A stretch of DNA of 64,000 nucleotides. Source: an uncultured Gemmatimonadales bacterium (lineage in GTDB: Bacteria > Gemmatimonadota > Gemmatimonadetes > Gemmatimonadales > Gemmatimonadaceae). How positions within the stretch are numbered: position 1 is the stretch's first letter; every line of letters begins with the position of its first letter. Both the position numbers and the translations under genes were made by a program. Of this stretch, positions 1 to 64,000 are shown in pieces. Where the stretch lies: contig CAVPQB010000004.1 in the NCBI GenBank assembly GCA_963707505.1, forward strand, positions 736,001 to 800,000, read 5' to 3'. The notes under the pieces were generated by a model, which searched no databases, was not told the origin of the DNA, and saw only the letters and a program-made list of their open reading frames with translations.

Positions 1-116
1 TTCCCAATGCCACGTTGCCCTTCGAATAGAATCGAGCCAGGAAGAGTGCCGGCGTCGATCATTCGGCGCAGTCGCCGGCGAATGTTCTCGTGGCCGGTTA
101 GCTGTACGATCGGCAT
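1..116 (-). CDS. holB: DNA polymerase III delta-prime subunit, 5' part (runs off the window)
   Basis: Manual translation from ATG at 116: MPIVQLTGHENIRRRLRRMIDAGTLPGSILFEGQRGIG(K). This matches the clamp-loader N-terminus (GH...LP.S.LF.G..G.GK). Not in the ORF track because it is truncated. Confidence 0.75.
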   Translation of the reverse strand, partial: MPIVQLTGHENIRRRLRRMIDAGTLPGSILFEGQRGIG

Positions 117-196
117 GTCGGAAATATGGCACGGTGTGTGACGTTACAGAGCAGGATAGATTCCTTGAAGAACACGCAAATCGTGAGGTTATACAG

Positions 197-820
197 ATGG
201 CATCAGGCAAACTGGACGGCCGCCGCGTCGCATTTCTCGCGACGAACGGGGTTGACGAGTCGGAATTGGCTGAGCCCTGGGCGGCCATTACCCAGGCGGG
301 AGCGAAAGCGGAGCTGCTCTCTCTGCAGAACGGCGAGATTCAGTCGATCACGAAGGGCGAGAAGGGGCGCAAGTTCAAGGTGGACCGCCTCGTAGCCGAT
401 GCATCCGTGCGGGACTACGACGCGCTCGTTCTGCCCGGCGGTGTCAAGAACCCTGATACGCTCCGGATGAATCCGGCTGCGGTGGAATTCGTGCGGTCCT
501 TCATGAATGCCGACAAGCCGGTCGGCGCGATCTGCCATGGGCCGTGGCTGCTGATCGAGGCAGGCTGCGTGCGCGGCCGGACGCTCACCTCATATCCGAG
601 TCTTCGGACCGATATCACGAATGCTGGTGGTGACTGGGTCGATCGAACCGTGATAACGGATCAGAAGCTCGTGACGAGTCGTAATCCTGGTGACCTGCCT
701 GCGTTTGACGCCGCCCTGGTGGATACGATCGCGAGCGCAATTGACGAACGAACGCTCGATCGGACGATAGAACAGAGCTTCCCGGCCAGCGATCCGGCGC
801 CAGGCCCGTCGGCGCTGTAG
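197..820 (+). CDS. PfpI/DJ-1 family (type 1 glutamine amidotransferase-like) protein
   Basis: Motifs ESEL, DYDALVLPGG and AICHGPW. ATG at 197 follows GAGG at 185-188; the ORF track start is 134. Confidence 0.9.
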   Translation: MASGKLDGRRVAFLATNGVDESELAEPWAAITQAGAKAELLSLQNGEIQSITKGEKGRKFKVDRLVADASVRDYDALVLPGGVKNPDTLRMNPAAVEFVRSFMNADKPVGAICHGPWLLIEAGCVRGRTLTSYPSLRTDITNAGGDWVDRTVITDQKLVTSRNPGDLPAFDAALVDTIASAIDERTLDRTIEQSFPASDPAPGPSAL

Positions 821-883
821 GAAAATGCCATCCCCGCGTTGGCGGGGGTGACCGCTAGTGAGTTTCACCATGAAATTCTGAAT

Positions 884-933
884 GTACTTTATCGGAAAAA
901 GTACTTGACACCGTGATCGCGCCCCCGCAGACT
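884..933 (+). promoter_or_regulatory. Sigma70-like promoter with an adjacent palindromic operator
   Basis: GTACTTT-N7-AAAGTAC at 884-904 directly abuts TTGACA (905-910), followed by a 17-nt spacer and CAGACT (928-933). Confidence 0.6.
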
Positions 934-941
934 TCGTCGCC

Positions 942-1559
942 ATGACCAAGGTGCTGCCGATACGCGAGGATCCGGCCCCAGAGCCGCCCGCGTTGCACGC
1001 GCGCGCGATGGACAATCTCGCTTTCATCAGGTCCACGATGGAGAACGCGGGCGCGTTCACCGCCGTTTCCGGATGGGGAATGGTCATCGTCGGATTCCTG
1101 GCTATCGCAGCTTCGTTCATAGCCTCGGCCCAACCGTCGACGGCCCGCTGGCTGGATGTATGGCTCGCACTCGCAGCAGCCGGCATCGTCGTCCAACTCT
1201 GGGCAATGCTCGCCAAGGCACGAGCCTCCGGTGTTCCACTTCTATCGGGGCCTGGCCGCAAGTTCGTGCTCGCCGTCTCTCCGCCGCTCCTCGCTGGTGC
1301 GGTTCTGACGGTGGTACTGCACCGTGCCGGCATGGCCGCAATACTCCCGGGCCTCTGGCTTCTTCTATATGGCGCCGCCGTTGCTGCCGGCGGCGCATTC
1401 TCCGTCGAGATCGTTCCGGTCATGGGACTCTGCTTCCTGGCCGCGGGCGCGCTCGCTCTATTCACACCGCTCGCGTGGAATGACTGGATTCTCGCCATCG
1501 CGTTCGGAGGTTTTCACATTGCTTTCGGAATTCCAATCGCGCGGAGGTACGGTGGCTAA
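942..1559 (+). CDS. Multi-pass membrane protein of unknown function
   Basis: About 6 hydrophobic segments after the N-terminal RAMDNLAFIRSTMENA. Overlaps the start of the downstream regulator. Confidence 0.8.
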   Translation: MTKVLPIREDPAPEPPALHARAMDNLAFIRSTMENAGAFTAVSGWGMVIVGFLAIAASFIASAQPSTARWLDVWLALAAAGIVVQLWAMLAKARASGVPLLSGPGRKFVLAVSPPLLAGAVLTVVLHRAGMAAILPGLWLLLYGAAVAAGGAFSVEIVPVMGLCFLAAGALALFTPLAWNDWILAIAFGGFHIAFGIPIARRYGG

Positions 1560-1965
1560 GGCAGGACGCGCCAGACCCAAGGCGCACTCACAGGCCGTTG
1601 CTCCGGCTTCTGCCGGCCACGTCGCGCCGACACCGCTCGCGCCCATCAACGGGCGCGCTGTCGACGCCGTCCCGGCCGCTCTCGATCGTCTTATCCATGA
1701 ACGGTTGCGGCTCGGGATCGTCAGCGCCCTGGCCGTCAATGACGTGCTCAGCTTCAACGAGCTCAAGACTCTGATGCAGACCACCGACGGCAACCTGAGT
1801 GTGCACGCCAGGAAGCTCGAGGATGCTCGTTACATCACCTGCACCAAGACATTCGAAGGACGCGTGCCTCATACGCAATACTCTCTTACCGCCGTCGGAA
1901 GATCGGCGCTTGCTCGATACCTGGATCATATGGAAGCGCTGATTCGCGCAACGAGGGAACGCTAG
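1552..1965 (+). CDS. Winged-helix transcriptional regulator (HTH_34, MarR/ArsR-like)
   Basis: LDRLIHERLRLGIVSAL...SFNELK...TDGNLSVHARKLEDA.YI...Y.LT..GR. GTG at 1552 follows GGAGG. Confidence 0.85.
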   Translation: MAKAGRARPKAHSQAVAPASAGHVAPTPLAPINGRAVDAVPAALDRLIHERLRLGIVSALAVNDVLSFNELKTLMQTTDGNLSVHARKLEDARYITCTKTFEGRVPHTQYSLTAVGRSALARYLDHMEALIRATRER

Positions 1966-1968
1966 CCA

Positions 1969-2739
1969 GTGCATTCACACTCGAAGCCGGCATCGACCGG
2001 AACGACGTTACTCACTGGTTCCGATGGTCATCCCAGTGACAAGCTGCACGTGGCGATCATCATGGATGGAAACGGACGCTGGGCAACGGCCCGCGGCCGG
2101 CCGCGCACATCGGGGCACGTAGTCGGCGCGCGGGTCGTGCGCACCATCGTCGAAAGTGCCGAGGATGCAGGCATCGGCGCCCTCACGCTCTACGCCTTTT
2201 CGGCTGATAACTGGAAGCGTCCCACGCGCGAGGTAAGCATGCTGATGCGCCTGTTCAGGCGCTATCTGCTTTCCGAGATGGATCGCTGCGTCCAGAACGG
2301 CGTTCGCATGCGGATCATCGGAAGGCGCGACCGCATACCGGTCGAGCTGCGCCGCACAGCCGAAACGGCAGAGGAAACAACCTGCGGCGGTACCCGGCTC
2401 GACCTCCGCATCGCTCTGGACTATTCCGCACGGGATGCGATGGTGATGGCCGCCGAGCGTGCTGGCGGGCGCGCACTCACGCGCGACAGCTTCATGCGGC
2501 TCATGAACGAGGTCACCCACTCCGGCCCGGTCCGTGACGTCGACCTTCTGATCCGGACCGGCGGCGAGCAGCGGCTCAGCGACTTTCTGCTCTGGGAATG
2601 CGCCTACGCCGAGCTCTACTTCACCGACCTGATGTGGCCGGAATTTTCGCCAGCCGACCTGCTCGCGGCGGTGCGCGAGTTCCACGCGCGTGACCGTAGG
2701 TACGGTGGCGTCCAGGAGTCTGTAGCGGCGGCAGGGTGA
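1969..2739 (+). CDS. uppS: cis-prenyltransferase (undecaprenyl-diphosphate synthase family)
   Basis: HVAIIMDGNGRWA, TLYAFSADNWKR, DLLIRTGGEQRLSDFLLWE and YAELYF motifs. Confidence 0.9.
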   Translation: MHSHSKPASTGTTLLTGSDGHPSDKLHVAIIMDGNGRWATARGRPRTSGHVVGARVVRTIVESAEDAGIGALTLYAFSADNWKRPTREVSMLMRLFRRYLLSEMDRCVQNGVRMRIIGRRDRIPVELRRTAETAEETTCGGTRLDLRIALDYSARDAMVMAAERAGGRALTRDSFMRLMNEVTHSGPVRDVDLLIRTGGEQRLSDFLLWECAYAELYFTDLMWPEFSPADLLAAVREFHARDRRYGGVQESVAAAG

Positions 2740-2806
2740 TTCCCTAACAGAATCCTCATGGGCAGGGCGGTGGCATGATCGCGTGTGAAGCGCTAAGATC
2801 ACGTTC

Positions 2807-5092
2807 ATGCTCCGACTGTCCCTCCGCCCGAACGTGGTGGCAGCCTACCTGTCCGCGCTCATGGTCTGCGTGATGGGATGGCTGGTCTTCCAGCGTGTGG
2901 ATGGAGCCCGAGCGGTGACGGTGCAGTCACGCAGCGCGCTGGCCGTAATGAACGCTGTACGCGTGCTGGGTGGCCGTATGCGCGACGCCAATCTGGCGGA
3001 GCGTGATCTCGTAGTCACCAACGATCCCCGTTACGCTGGCACTTACACCGCCGCATCCGACGGAACGGTGCGCGCACTATCCGGGCTGCGCGATGTTTCC
3101 GTACCGTATCCGAGCGTGGCATCCCGCCTCGATTCGCTCGGATATTTCGTCCATCTCCGCCTCGGCGAGCTCGATGAAACGGTCCGGCTCCGCCGCGACG
3201 CAGGTGCGAAGGCCGCGGCGGATGTCCTGCGCTCGCAGCGCAGCAACGAATCCGATCGAAAGATCGATGAGTTGCTCGGCTCCATCGCGATGACAGTGGA
3301 TCGTACTGCTTCCGGGACGGCAGCGGGTCTGCGCGCGGAAGGTCAGCTCCTGCTATTGCTTATCGCGGCCACCGCAGTGCTTGCCGTGCTGCTTGCATTT
3401 TTCGTGAACATCATGCACGCGCGCAACGTTCGTGCACAGCGTCGCATGACAGAGGAGCTCGAGAATCAGTCGCTCCAGCTTCAGATTCAGGCAAACGAGC
3501 TGACCGCGACAAATCGTGAGCTCGAGACCGCGACGACGGAGATGCTCCGGCAGACGGTTGAGGCCGAGCGCAGCGAGATGCGGCTCGCTGGAATTCTTGG
3601 CTCTGCCACGGATGCCGTCGTTTCGTTCGACGATGACGAGCGGATCGTTTACTTCAATGCCGCCGCCCGACGTCTGTTCGGTCTCGAAGAGAATCTGATT
3701 CCCGGTGCACGCATCCGCACCGCAATTGCCGATCGCAGCTCGCTTGCATTCGAGGAGCACATGCTGGCAGCGCGTCGCTCGGCGCACCTCGGCGAGGCAA
3801 GTCCAGAGGTGTGGGACACCCTGGTCATTCGCCCGAACGAGGACGAGATTCCGGTCGAAGTGTCGATGGCTTATGCACGCACCGGAAAGCAGGGATTGTT
3901 CACGGCGGTGTTGCGTGATGTCTCCCGACAGCGGCAATTCGAAGAAGAGTTCCGTCAGGCGCAGAAAATGGAAGCTGTCGGACGGCTTGCCGGCGGAATC
4001 GCGCACGACTTCAACAATCTGCTGACTGTAATTGGTGCGTCGAGCGACTTCCTGTTGCACGATCTGCGTGATCAGTCCAGTTCGTTGTCCGCTGACGTGC
4101 GCGAGATCAAGGCCGCTACGAACCGCGCCGCGTCGCTCACGCGACAGCTGTTGGCGTTCAGTCGGCGACAACTGGTGCAGCCGCAGATGCTCGATCTCAA
4201 CGCGGTAGTGCGCGAGATGGAGACCATGCTGCGCCGATTGATCGGTGAGAACATGACGCTCTCGACCGAATACACCGAAGACATCGGGCTCGTGAAGCTC
4301 GATCGCGGACAACTCGAGCAGATAATCGTGAACCTCGTGGTGAACGCGCGTGATGCGATGCCAGGAGGCGGAACGGTTCGCGTGTGCACTGGGACTGCCA
4401 TCGCTGATACGAATGGAATCCCTGGTGAGTGTGTGACGTTGTCGGTCGCGGATTCAGGCGTCGGGATGGATGAACAGACGCGCGCGCGAATCTTCGAGCC
4501 ATTCTTCACCACCAAGGAGCAGGGCAAGGGGACCGGGCTCGGTCTGTCGACGGTGTACGGAATCGTCAAGGCATCGGGAGGCAATATCGAGGTGCAGAGC
4601 GACGTCGATGAAGGGACAGAGTTTCAGCTTCGCTTTCCATGTGTGGATGACGACATTGCCACGGCGTCGGTCGAGCCCCTCGCTCCGGACGCCGGTCGCG
4701 GCTCGGAAACTGTGTTGGTCGTCGAGGATGAGGAGCCACTCCGTCGCCTCACTCGTCGTATTCTCGAGTCGCGCGGCTACACGGTGTTCGATGCCGCTGA
4801 CGGCGAGGAGGCGATTCGCACGCTGGCCTCGGTGTCATCACACGTGGATCTGTTACTCACGGATGTCGTGATGCCGGGAATGAGCGGCCGCGAGCTGGTG
4901 GAGTGCCTGCTGCCGGTGTACCCATGGCTTCGGGTGCTGTTCATGTCTGGCTACACGGAGGACATGATGCTGCAGCACAGGGTGGCCGAGCTTGGAATCA
5001 CGGTCGTCGAGAAGCCCTTTACGCGCGACGATCTTGCACGTGCCGTCAGAAATACCCTGGACCGCGCAGTGGAGACGATCGAGATAGCCTGA
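2807..5092 (+). CDS. Hybrid sensor histidine kinase (TM-CHASE3-like-TM, PAS, HisKA, HATPase, REC)
   Basis: QKMEAVGRLAGGIAHDFNNLL H-box, NLVVNARDAM, FEPFFTTK..GKGTGLGL, and a C-terminal receiver with LLLTDVVMPG. Confidence 0.92.
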   Translation: MLRLSLRPNVVAAYLSALMVCVMGWLVFQRVDGARAVTVQSRSALAVMNAVRVLGGRMRDANLAERDLVVTNDPRYAGTYTAASDGTVRALSGLRDVSVPYPSVASRLDSLGYFVHLRLGELDETVRLRRDAGAKAAADVLRSQRSNESDRKIDELLGSIAMTVDRTASGTAAGLRAEGQLLLLLIAATAVLAVLLAFFVNIMHARNVRAQRRMTEELENQSLQLQIQANELTATNRELETATTEMLRQTVEAERSEMRLAGILGSATDAVVSFDDDERIVYFNAAARRLFGLEENLIPGARIRTAIADRSSLAFEEHMLAARRSAHLGEASPEVWDTLVIRPNEDEIPVEVSMAYARTGKQGLFTAVLRDVSRQRQFEEEFRQAQKMEAVGRLAGGIAHDFNNLLTVIGASSDFLLHDLRDQSSSLSADVREIKAATNRAASLTRQLLAFSRRQLVQPQMLDLNAVVREMETMLRRLIGENMTLSTEYTEDIGLVKLDRGQLEQIIVNLVVNARDAMPGGGTVRVCTGTAIADTNGIPGECVTLSVADSGVGMDEQTRARIFEPFFTTKEQGKGTGLGLSTVYGIVKASGGNIEVQSDVDEGTEFQLRFPCVDDDIATASVEPLAPDAGRGSETVLVVEDEEPLRRLTRRILESRGYTVFDAADGEEAIRTLASVSSHVDLLLTDVVMPGMSGRELVECLLPVYPWLRVLFMSGYTEDMMLQHRVAELGITVVEKPFTRDDLARAVRNTLDRAVETIEIA

Positions 5093-5251
5093 GCCGCGAC
5101 TGGTTGCCGTTCGCTCGCGGCACCGCCGGTAGTTTTGCGCCCACCACAGCGAACGACGCCTGTAGGTCGTACTTTGCGCAGGACGAAACGACGCACTGGC
5201 TGGCTGGCTGGTTCGCGCCGTCTCAAGACTATTCTCCCACCCGGCGGACTA

Positions 5252-8200
5252 ATGCCTGTATCGCGATGGCTTCGGTTCATCACTCTTGGTGCTGCCAGTG
5301 TTGCGGCGCCGCTCTCTGCCCAGGCTCCAGCTGCACGGGCGTCATCTGCTCCGGCGCTTGACTCGGCGACTCTCGCCGGCTTCAGGTGGCGAAACGTCGG
5401 GCCGGCGAACATCGGCGGCCGCGTCACGAGCATCGCGGGCATTCCGTCTCCGTCGCGCACGTTCTTTGTGGCGACCGCCGCGAGCGGCATCTGGAAGACC
5501 ACTAACGCCGGCACGACCTTCGAGCCGGTGTTCGAGCACGAGCCAGTCAGCTCGATGGGTGAGATCGCGATAGCTCCATCGGATACGAACGTCATCTACG
5601 CCGGCACTGGCGAGGAAGACTCGCGAAATTCGATCTCGCCTGGCGGCGGCATGTACAAGAGCACGGACGGCGGCCACAAGTGGACGTTCATCGGACTCAA
5701 GGAAACGCAGCAGATCGGACGCATAGTTGTAAGTCCCAAGGATCCGAACACCGTTTACGTCGCGGCACTCGGGCACGCGTGGGGGCCGAACAAGGAACGC
5801 GGTCTGTACAAGACCACTGATGGTGGTACGAGCTGGAAGCTGATCAAGTTCATCAGTGACAAGGCTGGTTTTGTCGATGTGGCGATGGACCCGTCCGATC
5901 CGAACACGTTGTACGCAGCGAGCTGGGAGCGCGTGCGTGGCCCGTACTTCCTCAAGAGCGGCGGCCCTGGTAGCGCGCTCTGGAAGACGACCGATGCCGG
6001 CGCAACGTGGGCGGAGATCAAGGGCGGCGGCTTTCCGGCGACGATGAAGGGTCGCATCGGGCTCGCCATCGCGCCGAGCAATTCGAAGATCGTCTATGCA
6101 ATAGTCGAAGCGGATTCGCTGCCGAATCCGAAAAAGAGCACCAGCACCAAGGGACGGCAGAAGCTTGAGAGCGGATTGTATCGTTCCGAGGACGCTGGCG
6201 CCACGTGGACGAAGATGAACGATCACGACGAGCGGCCGTTCTACTACTCGCAGGTGCGAGTCGATCCCAAGGATCCGAATCGTGTGTACTGGTCATCGAC
6301 GCCCGTCAATTTCTCTGACGATGGCGGCAAGACTGTTCGCAATGCGACCATCGGCATTCACGTCGATCACCACGCAATGTGGATCGATCCGAATGATCCT
6401 GCGCACTTCATCGTCGGCGACGACGGCGGAATCTCGCAGACGTGGGACAGAGGCGGCAACTTCGACTTCATCAACACGATCGCGATCGGCCAGTTCTACG
6501 CCGTGAGCTACGACATGGCGATTCCATACCGCGTCTGCGGGGGATTGCAGGACAACGGCTCGATGTGCGGTCCGAGCCGCCGCGCCCGCGGCAACATCAC
6601 CAACGCGATGTGGTTTGTGACGGGAGGCGGTGACGGCTTTTACACCGCTCAGGATCAGACGAATCCAGATATCATCTACGCCGAGTCGCAGGGTGGGGCA
6701 GTGGGACGCCTGAACTACGCGACCGGTGAGCGTTCACAGATTCGCAAGCCGTCGTACCGCGAGCGCTATCAGCAATTCGAGGATTCGCTGGTCATCGCGC
6801 GCGGCGATACCACGCAGCCTGAAACGCCATCGATGAAGAAGACGCTCGCAGAGATACGAGCGCGCCAGCGCGCAGACTCGGTAATCTCCGACATGCGCTT
6901 CAACTGGGAGTCTCCGTACTTCCTGTCGGCGCACGCGCCGCAGACGCTCTACATGGGCGGCAATCGTGTTCTCAAGTCGCTCGATCGCGGCGACCACATG
7001 TTTCCGATCTCGCCGGATCTCTCCACGCAGGATACGGCGAAGATCAACATCAGCATGCACACCACCGGCGGTATCACGCTGGACGCGACCGGGGCCGAGA
7101 CGTATGGAACGATCACAACGCTCGCCGAGTCGCCGATCCGTGCAGGATTACTGTATGCGGGCACTGACGACGGTAATGTCTGGCTGACTCGCAACGACGG
7201 AGCAACGTGGGAAAATCTCACGACGCATTTCTCCGGCGTCCCGAAGAACACCGATGTGAGTCGCATCGAGCCGTCTGCATTCGACTCTGCGACGTTCTAC
7301 GTAACGTTCGACAATCACGAGCGGAACGATTTCACGCCGTACGTATTCGTGACGACCGATTTCGGCAAGACGTTCCGCTCGATCGCGAACAACATTCCGA
7401 CCGACGCGCCGAACTGGGTGCGTGTCATTCGCGAGGATCCCGTCAACCGGGATCTGCTGTTCCTCGGTACAGATGTCGCGGCGTATGTGTCCATGGATCG
7501 CGGCGCAAACTGGCAGCGCTTCATGACGGGTCTTCCGACCGTGCCGGTGTACGACCTAAAGATTCAGCCGCGCGATCACGAGTTGATAGCGGGCACGCAC
7601 GGACGCAGCATCTGGATCGTGGACATCGCGCCACTCGAGCAGATGAAGGATGCCGGTGCGCGCGGCAGCGGCACCCACTTCTTCACGCCGTCCACCGCGT
7701 TCGAGTACGGCGAGTCGCCTGTGGAGGGTCAGGAGATTGGGCAGAAGGCCTTCCAGGGCACCAGTGTGCCGTACGGCGCACAGTTCACATATCGTCTTGC
7801 GTCGGGTGTGCGTGACTCGGTCAAGTTCACGGTTACGAGCGCGAGTGGAGATACGGTTGCGATCGTGAACGGACCACGGGCGTCTGGTGCGGCGATCGAG
7901 CGTGCGTACTGGGACTTCCGCACCAGGACCAAGCCGGAGCCGCTGTCGCCTTCGCAGCATCGCGATAGCGTCGAGTACATGCACCGCGTCGACTTCGTGA
8001 TCGACTCGATGACGAAGGCTGGTGGCAACGCTGCCGAGCTGACGCGCATCAAGGCGCAGCTCGTGAGCGGCGGTGGCGGCTTTGGTGGCTTTGGCCGTGG
8101 TGGTGCGCCGAGCGAGCGGTTCGTCGCCCGTCCGGCTGAGTCACCGGCGCCGCGGGCGCCAGGTGCCGCAGGTGCCGCAGGTGCCGCAGGTGCCGCAGGC

Positions 8201-8518
8201 GCTGGGCGTCCGGGAGCAGCCGGTGCGCGCGGTGGCGCGCGTGGCGGCGCTGGCGGTCCTGGCGGGGAAGCGCCGATCGACCAGACGCTCCTTAGAGAGG
8301 TTTTCCAGCTCGTCCGGATTCCCGGTAGCAGCTATCCCGCCGGTCGCGGGTTCGGCGGTCGCTCGGCGCCGTTGGCTGGCAGCGGCGACTACCTGGTAAC
8401 GATGACGGTGGGCAGCGAGGTACAGCGCCAGACGGTCCACGTCGAGCGCAGCCCGGGCCTCGACGACGACACGTCGTCCGGTTTTGGGGGCGAGGAAGAA
8501 CAAGACGGCAACCCGTAA
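5252..8518 (+). CDS. Secreted VPS10/BNR (Asp-box) beta-propeller protein
   Basis: Signal peptide, WRNVGPANIGGR, many S/T-x-D-G-G-x-T-W Asp boxes and a Gly/Ala-rich C-terminal insert. Start placed at ATG 5252. Confidence 0.85.
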   Translation: MPVSRWLRFITLGAASVAAPLSAQAPAARASSAPALDSATLAGFRWRNVGPANIGGRVTSIAGIPSPSRTFFVATAASGIWKTTNAGTTFEPVFEHEPVSSMGEIAIAPSDTNVIYAGTGEEDSRNSISPGGGMYKSTDGGHKWTFIGLKETQQIGRIVVSPKDPNTVYVAALGHAWGPNKERGLYKTTDGGTSWKLIKFISDKAGFVDVAMDPSDPNTLYAASWERVRGPYFLKSGGPGSALWKTTDAGATWAEIKGGGFPATMKGRIGLAIAPSNSKIVYAIVEADSLPNPKKSTSTKGRQKLESGLYRSEDAGATWTKMNDHDERPFYYSQVRVDPKDPNRVYWSSTPVNFSDDGGKTVRNATIGIHVDHHAMWIDPNDPAHFIVGDDGGISQTWDRGGNFDFINTIAIGQFYAVSYDMAIPYRVCGGLQDNGSMCGPSRRARGNITNAMWFVTGGGDGFYTAQDQTNPDIIYAESQGGAVGRLNYATGERSQIRKPSYRERYQQFEDSLVIARGDTTQPETPSMKKTLAEIRARQRADSVISDMRFNWESPYFLSAHAPQTLYMGGNRVLKSLDRGDHMFPISPDLSTQDTAKINISMHTTGGITLDATGAETYGTITTLAESPIRAGLLYAGTDDGNVWLTRNDGATWENLTTHFSGVPKNTDVSRIEPSAFDSATFYVTFDNHERNDFTPYVFVTTDFGKTFRSIANNIPTDAPNWVRVIREDPVNRDLLFLGTDVAAYVSMDRGANWQRFMTGLPTVPVYDLKIQPRDHELIAGTHGRSIWIVDIAPLEQMKDAGARGSGTHFFTPSTAFEYGESPVEGQEIGQKAFQGTSVPYGAQFTYRLASGVRDSVKFTVTSASGDTVAIVNGPRASGAAIERAYWDFRTRTKPEPLSPSQHRDSVEYMHRVDFVIDSMTKAGGNAAELTRIKAQLVSGGGGFGGFGRGGAPSERFVARPAESPAPRAPGAAGAAGAAGAAGAGRPGAAGARGGARGGAGGPGGEAPIDQTLLREVFQLVRIPGSSYPAGRGFGGRSAPLAGSGDYLVTMTVGSEVQRQTVHVERSPGLDDDTSSGFGGEEEQDGNP
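8162..8197 (+). repeat. In-frame 9-bp tandem repeat (GGTGCCGCA)x4 encoding (Gly-Ala-Ala)4
   Basis: Four exact copies read directly from the sequence. Confidence 0.95.
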
Positions 8519-8538
8519 CGGGCGCTGTTTCGGGCCCT

Positions 8539-8572
8539 TTACCGGGCCGCGGCGAACGTCGCGGCCCGGTAA
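8539..8572 (+). terminator. GC-rich hairpin after the VPS10 gene
   Basis: TTACCGGGCCGCGGCG / CGTCGCGGCCCGGTAA with one G-U pair. No clear U tract. Confidence 0.45.
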
Positions 8573-8851
8573 GGACGGATCCAAGGACGGGTCTCCGGAA
8601 TAATACGGAAATTGGGGCTTGCGTATTCTCCCGGGCAGGGTAAATTCGTTAGTGCGACGCGTGCATTCGTGTACGACAAGTTCCCATGTAAATAGGAGCC
8701 TGGTATTGCAGGCTCCTTTTTGCTGTCCGGCGTTGCAGTCGGGTTAAAACCCGATCCGGGCTAGGATCCCCATCGTGAGGGCAATGATCACGAACACTAC
8801 TCATGGTCGTACGGCATACCCATTCCGACCAAAACTGCAAAAGGACAAAGA

Positions 8852-9061
8852 ATGCGTACGACCGGTACTGTTAAGTGGTTCAACGACGCGAAGGGCTTCG
8901 GCTTCATTACGCCTGAGAATGGTACGAAGGATTGCTTCGTTCATCATTCCGCGATTGGTGGATCCGGCTTCAAGACTCTCGCCGAAGGCGAGCGCGTCGA
9001 GTTCGAGATCGTGCAGGGCCAGAAAGGTCCCGCGGCCGAGAACGTAACGAAGATCGGCTAG
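8852..9061 (+). CDS. Cold-shock protein (CspA family)
   Basis: [15 protein letters not shown] (RNP1), DCFVHHSAI (RNP2) and [17 protein letters not shown] upstream. Confidence 0.97.
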
Positions 9062-9082
9062 TAGTCGAGCCACTTTTCGAAT

Positions 9083-9119
9083 AAAGAGCCAGATCGCGAA
9101 AGCGGTCTGGCTCTTTTTT
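9083..9119 (+). terminator. Intrinsic terminator of csp
   Basis: AAAGAGCCAGATCGC-GAAA-GCGGTCTGGCTCTTT followed by TTT. Confidence 0.85.
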
Positions 9120-9356
9120 GCGATTCGGCGATCGCCAGCAGCGACGGACGCAACGCCGTATCTTGGGAAACGCCGACGCCGATACGGACCATATCGGACC
9201 AACGCCAACGCCACCGCCCGCCAACGCCGCTCACATATGCGCTTGCGATTCTCTCCCGCGGTTCTTACGCTGGTCATGCCGACGAGCGCCGCCGGGGGAT
9301 CCGTGCGGGCTCGATCCGCAGATATGACTCTACCAACCAATGACTGGAGCGAATCA

Positions 9357-9911
9357 ATGTCCATACTGAAAATTGTCATCGCCGGATTATCAGCGGGTAC
9401 GCTTGCCGCGTGCGCGTCCGCCGGTGCACCGCTTCGCGCAGCTCCGGCCGCCGCGAGTGCCAATGCGGTTGTCATGAGCTCCGCGGGCGAACGCGTCGGA
9501 ACCGCGACACTTACGCAGGATGCTGGCGGAACGGTGCACGTCCATATGCAAGTCGCAGGACTCCCGCCCGGTCTACATGGAGTTCACATACATGCGGTTG
9601 GCTCATGCGTTGCGCCGGCGTTCAGCTCTGCCGGCGGTCATTTCAATCCCGAATCAAAACATCACGGGTTGAACAACCCTTCCGGACCACATGCGGGCGA
9701 TCTTCCGAACATGACCGTGGATGCATCGGGCAATGCTGAGTACGATGCGAGAACCAGCCGCGTGTCGCTGACGCCGGGTGCACACAGCCTGTTCGATGCC
9801 GACGGAAGCTCGCTGGTGATCCACGCGACGGCAGATGATAACGTGAGCGATCCGGCCGGTAATGCAGGTGCGCGCATAGCGTGCGGGGAGATCAAGTCAG
9901 GCACCGCCTGA
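9357..9911 (+). CDS. sodC: Cu/Zn superoxide dismutase, lipoprotein
   Basis: HGVHIH, SAGGHFNP, HAGDLPN, SLVIHATADD and GARIACG motifs; LAAC lipobox; GGAG before ATG 9357. Confidence 0.93.
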   Translation: MSILKIVIAGLSAGTLAACASAGAPLRAAPAAASANAVVMSSAGERVGTATLTQDAGGTVHVHMQVAGLPPGLHGVHIHAVGSCVAPAFSSAGGHFNPESKHHGLNNPSGPHAGDLPNMTVDASGNAEYDARTSRVSLTPGAHSLFDADGSSLVIHATADDNVSDPAGNAGARIACGEIKSGTA

Positions 9912-10026
9912 CGATTCGCGACGGATCCTGGCGTGGCGACCGGCCGGGCAAAGCGTAAGATTGTATACGATATCCAGTTCCGGCCGGCCGTCGTTCGCCC
10001 GACCTGTCACTCTGCCAACTTCAGAT

Positions 10027-11733
10027 ATGCGAAAGATCACTCTTTTCGGTGCGACCACTCTCGCGATGGGCGTGGTTGCACTCGCCCCGATCGTGCCGGT
10101 TGCCGCTCAACAAAACGCCCCTCGCGTGTTCACTCATGCCGATACGCTACGCGGCAGCGACACGCCCGAGCGCGCATGGTGGGACGCAACGTTTTACGAT
10201 CTGCATGTGAAGGTCGATCCATCCGACAGCACGATCAGCGGTTATAACGGCATCACGTACCGCATCGTCAAGCCTGCGCGCGAGATGCAGGTCGATCTTC
10301 AGGTCCCGATGGAGGTCGACAGTATGGTGCAGGACGGGCACAAGGTCACGTATCGGCGTGACGGGAACGCCTTCTTCGTCTCGCTCGTAGCGCCGCAGCC
10401 CGTCGGGCAGAGCAAGTCGATGACGGTGTTCTACCATGGAAGGCCGCGCGTGGCGAAACGCGCTCCGTGGGATGGCGGCTTCGTATGGGCGCACGACAGT
10501 GCGGGCCACTCCTGGATCGCGACGGCATGCGAGGGCTTGGGCGCCAGCGTGTGGTGGCCCAACAAGGATCTGGAGGCCGACGAGCCCGACAGTCAGCGCA
10601 TCGCCATAACCGTACCGGACTCGATCATCGATGTTTCCAACGGGCGGTTGCGGAAGACCACGCGCAACGCTGATCACACGACCACGTATGACTGGTTCGT
10701 CGAGAATCCGATCAACAACTATGATGTCGAAGTCAACGCCGGCAGATACGCACACTTCAGCGATACCTACAAGGGCGAGGACGGTACTCTGACACTCGAC
10801 TTCTGGCCGCTCGCCTACAACCTCGACAAGGCGAAGAAGCAGTTCCCGCAGGCGAAGTCCATGCTCGCATGCTTCGAGCACTGGTTCGGTCCGTACCCAT
10901 GGTACAAGGACGGCTACAAGCTCATCGAGGCTCCGCACCTCGGTATGGAGCATCAGAGTGGCGTCGCGTACGGCAACCACTACGAGAACGGATACCTGGG
11001 ACGAGATCTCTCGAAGACTGGTTGGGGACTCAAGTGGGACTTCATCATCGTGCACGAGAGCGCGCACGAGTGGTGGGGGAACAGCCTGACGGCGAAGGAT
11101 CACGCCGACATGTGGATCCACGAGAGCTTCGCGAATTATTCGGAGAATCTCTACACTGAGTGTCAGGACGGGAAGGCCGCAGGTGCGGCGTACGTGATCG
11201 GCACACGCAAGCTGATCAGGAACGACAAGCCAATCGTCGGGCACTTCAATGTGAACGATGAAGGCTCCGGCGACATGTACTACAAGGGCGGGAACATGCT
11301 GCACACGATTCGTCAGATCGTGAACAACGACGAGAAGTGGCGCGGCATACTGCGCGGACTGCAGAAGACCTACCGGCACCAGGTTGTAAGCGGAACTGAA
11401 GTGGAGAACTACATCAGCAAGCACGCCGGCATCGATCTCAGCAAGGTGTTCCAGGAATATCTCGATACGACGATGGTGCCAACGCTCGAGTATCGCATCA
11501 ACGGCTCCGAGTTGTCGTATCGCTGGTCAAACGTCGTTCCCGGCTTCGCGATGCCGGTGAAGGTGTCGCTCACGGATAACGGAACCGCATTCATTTATCC
11601 GTCAGAGGCGTGGAAGACGACGCGGCTGTCGCTCAAGTCGCCCGATTCGTTTCATGTCGACGAGAACTTCTATGTCAATTCGCAGAACATGGATAAACCG
11701 ACCGAGAAGCCGGCGTCGGTCGCTTCGCGGTAA
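10027..11733 (+). CDS. Secreted M1 family zinc aminopeptidase
   Basis: Signal peptide, GMEH (GXMEN-like), HESAHEWWGN...WIHE (HEXXH-X18-E) and YYKG. Confidence 0.9.
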   Translation: MRKITLFGATTLAMGVVALAPIVPVAAQQNAPRVFTHADTLRGSDTPERAWWDATFYDLHVKVDPSDSTISGYNGITYRIVKPAREMQVDLQVPMEVDSMVQDGHKVTYRRDGNAFFVSLVAPQPVGQSKSMTVFYHGRPRVAKRAPWDGGFVWAHDSAGHSWIATACEGLGASVWWPNKDLEADEPDSQRIAITVPDSIIDVSNGRLRKTTRNADHTTTYDWFVENPINNYDVEVNAGRYAHFSDTYKGEDGTLTLDFWPLAYNLDKAKKQFPQAKSMLACFEHWFGPYPWYKDGYKLIEAPHLGMEHQSGVAYGNHYENGYLGRDLSKTGWGLKWDFIIVHESAHEWWGNSLTAKDHADMWIHESFANYSENLYTECQDGKAAGAAYVIGTRKLIRNDKPIVGHFNVNDEGSGDMYYKGGNMLHTIRQIVNNDEKWRGILRGLQKTYRHQVVSGTEVENYISKHAGIDLSKVFQEYLDTTMVPTLEYRINGSELSYRWSNVVPGFAMPVKVSLTDNGTAFIYPSEAWKTTRLSLKSPDSFHVDENFYVNSQNMDKPTEKPASVASR

Positions 11734-11758
11734 AGTGTGGTGGCAGTCGGTTGCCCCG

Positions 11759-11792
11759 CATGGGACTGAGGAATCCATTCCTCAGTCCCATG
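11759..11792. repeat. Perfect 16-bp inverted repeat with a 2-nt centre
   Basis: CATGGGACTGAGGAAT-CC-ATTCCTCAGTCCCATG. Confidence 0.9.
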
Positions 11793-11905
11793 GGTGTGGG
11801 GGCGCATCGTTCTCAAGGCCGTGCGGTCGCGCGACAGTCGGTCTGTACGATCGCGAACCGCGGGCCAACCACTATGAACCCGCTGCGCGGTCGTAAATTG
11901 CGCGC

Positions 11906-14308
11906 ATGACGCTGCCGCCAAAATTCAGTCCGGCACCGCATAACGGGGTGCTGGCAGAAAGCTCGCCGGATCCAATTCTCACGATCGACGAGGCAAGCAC
12001 CATCGTCTTCGCGAACGATGCTGCGGAGCGTGCGTTTGGATACAGCGTCTCGGAAATGGTCGGACACTCGCTTCACATGCTGATTCCGACGGATCTCCGG
12101 GAGCGGCATGACGTCGGTGTCGCGCATTACGTGCACACGGGTGTGCGACGGATCGCATGGCAGGGGCTGCGGGTGCCGATCCGCACGAAGTCCGGCGCGG
12201 AGTTACCTGTCGAGATCTCATTCGGCGAGTTCGAGTGGGAAGGTCGCAGGCTGTTCTCCGGATTCCTGCGCGACATATCACAACAGGTCGAGAGTGAGCG
12301 CGTCATTGCCGCAGCCAACGCTCAGCTTGAGGAGCAGGCAAGCGAGCTGGAGCAGCAGGTGGAAGAAGCGCAGATGCTGGCTGAGGAGCTCGAGCAGAGC
12401 AACGCCGAGGCCAAGCTGCGCGCGGATGTTGCCGCGTCGTCCGCCGAGCGCGCAAGGCGGCTACTCGCGCTTTCCACGGAGCTGAACAAGGCTAGCACGG
12501 CATCGGACGTGGCCGACCTGATACTCGACGCGGGAATGTCGGCAGTGGGCGCCGACGCGGGATCATTCGCGGTGATCTCGCACGACGACCATGGCCGCGC
12601 GCAATTCGAAGTAATTCGTATCCGTGGCTTCAGCGCGGAGCTCTCGAACGCGTACCGTCGTTTCGATCTGCAGCCAGGCCGCCCGCTTTCCGACGCGGTG
12701 CTTCGCGGCGATCCGGTTCTCGTACGGTCGCGTGAAGATGCGCGACGACGGTATCCCACTGTTGCCGAGGTTGGCTACGAGGGGTTCGTTGCGTTACCGG
12801 TGTTCATCGGCGGCCTTGCGGTGGCAACGATCGCGTTCAGCTTCAGTGAGCCGCAGGAATTCGACGAGGCGACAGAGACGTTCCTCCGCACCGTGGGACA
12901 ACAGTGTGCGCAGGCGCTCGAGCGGGCGCGCCTTTATGATGACCGTGCCGTCCAGGCCGAACGCGGCGGATTTCTGGCCGCGGCCAGCAAGCTGCTGTCA
13001 TCATCGCTCGACTACGAGGCAACCCTCACATCGCTTGCAGAAGCAGCGGTCCCGACGCTGGGCGATTGGTGCGCCGTGGACATCGTGAGGGAGCCGGGGT
13101 TACGAGAATGGCCACCGCGGCTCACCAGACTCGCGGTGGCACACCAGGATCCGGTGAAGCGCGCACTCGGACTTACGCTGGAGGAGCGTTTCCCGATCGA
13201 CTGGAATTCAGACGGTGGCACACCCGCCGTGATGCGCGACGGTGCAACGCAATTCATTCCGTATCTAACGGATGACATGCTTCGTCGCGTCGCGCGCAGT
13301 GCGGAGCACCTGGCCGCGTTGCAGGAGCTGCGCTTCTCATCGGTCATCATGGTGCCGTTACAGGCCCGTGGTCTCACACACGGCGTCCTTACGCTCGTGA
13401 TGGGCGAGTCCGGGCGCCACTATACGAGGGACGACGTTGCACTGGCCAACGATCTTGCGGCGCGCGCGGCGACCGCGATCGATAATGCGCGCCTGTTCCG
13501 TGAGGCGCAGACGGCAAGAGCGGTTGCGGAGGCGGCGACGGTGCGTGCGGCGTCAGCGAACAAGGCGAAGAGCAACTTTCTCGCAACGATGTCGCATGAG
13601 ATCCGAACGCCGATCAACGCAGTGCTCGGCTATGCCGAGCTTCTTGCGCTGGAGCTGGCAGGCCCGCTGACCGAGGAGCAGCGCGCGCAGCTGGCCCGGA
13701 TTCGCGCGAGCACCGTACATCTTCTCACGCTTGTAAACGACGTGCTCGATCTCGCGAAGATCGAATCCGGCACGTTGCGAGTGGACACGGGTGAAGTGTT
13801 GGCGTCGGATACGATGAACGCCGCGCTCTCACTGGTGGCTCCTCTGGCTGTTGCGAAGGGGGTTCGAATCAGCGAGCGCTGCAGCGGCGCCTGCGACGCG
13901 GGTACACCGCGGTACGTAGGCGATCCAGATCGGGTGCGGCAGATACTGGTCAATCTGATAGCCAATGCCGTGAAGTTCACGGACCCGGGCGGCGCCGTGA
14001 GCGTCGGTTGCAGCTTGGTCAATCATATGTCAGGCGGCCACTCCATCGCCTTCAGCATTCGCGACACTGGGATCGGCATTCCGCGGGATCAACTGGAGCA
14101 CATTTTCGAGGCATTCGTGCAGGGAGAGAGTGACCGTGGCAGCCCTTATACGCGCGAGCAGGCCGGCACAGGGCTCGGGCTTGCGATCAGCCAACAGCTC
14201 GCGCACAGGATGGGGGGTGAGATAACGGTGGAGAGCGAACCGGGGGCAGGTTCGGTGTTTACGTTGCTGATGCCCGCAGCGGAGCCGCAGGGGGCAGGTC
14301 TCGAGTAA
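11906..14308 (+). CDS. Cytoplasmic sensor histidine kinase (PAS-GAF-GAF-HisKA-HATPase)
   Basis: N-terminal PAS (FANDAAERAFGY), two GAF-like repeats, FLATMSHEIRTPIN, NLIANAVKFT, DTGIGI and GTGLGLAI. Confidence 0.92.
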   Translation: MTLPPKFSPAPHNGVLAESSPDPILTIDEASTIVFANDAAERAFGYSVSEMVGHSLHMLIPTDLRERHDVGVAHYVHTGVRRIAWQGLRVPIRTKSGAELPVEISFGEFEWEGRRLFSGFLRDISQQVESERVIAAANAQLEEQASELEQQVEEAQMLAEELEQSNAEAKLRADVAASSAERARRLLALSTELNKASTASDVADLILDAGMSAVGADAGSFAVISHDDHGRAQFEVIRIRGFSAELSNAYRRFDLQPGRPLSDAVLRGDPVLVRSREDARRRYPTVAEVGYEGFVALPVFIGGLAVATIAFSFSEPQEFDEATETFLRTVGQQCAQALERARLYDDRAVQAERGGFLAAASKLLSSSLDYEATLTSLAEAAVPTLGDWCAVDIVREPGLREWPPRLTRLAVAHQDPVKRALGLTLEERFPIDWNSDGGTPAVMRDGATQFIPYLTDDMLRRVARSAEHLAALQELRFSSVIMVPLQARGLTHGVLTLVMGESGRHYTRDDVALANDLAARAATAIDNARLFREAQTARAVAEAATVRAASANKAKSNFLATMSHEIRTPINAVLGYAELLALELAGPLTEEQRAQLARIRASTVHLLTLVNDVLDLAKIESGTLRVDTGEVLASDTMNAALSLVAPLAVAKGVRISERCSGACDAGTPRYVGDPDRVRQILVNLIANAVKFTDPGGAVSVGCSLVNHMSGGHSIAFSIRDTGIGIPRDQLEHIFEAFVQGESDRGSPYTREQAGTGLGLAISQQLAHRMGGEITVESEPGAGSVFTLLMPAAEPQGAGLE

Positions 14309-14388
14309 AGACGGCGGGCGGTCCGGAGTCCGGCAATAGCGAACGCAGGCCCGAGCAAATTGCGTGCTTGCCCTTTCCGTGCACGGAC

Positions 14389-14424
14389 CGGATATTATAT
14401 CCGTGCCAGCGGATATTGTATCCA
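14389..14424. promoter_or_regulatory. Tandem palindromic operator-like sites upstream of susC
   Basis: CGGATAT-T-ATATCCG at 14389-14403 (perfect) and CGGATAT-T-GTATCCA at 14410-14424, with a 21-bp period. Confidence 0.6.
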
Positions 14425-14624
14425 TAATCTTACATAGCAGTCGTTCTGCCCCGTACCATTTCGAGCACGCGCCCTAGTCGACGCGTGTCCCGCAGGCCGT
14501 TTCACCACGGTCAACGGCGAAAGTGCCAACCGGACTTACGCCCTGTCGCACGGAGCTGACCGTCGGTGGAGTACCTGAAGGCTGGAAAGTGTGCACGTCC
14601 CTCTGCCCCCTCTGGAGGACCCAA

Positions 14625-17600
14625 ATGAAGCGATTTGTTTGTTGTTGTGCCGCCTTTGCCGCCATAGCCGGGTCCATACTGGCAATCCCTGCTGTGGCGC
14701 AGGCGCAAACGGCCGTGGTATCAGGCCGAGTCACCGCAGAAACCGGTGAAGCAATTCCCGCGGCGACCGTCGCGATCCCCGCACTGAGCGTCGGAGCGGT
14801 CACCGATGATCAGGGACGCTATACCTTTGCAATTCCAGCGTCGCGCCTTACGAGTACCTCTGTCACCGTGATGGTGCGGCGAATCGGGTACCGTTCGCAG
14901 AGCATCGTCATCTCTCCTCACCTCGGCTCGACGACGACGGCCAATTTCACCCTCGCGGCTCTGGTCAATCAGCTCGAGGGTGTCGTTACAACGGCCCTCG
15001 GCCAGCAACGTGAAAAGAGCCAGCTCGGAACCGCACAGCAGGAAATCTCGAGCAAGGAACTCAACGCCACCCACTCGCAGAACTTCGTCGACCAGCTGGC
15101 AGGCAAGATTTCCGGCATGGCCGTGACAGGGTCCGGCACGCCCGGTGCCTCGACCAAGATCACGATTCGCGGCTCCAACTCGATCAACGGCGATAACAAT
15201 CCGCTCTTCGTGGTGGACGGTGTGCCCGTGTCGAACGACAACCGCGGCGGCTCGTTCAATGTGGGCTCGCTCTCGAACGCCGCGAGCTCGGGGCTGGATC
15301 TCGGCAGTGTAATCAACGACATCAATCCCGAGGACATCGAGTCCGTCTCCGTGCTCAAGGGGCCGAACGCGGCCGCACTCTACGGGTCACGGGCGGCGAA
15401 CGGCGTAATCGTCATTACCACGAAGCACGGGGCCAACACCGACGCCAAGCTCCGGACGGCTCTCACCAGTACCTATACGTGGGATACGCCTTCCACTTAC
15501 ATGAACTGGCAGAACCTCTACGGCCAGGGGTCTGGTGGCAACTTCGCATACGTCGACGGAAAGGGCGGCGGCGTCAACGACGGTTACGATCAGAGCTACG
15601 GTCCGCGCCTCAATGGTCAGCTGATTCCGCAGTTCGACAGTCCTGTCGTCAACGGAGTCCGCCAGGCAACGCCATTCGTTGCTCACCCCGACAACGCCGA
15701 TAGCTTCTTCCAGACAGGGCACAACATCTCGAATACCTTCGCTGTGTCCGGCGGAACCGACAACGCAAACGGGCGCTTCTCCGTTGGCAACAACGAGACG
15801 CAGGGTGTCATTCCCAACAACACGTTCCGTACTCTGTCGAGCGCCCTTGCGGGCAACTTCCGCATCGGCAAGAAGTTCACTACCTCAGGAACCGTTCAGT
15901 ACGTTCAGGGAACCGCCCACAATCGTCCTGGTCAGGGCTACAATACCGGCATTCTCGAACAGTTCATCTGGTTCGGTCGCCAGGTCGACATGAACGAGCT
16001 GAAGGCACAGCAGTACGATGCGAATGGCAACCTGTACAACTGGAACCTCAACTTCCACAACAACCCGTACTGGCTGCAGTATGACAATCCGGAGTACGAC
16101 ATACGCAACCGCGTCATCGGAAGCGTGAGCGGCACGTACACCGTCAACAACTGGCTTTCGGCAACCCTTCGCGGCGGGCAGGATTACTACAACTGGAAGA
16201 TCAATCGCGACTTCGCGGCTGGTAACATCCAGTATTCCGATCCGAATTACGCCGGGGCGTTCTCGAACGCGACTCAGGACAACACTGAAAGCAACGTCGA
16301 TCTGCTGCTCAACGTGAACAAGCAGCTCAGGACGCGTCTCGCATTTACGGGTTTGCTCGGTGGAACCCTGCGTCGCAACACGTTTGGATCCACGAACGTC
16401 TCGACGCCCGGTATCTCCGTACCCGGGATCTACAACGTCTCCAACGCTGCCATCACGCCGACGCTTCAGCAGTTCGACTCTGATCAGCGCGTGAACAGTG
16501 TATACGAGTCCGGCGCGCTGACGTGGGACAATTGGTGGACTGTCGAGGCAACCGGTAGAACCGACTGGTCGTCGACACTTCCCCAGGGTCAGAACTCGTA
16601 TTTCTACCCCGGCGTCAATACGTCGCTGGTCCTTACAAACGCACTTCCGCAGCTCAAGTCCAACTTTCTCACGTACGCGAAGCTGCGCGGTGCATTCGCG
16701 CGTGTCGGCAGCGATGCCACGCCATACCAGTTGGCCACGGTGTTCAACGGTGCTTCGACCAAGTTCGGATCACTGCCGAAATTCTCGCTTTCCGACAACC
16801 TCGCAAACGCCAATCTGAAGCCGGAGCAGACGACAAGTTCCGAAGTTGGCGCGGAGCTCGCGTTCTTCGACAGCCGAGTTACCGTTGACGCGAGTTACTA
16901 CGACAAGGAAACGAAGAATCAGATCCTGAACCTCGTGATCCCACCGACGTCGGGTTATCTGACGCAGGCGATCAATGCCGGACAGATCTCCAATAAGGGC
17001 TTCGAGGCAACATTTGCAGTTACGCCGCTGCGCTCCGACAACGGCCTCAACTGGACAAGCACGTTCAACTACGCGAGCAACAAGAGCAAGGTCGTCGCAC
17101 TGACTCCCGGACTCACCACTGTCGTGCTCGGCACTCAGCGTAGCGCATCCGTAGTGGCGACGGCTGGTCAGCCGTACGGCCAGCTCACCGGCTACACGTT
17201 CCTGCGCGATTCCAGTGGCAATCTGCTCACGCAGAAAGGTTTGCCGATCCGCGGACCGGTGGCGACGCTCGGCAACGTCAATCCAAACTGGATTGGCGGC
17301 TGGAATAACGCCTTCAAGATCAGGCGGTTCACGGCGAGCTTCCTGTTCGACTTCCACGAGGGCGGAAAGTTCTTCAGCAACACGAACATGATGTGCGATC
17401 AGAGCGGCATGTGCGCGAACACGCTGAAGGGACGCGAGGTTGACTGGAACAATCCAGGAATCGTCGTCAACGGAATCGATAAGGCTTCAGGGAAGCCGAA
17501 CACGGTCAATGTCACGTCGGAGCAGTACTTCCAGTCGCTCTGGCTGATCAATCAGGCCTACACGTACGACGACAGCTACATCAAGCTGCGCGAGGTACGA

Positions 17601-17810
17601 GTCGGCTACGACCTGCCAACATCATTCGCAAATCGTTTCAGTGCGCAAACGATAAACGTGGCGCTAGTGGGACGGAATCTCTGGACGCATTCGAACGTCC
17701 CGAACATCGATCCGGAGTTCACGTATAACACCGGGAACGCCCAGGGACTTGAATTCGCGCCGATGCCGACGAACCGCAGCATTGGTATCACGCTGCAGGT
17801 CACCCCATAA
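14625..17810 (+). CDS. SusC/RagA family TonB-dependent outer membrane transporter
   Basis: Signal peptide, carboxypeptidase-regulatory-like N-domain, IRGSNSI...NPLFVVDGVP, DINPEDIESVSVLKGPNAAALYGSRAANGVIVITTK and LKPEQT. GGAGG before ATG 14625. Confidence 0.95.
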   Translation: MKRFVCCCAAFAAIAGSILAIPAVAQAQTAVVSGRVTAETGEAIPAATVAIPALSVGAVTDDQGRYTFAIPASRLTSTSVTVMVRRIGYRSQSIVISPHLGSTTTANFTLAALVNQLEGVVTTALGQQREKSQLGTAQQEISSKELNATHSQNFVDQLAGKISGMAVTGSGTPGASTKITIRGSNSINGDNNPLFVVDGVPVSNDNRGGSFNVGSLSNAASSGLDLGSVINDINPEDIESVSVLKGPNAAALYGSRAANGVIVITTKHGANTDAKLRTALTSTYTWDTPSTYMNWQNLYGQGSGGNFAYVDGKGGGVNDGYDQSYGPRLNGQLIPQFDSPVVNGVRQATPFVAHPDNADSFFQTGHNISNTFAVSGGTDNANGRFSVGNNETQGVIPNNTFRTLSSALAGNFRIGKKFTTSGTVQYVQGTAHNRPGQGYNTGILEQFIWFGRQVDMNELKAQQYDANGNLYNWNLNFHNNPYWLQYDNPEYDIRNRVIGSVSGTYTVNNWLSATLRGGQDYYNWKINRDFAAGNIQYSDPNYAGAFSNATQDNTESNVDLLLNVNKQLRTRLAFTGLLGGTLRRNTFGSTNVSTPGISVPGIYNVSNAAITPTLQQFDSDQRVNSVYESGALTWDNWWTVEATGRTDWSSTLPQGQNSYFYPGVNTSLVLTNALPQLKSNFLTYAKLRGAFARVGSDATPYQLATVFNGASTKFGSLPKFSLSDNLANANLKPEQTTSSEVGAELAFFDSRVTVDASYYDKETKNQILNLVIPPTSGYLTQAINAGQISNKGFEATFAVTPLRSDNGLNWTSTFNYASNKSKVVALTPGLTTVVLGTQRSASVVATAGQPYGQLTGYTFLRDSSGNLLTQKGLPIRGPVATLGNVNPNWIGGWNNAFKIRRFTASFLFDFHEGGKFFSNTNMMCDQSGMCANTLKGREVDWNNPGIVVNGIDKASGKPNTVNVTSEQYFQSLWLINQAYTYDDSYIKLREVRVGYDLPTSFANRFSAQTINVALVGRNLWTHSNVPNIDPEFTYNTGNAQGLEFAPMPTNRSIGITLQVTP

Positions 17811-17838
17811 TCCGCCACCGCATACCGAGGAGGAATCA

Positions 17839-19374
17839 ATGAACAAGACTTGGCTACGCGGCCTGACACACGGCCTTACGGGGCTCGCTGTGATTGCCGG
17901 AGCAGTGGCGTGTAACACCGAAAACATCACGACCGCCAACCGGAATCCAAACAGCCCGACTTCCGCACCGGCGGGCGCGCTCTTCACGAGCGCGACTTCA
18001 GCTGCAGTCGGGCGTTGGGTCGGTTTCGGCGGCCCCGCGATCATCATTCAACAGATCGCCAACACGACTTACCCCACGGCAGACTCGTACATCAGTCTTC
18101 AGGCCGACGGTACGACTGGGACATTCAACGGTCCCTACAACAACGACCTGCAGGATCTGCGGCAGGTAATCTCGAAGGGACGGACCGCGTCCGAGCCGGG
18201 CGTGTACGGTCCGGCGATGGTCTTGCAGACCTGGGATTTCAGCTACCTGACCGATTACTTCGGTGATGTCCCGTACTCGGACGCGCTGAAAGCGGATTCG
18301 GGTGTAGTCACTCCGAAGTACGATCCACAGAAGGACATCTACGCTGGCTTCTTCACGACGCTCAAGTCGGCCTCAGATGCAATGGGCGGCGCAGCAGCTG
18401 GCTCGGTCGGTCTCGGGACTGCCGATCCGATATACAGCGGCGATCTCGCGAAGTGGCGCAAATTCGCCAACTCGCTCCGTGCACGTTATGCGATGCGTCT
18501 CGTAAACGTCGATCCGACGACTGCGGACGCGGAGCTCAAGGCTGCGTTCGCCGACGCGGGGGGCGTGTTTGCCTCCAACGCTGACAACGCTCAGCTCACG
18601 TGGCCCGGGGATGGTGTCTCGGACAATCCGTTCGCGGATAACCTGAAGACGCGCGACGACGGCCGTCTTGCTCGCACGATGACGTCGCTCATGACGAACG
18701 ATCCACGCATCAAGGTTTATGGCCAGCCGGTTGTCGACAGCTCGGCATATCCAGGCGGCTACGGCGGAATGCCGGCGGCACTGCTGCAGGACTCTGCCAA
18801 CGTATGGTACCGAAAGGCGTCGCGTCCGGGTGTCGTGTTCTATCCCGGCGTCACATCGTACGGCACCTTCGGTAGTTCTGCCGGCCTCTCGTTTCCATCG
18901 AAGCTCATGACGTACGCCGAGTTGATGTTCATCCGCGCGGAGGCAGCCGAACGCGGCATCGGCGGAGTCCCGCATGGCGAGGCGGCGGCGGATTACAATG
19001 CCGCAATTCAGGCGTCGATGGCGCAGTGGGGAGTGACGGACGCTTCAGCCATCGCCTCGTTCATGGCTCAGCCGAGTATCGCCTATCAGGGCGGCACGGC
19101 GGGGCTCAAGCAGATCGCAACACAGAAATACATCGCGCTGTTTGGCGATGACGGCCAGGCATGGGCAGAGTGGCGCCGCACCTGTACGCCGGCCATCGTT
19201 CCAGGGCCGAGCACGATAGTCCCGTACATTCCGCGTCGTTACTACTACTCGACCACTGAAGCGTCGGTCAACGCGACGAATCTGAACGCTGCGATCGCAC
19301 GGCAGGGTCCGGACAACTTCGGCACTCGTGTGTACTGGGATACCAAGCCGACGGCAGCTCCAACCTGCCAGTAG
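17839..19374 (+). CDS. SusD/RagB family lipoprotein
   Basis: AVAC lipobox, NPN, LTDYFGDVPYSDA, KWRKFANSLRARYAMR, IATQKYIALF and AWAEWRRT. Directly follows susC. Confidence 0.93.
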   Translation: MNKTWLRGLTHGLTGLAVIAGAVACNTENITTANRNPNSPTSAPAGALFTSATSAAVGRWVGFGGPAIIIQQIANTTYPTADSYISLQADGTTGTFNGPYNNDLQDLRQVISKGRTASEPGVYGPAMVLQTWDFSYLTDYFGDVPYSDALKADSGVVTPKYDPQKDIYAGFFTTLKSASDAMGGAAAGSVGLGTADPIYSGDLAKWRKFANSLRARYAMRLVNVDPTTADAELKAAFADAGGVFASNADNAQLTWPGDGVSDNPFADNLKTRDDGRLARTMTSLMTNDPRIKVYGQPVVDSSAYPGGYGGMPAALLQDSANVWYRKASRPGVVFYPGVTSYGTFGSSAGLSFPSKLMTYAELMFIRAEAAERGIGGVPHGEAAADYNAAIQASMAQWGVTDASAIASFMAQPSIAYQGGTAGLKQIATQKYIALFGDDGQAWAEWRRTCTPAIVPGPSTIVPYIPRRYYYSTTEASVNATNLNAAIARQGPDNFGTRVYWDTKPTAAPTCQ

Positions 19375-19397
19375 GCCGGTAGCAAAGGCGGGAAGAT

Positions 19398-19443
19398 AAA
19401 ACGGGAGCCCATCACTGCACCTCTGTGATGGGCTCCCGTTTTT
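19398..19443 (+). terminator. Intrinsic terminator after susD (possibly bidirectional)
   Basis: AAAACGGGAGCCCATCAC / GTGATGGGCTCCCGTTTT stem plus T run. Confidence 0.85.
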
Positions 19444-19537
19444 CGTGCGCGCATTCGCTGGCCGAGTAAATAGATGTGCCAGCTACTAGGGTCGATTCAT
19501 TACTGAATCAACAGGAGAGCGTGGATCGGGGGCGTAA

Positions 19538-19571
19538 AGAAGCCGGTGTGACTGTAGCCACACCGGCTTCT
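19538..19571 (-). terminator. Hairpin terminator for the minus-strand VPS10 gene
   Basis: AGAAGCCGGTGTG / CACACCGGCTTCT stem 17 nt past the stop, followed by TT on the minus strand. Confidence 0.7.
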
Positions 19572-19588
19572 GCGTGCGTGGAGCGGCG

Positions 19589-22500
19589 TTACCTGGCTGC
19601 TCGAGCCACCGCATTGTGCGTGGCACCGCACGACGGAGCGCTGGGCACTTCGCCGAGTGGGAGTGGCGTCAGCTGAGCGTGCTCCAGTACGCTATTCAGT
19701 TGCGGTATTGTCGTTGTGTGGAGTCTGTGCAGCTCTGTCAGAGCGGCGTCGATCTGTCGACAGTTCGCCTGGACCGCGCCCAGATTGCTCTCGGTTGGCA
19801 GGAGATCGCCGAAGTCGGCGTCTTCGAGGTGCCTCGTCAGGTCGCGATTGGCGAAACCGAACTCGCCATCCGCAAGCTGTGACAGTTGCCTGGACAACGA
19901 TCCGATCGCTGCAGTGACCTCGGGTGCATTCGGCTTGCCGGCGATCCTTGCTTCGTTGGCGGTCAGCGCCTTGCGCATCCGATCGACTACGTAGTAACCG
20001 TCGTAGCTGGTCGCCATCCCGGCAGTAATCACTTTCTCCGATTCGAATTGCGCCGCGAGCTGTTCCTGAGTGACGGGTACGCGCGGATCGTTCCTGAGTG
20101 TGAAGTCCTGCTTGTACGTGTGACCGTCGACTGTCAGCTCGACCGTGTACTTGCCCGGGATGGCCATGATTCCCGGCGGCTGAACGCGCGGCGTATTTCC
20201 CCGTACGGCGTGCCACGTGAGCGTGTACTCGGTGTAGGTGAGCATGTTGCCGGAATAGCCGTACGGCAGCGTCTTGGGGTCCGGATAGCGCAGGTCCCAG
20301 AGCACGCGATGCAGGCCGGCCGTGGTGGGTAATCCTTCCGGAGGTGAGAACCAGTATGTGGGAACGTTCGGCATGAGACTGGGCGGCGGTGCCGTGTTTG
20401 TGTACTGCCGAACCAGGTTCCCGGCCTGGTCCCGAATGGAGATACTTATCGGTCCCGACGCAGCTGTGGCGAGGTGGTAATAAATCATCGCACCTTCTGG
20501 CGCGTTCTCGCCCGCCGGAACTTCGGGCGGCCTCGGCGTATCCTGATCGTTGTCCCAGCGGACACGGTAGGTCGTCTGCGGGGCATACAGATACGGCGCA
20601 CTGCCAGCAGCGATTGCCTGTTCTGCATCGCGGAGAGGCGTGACGTCGTCCATCACCCAGAGGCCGCGGCCGTATGTCGATATCGCTATGTCATTCTCGT
20701 GGATCGCGATGTCGCTTACAACGGTGTGGGGAAGGTTGATCTGAAGCGACTGCCAGTGATTTCCGCTGTCGAACGAAACCCACGCGCCTGTGACCGTACC
20801 AGCATATAACAAGTTCGGCTTGACTGGATCTTCGCGCACCACGCGAACGAGACCTTCGTCTGGCAGGCCGGTAACGATCTTCGTCCAGCTCTTGCCGTAA
20901 TCGGTGGTGCGATAGATGTACGGATGGAGGTCGCCCGGCGCGCCGACCGCAGCGTACGCAGTCCCATCGTTGCTGTGCGAAGCGTCGATGATGTTTATGC
21001 CGGCGCGCGCGGGAAGGCCAGCCGGCGTGACGTCGGTCCAGCTCTTTCCACCATCGCGAGTGAGCTGGATGACGCCGTTGTTGGTGCCAGCCCATATCTC
21101 GCCTTTCGTCAGAGTCGATACGGACAGCGTCTGAATGAAGGCATCGTACCGTCGGAAGCGCGGCGCGGCGGAGCTTGTGTCCAGTGGTGCCCCCGGAGCG
21201 GTGAGATCGGGACTGATCTTGCGAAAATGCCGAGCGCTGTCGTCGGATTGCATCACATACTGCGCCGCGAGATACATGACGCGCGGATCCTGCGGCAGGA
21301 ATACCGTTGGCGGCAGACCACCGAAACGATCTTCCGGCGTCGGAGTGTAAAGCACCGCGACCTGGCCCGTCGTGCGATCGTATCTGCGGAGGGTGTGATA
21401 CCATCCCTGTGTGAATATCCAGCGCGGATTGAGAGGATCCGGCGCGATTGCGCCGCGCTCGAACCCACCGACAGCATACCAGTCGTTTTCACGGATCCGG
21501 CCGTAATCGCTCCGGCTCAGGACACATGCAGTTCCGCTGTCCTGTTGTGATCCACACACCCTGTACGGAAAGTCTCCATCGACGGCGACGTTGTAAAACT
21601 GCCCGTTGGGCATGATGTACCAGGGTGTCCATGTCACGCCGTTGTCGACACTTATGGTGGGTCCCTGATCGGCTCCCATCAACATCCGGCGCGGATTGGA
21701 CGGATCGATCCAGAGGTCTCGATTGTCGTCTCCGCCGGGCGCGCCCTTGTACGAATTGAAAGTGCGTGCGCCATCCAGAGAGCGATACATCGAGGTTCCC
21801 ATGAGATAAACGACGTCCGGATTTTTGGGATCGACGTAAATCCTGCCGCCGGCACTTCCGAGTTCCTTGGTGCCGAGCGTCCATGAGTTGCCGCCGTCGT
21901 CGGAGCGGTAGACTCCACCTGCGTCGCGGCCGGCGCCCTGCGCTTCGGCGTAGACGCGCCTGCCATGGGTTCCGGAAGCAACTGCCATCTCATAGCTCGG
22001 GATCCGCTCTGGAAGCCCTTTACCGCTTACCGGAGTCCACGTGACTCCCTGGTCCACCGACTTGTACATCCCGTTTCCGAGCGGGGCGAGCGCCGCAAGC
22101 TCCGCCGGCGAGACGCCAGTCATCCCGCGCTGAAGCGACGCGTAGATGATCCGTGGATCGGAAGCGTCGAAAGTCATGTTCTTGACGCCGGTGTAGGGGT
22201 CCTTGTACAGCACGCGTTTCCAGGTCGCGCCGCCGTCCGATGTGCGGTAAACGCCACGCGACTCGTTGGCAGGCCCACCGGAAGCGGGCGCTCCGATTGC
22301 GCCCACCAGAACTATGTTGGGGTTCCTGGGGTCGACGATTATCGCGTTTATGTAGCGCGTTTTTTCCAGGCCGATATTGCGCCACGTCTTTCCACCGTCC
22401 GTCGTTTTGTAAACGCCGTTGCCGGATGAAAAGGACCAGCCCGAGGGATCACCCGTGCCGACATAGACCGTGTTTGGACTCGACGGCGCGGCTGCTACGG

Positions 22501-22780
22501 CTCCGATCGAAGCGACGTGGGCATCGTCGAACACGGGAGACCAGACCGTGCCGGCACTGGTCGTTTTCCACACACCGCCCTCTGGTGTCCCGACGTAATA
22601 GGTGGTGGGATCGCCAGGTATTCCCGTCACTGAGGAGATGTTGCCCGCGCGGTACGGACCAATCGATCTCCATTTGAGACCGGCGAGGTAGTCCGGAGCA
22701 ACCTTCTGTGCCAGCGACGGCACCGAGAGTGCCGCAAGCGAGAGAGCCGCGAGCGCGGCAACGATCGGTTTGTACTCCAT
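19589..22780 (-). CDS. Secreted VPS10/BNR (Asp-box) beta-propeller protein
   Basis: Signal peptide, LKWRSIGPYRAG, repeated Asp boxes and GGDDNRDLWIDP. Paralog-like to 5252-8518. Confidence 0.87.
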   Translation of the reverse strand: MEYKPIVAALAALSLAALSVPSLAQKVAPDYLAGLKWRSIGPYRAGNISSVTGIPGDPTTYYVGTPEGGVWKTTSAGTVWSPVFDDAHVASIGAVAAAPSSPNTVYVGTGDPSGWSFSSGNGVYKTTDGGKTWRNIGLEKTRYINAIIVDPRNPNIVLVGAIGAPASGGPANESRGVYRTSDGGATWKRVLYKDPYTGVKNMTFDASDPRIIYASLQRGMTGVSPAELAALAPLGNGMYKSVDQGVTWTPVSGKGLPERIPSYEMAVASGTHGRRVYAEAQGAGRDAGGVYRSDDGGNSWTLGTKELGSAGGRIYVDPKNPDVVYLMGTSMYRSLDGARTFNSYKGAPGGDDNRDLWIDPSNPRRMLMGADQGPTISVDNGVTWTPWYIMPNGQFYNVAVDGDFPYRVCGSQQDSGTACVLSRSDYGRIRENDWYAVGGFERGAIAPDPLNPRWIFTQGWYHTLRRYDRTTGQVAVLYTPTPEDRFGGLPPTVFLPQDPRVMYLAAQYVMQSDDSARHFRKISPDLTAPGAPLDTSSAAPRFRRYDAFIQTLSVSTLTKGEIWAGTNNGVIQLTRDGGKSWTDVTPAGLPARAGINIIDASHSNDGTAYAAVGAPGDLHPYIYRTTDYGKSWTKIVTGLPDEGLVRVVREDPVKPNLLYAGTVTGAWVSFDSGNHWQSLQINLPHTVVSDIAIHENDIAISTYGRGLWVMDDVTPLRDAEQAIAAGSAPYLYAPQTTYRVRWDNDQDTPRPPEVPAGENAPEGAMIYYHLATAASGPISISIRDQAGNLVRQYTNTAPPPSLMPNVPTYWFSPPEGLPTTAGLHRVLWDLRYPDPKTLPYGYSGNMLTYTEYTLTWHAVRGNTPRVQPPGIMAIPGKYTVELTVDGHTYKQDFTLRNDPRVPVTQEQLAAQFESEKVITAGMATSYDGYYVVDRMRKALTANEARIAGKPNAPEVTAAIGSLSRQLSQLADGEFGFANRDLTRHLEDADFGDLLPTESNLGAVQANCRQIDAALTELHRLHTTTIPQLNSVLEHAQLTPLPLGEVPSAPSCGATHNAVARAAR

Positions 22781-23012
22781 GGGCCAACCTCCCGGCGCCG
22801 TGGCGCCGAACGTATTGAAAATGCGACCTCACGAGGTACGGCGCGTTTGGTTGTGCATCGCGTGTAGGCCGGCGCCAGACGCCGCTGCCACAACGTACCC
22901 TTACGGGTCGCCGTATTTAACCGTATTGTATACTGTATCCGAGAATTGGTAAGAGGCGATATTCGCGAATTAGTCGCCAGAGCCGTTGAACGCTGGTCCA
23001 ACCCCAGGCCCG

Positions 23013-24672
23013 ATGACTGTGAAACTGGCATTTGTGGGAATGCTCGCGCTCGCGACAGCATGCTCGCCCAGGAGCGAGACGCGAGCTACTCAACGCACCC
23101 AGTATGCGGATCTCGTAGCGCTGTTCCATGACTGGCGCACGTTTCGAGCAGCCAAAAATCGTCGACGGCGCGCCGGATTACTCCGTGGCGGCGATGACTG
23201 CGCAGCACGCCGAGCTCGGACGTTACCAGCGTCGCCTCGCCGACATGGATACCACTGGCTGGACCACTCCACAGCAAGTGGATTACAACATCGTCCGCGC
23301 GGAGATGAACGGGCTGGACTTCAGTCACCGCGTGCTGAGGCCCTGGGCGAGAAACCCATCCTTCTACGTCTATTACTTCCCGTCACGAAGCGATCAGCCG
23401 GCGCGCGAAGGCACCGTAGTATCAGGTGCGATCGAGATGTGGATGTACACGTTCCCGTTGTCGCCGGCGAGCGCTGACAGCCTTGCAGCGCGGTTGCGAA
23501 CGATTCCGAAACTGCTCAAGGCAGCTCGGGTCAACCTCGACGGCAATGCGAAGGATCTGTGGAATTACGGCATTGCCGACATCAGGGCGCAGAGTCGCGC
23601 GCTCGCAGCGCTGTCCGCAAGGGTCGCGACGACCAACCCCGGCGTCGACTCAGCGGCGCAACAGGCTCGCACCGCGACCGACGAATTCGCCACATGGCTG
23701 GAACAGCAGGCGCCATCGAAGACGGGTCCGTCCGGAGTCGGAGTCGACAACTACAACTGGTATCTGAAGAACGTCCAGCTCGTGCCGTACACCTGGGACG
23801 AGGAAGAAGTCCTGATGCGTAGAGAGCTTGCGCGTTCGCGCGCCTCGCTCAAGCTCGAGGAAGACAGGAACCGCAAGCTTCCGCCCCTTGTTCCCATCTC
23901 GGATTCGGCGACCTACGTCAATCGCTTCAACGCCGGCGTAACCGAGTACATGAACTTCCTGCGTGATCACGACATTCTTACGGTCCAGCCTTACATGGAT
24001 CCGGCACTACGTGCAAGAATCGGTCGCTTTCATCCAGCGGACAAGCCGCGCGAATTCTTCGATGAGGTCTCTTACCGCGATCCAATGATCATGCTCACGC
24101 ATGACTTTCACTGGTTCGACCTCGCCAGAATGGCGGCACAGCCTCATCCGGATCCGATCAGGCGCGATGCACTGCTCTACAACACATTCGTCACACGCAC
24201 CGAAGGATTCGCGACTGCATTCGAAGAGATGATGGCGCGAGAGGGCTTCGTCGACACGCATCCCCGGTCGAACGAGCTCATCTACGTGCTGGTCGCCGAG
24301 CGCGCAGCACGAGCACTTGGCGATCTGCATCTGCAGAGTAATGACTTCACCATGGATCAGGCCAGGAAGTTCGCTTCCGAGTGGACGCCGCGGGGCTGGC
24401 TGCGAGTGGATGGCGAGACGGTCACCGGTGAACAGCACCTGTATCTGCAGCAACCCGCGTATGGAACCAGTTACATCATGGGCAAGATCCAGTTCGATGA
24501 GCTACTCGACGAACGCGCCAGGCAGCTTGGCGATGCATACTCGACCAGGCGCTTCATGGACGAGTTCAACGACGCCGGATTGATACCAATGTCGCTCATT
24601 CGCTGGGAGCTCACCGGCAACACCGATCAGATCAAGGCAATGACACGGCCTGACTCGGCCCGGTCGCATTAA
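23013..24672 (+). pseudogene. DUF885-like lipoprotein, split by a +1 frameshift near 23142-23145 (real or sequencing error)
   Basis: The frame from ATG 23013 gives a lipoprotein signal (LALATAC) and YADLVALFHDWRTF. The body (EQPKIVDGAPDY...TEGFATAFEEM...QPAYGTSYIMGK) continues in another frame. ACG TTT C GAG contains one extra T. Confidence 0.7.
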
Positions 24673-24724
24673 CGTGTCGAGCCGCTGGGTAGCAACGCAA
24701 TATCTCAACAGAATGGAGATTCGC

Positions 24725-26197
24725 ATGAAATTTGGGACGCATGGACTCGAGCGTATGCGGAACGTGTGCAGCAACACGGCAGTCGCAACACTCGCATTGC
24801 TCTGCCTGTCATCGAGCTTGCAGTCACAACCGGTAATCGGCCGCATCTTTCCCGCGAGTGAGTTTGCGGCGCGCCGAGCAGCTGTCATGAAGTCGATCGG
24901 GGATGGACTCGCGATCATTCAGGGCACCACGGAGCGCCCCGGCGAGCAACCATTACGCCAGAACAACGAATTCTATTATCTGACCGGAGTCATCGAGCCT
25001 CGAGCGATCCTGATGATCGACGGACGCACGAAAAAGTCTACGCTGTTCCTGAGCCCGACCAACGAGAAGCGCGAGCTTTCCATGTTTGGGCCATCGCTCA
25101 TACCCGGCGATTCCGCGGAGAAGGATAGCGGCATCGAGTCCGTTGTGGAGCGGGACAAGTTCGGACCCGCGCTCATCGCGGCAGGGACTGCGGGAAGGCA
25201 GATCTTCACGCCGTTCCGCGCGGAAGTGCTCGGAAGCGCGTCGGCTGCCGACCCGGTTGCACTGGCTCGCGCAACCAAGGCCGATCCGTGGGACGGTCGC
25301 GAGTCGCGCGAGGAAGCATTCCAGCAGAAGATGAAGGCGGCGGCACCGTCGATCGAGATCAAGAACCTCGATCCGATCATCGACACTCTCCGGGCGATCA
25401 AGAGTCCGCGCGAGATCGAGATCATTCGCGAAGCGACCAACATCGCCGGCCTCGGCATCATGGAAGCCATGCGTGACGCCAAACCTGGCATGCACGAGTA
25501 CGAGCTACAGGCGGATGCGGAGTTCGTGTTCAAGAAGCACGGTTCCTATGGGCCGGCCTACTTCGCACTCATCGCGACGGGAAAGAACACGTACTACACC
25601 CACTACCACAAGGACACCGCCATATTGCGGGATGGCGATCTGGTGCAGTTCGACTACGCGCCGGACTACAACTACTACACGTCGGATGTCACGCGCATCT
25701 TTCCGGCGAACGGGAAGTTCACAGCCCGACAGAAGGAGATGTACAACATCTACCTCCGGCTGTATCAGGCGCTCATGACGTCGATCAAGCCGTACGTCTC
25801 CGCCAACGACATTGCGCAGGAAGCGGTCGGCAAGATGGAGAAGATCGTCGCCAACTACAAGTTCAGCGACAGCAAGATCAAGGATGCGGCGAACTCGTTC
25901 ATCGACCTCTACCGCGGAAAAACAGTACGCGCCCTTGGTCATACTGTCGGAATGTCGGTCCACGACACGCCGTATGCGGGCGCGACTCTCCAGCCCGGCG
26001 AGATCTTCACCATCGAGCCGGAGATGAGGATTCCCGACGAGCATCTCGGATTCCGTCTCGAAGACATGCTGCTGATCACCAAGACGGGATACGTGAACAT
26101 GTCCGGATTCGTGCCAGTTGAAGTCGCCGACATCGAGAAGTTGATGGCGCAGCGTGGTCTGAGCGACGTCGCGCTCAAGCTCCCAGCAGCAAAATGA
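24725..26197 (+). CDS. Xaa-Pro aminopeptidase (M24), probably exported
   Basis: AMP_N region (RQNNEFYYLTG). Metal ligands D/D (FDYAPDYNYYTSD), H (GHTVG), E (TIEP) and E (RLED). Hydrophobic N-terminus. Confidence 0.9.
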   Translation: MKFGTHGLERMRNVCSNTAVATLALLCLSSSLQSQPVIGRIFPASEFAARRAAVMKSIGDGLAIIQGTTERPGEQPLRQNNEFYYLTGVIEPRAILMIDGRTKKSTLFLSPTNEKRELSMFGPSLIPGDSAEKDSGIESVVERDKFGPALIAAGTAGRQIFTPFRAEVLGSASAADPVALARATKADPWDGRESREEAFQQKMKAAAPSIEIKNLDPIIDTLRAIKSPREIEIIREATNIAGLGIMEAMRDAKPGMHEYELQADAEFVFKKHGSYGPAYFALIATGKNTYYTHYHKDTAILRDGDLVQFDYAPDYNYYTSDVTRIFPANGKFTARQKEMYNIYLRLYQALMTSIKPYVSANDIAQEAVGKMEKIVANYKFSDSKIKDAANSFIDLYRGKTVRALGHTVGMSVHDTPYAGATLQPGEIFTIEPEMRIPDEHLGFRLEDMLLITKTGYVNMSGFVPVEVADIEKLMAQRGLSDVALKLPAAK

Positions 26198-26300
26198 AAC
26201 GGTAGGATCGCAGAGTTTGGTGCGTTATGAACCCACTTCAATTATCGAGCAAGCCTTGACGCTCACTAAAAGCATTTCAAATCGAATCACCCTTTCGGTC

Positions 26301-28163
26301 ATGACGGCCGGACTGCTGGGCGCAGTCGTTGCAACCGCAGTCGTGCGCCGCCAAAAGCCACACGCCGCGGCCGGCCTGGACACTCACGCAACCGTACATC
26401 GCGCGGTAGCGCACGACGTCTCCGGTGTGCTGAGCGCCAACAACTACCGTCCGTCCCGATTGGAAGAGAGCGGTGATCCTGATGACATTCCGCCCAACGC
26501 AGTGGCGCCCGACCCGGGCGGCGAGCGTGAGATCGCAGACACGACGATAGTGCCGGCGCCGATCGTGATTCCGAAAGGTGGTGAGAAGGTAGAGCAGCAC
26601 GGCCAGGGAACGCGATCGGCACCCGTGCTCTTCGCAAGCTTTGGCGGCCTCGGCGCCGACTTCGTCGGACCGCAAGGCAATGCTGTGATGCGGAGTCCTG
26701 CTGACAACAGTCTCGCAGTGGGGCGCGATTACATCGTTCAGCTCGTCAATTCACGAATGGCGATCTACACAAAGAAGGGTGCACTGTTCGACACGACCGG
26801 CAAGGTGTTGTACGGGCCGGTGGAGACGAACAACATCTTCAAGGGATTTGGCGGTGCTTGCGAGGCGCACAACAACGGCGATGCGGTCGTACGCTACGAT
26901 CAGCTTGCCGATCGCTGGCTGATAGTGATGCCCATCTTCACCAGGTTGCCGCGCCGCGCGGTCGAACCAGTAGCTCCCAAGGCGGGAGATCCGGCGGATC
27001 TGAGCCAGAAGGGACAGGCAGGACAGCCTGGCAAGGCTGTCGAGCTCTATCAGCCACCGCAGGCGCACCCGACTGAACTTCCTGCAGAAGGTCCACAGAG
27101 ACGTCGTCCAGCCACGCGACCGCCGGCAGACAGCGGTGGTTATGCGATGTGTTACGCCGTGAGCACCACGTCGAGCCCATTCGGTCCTTACTATCGCTAC
27201 GAGTTCGCGCGTCCGCTCTTTCCCGATTATCCGCGTCCAGCGATCTGGCCGGACGGATATTATGTCCCGACGAGCACCGGCGACGCTGTAATCCAGAAGC
27301 ACGCATGTGTCGCAGACCGAGCCAGGATGTTGAAGGGCGAGGATGCGACGGAGCAGTGCATGATCGTCGACGATGTGAGCTTCCTCAACAACGCCGACGT
27401 GGATGGAACGCAGCTTCCGCCAGCCGGCGCGCCGAATATCGTGATGGCGACGGGTGGAACTCAGCTCAAGAAGATCTTCGAGGACGACGGGATTTACGTC
27501 TGGAAGTACCACGTCGACTGGAACGATCCATCACGCACCACGCTCACGGGCCCGGAGAAGATCACGGTCGCGCCTTATCACTTTCTCTGCAACGGACAAC
27601 TCACGAATTGCGTTCCACAACCGGGAACCGACCATCGCATCGATGCCCAGGGTGACAAGCTCATGACGCGCCTCGTGTATCGGCGCATCGGTAACCAGGA
27701 GTCGATCGTCGGCGTTCATTCCATCAACACCGCGCTCCGCGGCGGTGGTGTACGCTGGTATGAATTCCGTCTCGACAAGAGCCGCAACGTCAGCCTGTAT
27801 CAACAGGGCACGTTCGCGCCGGACTCCCTATATCGATGGATGCCGAGTCCGGCGATGGACAAGAACGGCAACATCGGAATCGGCTACTCATTCGGTGGGA
27901 AGACGGACTTCGTCGGTCAGCGTTTCGCAGGGCGATTGGCAGGCGATCCGAAGGGAAAGCTGACGTTGCGCGAGACGACGCTTGTCGATGGCGAGGCGGC
28001 GCAGGAATCGACGTTACGCTGGGAAGACTACACCCAGACGGCAATGGATCCGAGCGACGACTGCACGATCTGGTACGTTGGCGACTATCTGCTGAAGGGC
28101 GAGACGCGCTACTCGACCAGGATCGGCGCATTCCGCATGCCGGGGTGTGGCGGAGGCAGATAG
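26301..28163 (+). CDS. Uncharacterised secreted protein (start uncertain, 26217-26301)
   Basis: Long ORF with a hydrophobic N-terminus and motifs DNSLAVG..YIVQ.VN, YDQLADRW, DYPRPAIWPDGYY and RWEDY. Several Cys. Confidence 0.7.
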   Translation: MTAGLLGAVVATAVVRRQKPHAAAGLDTHATVHRAVAHDVSGVLSANNYRPSRLEESGDPDDIPPNAVAPDPGGEREIADTTIVPAPIVIPKGGEKVEQHGQGTRSAPVLFASFGGLGADFVGPQGNAVMRSPADNSLAVGRDYIVQLVNSRMAIYTKKGALFDTTGKVLYGPVETNNIFKGFGGACEAHNNGDAVVRYDQLADRWLIVMPIFTRLPRRAVEPVAPKAGDPADLSQKGQAGQPGKAVELYQPPQAHPTELPAEGPQRRRPATRPPADSGGYAMCYAVSTTSSPFGPYYRYEFARPLFPDYPRPAIWPDGYYVPTSTGDAVIQKHACVADRARMLKGEDATEQCMIVDDVSFLNNADVDGTQLPPAGAPNIVMATGGTQLKKIFEDDGIYVWKYHVDWNDPSRTTLTGPEKITVAPYHFLCNGQLTNCVPQPGTDHRIDAQGDKLMTRLVYRRIGNQESIVGVHSINTALRGGGVRWYEFRLDKSRNVSLYQQGTFAPDSLYRWMPSPAMDKNGNIGIGYSFGGKTDFVGQRFAGRLAGDPKGKLTLRETTLVDGEAAQESTLRWEDYTQTAMDPSDDCTIWYVGDYLLKGETRYSTRIGAFRMPGCGGGR

Positions 28164-28175
28164 TAGATTCCGCAC

Positions 28176-29150
28176 ATGCGACGTACGCCGTACGAGTTGA
28201 CTGCGTGCCCGGTGTGTGGATCGACGCAAAGCATTGAAATCGCGGATCACGACGCAATCCAGCGGGAGCGCGAGCGGTTGTGGGAGTTTCACGACCGCCG
28301 CCTCCGCGATGGAATCCCGCCCGAGCGTCTGATGGACCGCGTCACGTTCTCGCAGGAGGCACCATTGCGGCTGGTCCGCTGTGCGGCCTGCGCGCACGTG
28401 TATCGCAATCCCATCGAGCGCGAGAAAGCGCTTCTCGCGGACTACAAGGGCAACGGCCCGAGCGACGCCGTATTGCGCAAGTTGTTCGACACGCAGCGCG
28501 AGACCTACACCGCGCAGGTGCGACGACTCAAGGACGTCGCCGGCGAGAGCGGCCGCGGACTCGAGGTCGGGAGCTATGCAGGCGGCTTTCTTGCCGCAGC
28601 ACGGGATGGCGGATGGGATTTCGAGGGCGCCGACATCAGCGCGCGCGCAGCCGCGTTCGCGGAGCAAAACGGTCTCGTCGTCACGGTTGGTGGAATCACC
28701 GACGTCGTCGCGACGCGCCCCCTCGACGCAATCGCGATCTGGAATACGTTCGAGCAGATGTATGATTGCCGTGCCGCCGTGGCAGCGGCGCACAGCTTAC
28801 TCCGGAAGGACGGCATCTTCGTCGTGCGCGTTCCGAATGCCCATTTCTACGAACGGTGGCGTGCCAGGCTGGATGGACCGGCCGCGGGACTCGCGGAACG
28901 CCTGTTAGTGCACAACAATCTGCTGGCCTTTCCGTATCGACAGGGCTTCAGCCGGCGGTCGCTCACTCGCCTGTTGTCGGAAAACAGCTTTGAGACCGTT
29001 CGCATCGTCGGTGATACGCTCGCGGCGATCTCCGATGAATGGACTACGACGCTGGGTCGCACGGAAGAGCGCGTCGTCAAGCGAGCGGAGCGATTGCTTC
29101 AGCACGGGTGGCACGCCCCGTGGGTCGAGGTTTACGCCCGCGCGGCGTGA
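28176..29150 (+). CDS. Class I SAM-dependent methyltransferase with N-terminal CxxC...CxxC
   Basis: CPVC and CAAC; motif I LEVGSYAGGF; LLRKDGIFVVRVPN. Confidence 0.85.
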   Translation: MRRTPYELTACPVCGSTQSIEIADHDAIQRERERLWEFHDRRLRDGIPPERLMDRVTFSQEAPLRLVRCAACAHVYRNPIEREKALLADYKGNGPSDAVLRKLFDTQRETYTAQVRRLKDVAGESGRGLEVGSYAGGFLAAARDGGWDFEGADISARAAAFAEQNGLVVTVGGITDVVATRPLDAIAIWNTFEQMYDCRAAVAAAHSLLRKDGIFVVRVPNAHFYERWRARLDGPAAGLAERLLVHNNLLAFPYRQGFSRRSLTRLLSENSFETVRIVGDTLAAISDEWTTTLGRTEERVVKRAERLLQHGWHAPWVEVYARAA

Positions 29151-29168
29151 CTGGCTACGGATCGATCG

Positions 29169-30584
29169 TCACGCCGCCACTCCGGCGTCATTGCTGAATT
29201 GCATCACCGGAAGCCTGACGGTGAAGCAGGCGCCGTGACCCGAATCATTGGCGGAGATGGTTCCGCCGTGCCTCGTCACGATGTCGGCTACCATCCAGAG
29301 TCCGAGGCCGGTGCCCTTGCCACTGGGCTTCGTCGTGAAGAATCGCTCGAAGACACGCTCCGCGGCACCGGGTGCGAATCCAGGTCCGCTGTCCTCGACT
29401 GACAGAACTGCTGTAGCGCCTTCTTCCACGACACGAATCCGAATTACGCGGTCACTGCTTTGCGACTCCATCGCCTGCGTCGCGTTGATGATCAGATTGA
29501 TGAGCATTCGCTCCAGTGCGCTTGCATCGCCGTTCACCGAGATTGCAGGGGTTTCTCGATCCCTCTCGATCGTGACGCGCCGCTCGCGCAACAACGAACG
29601 AAGTGTAGCGACGCTTCTCGTGATCACATCTCCCAGCAGCACCGGAGCGGGCTCCGTCTCTCCCTTGCGTGCAAAAGCAAGCAGATCGTGCAGGGCGGTT
29701 GCGGTGCGCCGCGCGTCGTCTGCAATCGCTGTTGCTTCCTCGCGATCCGCTGGATCGGCGAGACCGCGGCCGAGCATTTCAGCAGACAGGGCGATCGCTG
29801 TGAGCGGGCTGTTCACCTCGTGCGCAACGCACGCGGCAAGGGTTCCGAGTGCGGCAAGCTTGTCAGCTTCCTGCAGGCGAATAGATAGCTCCCGCTGTTC
29901 CGTATTGCGCACGATCTGGGCGGCGAGTGCACGTCTGAGAACGTGCTCATGCCACGCGCTGACGTACGTCGCGACAACTCCGGCAGCGGCGAGGAGCACG
30001 AGCTTCATGCCCTCGTCGAGGATGGCCACGTTCGCCGATCCCGCTGCGGTGATCGGATCAGACCAGAGCGTAACATGCGCGGATTGCACGAGAATCAACA
30101 GCGCGCCAACGTATTCACCGGTGATGCACGCAGCCGTGATTCCGGTGGAGCGTGCCGACCCCATGATTGGGCGCGCCGCCAGGATGGCGAAATACACGAG
30201 CGTGATCGGCGCCTTGAGCGCGACGGAAGGGGAGCCGAGCAGTCCGTAGCACAGGATGATCGCTGTAACGGCGCTGGCGTCGATGATCGGGGCGATTGCG
30301 GAGAGCCAGTGCGGATAGGTGCCATCGCGCTTGCGGCCCAGTGATGCGAGAACGACGGACCACAACAGCATGGGCGCCAGGACTGCGGCGTTGGCTCCGC
30401 GGAGAGGGCGCGGCAGCGCAGTGGAGTAGGCGAGCGCCGCGACGGTCAGTACGACGACTATCACCAGCCGCAGCACATTCAGCAGCCGCTCGGCCCGCGC
30501 TCGCTCGGCGCCGAGCAGAAATGCGAGCTCCTCATTGTCGGAGCGGGTCGGTGCGATCATGGGAGCTGGCGCTGTGGCGGGCAT
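29169..30584 (-). CDS. Membrane-bound sensor histidine kinase (start uncertain, 30560-30665)
   Basis: About 6 TM segments, KLAALGTLAACVAHEVNSPL, NLIINATQAM, DSGPG and FFTTKPSGKGTGLGL. Confidence 0.88.
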   Translation of the reverse strand: MPATAPAPMIAPTRSDNEELAFLLGAERARAERLLNVLRLVIVVVLTVAALAYSTALPRPLRGANAAVLAPMLLWSVVLASLGRKRDGTYPHWLSAIAPIIDASAVTAIILCYGLLGSPSVALKAPITLVYFAILAARPIMGSARSTGITAACITGEYVGALLILVQSAHVTLWSDPITAAGSANVAILDEGMKLVLLAAAGVVATYVSAWHEHVLRRALAAQIVRNTEQRELSIRLQEADKLAALGTLAACVAHEVNSPLTAIALSAEMLGRGLADPADREEATAIADDARRTATALHDLLAFARKGETEPAPVLLGDVITRSVATLRSLLRERRVTIERDRETPAISVNGDASALERMLINLIINATQAMESQSSDRVIRIRVVEEGATAVLSVEDSGPGFAPGAAERVFERFFTTKPSGKGTGLGLWMVADIVTRHGGTISANDSGHGACFTVRLPVMQFSNDAGVAA

Positions 30585-30924
30585 TGTCTTTAAGGGTCGG
30601 CCAGCCGTATCGGGACTGTAGCCGGCAATTGCTATTTTCATGGCACCATGCTGGAATTTCCGCACAACGTGCTGTTGGAGAGCCCAAGTAACGCCCCACA
30701 GGCGCGGCGTGGACAGGTCGGAACTCCGGCACCGCTGTGGGAGGCGAGCGGCGGATAGCCGCCGCGTTATCTTTTAGGTGCTCGCGTCGCCAGCGCAGTG
30801 CATGGTTCCGGGATCGATGGCTCGTTTGGGTCTCACATCCAACAGTCATGGTCGGGCGCCAGGCGCACGATATTTGCGACCGCCCCTCAACGCCTTTGCC
30901 CGGCCTTGCCGTAACTCAGCCTCG

Positions 30925-31353
30925 GTGAATACAGACGAAGGAAGCGCGTTAGTCCTTGTTGTCGAGCGCGATCCATACGTGCGCGAGCTCGAATCGTTCT
31001 TTTTGAACGAAGCTGGCTATTCGGTCGACTTTGCGGAAGACGGCATCGCCGCGCTTGCGCTCGCACGCGAACTACGTCCGGCCATCATCGTGACGGAGAT
31101 CATGGTTCCAAAGCTCGATGGCCTGGCATTGTGCCGCGCCATCAGGCAGGATCCCGAACTCGCGGACACCGTAGTGCTGATATTCAGCATTCTCGCCGCG
31201 CATGGGCGAGCACGCGATGCCGGTGCTGACGCCTTTCTGATCAAGCCGCTGGTCGAGCAGCGGCTGGTACAAACTGTTCGTGAGCTGTTGGAGAGGAGAT
31301 CGGCGATGACTCCGCGTACAGTGTCAGGAACGCATTCGGATCAGCGCCCATGA
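30925..31353 (+). CDS. Single-domain response regulator with an atypical (pseudo-)receiver
   Basis: VLVVERD, IIVTEIMVPKLDG (Glu at the phospho-Asp position) and GADAFLIKP. Confidence 0.82.
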   Translation: MNTDEGSALVLVVERDPYVRELESFFLNEAGYSVDFAEDGIAALALARELRPAIIVTEIMVPKLDGLALCRAIRQDPELADTVVLIFSILAAHGRARDAGADAFLIKPLVEQRLVQTVRELLERRSAMTPRTVSGTHSDQRP

Positions 31354-31381
31354 ACAACACATTTGCGAATGAGTCAGTGTC

Positions 31382-32764
31382 ATGAACGACTCCGTCGAGT
31401 TTCCGCGCATAAGTACGGGCAACCCACAGGCCGACTCGATTCTTGGCGGCGGATTTCCCTCGAATTCCATCAACATCATCATGGGACAACCTGGTACGGG
31501 GAAGACCGTTTTCGCCGAGCAGCTGTTGTTTCACAATGCGAATTCGGAACGGCCGCTGCTGTATCTGACAACGCTGTCGGAGCCGATGACGAAAGTCGTG
31601 AGCTACGCGCAGCGACTCGGCTTCTTCGACGTTGACCAGATCGGAACCGCGGTGCTTTATGATGACCTTGGTGCGGAGCTGGTCGCAAAGGGGCCCCGCG
31701 CGCTGGTTCCACACGTGCTGGACGCCATCAAGCAACTGTCGCCTTCGGTGATCGTAATCGATTCGTTCAAGGCGATCCACGACCTTGCGGAGTCTACACC
31801 AGAGATGAGGGGAATCATCTCGGACCTTGCTGGAGTTGTTTCAGCCTACGACATGACTGTGTTTCTCCTGGGGGAGTACACGCAGGAGAACATCGAAGAA
31901 TATCCGGAATTCGCAGTGGCGGATTCGATCGTTCAGCTCGAGCGGGACGCGCTTGGCGCACGCGACGAGCGGTATTTCCGGGTGTTGAAGTTGCGGGGCA
32001 GCGATTATCGGGAGGGCCGGCACGCGTTTCGCATCACGGACACAGGGCTCAAGATATTTCCCCGCCTCGTAACGCCGACGTTCGAAACCTATACGCCACT
32101 GCTGGAGCGGACGGGTACCGGGGTTGAAGGCCTGGACGAGATCATGGGCGGCGGCGTGTGGCGGGGCAGCACAACGCTTCTCATCGGACCGACAGGCGCG
32201 GGCAAGTCGACCGTCGGCCTCCAGTTCGCACTGGAGGCGCATCGTCGCGGCGAGTCGGTGCTCTTTGTGAACTTTCAGGAGAATCCCGCGCAGGTGCAGC
32301 GCATGATCCGGGCGCTTGGTGTGGATCCAGTACGTGCTTACGGAACGGGTTTTCATCACCTCTACACGTCACCTGTAGAGTTGCAGATAGACAGTGTCAT
32401 CGTCGCGATCTTCGATTTCATCGAGACGGAAAAGGTGCAGCGTGTCGTGATCGATGCGGTCGGTGATCTCTCGACGGCGGCGAGTGATCCACAGCGCCTG
32501 CATGATTTCCTGTATTCACTCGTTCAGCATTTTGTGGTCAGGAACGTGACCACACTACTCAACCTCGAGTCGGCACGGGGCGTCTCGGGCGGAAGGGAAG
32601 ACCAGCAGCGCTGGAGTTACATGTCGGACAACGTGTTGCTGATGGAACGTGCAGACGGCGGCGCTGCGGAGCGGACCATACGAGTAGTCAAGACGCGCAA
32701 CAGCGATCATGACCAGCTGCCACACCCTGTGGAGATTCGACCCGATGGCGTTCACGTTCTCTGA
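31382..32764 (+). CDS. KaiC-like/RAD55 family duplicated RecA-fold ATPase
   Basis: Two P-loops (GQPGTGKT, GPTGAGKS), Walker B IVIDS and VVIDA, KLRG and KTRN fingers, and TG...D.I.GGG at the start of each domain. Confidence 0.9.
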   Translation: MNDSVEFPRISTGNPQADSILGGGFPSNSINIIMGQPGTGKTVFAEQLLFHNANSERPLLYLTTLSEPMTKVVSYAQRLGFFDVDQIGTAVLYDDLGAELVAKGPRALVPHVLDAIKQLSPSVIVIDSFKAIHDLAESTPEMRGIISDLAGVVSAYDMTVFLLGEYTQENIEEYPEFAVADSIVQLERDALGARDERYFRVLKLRGSDYREGRHAFRITDTGLKIFPRLVTPTFETYTPLLERTGTGVEGLDEIMGGGVWRGSTTLLIGPTGAGKSTVGLQFALEAHRRGESVLFVNFQENPAQVQRMIRALGVDPVRAYGTGFHHLYTSPVELQIDSVIVAIFDFIETEKVQRVVIDAVGDLSTAASDPQRLHDFLYSLVQHFVVRNVTTLLNLESARGVSGGREDQQRWSYMSDNVLLMERADGGAAERTIRVVKTRNSDHDQLPHPVEIRPDGVHVL

Positions 32765-32821
32765 GTTCTTGAGCGAGCGTACATATCATCTGGAGCGCGC
32801 AGGACCGCGGTCCTCGATGCA

Positions 32822-34123
32822 ATGATGGACGACGTTGAGCGTCCTGGTCGCGTCGAGGACCTGCACGAGCTGACTCGACTCAGCCGGGAGTTCACGTACG
32901 CCAAGTCGCTGGATGACATTCTCCATCTGGCGGTTGCGCAGGCGGCGCAGCTTTTGAGATCCGAGAAGGCCGTGCTGATGCTGACGGATGAGGACGGACT
33001 TCTCCGTGTACGTGCGGCTGTAGGCGTGGATGACCAAGTCGTTGAGCGTTTCGGGCACCCCGCAAATGAAGCGCTGGTGAGTCGCCTGAGTGGACTGCTG
33101 GGCGCCAATCTCGCTGGCGGCTTCGTCGGCGTCCCGCTGGTTTCGCAGGGAAAAGTCGTAGGACTTCTGGCGACGGTGCGGCCGGATGGACTTGCGCCCT
33201 CGGACGAGGACGAGTGGTTGCTCGCTGCGCTGGCCGACCAGGTTTCCGCCCCGCTCGAGAACGCCCGACTCGCGAAGCAACTCGCGAGCTCTGCGTTGCT
33301 CACAGACAACGTACGGCTTTATGAAGCCGAACGCGCGGCGCGTCTCACTGCAGAGGCGGCACTTCGCCAGGCCGAGGCGGCGCGCGACGCGGCATTGCAC
33401 GCGGATATGAGCAAGACGTCGTTTCTTGCAGCGATGAGCCATGAGCTGCGCACACCATTGAATGCGATCGGCGGCTACGTCGAGCTACTCGAAATGGGAC
33501 TGCGCGGCCCAATCACCGCGGAACAGGCAGACGACCTCACGCGCATCAAGGCGAGCCAGCGGCACCTGCTTCGCCTCATCACTGAGGTCCTGGATTACGC
33601 GCGACTCGGCTCCGGTCACACCGAACTGCGATTCGATGATGTCGATCTCAGCGAGATCCTGCGCGAAGCCGAAGTGATGACCATGCCGCAGATCCAGGCG
33701 CGCGAGCTGGAATATGCGTATGACGCGCCCGACTGTAACGTCATCGTCCGCGCCGATCCCCACCGGCTGCAGCAGATCGTGTTGAATCTCCTCAGCAATG
33801 CCATCAAGTTCACCGAACCTGGCGGCACGATACGCATGACGTGCGGGATCGGGAGCGATGATGCGTCCGGGAGCGGCAGGAGCGTGCGCGTTTCAGTGAA
33901 GGATACGGGAAGGGGGATACCGTCGGATCAGATCGATGGCATCTGGCAGCCATTCGTTCAGGTCGGGCGAAAGCTGAATCAGCCGGGTGAGGGAGTCGGA
34001 CTGGGGCTGGCCATCAGCCGGGATCTCGCACGGCGACTTGGCGGTGAGCTGAGCGTAACCAGCGAGCCTGGCCGCGGATCTGAGTTCACGCTCACGCTGC
34101 CGGTGTTACGCTTCGGTCGGTAG
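32822..34123 (+). CDS. GAF-domain sensor histidine kinase
   Basis: N-terminal GAF, FLAAMSHELRTPLN, NLLSNAIKFT, DTGRGI and GVGLGLAI. Confidence 0.92.
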   Translation: MMDDVERPGRVEDLHELTRLSREFTYAKSLDDILHLAVAQAAQLLRSEKAVLMLTDEDGLLRVRAAVGVDDQVVERFGHPANEALVSRLSGLLGANLAGGFVGVPLVSQGKVVGLLATVRPDGLAPSDEDEWLLAALADQVSAPLENARLAKQLASSALLTDNVRLYEAERAARLTAEAALRQAEAARDAALHADMSKTSFLAAMSHELRTPLNAIGGYVELLEMGLRGPITAEQADDLTRIKASQRHLLRLITEVLDYARLGSGHTELRFDDVDLSEILREAEVMTMPQIQARELEYAYDAPDCNVIVRADPHRLQQIVLNLLSNAIKFTEPGGTIRMTCGIGSDDASGSGRSVRVSVKDTGRGIPSDQIDGIWQPFVQVGRKLNQPGEGVGLGLAISRDLARRLGGELSVTSEPGRGSEFTLTLPVLRFGR

Positions 34124-36493
34124 CCCAGTCGGCAGCATCGTGCTCACCGTGCTCGTCGTCAGGACCGTGTGCACAGCTTCGATCGGAGGCTGAAAGATCG
34201 AAAACTGATCCGCATCCGCAAACACGGTTGTGAAATCCAGGGGTGTGAATGCACGGGCGAGTCTCTGGGCATACGTCGTGTGCAGCAGCCTCACGTAATA
34301 GTCGATCGAATAGTCACGTGGATCTTCTTCAGCACTGTCTTCCTCGTGCGAAGAGAGCAGGCCGTACTCGCCGTTCTGCCTGCGATACACACGAATCCGG
34401 TCGCCGACGCTCCACGTCGTGCGACCGGCACCAATCAACGCCTCGTACGGGATCTCGCGGCGCCTCGTTCTGTTGGCGAGATAATCCTGCGGTGACTTGG
34501 AGAGACGGAGTCGTGCGGAAACCTCGTGCGTCGATAGCGTCCGCGTCTGAAGCGCGGTGATCGTGGACAGGTAAGCTTTCCTGACTCCCACCACATCGTT
34601 GGCGAGGAGTCGCGCGATTGCGTTCCGAAGAAAAGCTTCGCCGAATGGCTCCGAGCGACTCGATCTGAACGCGACCCCGCGAAGCAGCAGAGTCCCGTCG
34701 TATCCGAGCAGCGCATAGTTCTTGGGCTCGTGCGATAGCATCGCCGCGTATCGACCCTCGAACTCGAGCTGGACGAGCGGGGGCAGCAGCGTGGCGACCT
34801 CAGCGACGACGCGGCGCTCGTCCGCCTCGTCCCATGTTGCAGGCACCGCGAAGTACACGCCATCGGTATCAGCCTCGAGTAGCGTCACGCCGCGTACCGC
34901 GAGCTCCCGGCACAGTAGTGCAAGCACGTCACGCCCGCGGCGCGTGACCTCGTTGGCTGCGTGGATGTCGGCGAATCGCGTGAGGCCTCCGGCGGCGAGA
35001 TAGCCGTATGCGGAATTCACGACGATCTTGAGTGCGGCGGACATCGCCTCGTTGCTGTGCCGCTCAGTCGATTGCGGAGCCGCGATCCGGGCGCGAGCCT
35101 TGGCTTCGAGCCTGCGTTCGACGAGACCGTCGACGAGAGCAAGCAGCACGCCGAGCCGGTCGCGCGATGGACCGATGCGATATGCACGCATGAGCGAAGG
35201 ATACAGGCTCGCGACGTCGGTCTTCACGACGCGGTGCGCGACGCCGGCCGCGAAGAGATGCAGAGCCGCGCCGCTATGCGAAGTCCCGTCGCCCGGCTGA
35301 TGTGCGGGGAGCGCCGCGCCCGCGCGAATGTACGCGCGCACTATCAACGGATCGATGACACCGGTTGCCGCTCCGGCATCTGCGAGCCGTTCGTAACGAC
35401 GCGGAACCATCTGAGCCAGCGCATACGCCGCACCGCCGAGCAGGCGTGATAGCTGCGCGACTTCCTCGACGTCGTCCGTCGCGTAGCGTCGAACGCGGTC
35501 GGGGTCGGTACGAAATGTCGTGTAGATCTGATCGCCTCGGATGTACTCGCGATCAGGTGCGGCGATCCCGAGATGTTTCGCGACAGCCTTCAATCCATGG
35601 CTCGGCAGTTCGCGGGTCGAGAAGTCGTAGCGTCGTACCGCATCGAGCGTGTCGATCAACTCGCGGCCAGGGGCGACGAACCTTACGCGTCTTCGATCGC
35701 CAGGGTCGCTCGATCGGACGCCGCGCCGCGCAGCGCGTTGGCGCAACCCCGCGCTCGCGACTCGGCCAAGAGAAAGCGAAACGCCAAGCATGCGCGAGCG
35801 CTGGTCGAGGAAGGGAAGATCGAAGCCGTGAAGGTTGTGATTTTCGATCACGTCCGGATCGGCTGTACGAACGCGTTCGACGAGACGGCGGATCAGATCG
35901 GCTTCCGCTGCGTTGTCGTCGCCCGCTGCCTCGAGCACTTCCGTATCGCCGGTGTGGTAACGGATCGAGACCATGAAGATGCGATCGCGTCGTGCGTCGA
36001 GTCCCGTGGTCTCGAGGTCGAATTGCATGCGATGCAGGCGATCGAACGGAAGGTCGCGAAAGTAATTGCGGCCCGTCGCGACGAGATATTGCTCTTCCGG
36101 TGGCAGAGACAGCACACTCTGCTGTCCCAGCTCGCTTACATGATCGATGCGCCGGCCAATTCTTTCCGATGCGCCACGCAGGACAGCCGACGCGAGTGCG
36201 CGACCATCGTTCGCGCTTACGAGATGACGGAGTGCGCCGGGCCCATCCAGCTCGCGGTGGCGGAACGCAGCATTCGGGGCGTCACCATGATCGAGCCTGT
36301 CGCCAAGATGATTTAGATCCTCGATGTGCGCAAGCAGCATCCACGGGCGAAAGCGCTCCTGCTCGCGTACCAGTGTGTCGTTTTCCGCAACACGGCGCCA
36401 CACCGTCGCGTGTCCATCCTGATCCGCGTGGATGGATACGATTCCCGGTGTGGCGTCCCAGCCCCACAGCCACTCTGCCGTTGCCGCGTTCAT
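34106..36493 (-). CDS. polB: Family B DNA polymerase with 3'-5' exonuclease
   Basis: ExoI FDLETTG, ExoII NHNLHGFDLPF and ExoIII YATDD. Polymerase motifs A DVASLYPS, B KIVVNSAYG, C DTDG, plus KNY. Confidence 0.9.
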   Translation of the reverse strand: MNAATAEWLWGWDATPGIVSIHADQDGHATVWRRVAENDTLVREQERFRPWMLLAHIEDLNHLGDRLDHGDAPNAAFRHRELDGPGALRHLVSANDGRALASAVLRGASERIGRRIDHVSELGQQSVLSLPPEEQYLVATGRNYFRDLPFDRLHRMQFDLETTGLDARRDRIFMVSIRYHTGDTEVLEAAGDDNAAEADLIRRLVERVRTADPDVIENHNLHGFDLPFLDQRSRMLGVSLSLGRVASAGLRQRAARRGVRSSDPGDRRRVRFVAPGRELIDTLDAVRRYDFSTRELPSHGLKAVAKHLGIAAPDREYIRGDQIYTTFRTDPDRVRRYATDDVEEVAQLSRLLGGAAYALAQMVPRRYERLADAGAATGVIDPLIVRAYIRAGAALPAHQPGDGTSHSGAALHLFAAGVAHRVVKTDVASLYPSLMRAYRIGPSRDRLGVLLALVDGLVERRLEAKARARIAAPQSTERHSNEAMSAALKIVVNSAYGYLAAGGLTRFADIHAANEVTRRGRDVLALLCRELAVRGVTLLEADTDGVYFAVPATWDEADERRVVAEVATLLPPLVQLEFEGRYAAMLSHEPKNYALLGYDGTLLLRGVAFRSSRSEPFGEAFLRNAIARLLANDVVGVRKAYLSTITALQTRTLSTHEVSARLRLSKSPQDYLANRTRRREIPYEALIGAGRTTWSVGDRIRVYRRQNGEYGLLSSHEEDSAEEDPRDYSIDYYVRLLHTTYAQRLARAFTPLDFTTVFADADQFSIFQPPIEAVHTVLTTSTVSTMLPTGLPTEA

Positions 36494-36529
36494 GCGTACG
36501 GTGTGAGAGCCGACTTCCGCCCTGACGTG

Positions 36530-37327
36530 CTAGGGGATCTGTGCGGGATCGAATATCGCGGGCGGGGCGTCGATGTTCGCCTTGATGTCGCGATAGACTT
36601 CGCGCTGGAGCAGCTTGCCGCCCTCCTCGATGGAGACGTCGCGCGAGATCCATCCGCCGCCGAGCGGTGCGTAGTCGCCGAACGTCACCGTGGCCGTTTT
36701 CGTCGTGTCGCGGATACCGCGCATGATGGAGTGGACGTAGACGAGCCGCTCCTTGTCGATCCAGAATTGCGGAGTCGTCGTATCGCCAGCCTTGGCACCG
36801 ACGATCCATACCGGCCGCCCATCCCAGCTTCCTTGCGATAGCACGTTCAGATCGTATCCCTGTTCGCGCAGCACCGCGGCGGAAGTATCGACCGGCTGGC
36901 GATAGACGTCGAAGCCGAGCACAAGGAGATCATTCCGCAACTTGCGTCCCTGCCACGGGCCACCGTTGCGCCGACTGTAGAGGGAATCCTTGCGGTAGAT
37001 GCTGACGTTCCTGTCGTCATTCGCGAGACGACGGATGCGCAGATAGCCAGGCACGGACGCCGTTTCCCACCACGTCTGACGTACGACGGAATCGTTGGGG
37101 AGATGGACCTCTGTCGATTGCGTGAAGCTGAGCGAGTGATACCAGCTCGTGGCGTACCGGTCGTGCATGCGTTGAAGCAGCTCTACCCCTGAGGATGGAG
37201 CCTTCGCTGCATTCTGGGCACCTGCTACGCGAACGCTGGCACCGGTCAGGCACAAGAACGCCAACGCCGTCACCAGGGATAGCGCGCGTAGATGGCGTTG
37301 GGCTGGACGACCGCTGGTGGGTAGCAT
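36530..37327 (-). CDS. Exported protein of unknown function (LolA/outer-membrane sorting-like fold suspected)
   Basis: Signal-like hydrophobic stretch, LLQRMHDRY, a beta-rich body and QFWIDKERL. Start uncertain (37327 or 37384). Confidence 0.6.
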   Translation of the reverse strand: MLPTSGRPAQRHLRALSLVTALAFLCLTGASVRVAGAQNAAKAPSSGVELLQRMHDRYATSWYHSLSFTQSTEVHLPNDSVVRQTWWETASVPGYLRIRRLANDDRNVSIYRKDSLYSRRNGGPWQGRKLRNDLLVLGFDVYRQPVDTSAAVLREQGYDLNVLSQGSWDGRPVWIVGAKAGDTTTPQFWIDKERLVYVHSIMRGIRDTTKTATVTFGDYAPLGGGWISRDVSIEEGGKLLQREVYRDIKANIDAPPAIFDPAQIP

Positions 37328-37454
37328 GTCTGTGATCGGTGGGGGTGATTGCCACGATGTCACCGCGGCACGACTCTCGTTCAACTTACGTATCTGGCGA
37401 CCGGCGCAGCAAGTTGCGATAGACGCGCGTTACTCGCCGATTGTCAACGCAAGA

Positions 37455-37477
37455 AGGGCCACCTTGTGGGTGGCCCT
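37455..37477 (-). terminator. Probable tRNA terminator
   Basis: AGGGCCACC / GGTGGCCCT stem about 30 nt 3' of the tRNA, followed by TCTT on the minus strand. Confidence 0.55.
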
Positions 37478-37508
37478 CGAGTCGATCGGACTGCGATTGT
37501 GTGACTAG

Positions 37509-37582
37509 CTCCCCAGGTAGGACTTGAACCTACGACCCTTCGATTAACAGTCGAATGCTCTAACCAACTGAGCTACTGGGGA
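37509..37582 (-). tRNA. tRNA-Asn (GTT), CCA not encoded
   Basis: The reverse complement TCCCCAGTAGCTCAGTTGGTTAGAGCATTCGACTGTTAATCGAAGGGTCGTAGGTTCAAGTCCTACCTGGGGAG folds as a cloverleaf with anticodon GTT. Confidence 0.96.
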
Positions 37583-37663
37583 ATGTCCCACCGGATCTGT
37601 TCCGGTGGAGACCTACCAATTTAGCGCGGCACCCGGCCAAGCTCAACTGCAGACGCGATCGAG

Positions 37664-40561
37664 TTATCCGGCCCGTAACGTCTTTGATCCGCCACGCGTT
37701 GTACCCCGCTGAGACGCGGCCGGTGCTTCGCGGATTGGATCTCCTGCCGCCAGCAGCGGTGCGAGCCATCGGCCGGTATGCGACCCCTTCACCTTCACGA
37801 TCTCCTCGGGCCGGCCCATCGCCACCAGCTGGCCACCTCCATCCCCGCCTTCCGGGCCCATGTCGATGACCCAATCCGCCAGCTTGATCACGTCGAGGTT
37901 GTGCTCGATAAGCACCATCGTGTGACCCGCGGAGACGAGACGATCCAGCACGAGCACGAGCTTGCGGATGTCGTCCAGGTGCAGACCTGTGGTCGGCTCG
38001 TCCATGATGTAGAGCTTGCGGCCGCCCTTCTTGCTCGCGACCGCAAGCTCGCGCGCGATCTTGATGCGCTGAGCCTCACCGCCGGATAGTGTCGTTGCTG
38101 GCTGTCCGAGTCGGAGATAGCCGAGTCCGACTTGTTGCAGATGCCAGAGTGCCTGACCGAGTTTTTCCTCGCGCGCAAAGAACCGTATCGCCTGATCCAC
38201 TGTAAGCTGCAGCACGTCGTCGATGTTCTTTCCGTTGACGCGCACTTCGAGCACGGGTGCCTTGAAGCGCCGGCCGCCGCATTCGTCGCATGGAACGAAC
38301 ACGTCGGCCATGAACACCATCTCGACTTCCGTGTAACCCGCTCCCTCGCACTTGCTGCAACGCCCGCCTTCGACGTTGAAGCTGAACGTGCCTGGCGTGT
38401 ACTTGCGTTGACGCGACAGCGGCGCGTCCGCAAAGATCGCTCGAATCTCGTCCATCGCCTTGATGTACGTCACCGGATTCGACCTCGGCGAGCGTCCGAT
38501 CGGACTCTGATCGATCATCACTACGTCGTCGATTGCCTCGACGCCGCTGATGCTCTCATATGCACCGACGGCCTCACCGAGATGGCGCTTCGCCGAATGC
38601 TCACCCTGCGTGTGAGTTTCGAGCGCGTGGTACAGAACGTCGTGCACGAGCGTGCTCTTTCCGGATCCTGATACGCCGGTGACTACGGTCATCGCGCCGA
38701 CCGGAATCTTCACATCGACGCCGTGAAGGTTGTGCTCGCGCGCACCGTTGAGCGCGATCCAGCGCGGCCCCACCCGTCGTCGCTCTTCCGGTAGTGGAAC
38801 AGACAGCTCACCACTCAGATATTTTCCGGTGAGTGGACTCTCCGCGATTCGCGACATGGGTCCGGCGAACATCACGGATCCTCCATGCGCACCGCTGCCA
38901 GGGCCCAGCTCCACCATGTAGTCTGCGACTTCCATCGCTGCGGGATCGTGCTCGACGACGATCACAGTGTTACCTGCGTCGCGCAGCCTGCGTAGCAATG
39001 ACAGCAGCCTGTTCATGTCGCGCGGATGCAATCCGACCGACGGCTCATCCAGCACGTACAGTGTATCGACGAGACGCGAGCCGAGCGAATTGGCGAGTCC
39101 GATGCGCTGCGCCTCACCGCCCGAAAGTGTACGCGTCGAGCGGTTCAGCGTGAGATAGTCCAGTCCCACGTCTCGCAGAAAACGCACGCGGTCGCGCGAC
39201 TCGCGGAGAATCATCTCAGCGATCGCAAGCTCGTAATCGCTGAGCTCCAGCGTCTCGAGCCACTCGCTCAACCTGTCTATCGGAAGCTCGGCGACCTGCG
39301 CGATGTTTCGGCCGCCGATCAGCACGTTCAGAGACTCCGGCTGAAGCTTGGCACCATGGCATGCAGGGCATTCCTGTGCGGTCTGGTACTGCCTGAGAAA
39401 GACGCGTATGTACTGCTTGTACCGCTTCTCTTCCAGCGCGCGAAGGAACGGGAATATGCCGACGTATCCGCGACGCGCTTCGGTGTTCAGAAGCATTTCA
39501 CGTTGCGGCGACGACAGCTCGGCCCACGGTACATCCATCGGTATGCGATTCTTCTTCGCGAATTCCGCAAGCGTCCTGCGCTTGTTGTCGTAGCGCGGCT
39601 TGGTCCACGGCTCGATCGCACCATCACGAAGCGATCGCTCGGGATATGGAATCACGAGCGATTCGTCGTACTCGAGTATCGCGCCGAATCCATTGCAACG
39701 CGGACATGCGCCGCGCGGATTGTTGAACGAGAACAACTGCGGAGTCGGAGCCGGAAGACGCGTTCCGTCGTTGGCACACTCGAAGCGATCCGTGAATCGG
39801 AGCCGCGTGACCATCTCGCCATTCAATGGGGAACGCACCGGCGTGGTGAACACGATCACTACGTCGCCGTCACCTTCGCGGAACGACGTTCCGATCGATT
39901 CCGCGAGGCGACTGCTTGCATCGGGCTTCACCGACAGTCGGTCGACGACGACGAGCAGCTCCTTTGCGCGAGTGAGGTCCTCGTCTGCGCCGATCTCATC
40001 CAGCGACTTGATGGTACCATTCACCGACACACGCAGAAATCCCTGCGCGCGCAGATTCTCGATCACGACCGGCGTGGTAACGCGCGCGGAAAGTTTGAGC
40101 GGAAATGTCACCGCAAAGCGCGTTTCCGGCGCAAGCGACAACACTGTATCCGTAACTGATGAAACCGAATCGGGTCGCATCTCCCGGCCGCACCTGGGAC
40201 AGAACGTGCGGCCGATCCGGGCCCACATCAAACGCAGGTAATCGTAGATCTCGGTTGCCGTTCCAACGGTGGACCGCGATGTCTTGGTAGGATTCTTCTG
40301 CTCGATCGCTACTGCTGGCGACAGGCCCTCGATCGAATCGACGTCCGGCTTTTCCATGCGCTCGAGGAACTGGCGCGCATACGCGGACAGCGACTCGACG
40401 TACCGGCGCTGCCCTTCGGCGTAGATGGTATCGAACGCGAGCGATGACTTCCCGGAACCTGAAGGCCCCGTGATCACCGTATAGCTTCGCCTCGGTATCT
40501 CGAGGTCGAACCCTTTCAGATTATGCTGCCGAGCCCCACGGACAACCAGATGATCCTTCAC
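37664..40561 (-). CDS. uvrA: Excinuclease ABC subunit A
   Basis: GARQHNLK, GPSGSGKSSLAFDTIYAEGQRRYVESLS, zinc fingers, two LSGGEAQR signatures and DEPTTGLH. Confidence 0.97.
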   Translation of the reverse strand: MKDHLVVRGARQHNLKGFDLEIPRRSYTVITGPSGSGKSSLAFDTIYAEGQRRYVESLSAYARQFLERMEKPDVDSIEGLSPAVAIEQKNPTKTSRSTVGTATEIYDYLRLMWARIGRTFCPRCGREMRPDSVSSVTDTVLSLAPETRFAVTFPLKLSARVTTPVVIENLRAQGFLRVSVNGTIKSLDEIGADEDLTRAKELLVVVDRLSVKPDASSRLAESIGTSFREGDGDVVIVFTTPVRSPLNGEMVTRLRFTDRFECANDGTRLPAPTPQLFSFNNPRGACPRCNGFGAILEYDESLVIPYPERSLRDGAIEPWTKPRYDNKRRTLAEFAKKNRIPMDVPWAELSSPQREMLLNTEARRGYVGIFPFLRALEEKRYKQYIRVFLRQYQTAQECPACHGAKLQPESLNVLIGGRNIAQVAELPIDRLSEWLETLELSDYELAIAEMILRESRDRVRFLRDVGLDYLTLNRSTRTLSGGEAQRIGLANSLGSRLVDTLYVLDEPSVGLHPRDMNRLLSLLRRLRDAGNTVIVVEHDPAAMEVADYMVELGPGSGAHGGSVMFAGPMSRIAESPLTGKYLSGELSVPLPEERRRVGPRWIALNGAREHNLHGVDVKIPVGAMTVVTGVSGSGKSTLVHDVLYHALETHTQGEHSAKRHLGEAVGAYESISGVEAIDDVVMIDQSPIGRSPRSNPVTYIKAMDEIRAIFADAPLSRQRKYTPGTFSFNVEGGRCSKCEGAGYTEVEMVFMADVFVPCDECGGRRFKAPVLEVRVNGKNIDDVLQLTVDQAIRFFAREEKLGQALWHLQQVGLGYLRLGQPATTLSGGEAQRIKIARELAVASKKGGRKLYIMDEPTTGLHLDDIRKLVLVLDRLVSAGHTMVLIEHNLDVIKLADWVIDMGPEGGDGGGQLVAMGRPEEIVKVKGSHTGRWLAPLLAAGDPIREAPAASQRGTTRGGSKTLRAG

Positions 40562-40604
40562 CCTTGAAAGATAGCGAGTAGGGGCGAAGAAAGGCCGTAG
40601 GAAG

Positions 40605-40636
40605 GCGTGGAAGGCTGGTCGATCCGCCTTCCACGC
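40605..40636 (-). terminator. Hairpin between the GlsB/YeaQ gene and uvrA
   Basis: GCGTGGAAGGC / GCCTTCCACGC 11-bp stem. Confidence 0.5.
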
Positions 40637-40650
40637 GCCCTCCGATCAGG

Positions 40651-40917
40651 TCAGACCGTGGTGGTACGCCCGCGGACGCTCATGCGATAGATCCAGAGCA
40701 GGATCAGCGCGCCGACGATGGCCAGAACGAGGCTCCACAGCGAAAAGCCGGTGAGGCCTACGCCGGTGATCATACCACCGATCCAGCCGCCGATGAAGGC
40801 GCCGATGATCCCGATGATCATCGTTACGACTATCCCACCAGGGTCGGTCCCCGGCGAAATGGCCTTCGCGATGGCACCCGCCAGCAAGCCGAGTATGATC
40901 CAGGCAATGATGCTCAT
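40651..40917 (-). CDS. GlsB/YeaQ/YmgE (transglycosylase-associated) membrane protein
   Basis: MSIIAWIILGLLAGAIAKAISPG..PGG...GIIGAFIGG...AIVGALILLWIYR. GGAGG SD. Confidence 0.92.
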   Translation of the reverse strand: MSIIAWIILGLLAGAIAKAISPGTDPGGIVVTMIIGIIGAFIGGWIGGMITGVGLTGFSLWSLVLAIVGALILLWIYRMSVRGRTTTV

Positions 40918-41002
40918 ACAACCTCCGATATGGTGGAAAGACGACACATATCAGCATGGCAACCACCGTACCACAATCGCGCGCGGTTAGATTGAAAGCC
41001 GC

Positions 41003-42811
41003 ATGACCGCGCCCGCCCTGTCATTCCACGAAGAAGAGGCGCTCGGCAAAGCTTACGACAGCAGGTTGATGCGGAGGCTCCTGGCCTTCGCCGCACCGTA
41101 CCGAGCGCTGATCGCCATCGCGCTGTTCTTCCTCATGATCGAAGGCGCCCTGCAGCTCGTGGGGCCGTTTTTGACGCAACGCGTCATCGACGTCGCAATT
41201 CCGCAGCACGATTATGCGACGATAAAGCTCGCGGTTGTGCTGTACGGACTCTCGCTCGTTCTGGAGCTCGGGACGTCGTACGGCCAGACCTGGTTCACGG
41301 CGCTGCTGGGCCAGAACGTGATGCGCGACCTCCGGCTGCAGCTCTTCAGTCACCTCCAGCGGCTGCCGATCGCGTTCTTCGACCGAAATCCTGCTGGCCG
41401 CCTCATCACGCGCGTGACGTCGGACGTCGAAACGCTGAACGAGCTCTTCACGGCGGGCGTGGTGAGCGGAATGGGCGACCTGTTCACGCTGCTCGCAATC
41501 AGCGTCGCGATGCTCGTGACCGACTGGCGGCTGGCGCTCGCGGCCTTCGGCGTGATTCCGCTCGTCGTTCTCGTCTCGCACGTCTTTCGCGTCAAGGTGC
41601 GCGAGGCCTATCGCGACATTCGCACTCGACTCGCCCGAATCAATGCCTTCCTGCAGGAACGGCTCGTTGGGATGCGTGTCGTTCAACTGTTCGGAAGAGA
41701 GCGAGACGAGGCTCGACGCTTCGACGAGCTGAACAGGAGCCATCTGGATGCACATCTGCGCTCGATTACGGTCTACGCGCTGTACTTCCCCGCGATCGAG
41801 ATCCTTACGTCGGTTGCCTTGGCAAGTCTCCTGGTCGCCGGCGCTGCGCGAGTCGAGGCGGCGACACTGACGGTCGGAACCGTAGCCGCTTTTCTGCAGC
41901 TGGTACGGCGCTTCTTTCAGCCCCTACAGGACCTCTCCGACAAGTACAACACGCTCCAGACCGCGATGGCCAGCTCGGAGCGGATATTCCATCTTCTGGA
42001 CACGGAGCCCTGGGTGGACGTATCAGGTGACGAGCACCTGACGCGAGAGCGTCCGAAGACAGTCCTCGTGGAATTCCAGAACGTCTGGTTCGCCTATGAC
42101 CGTCCGCACTCGGCGGCCTCCAGGGCAGCCGCCGAGCCTGAATGGGTGCTCCGCAACGTCAGCTTCACTGCGCGCCCCGGTCAGACACTGGCGATCGTCG
42201 GACACACCGGCGCAGGAAAGACGACGATCGTCAGTCTGCTGATGCGATTCTACGATCCGCAGAAGGGACGGATCCTCGTCAACGGAAAGGATGTGCGCGA
42301 CATGCCCGTGGAGCAACTTCGCGAGCTGATCGGATACGTGCAGCAGGACATCTTTCTATTCGCGGGGGACGTCGCCTCAAACATCCGTCTTTCGGCGCCG
42401 CTCTCGGATGAGCAGGTGCAGTCAGCGGCGGAGCAGGTGGGGGCCGACAGAATCATCCGCCGCCTTACAAATGGCTATCATCAGGTGTTGGGCGAGCGTG
42501 GCGCGTCGATAAGCGTCGGCGAGCGCCAGTTGTTATCGTTCGCACGGGCGGTCGCCGCCGATCCCGCCTTGTTGATCCTGGACGAGGCGACGAGCGCCGT
42601 GGATAGTGAGGTCGAAGCTGAGATCCAGCAGGCGCTGAGCGTCCTTCTGGCCGGACGGACGACGATCGCCATCGCGCACCGTCTGAGCACCATAGTAGAT
42701 GCGGACGATATTATCGTGATGCACCATGGCGAGGTGGTGGAACATGGGACACATGACGCACTTCTTGCGCTGGATGGCCTGTACGCACGCCTCTGGCGCT
42801 TGCAGATTTAA
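41003..42811 (+). CDS. ABC exporter, fused permease/ATPase (MdlB-like)
   Basis: TM domain, GHTGAGKT, ISVGERQLLSFARA, LILDEATS and IAHRLST. Confidence 0.93.
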   Translation: MTAPALSFHEEEALGKAYDSRLMRRLLAFAAPYRALIAIALFFLMIEGALQLVGPFLTQRVIDVAIPQHDYATIKLAVVLYGLSLVLELGTSYGQTWFTALLGQNVMRDLRLQLFSHLQRLPIAFFDRNPAGRLITRVTSDVETLNELFTAGVVSGMGDLFTLLAISVAMLVTDWRLALAAFGVIPLVVLVSHVFRVKVREAYRDIRTRLARINAFLQERLVGMRVVQLFGRERDEARRFDELNRSHLDAHLRSITVYALYFPAIEILTSVALASLLVAGAARVEAATLTVGTVAAFLQLVRRFFQPLQDLSDKYNTLQTAMASSERIFHLLDTEPWVDVSGDEHLTRERPKTVLVEFQNVWFAYDRPHSAASRAAAEPEWVLRNVSFTARPGQTLAIVGHTGAGKTTIVSLLMRFYDPQKGRILVNGKDVRDMPVEQLRELIGYVQQDIFLFAGDVASNIRLSAPLSDEQVQSAAEQVGADRIIRRLTNGYHQVLGERGASISVGERQLLSFARAVAADPALLILDEATSAVDSEVEAEIQQALSVLLAGRTTIAIAHRLSTIVDADDIIVMHHGEVVEHGTHDALLALDGLYARLWRLQI

Positions 42812-42837
42812 CAATCACCTTTGAAACGATCACGCTT

Positions 42838-42859
42838 GTGAGCCTCTAGTGAGCCTCTA
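42838..42859 (+). repeat. 11-bp tandem duplication (GTGAGCCTCTA)x2
   Basis: Two exact copies immediately before the GTG start at 42860. Confidence 0.9.
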
Positions 42860-43651
42860 GTGCATTTTGCAGTAGCCGCCGGCTCGGACGTCGGACGAGT
42901 TCGGAAAGGGAACGAGGACAGCTTCTTTGCGGACGCCAACGAGTATCGCGGCCTGTTCATGGTCGCGGACGGGATGGGCGGGCACGCGGCCGGTGAGGTC
43001 GCGAGCCAGATGGCCGTCGAAGTGGTTTCGGTGGACCTGGAGAAGCTCAAGGACCTCGAGAGTGCGGACGCGCTCGAGATGGTGTCGCTTGCGCTGCGCC
43101 ACGCCAACCGATCCGTGTTCGAGCGGAGCGCCGCCGAGCGGGACAAGATGGGGATGGGGAGCACCGCATCGGTGCTTGTGCTGGGCGACGAGCGTTTCAT
43201 CATCGGTCACCTCGGCGACTCCCGGATCTATCTGTTTCGCGACGGCGAGCTGCGCCAGATCACGCACGACCATTCGGTTGTGCAGGAGCAGATCGACGCC
43301 GGCCTCATCACGCGCGATGCAGCCAAGAACCACAAGCAGAGCAACGTGATAACGCGCTGCGTTGGAATGGGCTGGGACGTGGAGCCCGACATCACTGACG
43401 GTGACGTTCGCCAGGGCGATGTGTTCCTGCTCGCCAGCGACGGTCTCACCGGCATGGTGGACGACTGGCGTCTTCAGCAACTGCTTGGCTCACGCGCGAC
43501 GCCGGACCGCCTGGTGGACGCGATGATCTCGGAAGCAAATGCGCGCGGCGGGGTAGACAACATTACGGTTGTCGTCGTGCGCGTGCATTCGTCGTCTGCC
43601 ATGGCGACAGGGGCGCATCCGACAAATCCCGGAGCCGGTTCAATTGGCTGA
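42860..43651 (+). CDS. PP2C-type Ser/Thr protein phosphatase (Stp1/IreP)
   Basis: SDVGRVR..NED, VADGMGGHAAGEVAS, HLGDSR, LLASDGL and GGVDNIT. Confidence 0.94.
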   Translation: MHFAVAAGSDVGRVRKGNEDSFFADANEYRGLFMVADGMGGHAAGEVASQMAVEVVSVDLEKLKDLESADALEMVSLALRHANRSVFERSAAERDKMGMGSTASVLVLGDERFIIGHLGDSRIYLFRDGELRQITHDHSVVQEQIDAGLITRDAAKNHKQSNVITRCVGMGWDVEPDITDGDVRQGDVFLLASDGLTGMVDDWRLQQLLGSRATPDRLVDAMISEANARGGVDNITVVVVRVHSSSAMATGAHPTNPGAGSIG

Positions 43652-43847
43652 AGAGCCTTTCGAACAAGTGTCCGAATCGACGCAGGATGTTGGCGAGTTG
43701 GCGCGACTCTACCTTGGAAATATTCTGTATGCGCTCGAGCTGGCCTCTCTCTCGCTGGAAGATCAGGGAAAGAGTCCCGACGCGCAGTTCTATCGCGGCA
43801 TAGCCCGGAAGCTGGCGGAGGCGCACGGCGCTTCCAGAAAGGGTTGA
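43644..43847 (+). CDS. Small hypothetical protein (67 aa)
   Basis: TTG at 43644 after GGAG, overlapping the PP2C stop. Helical-looking MAEEPFEQ...ELARLYLGNILYALE...FYRGIARKLAEA. Fills the gap to hppD. Confidence 0.6.
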   Translation: MAEEPFEQVSESTQDVGELARLYLGNILYALELASLSLEDQGKSPDAQFYRGIARKLAEAHGASRKG

Positions 43848-43884
43848 CGATCGGGATCGGCATGTACCACAACGGAGGTACTAA

Positions 43885-45027
43885 ATGGCAACGGCGACAT
43901 TACCAGAGCAGGCAGCGACGGGAGACACGTTCCCGATCAACGGAACTGATTACATCGAGTTCTATGTGGGGAACGCGAAGCAGGCGGCCCATTATTACGT
44001 GAGCGCATTCGGTTTCAACGTGGTCGCGTACAGAGGTCCGGAGACAGGCGTTCGCGACCGGGCGAGCTATCTGCTGCAGCAGGACAAGATCCGTTTCGTT
44101 CTTACCACCGCGATTCGTCCCGATCTGAGCGATGAGGCCAAGACCATCGCCGATCACGTCTACAAACACGGTGACGGCGTGCGCGATCTTGCGCTCTGGG
44201 TGGACGACGCGCGTGACGCGTACGCAAAGGCGGTCGAGCGCGGCGCCGAGTCGGTACACGAGCCGCGTGTGATGCGTGATGACAACGGCGAGATTGTCAT
44301 CGCTGCGATCAAGACGTACGGTGAGACGATTCACTCGCTGGTGGAGCGAAAGAACTACAAGGGACTGTTCATGCCGGGCTTCCGGCCGGTGACGCAGGCG
44401 TACCAACCGCCGTCGGTGGGCCTCAAGTACGTCGACCACTGCGTCGGCAACGTCGAGCTGGGCAAGATGAACGTGTGGGTCGATTTCTACGCGACCGTGA
44501 TGGGTTTCCGCAATCTCCTCACGTTCGATGACAAGATGATCAGCACGGAATACTCATCCTTGATGTCGAAGGTGATGGCGAACGGGAACGATCGCATCAA
44601 GTTCCCGATCAACGAGCCGGCGGCCGGCAAGAAGAAGTCGCAGATCGACGAGTATCTGGAGTTCTACAAGGGGCCCGGCGTACAGCACATGGCGCTGGCG
44701 ACGGACGACATCATCGGAACGGTGAAGCAATTGGTGGCTCGCGGAGTTCAGTTCCTGAGCGGCGTACCTGGCACTTACTACTCCGACCTGAAGGAGCGCA
44801 TCGGCAAGATCGACGAGCCGATCGACGAGCTTGCGAAGCTCGGCATTCTGGTCGATCGGGATCCGGACGGATATCTGCTGCAGATCTTCACCAAGCCGGT
44901 CGAGGATCGGCCGACGGTGTTCTACGAAATCATTCAGCGCAAGGGAGCGAAGAGCTTCGGCGCAGGCAACTTCAAGGCGCTGTTCGAAGCGATCGAGAGA
45001 GAGCAGGAATTGCGCGGGAATACGTAA
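43885..45027 (+). CDS. hppD: 4-hydroxyphenylpyruvate dioxygenase
   Basis: DHCVGNV, KFPINEP, SQIDEYL, GVQHMAL, LLQIFT, FYEIIQR and FGAGNFKALFEAIE. Confidence 0.97.
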   Translation: MATATLPEQAATGDTFPINGTDYIEFYVGNAKQAAHYYVSAFGFNVVAYRGPETGVRDRASYLLQQDKIRFVLTTAIRPDLSDEAKTIADHVYKHGDGVRDLALWVDDARDAYAKAVERGAESVHEPRVMRDDNGEIVIAAIKTYGETIHSLVERKNYKGLFMPGFRPVTQAYQPPSVGLKYVDHCVGNVELGKMNVWVDFYATVMGFRNLLTFDDKMISTEYSSLMSKVMANGNDRIKFPINEPAAGKKKSQIDEYLEFYKGPGVQHMALATDDIIGTVKQLVARGVQFLSGVPGTYYSDLKERIGKIDEPIDELAKLGILVDRDPDGYLLQIFTKPVEDRPTVFYEIIQRKGAKSFGAGNFKALFEAIEREQELRGNT

Positions 45028-45030
45028 CCC

Positions 45031-46230
45031 ATGCCTATCTATCACACGTTAGGCGAGATTCCGAGAAAGCGGCACATCGCGTTCCGGAAGCCGAATGGCG
45101 GTATATACGCCGAAGAGCTGATGGGACACGAAGGGTTCACTGGAACGTCCTCGCTGCTGTATCACACGTATCCGCCGACGACTGTCAAGTCGGTGCGACG
45201 CGTCAAGGAAATGAAGTTCGAGGAAGACAAGGACGTGACGCTTCGCCACCGCCACTTCCTCACGTCGCGCATCAAGAAGGGTGGCAGTCCGACGATGGAT
45301 CGCATTCCGCTGCTGTTCAATCAGGACGTGGCGATGCTGTACGTCGAGCCAAGTGTGGAAGACAGGCACTTCTACAGGAATGCGCAGGCCGATGAGCTGG
45401 TGTACGTTAGCAAGGGCAAGGGTGTGCTCGAGTCCATCTTTGGCGAGCTACCGTTTGGCGAGGGTGACTATCTCGTCATCCATCGCGGCATCATGCACAA
45501 GTATCGTTTCGACAAAAAGGCCGAACAGCCCAAGCTTCTCATCATGGAGAGCAGGGGACACATACGGTGGCCAAAGAGGTATCGCAACGAGTTTGGCCAG
45601 CTCGTGGAAGGCGCGCCGTATTCGGAGCGCGACATTCGGCGTCCCGTGTTCGTTCCACCACACGACGAGATGGGTGATTTTCCGATCTACGTAAAGCAGT
45701 ACGACGGAATCAACGAGCTGGTGTTGGATCACCATCCGTTCGACGTGGTTGGATGGGACGGATATTTCTACCCGTGGGCGTTCAACATCATGGACTTCGA
45801 GCCGATCGTGGGACGCGTGCACCAGCCGCCGCCGGTTCACCAGACGTTTCAGGGCGACGGTTTCGTGGTCTGCTCGTTCTGCCCGCGTCCGTACGACTTT
45901 CATCCGGAAGCGATACCGGCTCCGTACAACCACTCGAACGTCGATTCGGACGAGGTGCTGTATTACGCGTCGAGCGAGTTCATGTCGCGCAAGGGAATCG
46001 AGTTCGGCTCGATCACGCATCATCCGGATGGTCTGCCGCACGGTCCGCATCCGGGTCGCGCAGAGGCGTCGATCGGCGCCAAATACACCGACGAACTCGC
46101 GGTGATGATGGACACGTTCCGTCCGCTCAAGGTGGCGAAGCAGGCGCTCGACATCGAAGATCCGAATTACCACAAGTCATGGATCTCGGCGCAACACGAG
46201 CAGGCAGCGTTTTCTCCGCCGACGTCGTGA
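45031..46230 (+). CDS. hmgA: Homogentisate 1,2-dioxygenase
   Basis: HPFDVVGWDG, HQPPPVH, PYNHSNVDSDEVLYY, HGPHPG and ELAVMMDTF. Adjacent to hppD. Confidence 0.95.
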   Translation: MPIYHTLGEIPRKRHIAFRKPNGGIYAEELMGHEGFTGTSSLLYHTYPPTTVKSVRRVKEMKFEEDKDVTLRHRHFLTSRIKKGGSPTMDRIPLLFNQDVAMLYVEPSVEDRHFYRNAQADELVYVSKGKGVLESIFGELPFGEGDYLVIHRGIMHKYRFDKKAEQPKLLIMESRGHIRWPKRYRNEFGQLVEGAPYSERDIRRPVFVPPHDEMGDFPIYVKQYDGINELVLDHHPFDVVGWDGYFYPWAFNIMDFEPIVGRVHQPPPVHQTFQGDGFVVCSFCPRPYDFHPEAIPAPYNHSNVDSDEVLYYASSEFMSRKGIEFGSITHHPDGLPHGPHPGRAEASIGAKYTDELAVMMDTFRPLKVAKQALDIEDPNYHKSWISAQHEQAAFSPPTS

Positions 46231-46319
46231 GTTTGCTCGCCGGTGCGCGTCGCTGAAGCTCGTCGTTACCGCGAATGTGGCTCGGGGACACGTCATACAC
46301 GCGAACGCCGCTCAGAGAC

Positions 46320-46425
46320 TCGTCATTCCCGCGAAAGCGGGAATCCATCTGCTGCCGACCAGGTTTGTGGTAACATCGCACTCAAAGATCGATAACATGG
46401 ATTCCCGCTTTCGCGGGAATGACGA
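46320..46425. repeat. RPE4/dRS3-like palindromic element with 29-bp perfect terminal inverted repeats
   Basis: TCGTCATTCCCGCGAAAGCGGGAATCCAT (46320-46348) and its exact reverse complement (46397-46425). Each arm contains ATTCCC-N8-GGGAAT. Confidence 0.85.
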
Positions 46426-48455
46426 CGCTTAGCCCGCGAGTGGATTCCGAAGCAGTACAACCCATCTGGCGCCCGTCGCCGGAACAGGTTCGTGACGCGA
46501 ATCTCACGCGGTTCGTCGCGTCGCTGCGATCGCGCGGCGAGCTCGCCGCGGGCGAGAGCGGTGTCCCGCTACCGTACGGCGTGTTGCACGAGTGGTCCAT
46601 TCGCAACCGCGAAGAATTCTGGCGCGCGACGGCTGACTTTTGCGGATTGATCGCAGACGGTTTCGATTCGAGCAAGTGCATCGGACTCGATCGCATGGCG
46701 CCGCCGGACGCGGAGCTCGGACCGAAATGGTTCGATGGAACGACGCTCAACTTCGCCGAGAATCTGCTGCGGTTCAGAGACGACCGGCCTGCGATCATTT
46801 CATGGAATGAGAAGGGACGACAGCATCAGCTGACGTTCGCGGAGCTGGGCGGCGAGGTGAGCCGCATCGCAACCGCGTTGCGCGACATGGGCGTCGGAGT
46901 CGGTGACCGCGTCGCAGGCTTCCTGCCGAATATTCCTGAAACCATCATCGCCATGCTTGCGGCGACGACGCTCGGCGCAGTATGGAGCTCGTGCTCGCCG
47001 GATTTTGGAGTGCAGGGAGTGCTCGACAGATTCGGGCAGATCGAGCCCAGGGTGCTGGTGTGCGCTGACGGTTACCGCTACGCAGGGAAGGAGATCGACT
47101 GCCTTGCACGCGTGCGCGAGGTTGCGTCGCGCATTCCGTCGATTACCAACGTGATCATAGTGCCGTATCTCGACGACCGCGTGGACGCGGCGACAGTTCC
47201 GCGTGCCGTGCGGTGGGATTCGCTGCGACGCATCGGACGGTCGCCCGCGTTTGAGAGACTGCCATTCGATCATCCCGTGTACGTGATGTACTCATCCGGC
47301 ACGACGGGCCTTCCCAAGTGCATGGTGCACGGTGCTGGTGGAACGTTGCTGCAGCATCTCAAGGAACTGGTGCTGCACACCAACCTCACGCGCGACGACA
47401 GGATGTTCTACTTCACCACTTGCGGGTGGATGATGTGGAACTGGATGCTGAGCTCCCTCGCTGTCGGCGCGACGGTGGTGCTGTATGACGGCGCACCGCT
47501 GCAGCCGCGCGCTGATATCCTGTGGGATCTTATAGAGCGGGAGCGTGTTACGGTGTTCGGAACCAGCGCAAAGTACCTGGCGCTGGCGGAGAAAGCCGGT
47601 CTCGTTCCGAAGACGAGTCACAACATAACACGGCTACGCTCGATTCTTTCTACTGGAAGTCCACTCGCGGATCACAGCTACGACTACGTGTATCGGCAGA
47701 TCTGCGACGACGTTCACCTCGCGAGCATCAGCGGCGGCACCGACATCATCTCATGCTTCGCGCTGGGGAATCCAACGGCCCCGGTGTATCGCGGTGAGCT
47801 GCAGTGTCGCGGACTTGGAATGGCCGTCGACGTGTTCGATACTGCGGGGAATGGCGTCGCGCGATCGCCTGGCGAGCTCGTATGCACGCGCGCGTTCCCG
47901 AGCATGCCGGTGGGGTTCTGGAACGATCCGGACGGCTCCAGATATCGCGCGGCGTATTTCGAATTCTTCAAGAACGTGTGGCGGCATGGCGATTGGGCGG
48001 AGCTCACCGAACATGATGGGATGATCATCTACGGCCGCAGTGACGCGACGCTCAACCCGGGCGGTGTGCGCATCGGGACAGCAGAGATCTACCGGCAGGT
48101 GGAGCAGCTTCCAGAAGTGATCGAGAGCGTCGCCGTGGGGCAGGAGATCGGCGACGGCGCGCACGGGGATGTCAGGATCGTGCTGTTCGTGAGGCTGCGG
48201 GACGGGGCGACGCTATCGGACGATCTGGTACAGCGGATCAAGCTTCAGATACGGACCAATACGACGCCGTTGCACGTGCCCAAGGTCGTGGTTCAGGTCG
48301 CGGATATACCGCGCACCATTAGCGGGAAGATCAGCGAGATCGCGGTGAGGGAAGTGATTCATGGACGGCCGGTCAGGAACGTAGAGGCGCTGGCGAATCC
48401 GGCCGCCCTGGAGCTGTTCCGTGACCTCTCGGAGCTGGCCTTAACGCAACCGTAG
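46419..48455 (+). CDS. Acetoacetate-CoA ligase (start 46419 or GTG 46440)
   Basis: IWRPS, LNFAENLL, SSCSPDFG, YSSGTTGLPKC, FTTCGWMMWNW, SISGGTDI and GRSDATLNPGGVRIGTAE. Confidence 0.95.
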   Translation: MTTLSPRVDSEAVQPIWRPSPEQVRDANLTRFVASLRSRGELAAGESGVPLPYGVLHEWSIRNREEFWRATADFCGLIADGFDSSKCIGLDRMAPPDAELGPKWFDGTTLNFAENLLRFRDDRPAIISWNEKGRQHQLTFAELGGEVSRIATALRDMGVGVGDRVAGFLPNIPETIIAMLAATTLGAVWSSCSPDFGVQGVLDRFGQIEPRVLVCADGYRYAGKEIDCLARVREVASRIPSITNVIIVPYLDDRVDAATVPRAVRWDSLRRIGRSPAFERLPFDHPVYVMYSSGTTGLPKCMVHGAGGTLLQHLKELVLHTNLTRDDRMFYFTTCGWMMWNWMLSSLAVGATVVLYDGAPLQPRADILWDLIERERVTVFGTSAKYLALAEKAGLVPKTSHNITRLRSILSTGSPLADHSYDYVYRQICDDVHLASISGGTDIISCFALGNPTAPVYRGELQCRGLGMAVDVFDTAGNGVARSPGELVCTRAFPSMPVGFWNDPDGSRYRAAYFEFFKNVWRHGDWAELTEHDGMIIYGRSDATLNPGGVRIGTAEIYRQVEQLPEVIESVAVGQEIGDGAHGDVRIVLFVRLRDGATLSDDLVQRIKLQIRTNTTPLHVPKVVVQVADIPRTISGKISEIAVREVIHGRPVRNVEALANPAALELFRDLSELALTQP

Positions 48456-48501
48456 GCGTTTCCCAGTTGCGATTCCGCCGCGCCTTCGCGAGGTTACGCG
48501 G

Positions 48502-48999
48502 ATGCCAATTTTTATCGCCTTGTTCGCCTCCGCCACGATGGCCGTCGCGAGCCCGTCTCCGGTGCAGCACCCGGTGATGCATAGTGTGACAGTTACCGTC
48601 GCCGATACGGAGCCAGCCTGGCGGTCGGTGCGCGCCGATACGATCGGCGATCTGCTCTTCACCACCGAGACGCTGAACGGTCGCGTGCGCTTTGTTGCGG
48701 GTGGCCGCACTGGTGCCACCGCTGTCACGACCTCGGATTTCACTCCGGATTCCGTTCGGACCTGGACCGCTTCTGCAGCCGAGCTCGCGTCCAGCGCGAC
48801 ACCGAAGATGGGCGAGATGCGCGGACTCGGCCTCGCCCTCACTCTCAACGTCACCACGACGACGACCGGGGAGACGGCATTCGGATTCTACGTCGGCGAC
48901 GCGGTGAGCGATCAGCAGGTCGCGTTGGCGCTGACAAAGGACAAGGTCATGCAGCTGACGTCCGACGTGAACAAGGCACTGGATGCGATAGGGCACTGA
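48502..48999 (+). CDS. Hypothetical exported protein
   Basis: Signal-peptide-like N-terminus. Ends just before a strong terminator. Confidence 0.6.
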   Translation: MPIFIALFASATMAVASPSPVQHPVMHSVTVTVADTEPAWRSVRADTIGDLLFTTETLNGRVRFVAGGRTGATAVTTSDFTPDSVRTWTASAAELASSATPKMGEMRGLGLALTLNVTTTTTGETAFGFYVGDAVSDQQVALALTKDKVMQLTSDVNKALDAIGH

Positions 49000-49015
49000 C
49001 GCAATCCTTTCAACT

Positions 49016-49063
49016 GCAGCAAAGAGGGCGCCGATCGAGTGAGATCGGCGCCCTCTTTGCTGC
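49016..49063. terminator. Bidirectional terminator between convergent genes
   Basis: 21-bp perfect stem GCAGCAAAGAGGGCGCCGATC / GATCGGCGCCCTCTTTGCTGC. Confidence 0.85.
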
Positions 49064-49078
49064 CATCTATCGACGCCG

Positions 49079-49978
49079 TTACTGCTTTGTCACCTTGTGC
49101 GTGTCGAGGTTGAGCATGTACGCGGTGCCGTTGATGGTCATCGGTACGTTCACCGTTCCGTTGAACGTAACCACCACCTGTCGTGTCGCTGTGTGCGTCG
49201 TGGTGTCACTCGCTTCGCGAGTCCGTACCACTGTGTAGTTCTTCACGAACGTGCCGCTCAGCGGATACGGGTTGATGTCGCGCGGCTGCCGGAACTTGAT
49301 GGCGGACGCCGTATCGGTCGATGTGAAGGTGTAGTCCTTCGTTATCTGGCCCGTGCGAGTGGAGTGAACTGAACCGGTGCCGCTGCCATTCCAGGTGTGC
49401 ACTGTATCGCCGAGGAGCGTGGAGACGGTCCGGTTGTGCAACCGGTACGTGGTGTCGGAGAATGTGTTCTGGTTTGCGCTGAAGCTCGTCTGACCAGTGT
49501 CGGCAACGATGAAGTTTATCGACGCCGTCGTGGACTTGCTAAACGCAGACTGCGTAGTGCCGTTCGCATCGAACAATGCGTAGCTGACGGTATACGTCTG
49601 CGTACCGCGCTTCATCGGTGGGCAGTTGAATCGTCCGGTCGCAGCATTGAACACGCACGACGGACTGATCCATGCGGCCGATCCGCCTGACGGTGGCGTG
49701 TTGACTATCGGAGAAACGCCCGCGCCCACGATCGTTGCGCCGGGACTGTTCACGGAGAACGAAGCGCCAGATCCGGTTAGATCAGCGCCGGACATGAATG
49801 AATAATCAGTCGCGACATCCTCGCCGGCACTCGGCGCCAGGTCCGGCGTTACCGACGCCTCGAACGCAGCTGAGGATGATGGCGACGATGCGCCCGGTGC
49901 AGTCGAGTCGCTGCATGCTACGCCCGCGGCTACCACTAGCGCCGCTGTCAGCGTTGATAACAGGGAACGTGTTTTCAT
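49079..49978 (-). CDS. Hypothetical Thr/Ser-rich lipoprotein
   Basis: MKTRSLL...GVAC lipobox and a beta-rich body. GGAG upstream. Confidence 0.75.
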   Translation of the reverse strand: MKTRSLLSTLTAALVVAAGVACSDSTAPGASSPSSSAAFEASVTPDLAPSAGEDVATDYSFMSGADLTGSGASFSVNSPGATIVGAGVSPIVNTPPSGGSAAWISPSCVFNAATGRFNCPPMKRGTQTYTVSYALFDANGTTQSAFSKSTTASINFIVADTGQTSFSANQNTFSDTTYRLHNRTVSTLLGDTVHTWNGSGTGSVHSTRTGQITKDYTFTSTDTASAIKFRQPRDINPYPLSGTFVKNYTVVRTREASDTTTHTATRQVVVTFNGTVNVPMTINGTAYMLNLDTHKVTKQ

Positions 49979-50216
49979 CGTATAAGCTCCGTGCCACGAG
50001 GGCCAGGTTCACAATCCGCGCACCAACCGGTGTCTTGCGCGTCGTCGGCGTTTACCGACTTCGCCATCTATGACGCCAAGTCTCGTCAGTGTGTTAAGAG
50101 CCCTGCGATGATAGCGCATAAAGGAAGCGCTAACGTTTACGGGGGAGGGGGCTGCGAAATTCCGGTAGCGATAGATAGTTGACTAAGTCAACTAATTTTG
50201 ACAGGGGCCGTAAGAG

Positions 50217-51437
50217 TCAGGAAGCCGCGATGCTCCGCATTATCTCGTCGGCTGATGCATCCACTCGGCGCGCGGTGAACACGCGGAGCCAGCGCGCGGA
50301 ACGATACAGTTCTTCGGACAGTCGCGGAAGATTTATCGCGCCGGAGATTCCGCGATTGGTGAGTGTCTCGACGGTTGCATCGCGTCGCAATACTGCTATG
50401 TCCAGTCCGAGCATCTGGGTCTTCTCGGGATAGTCCAGCAACAGCTCGCCGCTCTTCAACCCGAGCATCGAGCCCAGTGCATTCTCCGCGGCACGCGTGC
50501 GCTTTCGATCGTTGCCGATCCAGTCGCCGAATCCGTCGTCGAGCTCGGATGCAGGCCATTCGGCCACGCGCTTGAAGAGGTGGCGTGAGCGAAGCGCTGC
50601 GAGCAGTGGCGACGGCGCACGATCCTGCAGGAAGTAGAGCAACCCTTCATCGGTGAAGCTGACGAGCTTCTCCTGCGTCAGCGTTCCGCTCCCGCATGCG
50701 TCTTCCACCACACGCTTGTACATCGCCGTAGCGCTACGTACTGCGTGATGCCAGTAAACGTTGCGGTACATCTGGTACTTCGCGAACAGCAGTGATTCCA
50801 GCGCGGACAAGCCCTTCTCGGCGACTCCGACAGTCTGGAGTCCCGTGACTGGATCGCCGACGAGCACCATCGAGTTGATCAGCCGATCCACATCGATCTC
50901 GCCGTATGCGACACCGCACATGTGTGCATCGCGCTTCAAGTATTCGATCTTGTCGAGATCGAGCGATCCCGATACCAGTCCCTGAAGCGGGGAATCTGCC
51001 TCACCCCGGATGAGCGCGATGATGCGCTCGGGGGCGTTCTCCCCGATGCGCGAGCGGAGAATCGACGCGACGGGGCCGGTTGTCACGAGCGCTGTCGCTA
51101 CCTCCTCGTGATTGGTCGCGCCAATCTCTTCCAGAGCGTGCGAGAACGGATAGTGGCCGACGTCGTGCAGCAGCGCCGCAATGGTAGTTATCGTGCATTC
51201 TTCTTCGGGGACATCGGCGATCCCGCGCTCGCGCAGCAGGCCGATCGCAATACGACACAGGTGATACGCGCCGAGCGCGTGCTCGAAGCGTGTGTGCGTC
51301 GCGCCGGGATAGACGAGATACGCGAGCCCCAACTGCCGGACATAACGAAGGCGCTGGAATACCGGCGTGTCCACCAGTTCCAGCGCCAACGAGTCGAGGC
51401 GAATGTTGTTCCAGATAGGGTCGCGGATGATTTCCAT
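50217..51437 (-). CDS. HD-domain phosphohydrolase (SAMHD1/dNTPase-like)
   Basis: IRDPIW, FQRLRYVRQLG, HTRFEHALG, LLHDVGHYPFSH, DLDKIEYL.RD and MYRNVYWH. Confidence 0.9.
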   Translation of the reverse strand: MEIIRDPIWNNIRLDSLALELVDTPVFQRLRYVRQLGLAYLVYPGATHTRFEHALGAYHLCRIAIGLLRERGIADVPEEECTITTIAALLHDVGHYPFSHALEEIGATNHEEVATALVTTGPVASILRSRIGENAPERIIALIRGEADSPLQGLVSGSLDLDKIEYLKRDAHMCGVAYGEIDVDRLINSMVLVGDPVTGLQTVGVAEKGLSALESLLFAKYQMYRNVYWHHAVRSATAMYKRVVEDACGSGTLTQEKLVSFTDEGLLYFLQDRAPSPLLAALRSRHLFKRVAEWPASELDDGFGDWIGNDRKRTRAAENALGSMLGLKSGELLLDYPEKTQMLGLDIAVLRRDATVETLTNRGISGAINLPRLSEELYRSARWLRVFTARRVDASADEIMRSIAAS

Positions 51438-51492
51438 GACCCGAAAGCTAACTCCGGCAGAGATGCACGGTGTTAGCCATGCTGTCCGTTCG

Positions 51493-53071
<1,579 letters not shown>

Positions 53072-53102
53072 CTATGTTCTCTTCAATTGAATGTGAATGT
53101 GG

Positions 53103-55376
<2,274 letters not shown>

Positions 55377-55562
55377 CTAAGGCTTCCAAAGATCGCACTC
55401 CGAGGGGTCGTGGCGCCACCCTGCGGCCATTTTGCGCGCGGTGACGGTGCCAGGGCGCCCTGGGATGAGGGAGACGGCTCCGCGGCGCGCAGCGAGCGGC
55501 GGCGCGGTGTAGCGTTTTGCCCACTGGTGCGTAATACGTGTGCTGGTATACGATTAGACCGG

Positions 55563-55922
55563 ATGCTCAGACCGACCCAAAGCGTACGACGTAATAGCGG
55601 GCGGTGGGGATGGCGGCTGGCAGCTGTGCTGGCCATCCTTGCCCAATGCTGGATAGCGGTGGCTCCTCTTTCAGAGAGCCGCGGCTTTGGGCTATCCGCG
55701 CACGTCGAGGCGACGGGAAACCATCGGGGTCATTTCACGCACGACGCTGCGTCGTGCGCCGCGTGCTCCGTGCTGTCGCTCCACGCATTGAGCTCGCATC
55801 CGGCGGCGGTCCCGGTGCCGCCCGGCCAGCCGGTCTTCCGGGCGGTCACTACCGCTGAAGCGTGGATCGAAGCAGTTCAGCTTAAATCGGTCCAGCCCAG
55901 GGCGCCTCCCGCGTCTGTGTAG
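55563..55922 (+). CDS. DUF2946/CruR-like leader protein 1 (CxxC + RAPP), putative metal-sensing arrest peptide
   Basis: 119 aa: basic then hydrophobic N-terminus, HVEATGNH..H..HDAASCAAC, Pro-rich linker, RAPPASV-stop. Ends 74 nt before the TolC-family gene. Confidence 0.75.
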   Translation: MLRPTQSVRRNSGRWGWRLAAVLAILAQCWIAVAPLSESRGFGLSAHVEATGNHRGHFTHDAASCAACSVLSLHALSSHPAAVPVPPGQPVFRAVTTAEAWIEAVQLKSVQPRAPPASV

Positions 55923-55996
55923 TCCACGTCCGGTAGTCCGCGTGCATTTCCGCACGCGTGTGCATGCGGGCGTGTCAACACAACGAGAGAGATCGC

Positions 55997-57268
55997 ATGT
56001 CCCTAGCACGCTGGACTGCGCTGCTCGCACTCTGTGCAAGCAGCGCGTCTGCCCAACAACGTCCCGATACCCTGCTACTGACTCGCGCGGCCGCGATCCA
56101 GCTGGCGCTGGAGCACAATCCGCAGCTCGACGTCGCGCGGGAGCAGATCGCCGAGTTTCGCGCAGCCAGGGTTCAGGCTGTCGCAATCCCCGATCCGGCA
56201 GTCACGGCTTCGCTGGATGGGCAGCCAGGCCTGTTCCGCTCTTCAGCCACAGGCCAGAAGAATGTCGGTGCAACGCTGCAGGTTCCCTTTCCTGACAAGT
56301 TCCGTTTGCGCGGTAACGTTGCCGGCGCCGACATACGCAACGCGCAGGCGAACTATACGGCGCTTCAGCGTCAGATCGCTGCGCAGACCGCCGAGCAATA
56401 CGATTCGCTGTTGGTGGCGCTGCGACATCGAACGGATTTTACCGAGGCACAGACGCTCGCGAACGACTTTCTCAAGCGCACCCAGGCGCGGTTCGACGCA
56501 GGAACGGCGCCGCGACTCGACGTCATCAAGGCGCAGGTGGACGTTGCGGCGGCGACCAACGATTTGATATCGAACGAGCGCGCGATCGCGAACGCCTCAT
56601 CAGGATTGAATCGCTTCATGGGGCGCTCGCTTGGCGCTCCAATTGTCGCGACGGATTCGCTGACGGTGCCGCCGTCGCTTCCATCGGTAGATGTGCTCGA
56701 GCGCGAGGCGTTGAACGCGCGGCCGGAGCTCGCAGGTCTGATGGCGCAGCGCAAGGGAGCACACTCGGCCACGACTCTCGCGCGTGAATTCTGGCTTCCC
56801 GACCTCACCCTCGGCGTTTCGCGCGACGTGTCAGGCAACAGTGGGCCGGGAGTTTTCTCTACCGGCCTCGCATTTCCGCTTCCGTTGCTGTTCTGGCAGC
56901 ACACTAAGGGTGAGGTGAGCCAGTCCCTGCACTTCGAGCGTGAGTTGGCCGCGTCGTACCGCGATCTCGAAGCGGAAGTTGGCCAGGACGTGCGAAACGC
57001 ATACGCGGCAGCGAGCACTTCACTACGGCAGGCGATCTACATACGTGATCAGCTGCTTCCATCCGCACGTGAAGCTTACCGGTCGACAGCGGCGAGCTAC
57101 GCGATCGGCGGATCGTCGGCGTTTGAAGTCATCGACGCGCGCCGCACTCTGCTCGATGCGCAGAGTCAGTATTCCGACGCACTGGCCGCGGCCAACACAT
57201 CCAGATCCGATCTGGAACGCGCGGTAAGTGTGCCACTCGAAACCATCGCTTCCGGACCGAACCAATGA
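55997..57268 (+). CDS. TolC-family outer membrane efflux protein (CzcC-like)
   Basis: Signal peptide, AIQLALEHNPQL, RFDAG..PRLDV and Y..G.SS.FEVIDARR. First gene of the RND operon. Confidence 0.9.
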   Translation: MSLARWTALLALCASSASAQQRPDTLLLTRAAAIQLALEHNPQLDVAREQIAEFRAARVQAVAIPDPAVTASLDGQPGLFRSSATGQKNVGATLQVPFPDKFRLRGNVAGADIRNAQANYTALQRQIAAQTAEQYDSLLVALRHRTDFTEAQTLANDFLKRTQARFDAGTAPRLDVIKAQVDVAAATNDLISNERAIANASSGLNRFMGRSLGAPIVATDSLTVPPSLPSVDVLEREALNARPELAGLMAQRKGAHSATTLAREFWLPDLTLGVSRDVSGNSGPGVFSTGLAFPLPLLFWQHTKGEVSQSLHFERELAASYRDLEAEVGQDVRNAYAAASTSLRQAIYIRDQLLPSAREAYRSTAASYAIGGSSAFEVIDARRTLLDAQSQYSDALAAANTSRSDLERAVSVPLETIASGPNQ

Positions 57269-58413
57269 GCATGAAGTCATTCTGTTTGATTGCTGGCCTC
57301 GTTCTCTTGTCGGCTTGTGGAGGGTCGGATGAATCAGCGAATACGGTGACGCCGGCATCGGCCAAGCCATCCAACCTTACACTCACAGCGGAACAACAGG
57401 CGCGTATTCATCTGGACACCATTGCTCCGTCGAAGTTTTATCCCAGCGTATCGACGACCGGTACCGTCGCGTTCAACGGCGACAGGTCGACGCAGGTGCT
57501 GTCACCGGTTTCGGGTCCCGTGACCAAACTGCTCGTGCAGCCGGGTACTGTAGTCGCGAGCGGCACCGCACTGGCAACGGTTTCGTCTCCCGACTTCGCG
57601 GCAGCCGTAGGAAGCTATCGCAAGGCGGTTGTGACGGCGACCAACCTTCAGCGGATCGCCGACCAGGACGTGCAACTCTTCAAGACCGACGCGCTGTCGC
57701 GTCGGGATCTCGAGCAGGCCCAGACCGACGCCGCGTCTGCGGTCGCTGACAGAGAAGCGGCGCTGGAGCAGATCAGATCCCTTGGCATCGACCCGGCCGT
57801 AATCGCGAACGCGACGAACGGTGGCAGTACTGGAGCAGTGCCGGGTGTAATTCGTGCGCCGATTGCCGGAACGGTCGTCGAGCGACTCATCACACCAGGA
57901 CAGTTGCTCCAGGCAGGGGGAACGCCAGCGTTTACCATCGCGGACCTGTCGACTGTATGGGTGATGGCGAACGTGTTCGAGTCCGATCTCGCGAGCGTGC
58001 ACAAGGGCGAGCACGTGACCGTGACTAGCGCAGTGAGTCCAACGCCGTTCGACGGCACTGTCGACTACGTCGGTGCACTGGTCGATTCTTCCACTCGCGC
58101 GACATCCGTACGCCTTGTGGTGCGCAATCGCGATGATCTGCTGAAGCGAGACATGTACGTCAATGTCGCGATCAGGGGCGATCGCCAGAAGTCGGGAATT
58201 CTTGCACCGGTAGATGCCGTGCTTCGCGACGATCAGAATCTTCCGTTCGTCTTTGTCGCGACCGGCAATTCGCCAAATGTGCAGTACGCGCGGCGCAGCG
58301 TCACACTCGGCGCGCGTATCGGCGATGACTACGAGATACTGTCCGGACTGAATCCCGGTGACCGTGTGGTTGCAGAGGGTGCGTTGTTCCTGCAGTTCGC
58401 GGAGAGCCTGTGA
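57265..58413 (+). CDS. RND periplasmic adaptor subunit (CzcB/CusB-like)
   Basis: LSAC lipobox, biotinyl-lipoyl halves (SPVSG, IRAPIAGTV), IADLSTVWV.ANVFE and GL.PGDRVV..G. Confidence 0.92.
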   Translation: MSMKSFCLIAGLVLLSACGGSDESANTVTPASAKPSNLTLTAEQQARIHLDTIAPSKFYPSVSTTGTVAFNGDRSTQVLSPVSGPVTKLLVQPGTVVASGTALATVSSPDFAAAVGSYRKAVVTATNLQRIADQDVQLFKTDALSRRDLEQAQTDAASAVADREAALEQIRSLGIDPAVIANATNGGSTGAVPGVIRAPIAGTVVERLITPGQLLQAGGTPAFTIADLSTVWVMANVFESDLASVHKGEHVTVTSAVSPTPFDGTVDYVGALVDSSTRATSVRLVVRNRDDLLKRDMYVNVAIRGDRQKSGILAPVDAVLRDDQNLPFVFVATGNSPNVQYARRSVTLGARIGDDYEILSGLNPGDRVVAEGALFLQFAESL

Positions 58414-61400
58414 CCCCTCCCGATTCCAATGGTTCGCCGGACGGGTCCGGCGCAAACCATCCACGGAGTGCGCTTCCACAGATAGAGGAGCCCGGTTTGG
58501 CGGAGGGCGCGGCACAATCGTTTGTGAATCGTGTCGTCGCGGCGTCGCTGGCACAGCCACTGTTGACCGGCATTCTCGCGATTGTGTTGATAGGCGTCGG
58601 TGCGTGGTCGTTTTCCCGCCTTCCTGTGGATGCGTATCCCGATGTTTCGCCGCCGATGGTCGAGATCATATCTCAGTGGCCCGGCCATGCTGCGGAAGAG
58701 GTGGAGCGACTGATAACCGTACCCGTCGAAGCTGGTATGAACGGCACGCCGAACCTGAAGGTCATGCGCTCGGTTTCGTTGTACGGACTGTCCGATGTGA
58801 CGATGACTTTCGAGGATCGGACCGACACGTATTTCGCACGGCAGCAGGTGTTCGAGCGCATACCGGATCTGAGCCTGCCTGACGGTGTGTCGTCGTCCGT
58901 CGCGCCGATGTCGTCGCCATCGGGGCTGGTTTATCGATACGTGGTCCAGAGCCCTGACCGCACGCCGATGCAGCTCAAGAACATTCAGGACTGGATCCTG
59001 GAAAAGCAGTACAAGGCGGTTCCTGGTGTTGCCGACATGTCGTCGCTTGGCGGCCAGACGATGCAGTATCAGGTGCTCATCGATCCCACCAAGCTTGCCG
59101 GCGCCGGACTCAACGTGTCCACGCTGGCGAACGCGCTTGGCAACAACAATGGGAACGCGGGCGGCGGCTTCTACTCTGAGGGCGGGCAGTTCTACTACGT
59201 TCGCGGACTCGGCCGAATCAACACTCTTGAGGACATCGCAAACACCGTAGTCGCCGTGCAGAACGGGACACCGGTGCTGGTGAAGGACGTCGGCTCCGTC
59301 GAGATCGGTTATGCGCCGCGGCTCGGTCAGTTCGGCTTCAACGACCAGAACGACGCCGTGGAAGGCGTGATCCTGATGCGCACGGGCGAGCAAGCGCAGA
59401 CGGTGCTCAAGCGCGTCGAACAGAAAACGAACGAGCTCAACACCACAGTTCTTCCGAAGGATGTGAAGGTCGTCCCATTCTACGATCGCAGCGATCTCAT
59501 ACAGCTCACGACCAAGACGGTGGAGGACAATCTCCTCCGCGGTATCATCCTCGTAGTGGTGATTCTGATCTTCTTCCTGTACGACATCCGCTCGGGGCTC
59601 ATCGTCGCGGTATCGATACCGCTGGCGTTGATGTTCGCGTTCATCTGCCTGGATCTCAAGGGCATTCCGGCGAATCTGCTGTCGATCGGAGCGATCGACT
59701 TCGGAATCCTGGTGGATGGCGCCGTAGTGATGGTCGAAAACATCCACCGGCAACTGGCGCGACGACACGGCACCGCGTATGACATAAAGACGGTGATAAC
59801 GGAAGCCGCCGCGGAAGTGGATCGTCCAATCGTGTACGCGATAGCTGTGATCATTGCAGGTTTCTCGCCGATCTACGTCCTTACTGGACCGTCAGGCAGG
59901 CTGTTCAAGCCGATGGCGGATACCACGATCTTTGCTTTGATAGGATCGTTACTGGTGACCATCACGCTTCTTCCGGTGGTGTGTGCGGTGGTGTTGCGCG
60001 GCGGTGTGAAGGAACGCCGGAACGCGACCTTCGAATGGATCCTCCTGCAATACAGGCGCGGTCTGGAATGGAGTCTCCGGCACGCGAAGCTCGTACTGTG
60101 GGGATCGATTGCGATCGGCGTTGCATGCTTGCTGATTATCACGCGGATCGGTGGCGAGTTCATGCCCAAGCTCGACGAGGGTGCGCTCTGGGTTCGAGCG
60201 ACTATGCCGTACACGATCTCGTTCGAGGAGTCCTCGAAGATCGTCCCGCAGATAAGGGCGATCATCAAGTCGTTCCCCGAAGTCACACTGGTAGCGTCTG
60301 AGCACGGACGTCCGGATGACGGAACCGACGCAACGGGATTCTTCAACGCCGAATTCTACGTTGGGCTCAAGCCGTACGGAGAGTGGCACGGCAAGTATCG
60401 CACAAAGCCGGAGCTGATCGCGGCCATCGATCAGAAGTTGCGCGCCTATCCTGGAATCACGTTCAACTATACCCAGCCGGCGGAAGATGCCGTCGACGAA
60501 GCCGAGACGGGCCTCAAGAGCTCGCTCGACGCGAAGATATTCGGGACCGATCTGAAAGTGCTGCAGGAGCGGGGAACACAGATCAAGAAGGTGCTTGATC
60601 AGGTGCGCGGTATCAATCAGGTTACGCTCGTTCAGGAGCTGGGCCAGCCGGCGCTGACTGTAACCGCGGATCGCGCGAAGATGGCGCGCTACGGTCTCAA
60701 CGTTTCGGATGTGAATGGGCTGATCGAGGCCGCTGTCGGCGGCGCGGCGGCAACGCAGGTCGTGCAGGGAGAGCAGTTATACGACCTGGTTGTGCGGTTG
60801 CAACCGCAGTTCCGTGAGACGGCCGACGAGATCGGCAACATTCTCATCGCGACGCCGAGCGGCGCACAGATCCCGCTTCGCGAGGTAACGACGCTCAAGA
60901 TCGATAACGGCGCGTCGTTCATCTACCGACAGGACAACTCGCGGTACATCGGTCTGCAGTATTCCGTGACCGGGCGCGATCTGGCCGGTGCAGTGGATGA
61001 TGCGCGAGCGCAGGTCGCGCGAAAGGTGAAGCTGCCGCCCGGTTACTCGATAGTCTGGGGTGGCGAGTTCGAAGAGTACACGGCCTCGCGTCGTCAGCTG
61101 CAGATAGTGTTGCCGCTGACGCTCGCGGTGATTTTCATCCTGCTATTCGCGTTGTATCGGAACTTCAAATTTCCATTCATCACCGTCGCCGGTGTGCTCC
61201 TCTCTGCGCCACTCGGCGGACTGGTTGCGTTGTGGATATCCGGGACTCCATTCTCGGTCTCGTCCGGGATCGGCTTTCTCGCGTTATTCGGTGTATCCGT
61301 GCAGACGGCCGTGGTCTACATCTCCTACGCCAACGAGCTGCGGATCGGCGGTCTTGGAATCTCGGAGGCGACGCTGGACGCTGCACTGCTGCGATTGAGA

Positions 61401-61598
61401 CCGATCATGATGACGGCACTCGTTGCGGCGCTGGGACTGCTTCCTGCAGCGTTTTCTACGGGAGTGGGATCTGATTCCCAGCGACCATTCGCGATGGTGA
61501 TCGTGGGCGGCCTCTTTTCGCGTCTTCTGCTGAGTGTGTTCCTGATGCCAGTATTGTACCTGATGGTGTCGCGCGATAACGACGAGCTGCACGTCTAG
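58410..61598 (+). CDS. CzcA/CusA family heavy-metal efflux RND permease
   Basis: LPVDAYPDVS, AEEVERLIT, SIGAIDFGILVDGAVVMVEN, EFMPKLDEG and RLRPIMMTALVA.LGLLP. Confidence 0.95.
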   Translation: MTPPDSNGSPDGSGANHPRSALPQIEEPGLAEGAAQSFVNRVVAASLAQPLLTGILAIVLIGVGAWSFSRLPVDAYPDVSPPMVEIISQWPGHAAEEVERLITVPVEAGMNGTPNLKVMRSVSLYGLSDVTMTFEDRTDTYFARQQVFERIPDLSLPDGVSSSVAPMSSPSGLVYRYVVQSPDRTPMQLKNIQDWILEKQYKAVPGVADMSSLGGQTMQYQVLIDPTKLAGAGLNVSTLANALGNNNGNAGGGFYSEGGQFYYVRGLGRINTLEDIANTVVAVQNGTPVLVKDVGSVEIGYAPRLGQFGFNDQNDAVEGVILMRTGEQAQTVLKRVEQKTNELNTTVLPKDVKVVPFYDRSDLIQLTTKTVEDNLLRGIILVVVILIFFLYDIRSGLIVAVSIPLALMFAFICLDLKGIPANLLSIGAIDFGILVDGAVVMVENIHRQLARRHGTAYDIKTVITEAAAEVDRPIVYAIAVIIAGFSPIYVLTGPSGRLFKPMADTTIFALIGSLLVTITLLPVVCAVVLRGGVKERRNATFEWILLQYRRGLEWSLRHAKLVLWGSIAIGVACLLIITRIGGEFMPKLDEGALWVRATMPYTISFEESSKIVPQIRAIIKSFPEVTLVASEHGRPDDGTDATGFFNAEFYVGLKPYGEWHGKYRTKPELIAAIDQKLRAYPGITFNYTQPAEDAVDEAETGLKSSLDAKIFGTDLKVLQERGTQIKKVLDQVRGINQVTLVQELGQPALTVTADRAKMARYGLNVSDVNGLIEAAVGGAAATQVVQGEQLYDLVVRLQPQFRETADEIGNILIATPSGAQIPLREVTTLKIDNGASFIYRQDNSRYIGLQYSVTGRDLAGAVDDARAQVARKVKLPPGYSIVWGGEFEEYTASRRQLQIVLPLTLAVIFILLFALYRNFKFPFITVAGVLLSAPLGGLVALWISGTPFSVSSGIGFLALFGVSVQTAVVYISYANELRIGGLGISEATLDAALLRLRPIMMTALVAALGLLPAAFSTGVGSDSQRPFAMVIVGGLFSRLLLSVFLMPVLYLMVSRDNDELHV

Positions 61599-61599
61599 G

Positions 61600-61980
61600 G
61601 TGCCGTTTCGGATGATGGCAACTGGTGCAGGCGCGCGCGGGCGGCCGCGGGGACTCAGAGTCTTCGCGCTCGCCTTCGCGTTGCTGCAGTTCGGCCTTCA
61701 GGGGACGTTTGCGGTCAGCGACGGCTACGAAGAGCAGGCCAGTTCGCACGTCGCGCCCGTTCACGCCGAGATACCGGGCAATCACCACCATCGCCTGCAC
61801 GACAGCGATTGTGTCGTCTGTCACGTCCTTGCGACTGGCTCGACGGTGCCCCCGCGCGCAGTTCCAGCGTGGCTCGACGCCGAGCGTGTTTCGGTCGCGC
61901 CTCCGACCGAGATCGGTGCACGTCCCTACGCCCTCGTTGCCGGCTCCCGGCTCGCTCGCGCACCGCCGGTGAAAGTGTGA
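61600..61980 (+). CDS. DUF2946/CruR-like leader protein 2 (CxxC + RAPP), putative metal-sensing arrest peptide (start 61600-61615)
   Basis: Basic then hydrophobic N-terminus, HAEIPGNHHHRLHDSDCVVC, Pro-rich linker, RAPPVKV-stop. Ends 86 nt before a TonB-dependent receptor. Confidence 0.78.
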   Translation: MPFRMMATGAGARGRPRGLRVFALAFALLQFGLQGTFAVSDGYEEQASSHVAPVHAEIPGNHHHRLHDSDCVVCHVLATGSTVPPRAVPAWLDAERVSVAPPTEIGARPYALVAGSRLARAPPVKV

Positions 61981-62066
61981 TCTGAAGGTGGAGGCAGAGC
62001 CTCCGCCATGGATTTACGTCGCCGCCACTTTCTGGCGGCGCGATCACACTATCGCATTCAAAATTC

Positions 62067-64000
62067 ATGTCAAATCAACGCGTTTCAGCGCGCGTGGTGG
62101 CGTGTGCGCTCTCCCTGGCCGCGTGCGTCGCCGCCGTTCCAGCGCACGCTTTCGCACTGTCATCAGTCGCGGAAGTCACCGATGCCGGCATCGGCCCGAT
62201 GGCACGTGGCGATCTCACCGGCACAGTAACCGATAGCGCATCCGGTCAACCGCTTCCCAGTGCCGAGGTGAGCGTGATGCAGGGTGGCCGCATCGTGCTC
62301 ACAGCAAGCACCGATGCTTTCGGCCGGTACATCGCGCACGACCTTCCATCCGGCACGTACACCATCAACGTGCGCCTGATCGGCTTTCGGATTCAATCGC
62401 GTGATGTAGCCGTTGGTCCCTCGGGCGACATTCGCGCAGACTTTCGCTTACCGGTGGTAGCGCTGAGTCTCTCTTCAGTTGCTGTAACCGCTGCGATTCC
62501 GCTCGCAGTCGATACGAGGTCCGGCGATCAACGCTTCAAGCAGGACTCATATCACGGCGCGCCGACCAACACCACATCGCAGATCCTTCAGCAGTCGATT
62601 GCCGGCGCAGCTCGTGCACCGACGGGTGAGGTACACATCCGCGGGCAGCACGCCGAGTACACGTATTATGTCGATGGTGTACCCGTGCCGGCTGGAATAT
62701 CTGGCAGCCTCAACGAGCTGTTCGATCCCAGTATCGTGAACCAGATCGATTTTCAGACAGGTGGCTGGGACGCAGAGTATGGAAACAAGAATGCCGCCGT
62801 TGTGAACGTCCAGACGCGCATTCCTGTCGGCGGATTTCATAGCACCATCTCCGGGTACGGCGGCTCGTTCAACACGAACGGCGAGGGAATCACGGCGAGC
62901 ACGAACAGCGGCCCGTGGGGATTCTTCGTTTCAGGCAGTCGCAAATCCACTGACATGCGACTGGAACCCGTAGTTTTCGATACCGCGCGCGACAAGGTGG
63001 TCAACTTCCACAACCATGGAGAGGATTACTCCGCCTTCGCCAAGGTGCAATACACCCCGAACGCATCCAACGTGTTCGACCTCGACGCGAGCCTCTCGAC
63101 GACGCGTTTCCAGGTGCCCTATGATTCGACCGGTAACGTCGTGCTGGATGACCATCAGCGCGATCGCAACGCGTTCGTGAACCTCGGCTATCGTCACATC
63201 TTCGGCGCTGACACGACCGCCGGAGTCGAAGGCGGTGCGACCACGCAGTCTCGCGTGGCGGAGCTGTTCGTTGGAGGCTTCGTGCGATCCGGTGGGTTGA
63301 TGTACATGCCGGGCGCTGGCGACTCTGCGCAATTCGTGTTCTTTCCAGATACGCTCAACGCGTACAACCTGCGCGAAAATCGCAATTTCACGACGTACGG
63401 CATCAAGGCCGACTACACCGTGCATCCTGCGCGCGAGTTGGAATTCAAGTTCGGAACGCTGAGCCAGTACACGACTGGCCACGAAGATTTCGTCACCACG
63501 ACGAATTCCGGCGCGTCGGGTCCTGCATCCAATTCGAATCTCAAGGGATACGATGTCGGTGGATACGCCCAGACCTCGTACTCTCCAATTGAGCGGTTCG
63601 AGATCAGAGCCGGTGTTCGCTACGACGCGCATAATGCACCATTTGCCGGGACACAGACTCAACTGAGTCCCCGTATTCGACTCAACTTCTTCCCGGACCC
63701 TGGCAACACATTCTACCTGTACTACGGGCGACTCTTCGTTCCGACCAACGTCGAGGATCTCCGCGCGATTACGAGCGTCGCACAGCAGGGAGTCACCGCA
63801 GCACCAACGCTGCCGGAGCGCGACAACTTCTACGAGGCCGGGTACATTCACCGCTTCCCGTTCGGCCTCGTGTCCAAGTTTGCGGGCTACCACAAGCAGA
63901 GTACGCCGGGCATCGATGACAACACGGTCCCAGGCTCAGCTGTCGTCACGTCGGTGAACATTGCGCAGGTACGCATCACTGGACTCGAGACTGTACAGGA
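62067..64000 (+). CDS. TonB-dependent receptor, truncated by the window end
   Basis: Manual translation: signal peptide MSNQRVSARVVACALSLAAC..., carboxypeptidase-regulatory-like domain, plug VHIRGQHAEYTYYVDGVP, GGWDAEYG and barrel strands GVRYD/LSPR. The start and the window end are in the same frame. Confidence 0.9.
   Translation, partial: MSNQRVSARVVACALSLAACVAAVPAHAFALSSVAEVTDAGIGPMARGDLTGTVTDSASGQPLPSAEVSVMQGGRIVLTASTDAFGRYIAHDLPSGTYTINVRLIGFRIQSRDVAVGPSGDIRADFRLPVVALSLSSVAVTAAIPLAVDTRSGDQRFKQDSYHGAPTNTTSQILQQSIAGAARAPTGEVHIRGQHAEYTYYVDGVPVPAGISGSLNELFDPSIVNQIDFQTGGWDAEYGNKNAAVVNVQTRIPVGGFHSTISGYGGSFNTNGEGITASTNSGPWGFFVSGSRKSTDMRLEPVVFDTARDKVVNFHNHGEDYSAFAKVQYTPNASNVFDLDASLSTTRFQVPYDSTGNVVLDDHQRDRNAFVNLGYRHIFGADTTAGVEGGATTQSRVAELFVGGFVRSGGLMYMPGAGDSAQFVFFPDTLNAYNLRENRNFTTYGIKADYTVHPARELEFKFGTLSQYTTGHEDFVTTTNSGASGPASNSNLKGYDVGGYAQTSYSPIERFEIRAGVRYDAHNAPFAGTQTQLSPRIRLNFFPDPGNTFYLYYGRLFVPTNVEDLRAITSVAQQGVTAAPTLPERDNFYEAGYIHRFPFGLVSKFAGYHKQSTPGIDDNTVPGSAVVTSVNIAQVRITGLETVQ

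Follow-up and report, generated by a model that had tools for sequence, protein, structure and literature searches.

Background

CruR (Bp2923) of Bordetella pertussis is a leader peptide of the DUF2946 family (PF11162; PMC9426467) for which ribosome arrest has been demonstrated (PMC12992588). It combines an export signal, a CxxC motif, about 45 residues from there to RAPP and three residues to the stop codon, followed by a long spacer and a TonB-dependent receptor gene, and its stall is predicted to be the on state. CutF of Rhodobacter capsulatus (PMC9973294; bioRxiv 2025.02.05.636593) is likewise exported, and the ribosome stalled on it opens a stem in which the downstream ribosome-binding site is hidden. 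CutF differs in having CxxxC and a proline-rich tail, in that copper promotes its stall, and in its cargo, a detoxifying oxidase. The opposite polarity of CruR and CutF has already been described. The genes found most often beside CutF-like genes encode RND outer-membrane factors, with TonB receptors among the next most frequent (PMC9973294), and small His/Cys CutF-like genes directly precede the divalent-metal RND operons czcCBA of Cupriavidus (CzcI) and czrCBA of Caulobacter (CC2720) (PMC9973294, PMC4176598). CzcI is reported to be without a C-terminal proline motif. Both operons are induced by metal excess via transcription factors.

The closest described pumps are ZniCBA and ZneCBA (HME3a) of Cupriavidus metallidurans (PMC11647595; PMC7060636 Table S7; PDB 4K0E). 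According to PMC11647595, they rise under EDTA and metal starvation rather than metal shock, a rise called unexpected for ZniCBA.

Here we describe a run of genes from a Gemmatimonadales genome, located in a 64,000-nt stretch of DNA (the window), in which one leader precedes an RND pump and a second precedes a TonB-dependent receptor. At slightly better than even odds (about 0.55), we read the leaders as two same-sign switches of CruR/CutF type, which would turn on a ZniA-like RND pump and the receptor under scarcity of a divalent metal, likely zinc.

The locus and its leaders

The gene order given in the original prediction (outer-membrane factor, adaptor, CusA/CzcA-family RND, leader, TonB-dependent receptor) was confirmed (Table 1). 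Its statement that no regulator adjoins the run also holds, both within the window and for 10 kb beyond. Searches of this genome and of five congeners (5/5) turned up no Fur/Zur-family gene, a further difference from the transcription-factor control of czcCBA and czrCBA. An order-wide loss of Fur/Zur was ruled out, as 169 of 200 genomes have a match.

Table 1. Features of the locus (positions in the window)
Feature	Coordinates	Strand	Remarks
Malic enzyme gene maeB, divergent flank	53103..55376	-	Pfam malic/PTA_PTB
Predicted -10 hexamer TACGAT	55549..55554	+	8 nt 5' of leader 1 ATG
Leader 1, 119 aa	55563..55922	+	hydrophobic segment 19-33; H47/H54/H57/H60
Leader 1 CAAC	55755..55766		residues 65-68 (C65-xx-C68)
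Leader 1 RAPP	55899..55910		44 residues after CAAC; tail ASV, stop
Predicted stem, leader 1 last codons and stop to purine-rich stretch before OEP start	55906..55991	+	encloses 74-nt spacer
Outer-membrane factor, CzcC/TolC family (OEP)	55997..57268	+	PF02321 E 1e-48
Periplasmic adaptor, CzcB-like	57265..58413	+	PF16576, TIGR01730
Heavy-metal RND pump, ZniA/ZneA (HME3a) type	58410..61598	+	TIGR00914 912 bits, cut-off 701
Leader 2, 122 aa	61612..61980	+	hydrophobic segment 15-29; H46/H51/H58-60/H63; alternative starts 61600, 61615
Leader 2 CVVC	61810..61821		residues 67-70 (C67-xx-C70)
Leader 2 RAPP	61957..61968		45 residues after CVVC; tail VKV, stop
Predicted multibranch RNA behind leader 2	61974..62050	+	fold z -3.3 and -4.9
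Outer stem	61974-61982 with 62042-62050		contains final codon and stop of leader 2
Inner hairpins	61987-62007 and 62020-62040
TonB-dependent receptor	62067..64000	+	803 aa, continues past window; N-terminal carboxypeptidase-regulatory-like domain

Both RAPP motifs, their 44- and 45-residue spacing (45 in CruR) and the three-residue tails were as predicted. Each N-terminus is basic and contains a hydrophobic stretch of 15 residues (mean 2.4 and 1.9), which makes it a candidate export signal. Leader 2 is internal to the run, its start 13 nt past the RND stop, and has a Shine-Dalgarno-like stretch of its own, which weakens the idea that it is strictly coupled in translation to the pump. The codon differences of the leaders from those of G015 are mostly synonymous (15/21; 27/39).

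The earlier assignment of both small ORFs to the CruR/CutF (DUF2946) leaders stands, as divergent members. The PF11162 model itself recovers leader 2 (31.1 bits; Pfam gathering cut-off 23.7) and not leader 1 (12.5 bits, E 0.25), and none of four related leaders passes that cut-off. A profile of 144 leaders from other loci, with the closest relatives excluded, found only leaders 1 and 2 in the genome (E 9e-17 and 7.5e-19, respectively; next match 0.93). Leader 1 is therefore filed as CruR/CutF-like rather than as a Pfam member, being under the cut-off yet tied to leader 2 by a common profile. A six-frame scan of the 3.66-Mb genome for CxxC...R[AGSP]PP-stop gave 10 matches, among which exact RAPP with a three-residue tail occurs only in these two, and the pair is thus not due to chance. 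In relatives, a leader precedes 33/35 RND, 69/79 receptor and 16/18 importer loci that have room upstream.

Spacers and predicted RNA switches

The leader 1 transcript is likely leaderless, judging from the position of the predicted -10 hexamer. TAnnnT occurs 4-11 nt before the start of 90/154 leaders versus 3.8% of 858 window ATGs, the leader count being inflated by several starts per leader. Upstream of leader 2, the close tandems do not share a -10 hexamer (L033, L039 and L097 have none), and the receptor is therefore likely transcribed by read-through from the pump genes. A sigma-70 scan, which misses the -10-only pattern, gave one site versus 2.5 expected. No intrinsic terminators were found in the leader spacers, and the C-over-G excess expected of a Rho site is weak in the window's leaders (1.13 and 1.17, with no control set).

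The spacer from leader 1 to the outer-membrane factor gene measures 74 nt, and that from leader 2 to the receptor 86 nt. The leader 1 stem (fold z -1.9; 17.5 expected tail-to-start pairs) was not recovered in a four-sequence consensus fold; behind leader 2, comparison of three sequences gave three compensatory pairs in the second hairpin and none in the outer stem. Across relatives, a stem between the leader tail and the next start region is predicted for 27/44 RND, 43/64 receptor and 17/25 importer leaders, against 13% of 200 control gene pairs, and is missing from the other 17, 21 and 8 spacers. Cognate tail/start pairs averaged -16.3 kcal/mol versus -12.6 when swapped, a difference reached in 0/10,000 permutations of 44 non-redundant rows and in 1/10,000 for the RND class alone (22 rows). 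The stall-access, stem and cognate-pair counts draw on 80 of 101 rows, seven doubtful start calls and rows without a start call having been left out. Stems were scored for 44 of 49 RND targets and 25 of 52 porin targets, the remaining porin targets being partial, leader-less by the strict rule or without a start call. Two stretches are duplicates (L033/L044 and L055/L126); L044 was left out of the spacer analyses, and L055 and L126 both stand in the importer/RND stem set.

In simulations of a stall, access to the start site shifted to a similar degree for RND as for receptor spacers (p 0.79), and it changed little in the window's own spacers (-1.3 kcal/mol for the outer-membrane factor, +1.0 for the receptor). 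Since export and uptake would be expected to respond oppositely, the original prediction had left a choice between opposite read-out by differing downstream RNA structures and a single pathway for pump and receptor. The former is disfavoured by the same predicted stem behind all three cargo classes and the like stall access; one pathway fits better.

Pump and receptor

The best solved relative of the pump is ZneA (E 9e-218). The pump's proton relay, DFG-x3-DG-x5-EN, is intact, D640/E648/D693/E697 align with ZneA 602/610/654/658, and its DATGFFNAE compares with DAAGFFNAE of ZniA. With the ZniCBA/ZneCBA pumps it shares the acidic proximal site, the DxxGFFNAE motif of ZniA and the DFG-D-EN relay. 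The HME3a features (TM4 DFG-x3-D-x6-EN; acidic 602, 610, 654 and 658) are present in 37-41 of 41 pump sequences per position, but the position of E136 in ZneA, a proximal ligand kept in every HME1-3 pump of the comparison table, is Leu in place of the HME3a Glu in 41/41. For this reason the pump is called 'ZniA-like' and not a plain HME3a member. It differs also in its control, since an antisense RNA is implicated for zni versus a leader peptide here, and in being interchangeable with an ABC importer in relatives.

The positions of the CusA triad M573-M623-M672 are V, N and E in all 41 pump sequences, which rules out a copper/silver pump of HME4 (CusA/SilA) type and makes copper unlikely. Among the markers of copper cargo considered (OprC, Sco, CopC, CusA), the Met triad is missing, OprC ranks only 45th among fold matches of the receptor, and the alternative cargo is AztABC-like. 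The site in the leaders is also richer in His than that of CruR, and the cargo points to a divalent metal rather than copper. The receptor has invariant His in plug and barrel and an ATG without a Shine-Dalgarno sequence. Fold comparison gave broad TonB receptor matches, none close, and neither sequence, Atlas nor fold comparison assigned a substrate.

An importer behind the same switch

In relatives, the same kind of switch is followed by an importer cassette that begins with a RAPP leader and a porin of 16 strands. Like the cluster A-I importers AztABC/ZnuABC, it includes a binding protein of the ZnuA family and a permease of the ABC-3 type, with an AztA-like ATPase in 6/18 loci; unlike them, the cassette has the leader and porin at its head, and 12/18 loci are without an ATPase gene between binding protein and permease. 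The parts match AztA/AztB/AztC best, all with scores below the equivalog cut-offs. The leaders of L055 (RND) and L061 (porin-importer) are 56% identical, and 101/117 bases are identical from RAPP through a 41-nt spacer into the first cargo codons. Five further cross-cargo leader pairs are 45-50% identical.

Among 200 genomes, each at least 90% complete, 59 hold the pump and 91 the ZnuA family, but only 4 hold both, versus 26.8 expected; with an ABC-3 query in place of ZnuA, 6 hold both. P-values of this exclusion are overstated because the genomes are related, and competition of the cassettes for one slot would produce exclusion mechanically. Pump-only and importer-only genomes occur side by side in 8 genera, and five genera with known totals gave one overlap versus 4.0 expected. 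Neither system is present in 56/200 genomes. Of 45 receptor genomes, 42 hold pump or importer, and 26 hold the pump versus 13.3 expected. Pairing of the pump with ZIP uptake was considered and rejected, as there is no association (44/59 pump genomes vs 148/200 overall). Because importer and pump lie behind switches of one kind and hardly ever share a genome, the pump is likely on under scarcity rather than excess.

Discussion

The prediction of two switches is upheld. Both leaders combine an N-terminus putatively for export with a His/Cys site, and in both RAPP lies three codons ahead of the stop. By analogy with CruR, in which arrest on two Pro codons was toeprinted, the ribosome would stall at RAPP. 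In our model it would then cover the last codons and open the stem to the start region of the next gene, and therefore the stall would mean on; for leader 2, whose receptor gene has no Shine-Dalgarno sequence, protection from termination may be the read-out instead. Metal at the His/Cys site would release the stall and let the stem close, again as in CruR. The gating of an RND pump by a second leader in the same run and the predicted tail-to-start stem differ from CruR. Relatives place porin, ZnuA-family protein, ABC-3 permease and sometimes ATPase behind the same switch, in near-exclusion with the pump. The pump may thus take part in acquiring metal; its most likely contribution would be a proton-driven export by which cations of the periplasm are recycled or sorted, as has been suggested for ZniCBA.

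Unlikely, though ahead of the other alternatives, is an arrangement in which the signs differ in the peptides: metal would prolong the stall on leader 1 (as in CutF, pump on in excess) and release it on leader 2 (as in CruR, receptor on when metal is scarce), with one RNA read-out for both and with exclusion set by habitat or slot competition. CruR and CutF do differ in sign within one family, and polarity could be tuned per cassette because leaders 1 and 2 are only 34% identical and leaders mostly group by cargo (11 label changes vs 27 shuffled in a quick tree). An extra Cys is usual in receptor leaders (53/71) and rare in RND leaders (2/46), the pump's relay is intact, leader 2 has its own Shine-Dalgarno-like stretch, and a DUF2946 gene, CC2720, heads the zinc-induced czrCBA operon of Caulobacter. 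Against this stand the switch of L055 and L061, which stays nearly identical although the cargo is swapped, the over-representation of the receptor among pump genomes, the ZniA motif, and the lack of a conserved -10 before leader 2, which likely ties the receptor to transcription of the pump genes. Same-locus leader pairs are 24-38% identical in 26/28 cases, but the other two, both RND/receptor (L039 and L041), reach 58-60%.

Same-sign switches with an RND system that itself imports metal are improbable. Behind one switch, each of the three RND components (outer-membrane factor, adaptor and RND) would take the place of one importer component (porin, binding protein and permease); 55/59 pump genomes are without a ZnuA-family protein, 15 of these also without a ZIP transporter, and the E136 ligand is replaced in every pump sequence. 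However, the antiport motif is intact, the pumps with transport data considered are exporters, and metal could also enter by way of Nramp and MgtE, for which genes are present. It would likewise be a long shot that ZniA-like RND pumps in Gemmatimonadales repeatedly replaced porin-ZnuA-ABC3 behind one ribosome-stalling zinc switch by doing the importer's job, as a metal-acquisition RND that possibly runs inward and that, jointly with its TonB receptor, is under the control of arrest peptides in series, the genus being without Zur. That the leaders monitor Sec export capacity like SecM/ApdA and pace exported cargo, the His/Cys site being secondary, is highly improbable: every cargo begins with an exported protein, and the metal motif of receptor leaders varies (CxxC in 52/71, CxxH in 7 and further variants in the remainder) with RAPP/RGPP constant, but the spacing from the His/Cys cluster to RAPP is kept at 43-46 residues in 110/114 scorable leaders and all recognised cargoes behind leaders in the loci surveyed are metal transport genes.

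Leaders before RND genes and before TonB receptors are both already published, so the novelty first claimed for the tandem was overstated; what is new is the importer cassette behind the same switch as the pump and the near-exclusion of the two in 200 genomes. The leader family has been tested so far only in copper cases, and this locus would carry sensing by arrest peptides over to cargo of zinc type, in a genus with no Fur/Zur gene found. It also provides a natural swap, in which one and the same switch is followed by an importer or by an efflux-type pump. A published puzzle (PMC11647595) thereby becomes testable, namely the rise of ZniCBA-type efflux pumps when metal is lacking. If the same-sign reading is true, pumps of soil Gemmatimonadota annotated 'cobalt-zinc-cadmium resistance CzcA' would be starvation genes, and metal-resistance gene counts in soil metagenomes would be affected.

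A fixed tandem operon was rejected, since pump and receptor cassettes are also convergent, divergent, reversed or far apart in relatives; the tandem is one among several arrangements of movable cassettes. The flanking maeB, present in 13/40 RND and 8/19 importer loci fetched, marks a chromosomal slot often occupied in relatives by an RND or importer cassette.

Twin leaders and published relatives

Both small RAPP genes first described in this metal locus are present, in the order leader 1, outer-membrane factor, adaptor, CusA/CzcA-family RND, leader 2 and TonB-dependent receptor, and the twin-leader feature is real. A profile built from 144 leaders of other loci matched these two genes and no others in the genome. 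The DUF2946 test proposed for both (cut-off 23.7 bits) was positive for leader 2 (31.1 bits) and negative for leader 1 (12.5 bits). The receptor’s named relatives are almost throughout Gemmatimonadota records.

CruR carries CxxC, 45 residues and RAPP; its stall holds a TonB receptor in the on state and is relieved by copper (PMC9426467). Toeprinting maps the CruR arrest to two Pro codons (PMC12992588). The top neighbours of 5,334 CutF-like genes are RND outer-membrane factors, followed by TonB-like proteins and PCuAC chaperones (PMC9973294), and the source data of PMC12992588 hold at least 530 RAPP genes upstream of TolC-family genes and at least 50 upstream of CusA/CzcA genes, so that a leader before an RND set and one before a TonB receptor are each already known. 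No published description of either the tandem or the pump/importer swap discussed below turned up in searches not worded for these alone, and File S1 of PMC9973294 may list such pairs. The swap adds to the interest of the locus beyond the tandem by itself.

Movable cassettes

A leader was found before 69 of the 79 receptor loci that offered room upstream: a pattern search detected 52, and a profile or inspection by eye added 17. Leaders also stand before 33 of 35 pump loci and before 16 of 18 loci of an importer cassette. This cassette consists of a porin (16-strand porin fold in the structure model), a binding protein of the ZnuA family and an ABC-3 permease; six of the 18 loci also have an AztA-like ATPase. 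The porin of the operons without an ATPase gene belongs to no Pfam/NCBIfam family and has a His-bearing motif at its C-terminus. In the proposed synteny survey the window’s order was recovered in six more genomes (loci L032, L033, L039, L097, L110 and L143). Pump and receptor cassettes are convergent in L055 and L070, divergent in L114 and L142 and reversed in L041; leader-importer-leader-receptor order occurs in L064, L082, L092 and others, and leader-pump-leader-importer order in L134. Because cassette orders vary in this way, the tandem is one arrangement among several.

CxxC is replaced by a CxxH or His-x3-Cys type site in leaders of L035, L065, L085, L093, L109, L120, L121 and L039-L041, with RAPP and its distance kept. 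Most of the ten leaderless receptor copies adjoin a LytS/LytTR-type two-component pair (L037, L038, L051, L067, L088, L100, L107, L117), which suggests a second control route for the same receptor family.

Exchange and exclusion of pump and importer

The leaders of L055 (pump) and L061 (importer) are 56% identical, and 101 of 117 bases agree from just 5’ of RAPP through the spacer to the cargo’s first codons, with divergence beyond. Five further cross-cargo leader pairs show 45-50% identity; in L144/L175 the two cassettes each end beside maeB, and the ATPase of the importer is present. In a set of 200 genomes from this order, all with a completeness of 90% or more, the pump (called at ≥69% identity) occurs in 59 and a ZnuA-family protein in 91, and the two occur together in 4 against 26.8 expected. 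By an ABC-3 query (E <1e-25, with 8 weaker matches set aside) the overlap is 6 genomes, and the deficit is present in each of three families. Both tallies include two unpublished genomes, G096 with the pump and G207 with the importer. Neither transporter is found in 56 of the 200. A pump or importer accompanies the receptor in 42 of 45 receptor genomes, and receptor and pump co-occur at twice expectation. Competition for a slot could yield the exclusion of pump and importer without functional equivalence.

Pump type and metal

The pump’s closest solved relative is ZneA. Across 41 pump sequences, conserved features are the proton-relay motif and four acidic residues of the site; the CusA methionine triad (reference site, PMC8092243) is absent, and Leu occupies the ZneA E136 position. 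The stretch at ZneA positions 602-610 reads DATGFFNAE, where ZniA has DAAGFFNAE (PMC7060636). Neither Fur-family nor ZnuA-family genes were found in the window’s own genome (83% complete), which has one ZIP and three Nramp matches, one of the latter adjoining a DtxR/MntR-type gene; five congeners (96-99% complete) gave no Fur-family match. Zinc is the likeliest metal, with cobalt, nickel or manganese as alternatives. In all, a Fur-family gene was found in none of six genomes of the window’s genus (G000, G003, G004, G011, G015, G016), and 169 of 200 genomes of the order gave a match.

Transcript layout

A -10-like hexamer lies 8 bases 5’ of the leader 1 ATG, a pattern shared by many leaders. 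Leader 2 starts 13 bases past the pump stop codon, and its only -10-like hexamer overlaps that stop and is absent in three other close tandems. Both switches probably stand in series upstream of the receptor, a layout that fits same-sign control; the alternative is an internal promoter ahead of leader 2. Over 154 loci, -10-like hexamers were seen 6-10 bases 5’ of leader starts, which suggests that RAPP leader genes commonly give leaderless transcripts.

RNA read-out

In folding predictions, the final codons and stop codon of the leader pair with the 30-base stretch ahead of the following start in 43 of 64 spacers before receptors, 27 of 44 before pumps and 17 of 25 before importers, compared with 13% of 200 control gene pairs from the window’s own genome with crudely called starts. 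The original prediction allowed for opposite read-out by different RNA structures; this is unsupported, since such pairing is predicted behind receptor, pump and importer leaders alike, and the modelled architecture is common to all cargoes. Computed binding is better for cognate than for swapped tail/start pairs, which argues for selection, with the limit that kin are among the rows. Given a ribosome footprint of some 15 bases measured from the P site, a ribosome held at RAPP would cover the last codons that pair with the start region. Simulated stalling, run with no control set, eased start access by >2 kcal/mol in 26 of 64 receptor, 4 of 11 pump and 3 of 5 importer spacers and hindered it in one, one and none, respectively; pump and receptor spacers behaved alike (p 0.79). 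The change was close to nil in the two spacers of the window itself. Spacer 2 (leader 2 to receptor) has a strong predicted fold (z -4.9) in which the outer stem holds the stop codon and one inner hairpin shows three compensatory pairs; no Shine-Dalgarno sequence was found before the receptor. For spacer 1 (leader 1 to outer-membrane factor), the tail-to-start stem is absent from the consensus fold of four congeners and appears in each of five folded singly (6.6 to 20 pairs).

Direction of control

We read both leaders as same-sign switches, on in metal starvation, with a probability of roughly 0.55. Against this, a Caulobacter DUF2946 gene stands at the head of a zinc-induced RND operon (PMC4176598). 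Opposite polarity could instead be set by the leader peptides, a tentative second choice; CutF has the sign opposite to CruR and acts by unfolding a stem that masks the ribosome-binding site (bioRxiv 2025.02.05.636593). ZniCBA rises more than tenfold under EDTA and shows no rise under metal shock in PMC11647595, whose authors call this unexpected. That the pump acts as an importer is improbable; ZneA in liposomes moved zinc outward (PMC8277102). Leaders serving as an export monitor are less probable still.

Other genes

Features with coordinates
Feature	Location	Strand	Observation
Leader 1	window 55563-55922		
Leader 2	window 61612-61980		
264-aa exported protein	L001:10673-11467	+	just past the window, downstream of receptor; no Pfam/NCBIfam family; absent from other receptor loci
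560-aa lipoprotein-like conserved gene	L079:5351-7039		often 3’ of receptor (26 other loci); weak peptidase MA match; relative elsewhere in the window’s own genome
Importer operon without ATPase gene	L064:6133-9500		porin, ZnuA-family protein, ABC-3 permease; one of 12 such among 18 importer loci
Locus with at least three RAPP leaders	L080:1772-10000		each leader heads its own exported gene; also L101, L103
PEP carboxykinase	window 51473-53071	-	Pfam match ends at profile position 378 of 465
PEP carboxykinase, C-terminal part	window 51493-51888		overlapping frame

The split reading of PEP carboxykinase is a frameshift or an assembly error.

Follow-up and report, generated by a model that had tools for sequence, protein, structure and literature searches.

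In the window, that is, the whole stretch of 64,000 nucleotides that was analysed, a small gene (leader 1) lies in front of three efflux genes, and a second small gene (leader 2) follows them, in front of a TonB-dependent receptor gene. The features are as follows.

55549..55554 (+), -10-like hexamer TACGAT, 8 nt upstream of the leader 1 AUG, predicted near-leaderless promoter (conservation)
55563..55922 (+), leader 1 ORF, 119 aa, CutF/CruR-like RAPP leader (translation, motifs, selection, alignment)
55563..55679 (+), predicted Sec signal or anchor of leader 1, basic n-region and hydrophobic residues 19-37 (hydropathy, AlphaFold helix, alignment)
55701..55766 (+), His/Cys cluster H47-x-E49...H54, H57, H60-x4-C65xxC68, predicted metal site (invariance, dN/dS)
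55767..55898 (+), 44-residue spacer, free in sequence and fixed in length (dN/dS 0.40, homolog lengths)
55899..55910 (+), RAPP arrest motif, its codons doubling as 5' arm of the predicted hairpin (R, P, P invariant, 37 sequences)
55899..56003 (+), predicted long hairpin with a GC-rich stem-loop as its cap, in which the RAPP-to-stop codons pair with the intergenic region (74 nt) on its SD side (folding, covariation)
55985..55991 (+), SD-like GAGAGAG of the outer membrane factor (OMF) gene (sequence; GAG invariant in 13 aligned sequences)
55997..57268 (+), OMF, CzcC/TolC-like (PF02321 E 1.4e-48)
57265..58413 (+), periplasmic adaptor, CzcB/ZneB-like, HlyD-type MFP (PF16576 E 9.6e-45; TIGR01730 above cut-off)
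58410..61598 (+), heavy-metal RND pump, ZneA/CzcA-like (TIGR00914 912 bits against a cut-off of 701)
61612..61980 (+), leader 2, a second CxxC-45-RAPP leader (PF11162 31.3 bits, above cut-off)
62067..64000 (+), TonB-dependent receptor, 803 aa, continuing beyond the window end (sequence matches)

The 119-aa protein ending in RAPPASV* that a preliminary description had quoted is the translation of 55563-55922 (+), and its placement at the head of a CzcCBA-like operon was borne out by the OMF (PF02321), MFP (PF16576) and RND (TIGR00914) genes downstream. Leader 1 consists, in order, of a basic N-terminus, a hydrophobic stretch, H47/H54/H57/H60, C65-x-x-C68, 44 residues, R113-A-P-P116, ASV and the stop codon; C68 is separated from R113 by exactly 44 residues, and the R113 codon is AGG at 55899-55901. 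The Kyte-Doolittle maximum was 2.06 at residue 19 (19-residue window), and signal cleavage after S39, judged by eye, is possible. The AlphaFold model contained only helices 12-39 and 66-77 (pTM 0.34), and a folded chaperone domain was rejected because none is predicted in this low-confidence model.

The gene upstream of leader 1 is a divergent one for malic enzyme rather than for a regulator. A TAC-x-AT hexamer ended 8-9 nt upstream of the AUG in all 12 aligned close sequences, and of 25 distant leaders 20 had TAnnnT 4-10 nt ahead of an in-frame start, versus 7 of 550 control ATG/GTG codons. We infer a near-leaderless mRNA with leader 1 as its first gene; such an mRNA would also fix the start codon of leader 1. 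An earlier start at GTG 55347 (191-aa ORF) was set aside, as conservation and the -10 box favour ATG 55563. In the leader 1 region, a strict sigma-70 promoter scan gave zero sites and an intrinsic terminator scan gave none, and over 55300-56200 Rfam had zero matches at E<=1 to any RNA family, riboswitches included.

Two non-coding blocks (55383-55421 and 55510-55545) in the stretch that separates leader 1 from the malic enzyme gene were conserved in 12 aligned sequences (CAAAGATCGCA, GCGCCACCCT, AGCGTTTT, GGTGCGTA). They may be promoter elements of either divergent gene, or a regulator site. In locus L010, the DNA separating the leader promoter from the malic enzyme gene contains a 12-nt unit repeated six times head-to-tail (about 7880-7930). 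Elsewhere in the window, the PEP carboxykinase gene (51473-53071, -) has one extra base near 51903 compared with L001 and is frame-shifted past about codon 390, which is either an assembly error or a recent pseudogene. Two predicted exported proteins, one of 299 aa with a lipoprotein-like start (49079-49978, -) and one of 165 aa (48502-48999, +), each had zero Pfam matches at E<=1.

Judged by its pattern of substitution, leader 1 is a real protein-coding gene under protein-level selection. Pooled dN/dS over 23 distinct close sequences rose from 0.02 in PRAPP and 0.07 in the His/Cys core to 0.11 in the hydrophobic stretch and 0.40 in the spacer, and in the core codons of the same set 39 of 40 third positions were variable versus 9 of 40 second positions. 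H60, C65 and C68, together with the R, P and P of RAPP, were invariant across 37 aligned sequences. The 44-residue distance from the His/Cys cluster to RAPP in the preliminary description is exact here, and in 25 of 27 close loci every motif is intact, the spacer is 44 and the tail 3, the exceptions being L026 (broken frame) and L027 (contig-edge fragment). In L026 the leader frame breaks past the hydrophobic stretch with the efflux genes still downstream, through assembly error or leader loss. The same description had also singled out AGG as the codon of the RAPP arginine. The codon is present, but its significance did not hold up, since AGG is not conserved among homologs: 23 close sequences had AGA 12, AGG 7, CGA 3 and CGC 1, and 25 distant sequences had CGC 14, CGA 8, CGG 2 and AGG 1 (AGA/AGG in 19/23 versus CGN in 24/25). 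A regulatory rare codon was therefore rejected, and from these counts AGG is a clade trait rather than a conserved signal.

The motif combination is not a chance occurrence, because just two of the 28,473 stop-to-stop frames of at least 70 aa in the six-frame translation of the source genome show it, both in one operon: 49 frames had a RAPP-like motif no more than 10 residues from the stop, CxxC was present 30-60 residues earlier in three of these, and only two combined a CxxC distance of 44/45 residues with a tail of 3 residues, both belonging to the efflux operon. When 301 genomes of the phylum were searched with a profile, 31 gave a match, the source genome (G000) and the unpublished G157 among them; 30 loci were returned, of which those of G000 and G157 were left out and two more were same-genus. 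With the two same-genus loci set aside, the motif with a spacer of 43-45 was found in 25 of the remaining 26. Further, 216 homologs at E<=0.001 were found among 1.84 billion representatives, and the 150 listed ones were examined. Both motifs were present in 135 of these 150, the other 15 resembling fragments, other frames or variant motifs, and among these 135 the spacer was 44 residues in 118, 43 in 9, 45 in 7 and 42 in one. Among the matches listed, the 135 with both motifs had a His five positions ahead of CxxC in 133 cases and a RAPP-to-stop distance of 1-9 residues, which was 3 in 88. The named relatives of leader 1 are Gemmatimonadota.

The gene that follows is also largely kept. The preliminary description had proposed an alignment of homologs upstream of czcC-like genes; this alignment showed the motifs and spacer retained, with an OMF directly after the leader in 20 of the 24 distant loci having downstream DNA (Pfam confirmed the OMF for 19 of 26 first-picked downstream ORFs, three of the misses being wrong-frame picks). 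In L038, L045, L051 and L053 a leader-1-like gene is followed not by an OMF but by an exported protein of 415-470 aa that is uncharacterised; the protein behind the L038 leader has a faint beta-barrel porin match (PF07642 E 0.004), the best of the four loci, and L045 shares a strong RAPP-to-SD hairpin.

These data bear on two alternatives. The first is that leader 1 is mainly a trans-acting, CzcI-like periplasmic metal-binding moderator of the pump, with RAPP a leftover or secondary. CzcI does occupy the same position and quenches CzcCBA, and czcI2 is leaderless (PMC10127602); CzcI lies inside the CutF-like network (bioRxiv 10.1101/2022.11.11.516240), leader 2 has a faint match to the CzcI model (E 0.22), and the His/Cys core is strongly conserved. 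However, CzcI lacks a C-terminal proline motif, against a dN/dS of 0.02 for PRAPP here; leader 1 has no match to the CzcI model (NF045614, E<=1); a spacer constant to 1-2 residues would have no role in a free protein; AlphaFold predicts no folded domain; and 4 of 24 distant loci have the leader ahead of genes other than efflux genes. We consider this alternative highly improbable. The second is an arrest leader that monitors a non-metal signal, such as the capacity for Sec export or, via CxxC, the redox state of periplasmic thiols. RAPP peptides were first known as secretion monitors and also occur ahead of thioredoxin/DsbA genes, and a disulfide-folding force has been proposed for CutF (bioRxiv 10.1101/2022.11.11.516240 and 10.1101/2025.02.05.636593), but the invariant His five residues before CxxC, the further His residues, and downstream genes for metal efflux or TonB receptors all point away from such a signal, which is improbable.

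In the pump alignment, ZneA scored 729 bits versus about 560 for CusA, and the pump has the AIDFG motif, as in ZneA. The pump residues D640, E648, D693 and E697 match D602, E610, D654 and D658, which we take to be the zinc-site residues of ZneA in its numbering. The methionine triad M573/M623/M672 of CusA (PMC8092243) is absent from the pump, where V595, N646 and E697 are aligned, and Zn is exported by ZneCAB (PMC8277102). Because of the higher ZneA score, the AIDFG motif and the missing CusA triad, the pump substrate is likely a divalent ion. Reasoning from the pump, the metal sensed by leader 1 would more likely be divalent (Zn, Co, Cd, Ni) than Cu(I), and this is the weakest step of the argument. 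In the source genome (83% complete), the pump is the sole RND above the TIGR00914 cut-off, and no heavy-metal sensor kinase exceeded the TIGR01386 cut-off (best 225 versus 293 bits).

Leader 2 (longest ORF beginning at GTG 61600) was matched in 39 of 151 family genomes; L005 likewise has this cassette behind its RND gene, but L001, L007, L008 and L010 do not. The structure between leader 2 and the TonB receptor gene is strong (z -4.67), and the start codon stays open. An opposite RNA logic for leader 2, in which a stall closes the receptor start (1.4 to 4.0 kcal/mol here), was considered and rejected as not general: among 13 loci led by a TonB-dependent receptor gene, some with doubtful starts, the opening cost was lowered in 4 and raised in 5.

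The intergenic region between leader 1 and the OMF gene is 74 nt here and 69-75 nt across close loci. It folds with the end of leader 1 into the predicted hairpin (z -2.35), of which the RAPP-to-stop codons form the 5' arm and GAGAGAG plus the AUG form the 3' arm. In gap-free columns of a 20-sequence alignment 79% of the cells of this helix were paired, a figure biased in its favour because the tested structure came from the window's own fold, with 0 of 500 shuffles equal and slid controls at 29-53%; two-sided change was seen in 4 of 13 lower-helix pairs of the same alignment. With the ribosome footprint at RAPP blocked, the cost of opening the OMF start fell from 7.6 to 3.0 kcal/mol in the window. 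In the 21 close sequences used for folding, which are related and not independent, the block cut this cost by at least 1 kcal/mol in 19 (mean 8.2 to 3.4) and raised it in none, and pairing of the arm was above the synonymous-recoding mean in 20.

We regard a swap test as the most telling evidence for the hairpin, the tails and intergenic regions being wholly different among the distant loci. Across 24 distant loci, the summed duplex energy of each arm with its own SD region was -342 versus -274 +/- 14 kcal/mol for permuted pairs (p about 1e-5), and an upstream control arm gave p=0.30; a hydrophobicity rule was used to pick the downstream starts, in some cases probably mistakenly. The own pairing ranked in the top tenth for only 11 of 34 loci, and for 1 of 10 where the intergenic region exceeds 90 nt; in L040, L041 and L057 it was worse than the swapped pairing. 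When the folded region was extended by 90 nt upstream and 21 nt downstream, the drop occurred in only 8 of 21 close sequences and several costs rose. The RNAalifold consensus did not recover the long helix, and the best of the registers scanned differed from the folded helix; one close clade (L004, L005, L008, L009, L022, L025) has a shifted pairing register. Taken at the level of sequence, the RAPP-to-stop codons and the SD region do covary.

The preliminary description had proposed a RAPP arrest leader that acts in cis on the operon, and the fixed spacer, the tail length, the gene position and the covarying SD-sequestering hairpin agree with it. That the spacer keeps its length while its sequence drifts counts for this reading, and leader 1 is very probably a cis-acting arrest leader of some kind. 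CutF-type translational activation of the efflux operon is the best explanation and, in our judgement, probably the right one. The published mechanism of CutF, the short intergenic regions and OEP neighbours of its relatives, the arrest site described for RAPP peptides and the arrest of CruR speak for it, as do the lack of a predicted folded domain and of a heavy-metal sensor kinase above cut-off in the source genome. Leader 1 would be translated and the ribosome would stall at RAPP with Pro115 in the P site; metal bound by the His/Cys cluster would prolong the stall; and the stalled ribosome would open the hairpin, free the OMF start and turn the pump on. With Pro115 in the P site, C68 is 47, C65 is 50 and the His residues are 55-68 residues from the peptidyl-transferase centre, so the geometry in the preliminary description was right. 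Its argument that the cluster would lie beyond the ribosome tunnel, at or past the translocon, is already published, since the CutF paper makes the same reckoning for a spacer of 45: with some 30 residues taken up by the tunnel and 17 by the membrane, a motif 45 residues back comes to lie in the periplasmic vestibule of SecY (bioRxiv 10.1101/2022.11.11.516240 = PMC9973294).

Counted against CutF-type activation, besides the weaker folding results and the DUF2946 score below cut-off, is CruR, which shares CxxC-45-RAPP, yet there metal releases the stall, Rho terminates and the signal is unneeded. Leader 1 could likewise sense metal at the cytoplasmic ribosome exit, or control termination as CruR does, with metal altering stalling and Rho access and the hairpin merely a pause site. 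CxxC plus RAPP with a 44/45 spacer is closer to CruR than to CutF, CruR is independent of its signal (PMC9426467), C65 and C68 at 47-50 residues from the P site are borderline for the periplasm, and the wide-window folding was weak (drop in 8/21). On the other hand, the intergenic region is 69-75 nt versus 162 nt for cruR, leader 1 has no clear C-over-G stretch (largest 26 C versus 20 G per 60 nt), the arm and the SD region covary specifically, and switching off with metal would be odd for an exporter. Such control is unlikely. As a more far-reaching proposal, which we advance tentatively, a phylum-wide clade of near-leaderless H-x4-CxxC-44-RAPP leaders might be the first divalent-metal (Zn/Co/Cd/Ni) nascent-peptide sensor. 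It would take the place of a CzcRS-type two-component system at the only heavy-metal RND pump of the cell, and the arrest codons themselves would double as the anti-SD arm.

With respect to class, leader 1 has the CxxC and C-terminal RAPP of DUF2946/CruR and scores below the PF11162 gathering cut-off (12.5 versus 23.7 bits); PF11162 matched 16 of 20 close homologs at E<=1 (best 0.00043) and 18 of 25 distant homologs, two of them above the cut-off. The spacer of 42-45 in 135/135 homologs agrees with the CruR family rule (about 45 residues, constant within 1-2). The rule set for CutF-like proteins (Ozturk et al.) also describes it, with 119 aa (<150), PP at 115-116 (<=15 from the C-terminus) and a same-strand gene 74 nt off (<1000), and a CutF-like stem-loop over the downstream SD is predicted and covarying, weaker in the wide window. 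CxxxC and a multicopper oxidase target, as in CutF proper, were not found, leader 1 having CxxC and an OMF-MFP-RND target. By analogy, leader 1 appears to work like CutF and look like CruR, and it is likely another example of the published CutF/CruR (DUF2946-like) metal-sensing leaders, not a novel type of regulator. A specialist would expect it, because the design is in print, as are the geometry of the spacer and the association with CzcC-type genes. Our search of the accessible literature turned up neither a study of such leaders in Gemmatimonadota nor a zinc-sensing member, though these proteins may be listed in subscription papers or in supplements of the CutF, CruR and EMBO J papers; 'Gemmatimonad' is absent from the main text of bioRxiv 10.1101/2022.11.11.516240, whose supplements might still list such proteins, and CruR and CutF are not mentioned in the accessible part of PMC11672702. 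The two characterised members of the class, CruR and CutF, are both copper sensors with responses of opposite sign. A clade that scores below threshold, is for the most part unannotated and stands in front of a zinc-type efflux pump with a compact covarying RNA switch offers a convenient test of whether nascent chains sense divalent metals too, and of how the direction of the response is determined.

Among known systems, ApdA/ApdP and SecM resemble leader 1, whose export is predicted, as small exported proteins with RAPP at the C-terminus that are encoded ahead of their targets, and differ in that they monitor export, precede sec/yidC genes and have no metal site (PMC10951233). CzcI of Cupriavidus metallidurans is likewise a small exported His/Cys protein right before czcC, with a leaderless czcI2, but it has no C-terminal proline motif and is described as a periplasmic pump quencher (PMC10127602 for the quenching). 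CutF of Rhodobacter capsulatus (cutFOG) is, like leader 1, a small first gene that bears a signal (predicted for leader 1), with a Cys motif about 45 residues ahead of a C-terminal proline motif, a short intergenic region, a stem-loop over the next SD (predicted here) and a downstream gene that detoxifies metal; CutF needs its signal peptide (PMC9973294), and OEP (CusC/CzcC/SilC) genes are the commonest neighbours of CutF-like genes (bioRxiv 10.1101/2022.11.11.516240). In contrast to CutF, leader 1 has CxxC with an invariant upstream His (CxxxC in CutF), RAPP (PPP in CutF), a ZneA/CzcA-like RND pump as target (a multicopper oxidase for CutF) and a predicted SD-pairing arm within the RAPP-to-stop codons, and it belongs to another phylum. 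CruR (DUF2946) of Bordetella pertussis (Bp2923), for which arrest has been demonstrated (PMC12992588), has CxxC-45-RAPP where leader 1 has CxxC-44-RAPP. CruR heads an import operon in which copper releases the stall and Rho terminates, its intergenic region is 162 nt versus 74 nt, and its signal peptide is dispensable, regulation having been seen without it (PMC9426467). Leader 1 thus pairs an exporter target with predicted control at the SD, whereas CruR pairs an importer with Rho termination.

Follow-up and report, generated by a model that had tools for sequence, protein, structure and literature searches.

A DUF2946 leader peptide between a czcA-like pump gene and a TonB-dependent receptor gene in an uncultured Gemmatimonadales bacterium

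A small reading frame lies between the gene of a czcA-like heavy-metal pump and that of a TonB-dependent receptor in the genome of an uncultured Gemmatimonadales bacterium (Gemmatimonadota, Gemmatimonadaceae), and the pump operon is itself headed by a paralogous small reading frame. This arrangement raises the question whether the internal frame (leader 2) is a genuine arrest-peptide leader, whether expression of the receptor passes two such checkpoints in series, and whether both checkpoints respond to metal in the same sense. An earlier note on this DNA had proposed that the series could give a band-pass response to metal concentration. The window is the whole stretch of DNA that was analysed, 64,000 nucleotides long (contig CAVPQB010000004.1). 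Its relevant features are the following.

55549..55554, + strand: TACGAT, candidate -10 hexamer, 8 nt ahead of the leader 1 ATG (near-leaderless start)
55563..55922, + strand: leader 1, paralogous ORF with CxxC, 44 aa and RAPP, heading the pump operon; 33% identity to leader 2
55997..57268, + strand: czcC-like outer-membrane factor (PF02321; start set by aligning relatives)
57265..58413, + strand: czcB-like adaptor, 4-nt overlaps with both neighbours
58410..61598, + strand: heavy-metal RND pump of the divalent type (czcA-like), DFG-D-EN motif, nearest ZniA/ZneA
61596..61601, + strand: TAGGGT, weak candidate -10 hexamer (czcA stop plus 3 nt), 10 nt ahead of the ATG
61612..61980, + strand: leader 2, DUF2946 arrest-peptide ORF of 122 aa; alternative starts GTG 61600 and ATG 61615
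61648..61740, + strand: N-terminal hydrophobic helix behind a basic stretch (AlphaFold helix 13-43, pLDDT about 79-92)
61747..61824, + strand: predicted metal site, His/Cys cluster H46, H51, H58-60, H63, C67-x-x-C70, H71
61957..61968, + strand: RAPP arrest motif, 45 residues past CxxC and 3 codons ahead of the stop
61975..62049, + strand: predicted three-helix RNA in the 86-nt spacer (P1, 61975-61982 with 62042-62049; P2, 61987-62007; P3, 62020-62040)
62067..64000, + strand: TonB-dependent receptor, 803 aa, continuing beyond the window to the equivalent of 64478

Leader 2 and the genes around it

On the + strand, leader 1 is followed by czcC, czcB, czcA, leader 2, the receptor gene and a gene for a 264-aa protein. 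The czcA-like gene ends with a TAG stop codon at 61598, and the in-frame starts of leader 2 (GTG 61600, ATG 61612 and ATG 61615) follow 1, 13 and 16 nt past this stop, as the earlier note had it. Its reading of the frame as CxxC, 45 residues and RAPPVKV agrees with the translation, which begins with basic residues and continues with a hydrophobic helix, HAEIPGNHHHRLHDSDCVVC, 45 residues and RAPPVKV before the stop, and with a match to PF11162 (DUF2946) of 31.3 bits (cut-off 23.7). The CxxC consists of C67 and C70 and the RAPP of R116-P119, with the stop after V122. The AlphaFold model of leader 2 is mostly disordered except for short helices (pLDDT 63); its N-terminal helix is probably an export signal or membrane anchor.

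In the 29 aligned leaders H63 and C67 are invariant, and so are the R, P and P of RAPP; several of these relatives have one Cys only, and PF11162 was matched at E <= 0.05 by 11 of the 29. The distance from RAPP to the stop is 3 codons in 47 of 63 motif-bearing receptor leaders. The spacing between CxxC and RAPP is 43-46 residues in 49 of the 63 receptor leaders, the remaining 14 being without a CxxC in range. The genome has 17,159 stop-to-stop frames of at least 100 aa, of which 16 terminate in R[AG]PP and 2 carry a CxxC 43-46 residues ahead of a terminal R[AG]PP. A profile built from the 29 leader relatives had exactly two matches in the genome, leader 2 and leader 1. Chance is excluded for leader 2, since 2 of 17,159 frames fit the motif and the profile matches only both leaders; the fixed RAPP-to-stop distance and spacing likewise rule out a chance ORF. 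The dN/dS of leader 2 is 0.12 against its counterpart in genome G015 and 0.22 against that in G005, with a relaxed linker (0.72), and judged from such comparisons leader 2 is under purifying selection. A role as secreted metal chaperone only was rejected on the fixed stop distance and spacing combined with the variable linker. On sequence grounds leader 2 is a real DUF2946 member and an arrest-peptide leader. Since R, P and P are invariant and arrest has been shown for CruR with two Pro codons in the P and A sites (PMC12992588), the ribosome would be expected to arrest in the same way at the RAPP of leader 2. By analogy with known family members, arrest at RAPP combined with control in cis of the next gene is likely.

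The pump encoded upstream of leader 2 matches TIGR00914 at 912 bits (cut-off 701), and its DFG-D-EN motif matches that of CzcA and ZneA and differs from the SilA/CusA-type row. Searched against the three replicons of Cupriavidus metallidurans CH34, it scored 819 bits with probable ZniA, 730 with ZneA and 726 with CzcA. The ZniA meant here is a chromid gene ~10 kb from ZneA, named by its position and the tag order in PMC11647595, and its identity to the pump is only 42%. A plasmid search for the pump returned only pumps of ~42% identity. Leader 1, which is divergent from a malic enzyme gene, fails the Pfam cut-off (PF11162 only at E 0.37). A leader was found upstream of czcC in all 22 pump loci with sufficient upstream DNA, and the leader-family profile was positive in 50 of 61 genomes, a tally that takes in the unpublished G007 and G017. 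The genome is 83% complete and has a full-length Rho gene on contig C3; a second Rho-like gene (G000:C4:373029-374102) scored 445 bits, below the cut-off. Elsewhere in the window a gene on the - strand (51473-53071), which we take to be PEP-carboxykinase-like, seems frameshifted, with its last ~130 residues in another frame (ORF 51493-51888). This appears to be a sequencing error or a pseudogene.

The spacer of 86 nt between leader 2 and the receptor has no U tract, and the receptor has no Shine-Dalgarno sequence. A receptor profile had no match among PDB sequences at E <= 1e-5. Deriving the ligand from structure was abandoned: the model has a pLDDT of 53 and fits BtuB, PqqU, FecA and OprC with little difference between them (9-16% identity). 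At the level of this model the matches indicate only the class of TonB receptors. The ligand is probably a divalent-metal complex. A Cys-x-Cys in the C-terminal loop, beyond the window, is found in this genome and in 4 of 11 aligned orthologues and is not family-wide; one further aligned orthologue has a single Cys there. The 264-aa protein encoded 3' of the receptor (window-equivalent 64673-65467, G000:C4) looks exported and, tested via a 76%-identical orthologue at locus L022, has no Pfam or NCBIfam match. In G013 its gene is intact and lies directly past czcA.

Recurrence of leaders among relatives and the metal sensed

A GTDB scan with a receptor alignment confirmed 393 stretches, the best 80 of which were kept. 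A leader lies directly upstream of the receptor in 64 of these best 80 of 393 loci; 11 are without a leader despite long flanks and 5 were too short. In 15 of the 64 leader-bearing loci among the best 80 the leader lies within ~40 nt of the ABC-3 permease gene that ends a ZnuA-ABC-3 uptake operon (both labels from Pfam). Leader and ABC-3 gene overlap by 4 nt in 9 of these 15 coupled loci, and in 11 of the 15 a first leader heads the uptake operon too. A czcA gene was found within 40 nt of the leader in 1 of the 64 loci and at 531 nt in one more. A script chose the leader starts in the best 80, and individual gaps may be inaccurate; some of these loci are the same DNA as the pump-locus set, and the two sets are not independent. 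In G038, from another family, the same czc-leader-receptor order occurs with a 6-nt gap. G044 has the reversed order, receptor first and pump second, and G052 has a tandem with another receptor type. Because tandems occur in 11 of the 15 ABC-3-coupled loci as well as in G038, G044 and G052, two leaders in one gene string are, as judged from gene order, a recurring design in the order, the usual form being uptake followed by uptake.

Of the 12 loci in the genus whose downstream flank is available, 3 have leader 2 and the receptor behind czcA (those of this genome, G015 and G005), and the series is thus dispensable. In G016 (L003), whose czcA is 97% identical, a 34-nt remnant of leader 2 runs straight into the 3' end of the downstream gene and marks a deletion scar. 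Of the gene that otherwise follows the receptor, G003 and G012 have retained the 3' end alone.

Receptor genes were also found in other settings. Of the 11 leaderless receptor orthologues, nine (L090, L106, L114, L122, L132, L136, L140, L145 and L147) have upstream a gene pair encoding ~640-aa and ~260-aa proteins. One short gene upstream of a leaderless receptor presumably encodes a LytTR response regulator-like protein; a two-component system may replace the leader at such receptors. A gene for a DtxR-family repressor lies divergent to one leaderless receptor paralogue, and two paralogues have a TTAG-N6-CTAA palindrome, which we take to be an MntR/DtxR box. Many receptor leaders (L070-L084, L095, L108) form a group that is divergent to an mgtE gene, and a ZnuA/ABC-3 operon or czcA often lies downstream in convergent orientation.

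The metal sensed is most likely zinc, as suggested by the neighbours: ZnuA, ABC-3, the divalent RND pump, MgtE, the DtxR-family repressor and the TTAG-N6-CTAA palindromes. Mn, Co, Ni or Cu are less likely candidates. This genome has no ZnuA match and no Fur-family match; a DtxR-family gene lies beside Nramp. None of the 22 genomes of the genus (G007 and G017 included) has a convincing Fur/Zur-family match, the one weak match having an E of 1.9e-4. A lack of Fur throughout the phylum was rejected, as a Fur match of some strength occurs in all 24 genomes of the other two families. A pump orthologue (at least 69% identity) was found in 30 of 61 genomes and ZnuA in 22, with neither in 10 and both in a single genome, where ZnuA is a fragment, versus 10.8 expected; in these counts, which take in the unpublished G007, G017 and G028 (27, 22 and 1 of 58 without them), kin are not independent. 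Among the 41 high-quality genomes the pump is present in 17, ZnuA in 17, both in 1 and neither in 8. The pump state and the ZnuA state each occur in all three families, and pump and ZnuA operons often lie behind the same endonuclease IV gene and have the same leader family. The exclusion could reflect habitat, metal-rich versus metal-poor. ZIP transporters were discarded as its cause, being present in 54 of the 61 genomes.

The spacer RNA, the proposed switch and rival readings

Helix P1 of the predicted spacer RNA pairs the last codon and stop of leader 2 with a segment 18-25 nt ahead of the receptor ATG. Folding of the spacer compared to shuffles gave z = -5.4, and the three-helix junction is kept in all three genomes, with all 75 cells paired (3 sequences). 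P3 has 3 two-sided changes in these 3 sequences, a number equally high in 15 of 500 shuffles. When a ribosome was modelled at RAPP, its P site holding the first Pro in line with the toeprints of CruR (PMC12992588), its edge fell inside P1 and the pairing of P1 went down from 1.0 to 0.36. The same model was applied to 25 of 34 leader junctions, 7 near-duplicates and 2 junctions with unclear starts having been dropped and the starts having been picked by eye. The modelled stall lowered the opening cost of the interval -20..+10, which was picked after viewing four intervals, by a median of 5.35 kcal/mol at 14 czcC junctions and of 4.1 kcal/mol at 11 receptor junctions, versus a median effect of 0.0 at 342 control gene pairs. 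A drop of at least 3 kcal/mol was found at 17 of the 25 junctions versus 14% of controls, and the effect had the wrong direction at 3 of 25. The two junctions of this genome gained 4.8 and 5.7 kcal/mol; with the interval -15..+8 there is no gain at this receptor junction (3.5 to 5.0). Direct duplexes between the leader 3' end and the start region were among the three best when compared with non-cognate partners at 10 of 25 junctions, and z < -2 was reached at 28% of junctions versus 5% of 510 controls, many junctions giving nothing. CCT serves as the first Pro codon in 13 of 20 czcC leaders, versus 313 of 2,793 Pro-Pro pairs genome-wide, which creates an anti-Shine-Dalgarno-like CCTCC. The C>G skew, which is the hallmark of the rut site in CruR, is 0.18 at this junction, a value reached by 12% of genes. 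Because the modelled stall opens the start regions and the skew is unremarkable, both junctions are predicted to be RNA switches that are on when the ribosome stalls. In these models the receptor junction looks more like start-region unmasking of the CutF/SecM type than like Rho termination of the CruR type, with Rho polarity as a likely follower.

The preferred reading, to which we give an even chance, is that of two gates of the same sign in series, on when a divalent metal, probably zinc, is scarce. Under scarcity the ribosome would stall at the RAPP of leader 2, P1 would melt and the receptor start region would open. Metal on the His/Cys site of the nascent chain would release the stall, as in CruR; P1 would then re-form and translation of the receptor would fall, with Rho polarity following. 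As leader 2 lacks a clear ribosome-binding site and its start lies 13 nt past czcA, its translation would depend on an open leader 1. The pump would be a starvation-phase system like Zni/Zne, and the output a sharpened or two-step response to scarcity in which the receptor comes on last, without a band-pass. It is more doubtful that a starvation operon is run by two zinc-sensing nascent peptides in series, with the CzcCBA "exporter" and the TonB receptor together replacing ZnuABC-type uptake in a genus without detectable Fur/Zur. If this were true, an RND pump would serve metal acquisition, and stacked arrest peptides would set two thresholds on one mRNA.

Whether the receptor passes both gates depends on the czcA/leader 2 junction. 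Leader 2 starts 13 nt behind czcA on the same strand and hence is not the first gene of its string. A consensus scan of both leader junctions found no intrinsic terminator and no sigma-70 promoter, which bears out the earlier note for the stretch between czcA and the frame. The short gap, the lack of a terminator and of a clear ribosome-binding site, and the 4-nt overlaps in the uptake tandems favour series wiring, with two checkpoints one behind the other, and we regard this wiring as plausible and indeed rather probable. The claim of two checkpoints in series thus stays plausible for a co-directional string behind leader 1, with the reservation that a TAnnnT hexamer sits at the junction. This hexamer, TAGGGT, fits the element that precedes stand-alone leaders. 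A weak promoter of its own at the czcA stop would give a near-leaderless mRNA, and the receptor would pass one checkpoint only. Such independence of the gates, which we consider unlikely, would agree with a TAGCGT at the same distance (10 nt) ahead of the leader ATG in G015, with TAnnnT 6-10 nt ahead of the start in ~21 of 30 other leaders (by eye; one is TAGGGT), with the enrichment of TAnnnT at divergent gene heads (89 of 602 versus 38 of 830 internal genes), with the promoter-like motif kept by the internal czc leader of G044, and with a leader-receptor module that is freely gained or lost. However, the stop codon supplies the TA, and 141 of 823 genomic TAG stops fit TAGnnT, so the hexamer at the czcA stop is no better than chance; TAnnnT also occurs in 17 of 60 internal gene pairs of comparable gap. 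The hexamer is missing from the same arrangement in G005 and G038 and from 14 of the 15 ABC-3-coupled leaders, being present in only 1, and since no terminator lies ahead of leader 2, any internal start would be supplemented by read-through. A genome-trained promoter profile contained TAnnnT only, without a usable -35. Upstream of family f3 leaders (L015, L017, L020, L041, L042) a GGAAC-N16-GTTA-like motif overlaps TAnnnT; it resembles, we assume, an ECF sigma promoter.

Since the predicted RNA logic is alike at both junctions, the sign of each gate rests on the peptides, and a band-pass requires opposite signs: metal would have to switch leader 1 on and leader 2 off. Metal would prolong the stall at leader 1, as in CutF, turning the exporter on, and higher metal would release the stall at leader 2, as in CruR, turning the receptor off; the receptor would be made at intermediate metal only, an outcome that we hold to be quite improbable. 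DUF2946 proteins of opposite sign do exist, CutF versus CruR (PMC9973294), the pump carries an export motif, and the sites of the two leaders differ (H-D-x-x-x-C-x-x-C versus a more His-rich site). In a quick tree of 109 columns, in which 67 of 133 forks stayed open, a separate clade holds most czc leaders (22 of 25 rows), leaders 1 and 2 fall in different clades, and the czc label changes 10 times versus 25.8 times when shuffled, so that leaders mostly sort by target; the tree label TBDR2 wrongly takes in some true orthologues, and only contrasts of czc with other leaders were used. Given 33% identity and separate clades, the signs of the two leaders may differ. However, pump-side and uptake- or receptor-side leaders were found to be sisters, with 59% identity within G038, 61% within G044 and 57% between L011 and L095, and in G038, which has the same order as here, the ligand set of both leaders is identical, with a single Cys. 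In the common tandem the uptake genes come first, it would make little sense for an importer to be off when starvation is deepest, and the nearest pump relatives, ZniCBA and ZneCBA of C. metallidurans, are up in EDTA-starved cells (PMC11647595). Together with the same predicted RNA logic at both junctions, these points speak against the band-pass of the earlier note, and with the pump-ZnuA exclusion added the balance leans to gates of the same sign. A strictly copper-dependent system as in CruR, in which Cu releases the stall, Rho terminates in the spacer and the RNA helices are pause sites only, seems very unlikely. It would fit the spacing of 45 residues and the stop distance, both as in CruR (PMC9426467), the presence of Rho, two hairpins without a U tract, and the C>G skew in relatives (mean 0.24-0.26 versus a genome median of 0.09). 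The skew at this junction is unremarkable, however, proline-rich tails alone raise C, the spacer has 86 nt and not 162, the neighbours are ZnuA, ABC-3, divalent RND, MgtE and DtxR rather than PepSY or copper chaperones, and the single Cys of several relatives fits it poorly.

Comparison with known systems

Leader 2 itself is ordinary, as DUF2946 genes upstream of czcC-type and of TonB genes have both been published. A literature search, mostly of openly readable papers, found nothing on two such leaders in one operon and nothing on Gemmatimonadota members of the leader family, and three supplementary files of PMC9426467 contain no Gemmatimonad, ZnuA, ACR_tran or OEP; the neighbour table of PMC9973294 may already list such cases. 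New are the internal, probably translationally coupled position of the leader, as CruR homologues are reported systematically in first operon positions (PMC9426467), the two-leader architecture recurring across an order, and a zinc-type rather than copper context that includes ZnuA/ABC-3 operons. The locus offers a test of whether some heavy-metal RND pumps act in starvation, a role proposed for ZniCBA. Pairs of sister leaders, pump-side in one genome and uptake-side in another, are naturally suited to finding the sign determinants of DUF2946, and such pairs address the question of CruR-type versus CutF-type sign.

The closest described arrangement is CruR (Bp2923) - crtA/bfrG - bp2921 of Bordetella pertussis, where the uORF upstream of the receptor has CxxC, 45 residues and RAPP, Cu releases the arrest and Rho terminates (PMC9426467). 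Leader 2 resembles CruR in being a DUF2946 protein with the same CxxC-RAPP spacing, three residues from RAPP to the C terminus and a TonB-dependent receptor gene next, probably in an N-terminal export signal or membrane segment (here a basic stretch and a hydrophobic helix), and probably in its sign, with metal shutting import. Unlike CruR it is internal to its operon, has extra His ligands in a Zn-type divalent context and belongs to a different phylum; its 86-nt spacer has a helix that ties the stop codon to the start region, whereas that of CruR has 162 nt with a rut site. The earlier assignment to the CruR-bfrG type therefore stands for a DUF2946 uORF directly upstream of a TonB-dependent receptor, but not for a leader in first position, and the spacer is more CutF/SecM-like. 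The copper receptor CrtA (BfrG) is described in PMC12914433, with a PepSY_TM gene 3' of the receptor in >75% of loci; here there is no PepSY gene 3' of the receptor.

In CutF - cutO - cutG of Rhodobacter capsulatus a Cu-induced stall unfolds a stem-loop (PMC9973294; bioRxiv 10.1101/2025.02.05.636593). CutF-like genes most often precede czcC/cusC-type genes, with TonB genes in second place, and some of them are not Cu-specific (PMC9973294). Leader 2 shares with CutF the DUF2946-like leader and, as a prediction that depends on the interval chosen, a stalled ribosome that opens RNA structure over the next start region. CutF, however, has CxxxC and its stall is prolonged by Cu, whereas leader 2 has CxxC and metal more likely releases the stall; unlike in CutF, the receptor here has no Shine-Dalgarno sequence to unmask. 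CzcI, encoded before czcCBA on pMOL30 of C. metallidurans, is likewise a small DUF2946-like protein (PF11162 E 0.026) with a His-rich stretch, and its DCGVCH resembles the DCVVCH of leader 2. Unlike leader 2 it has RAPD instead of RAPP, a shorter spacer and no second leader and receptor after it, and it has been described as lacking the proline motif (PMC9973294). ZniCBA and ZneCBA (ZneA, PDB 4k0e) are the nearest characterised pumps to the czcA-like gene, at only ~40% identity; the accessible text of PMC11647595 describes control that involves antisense RNA and no leader peptide.
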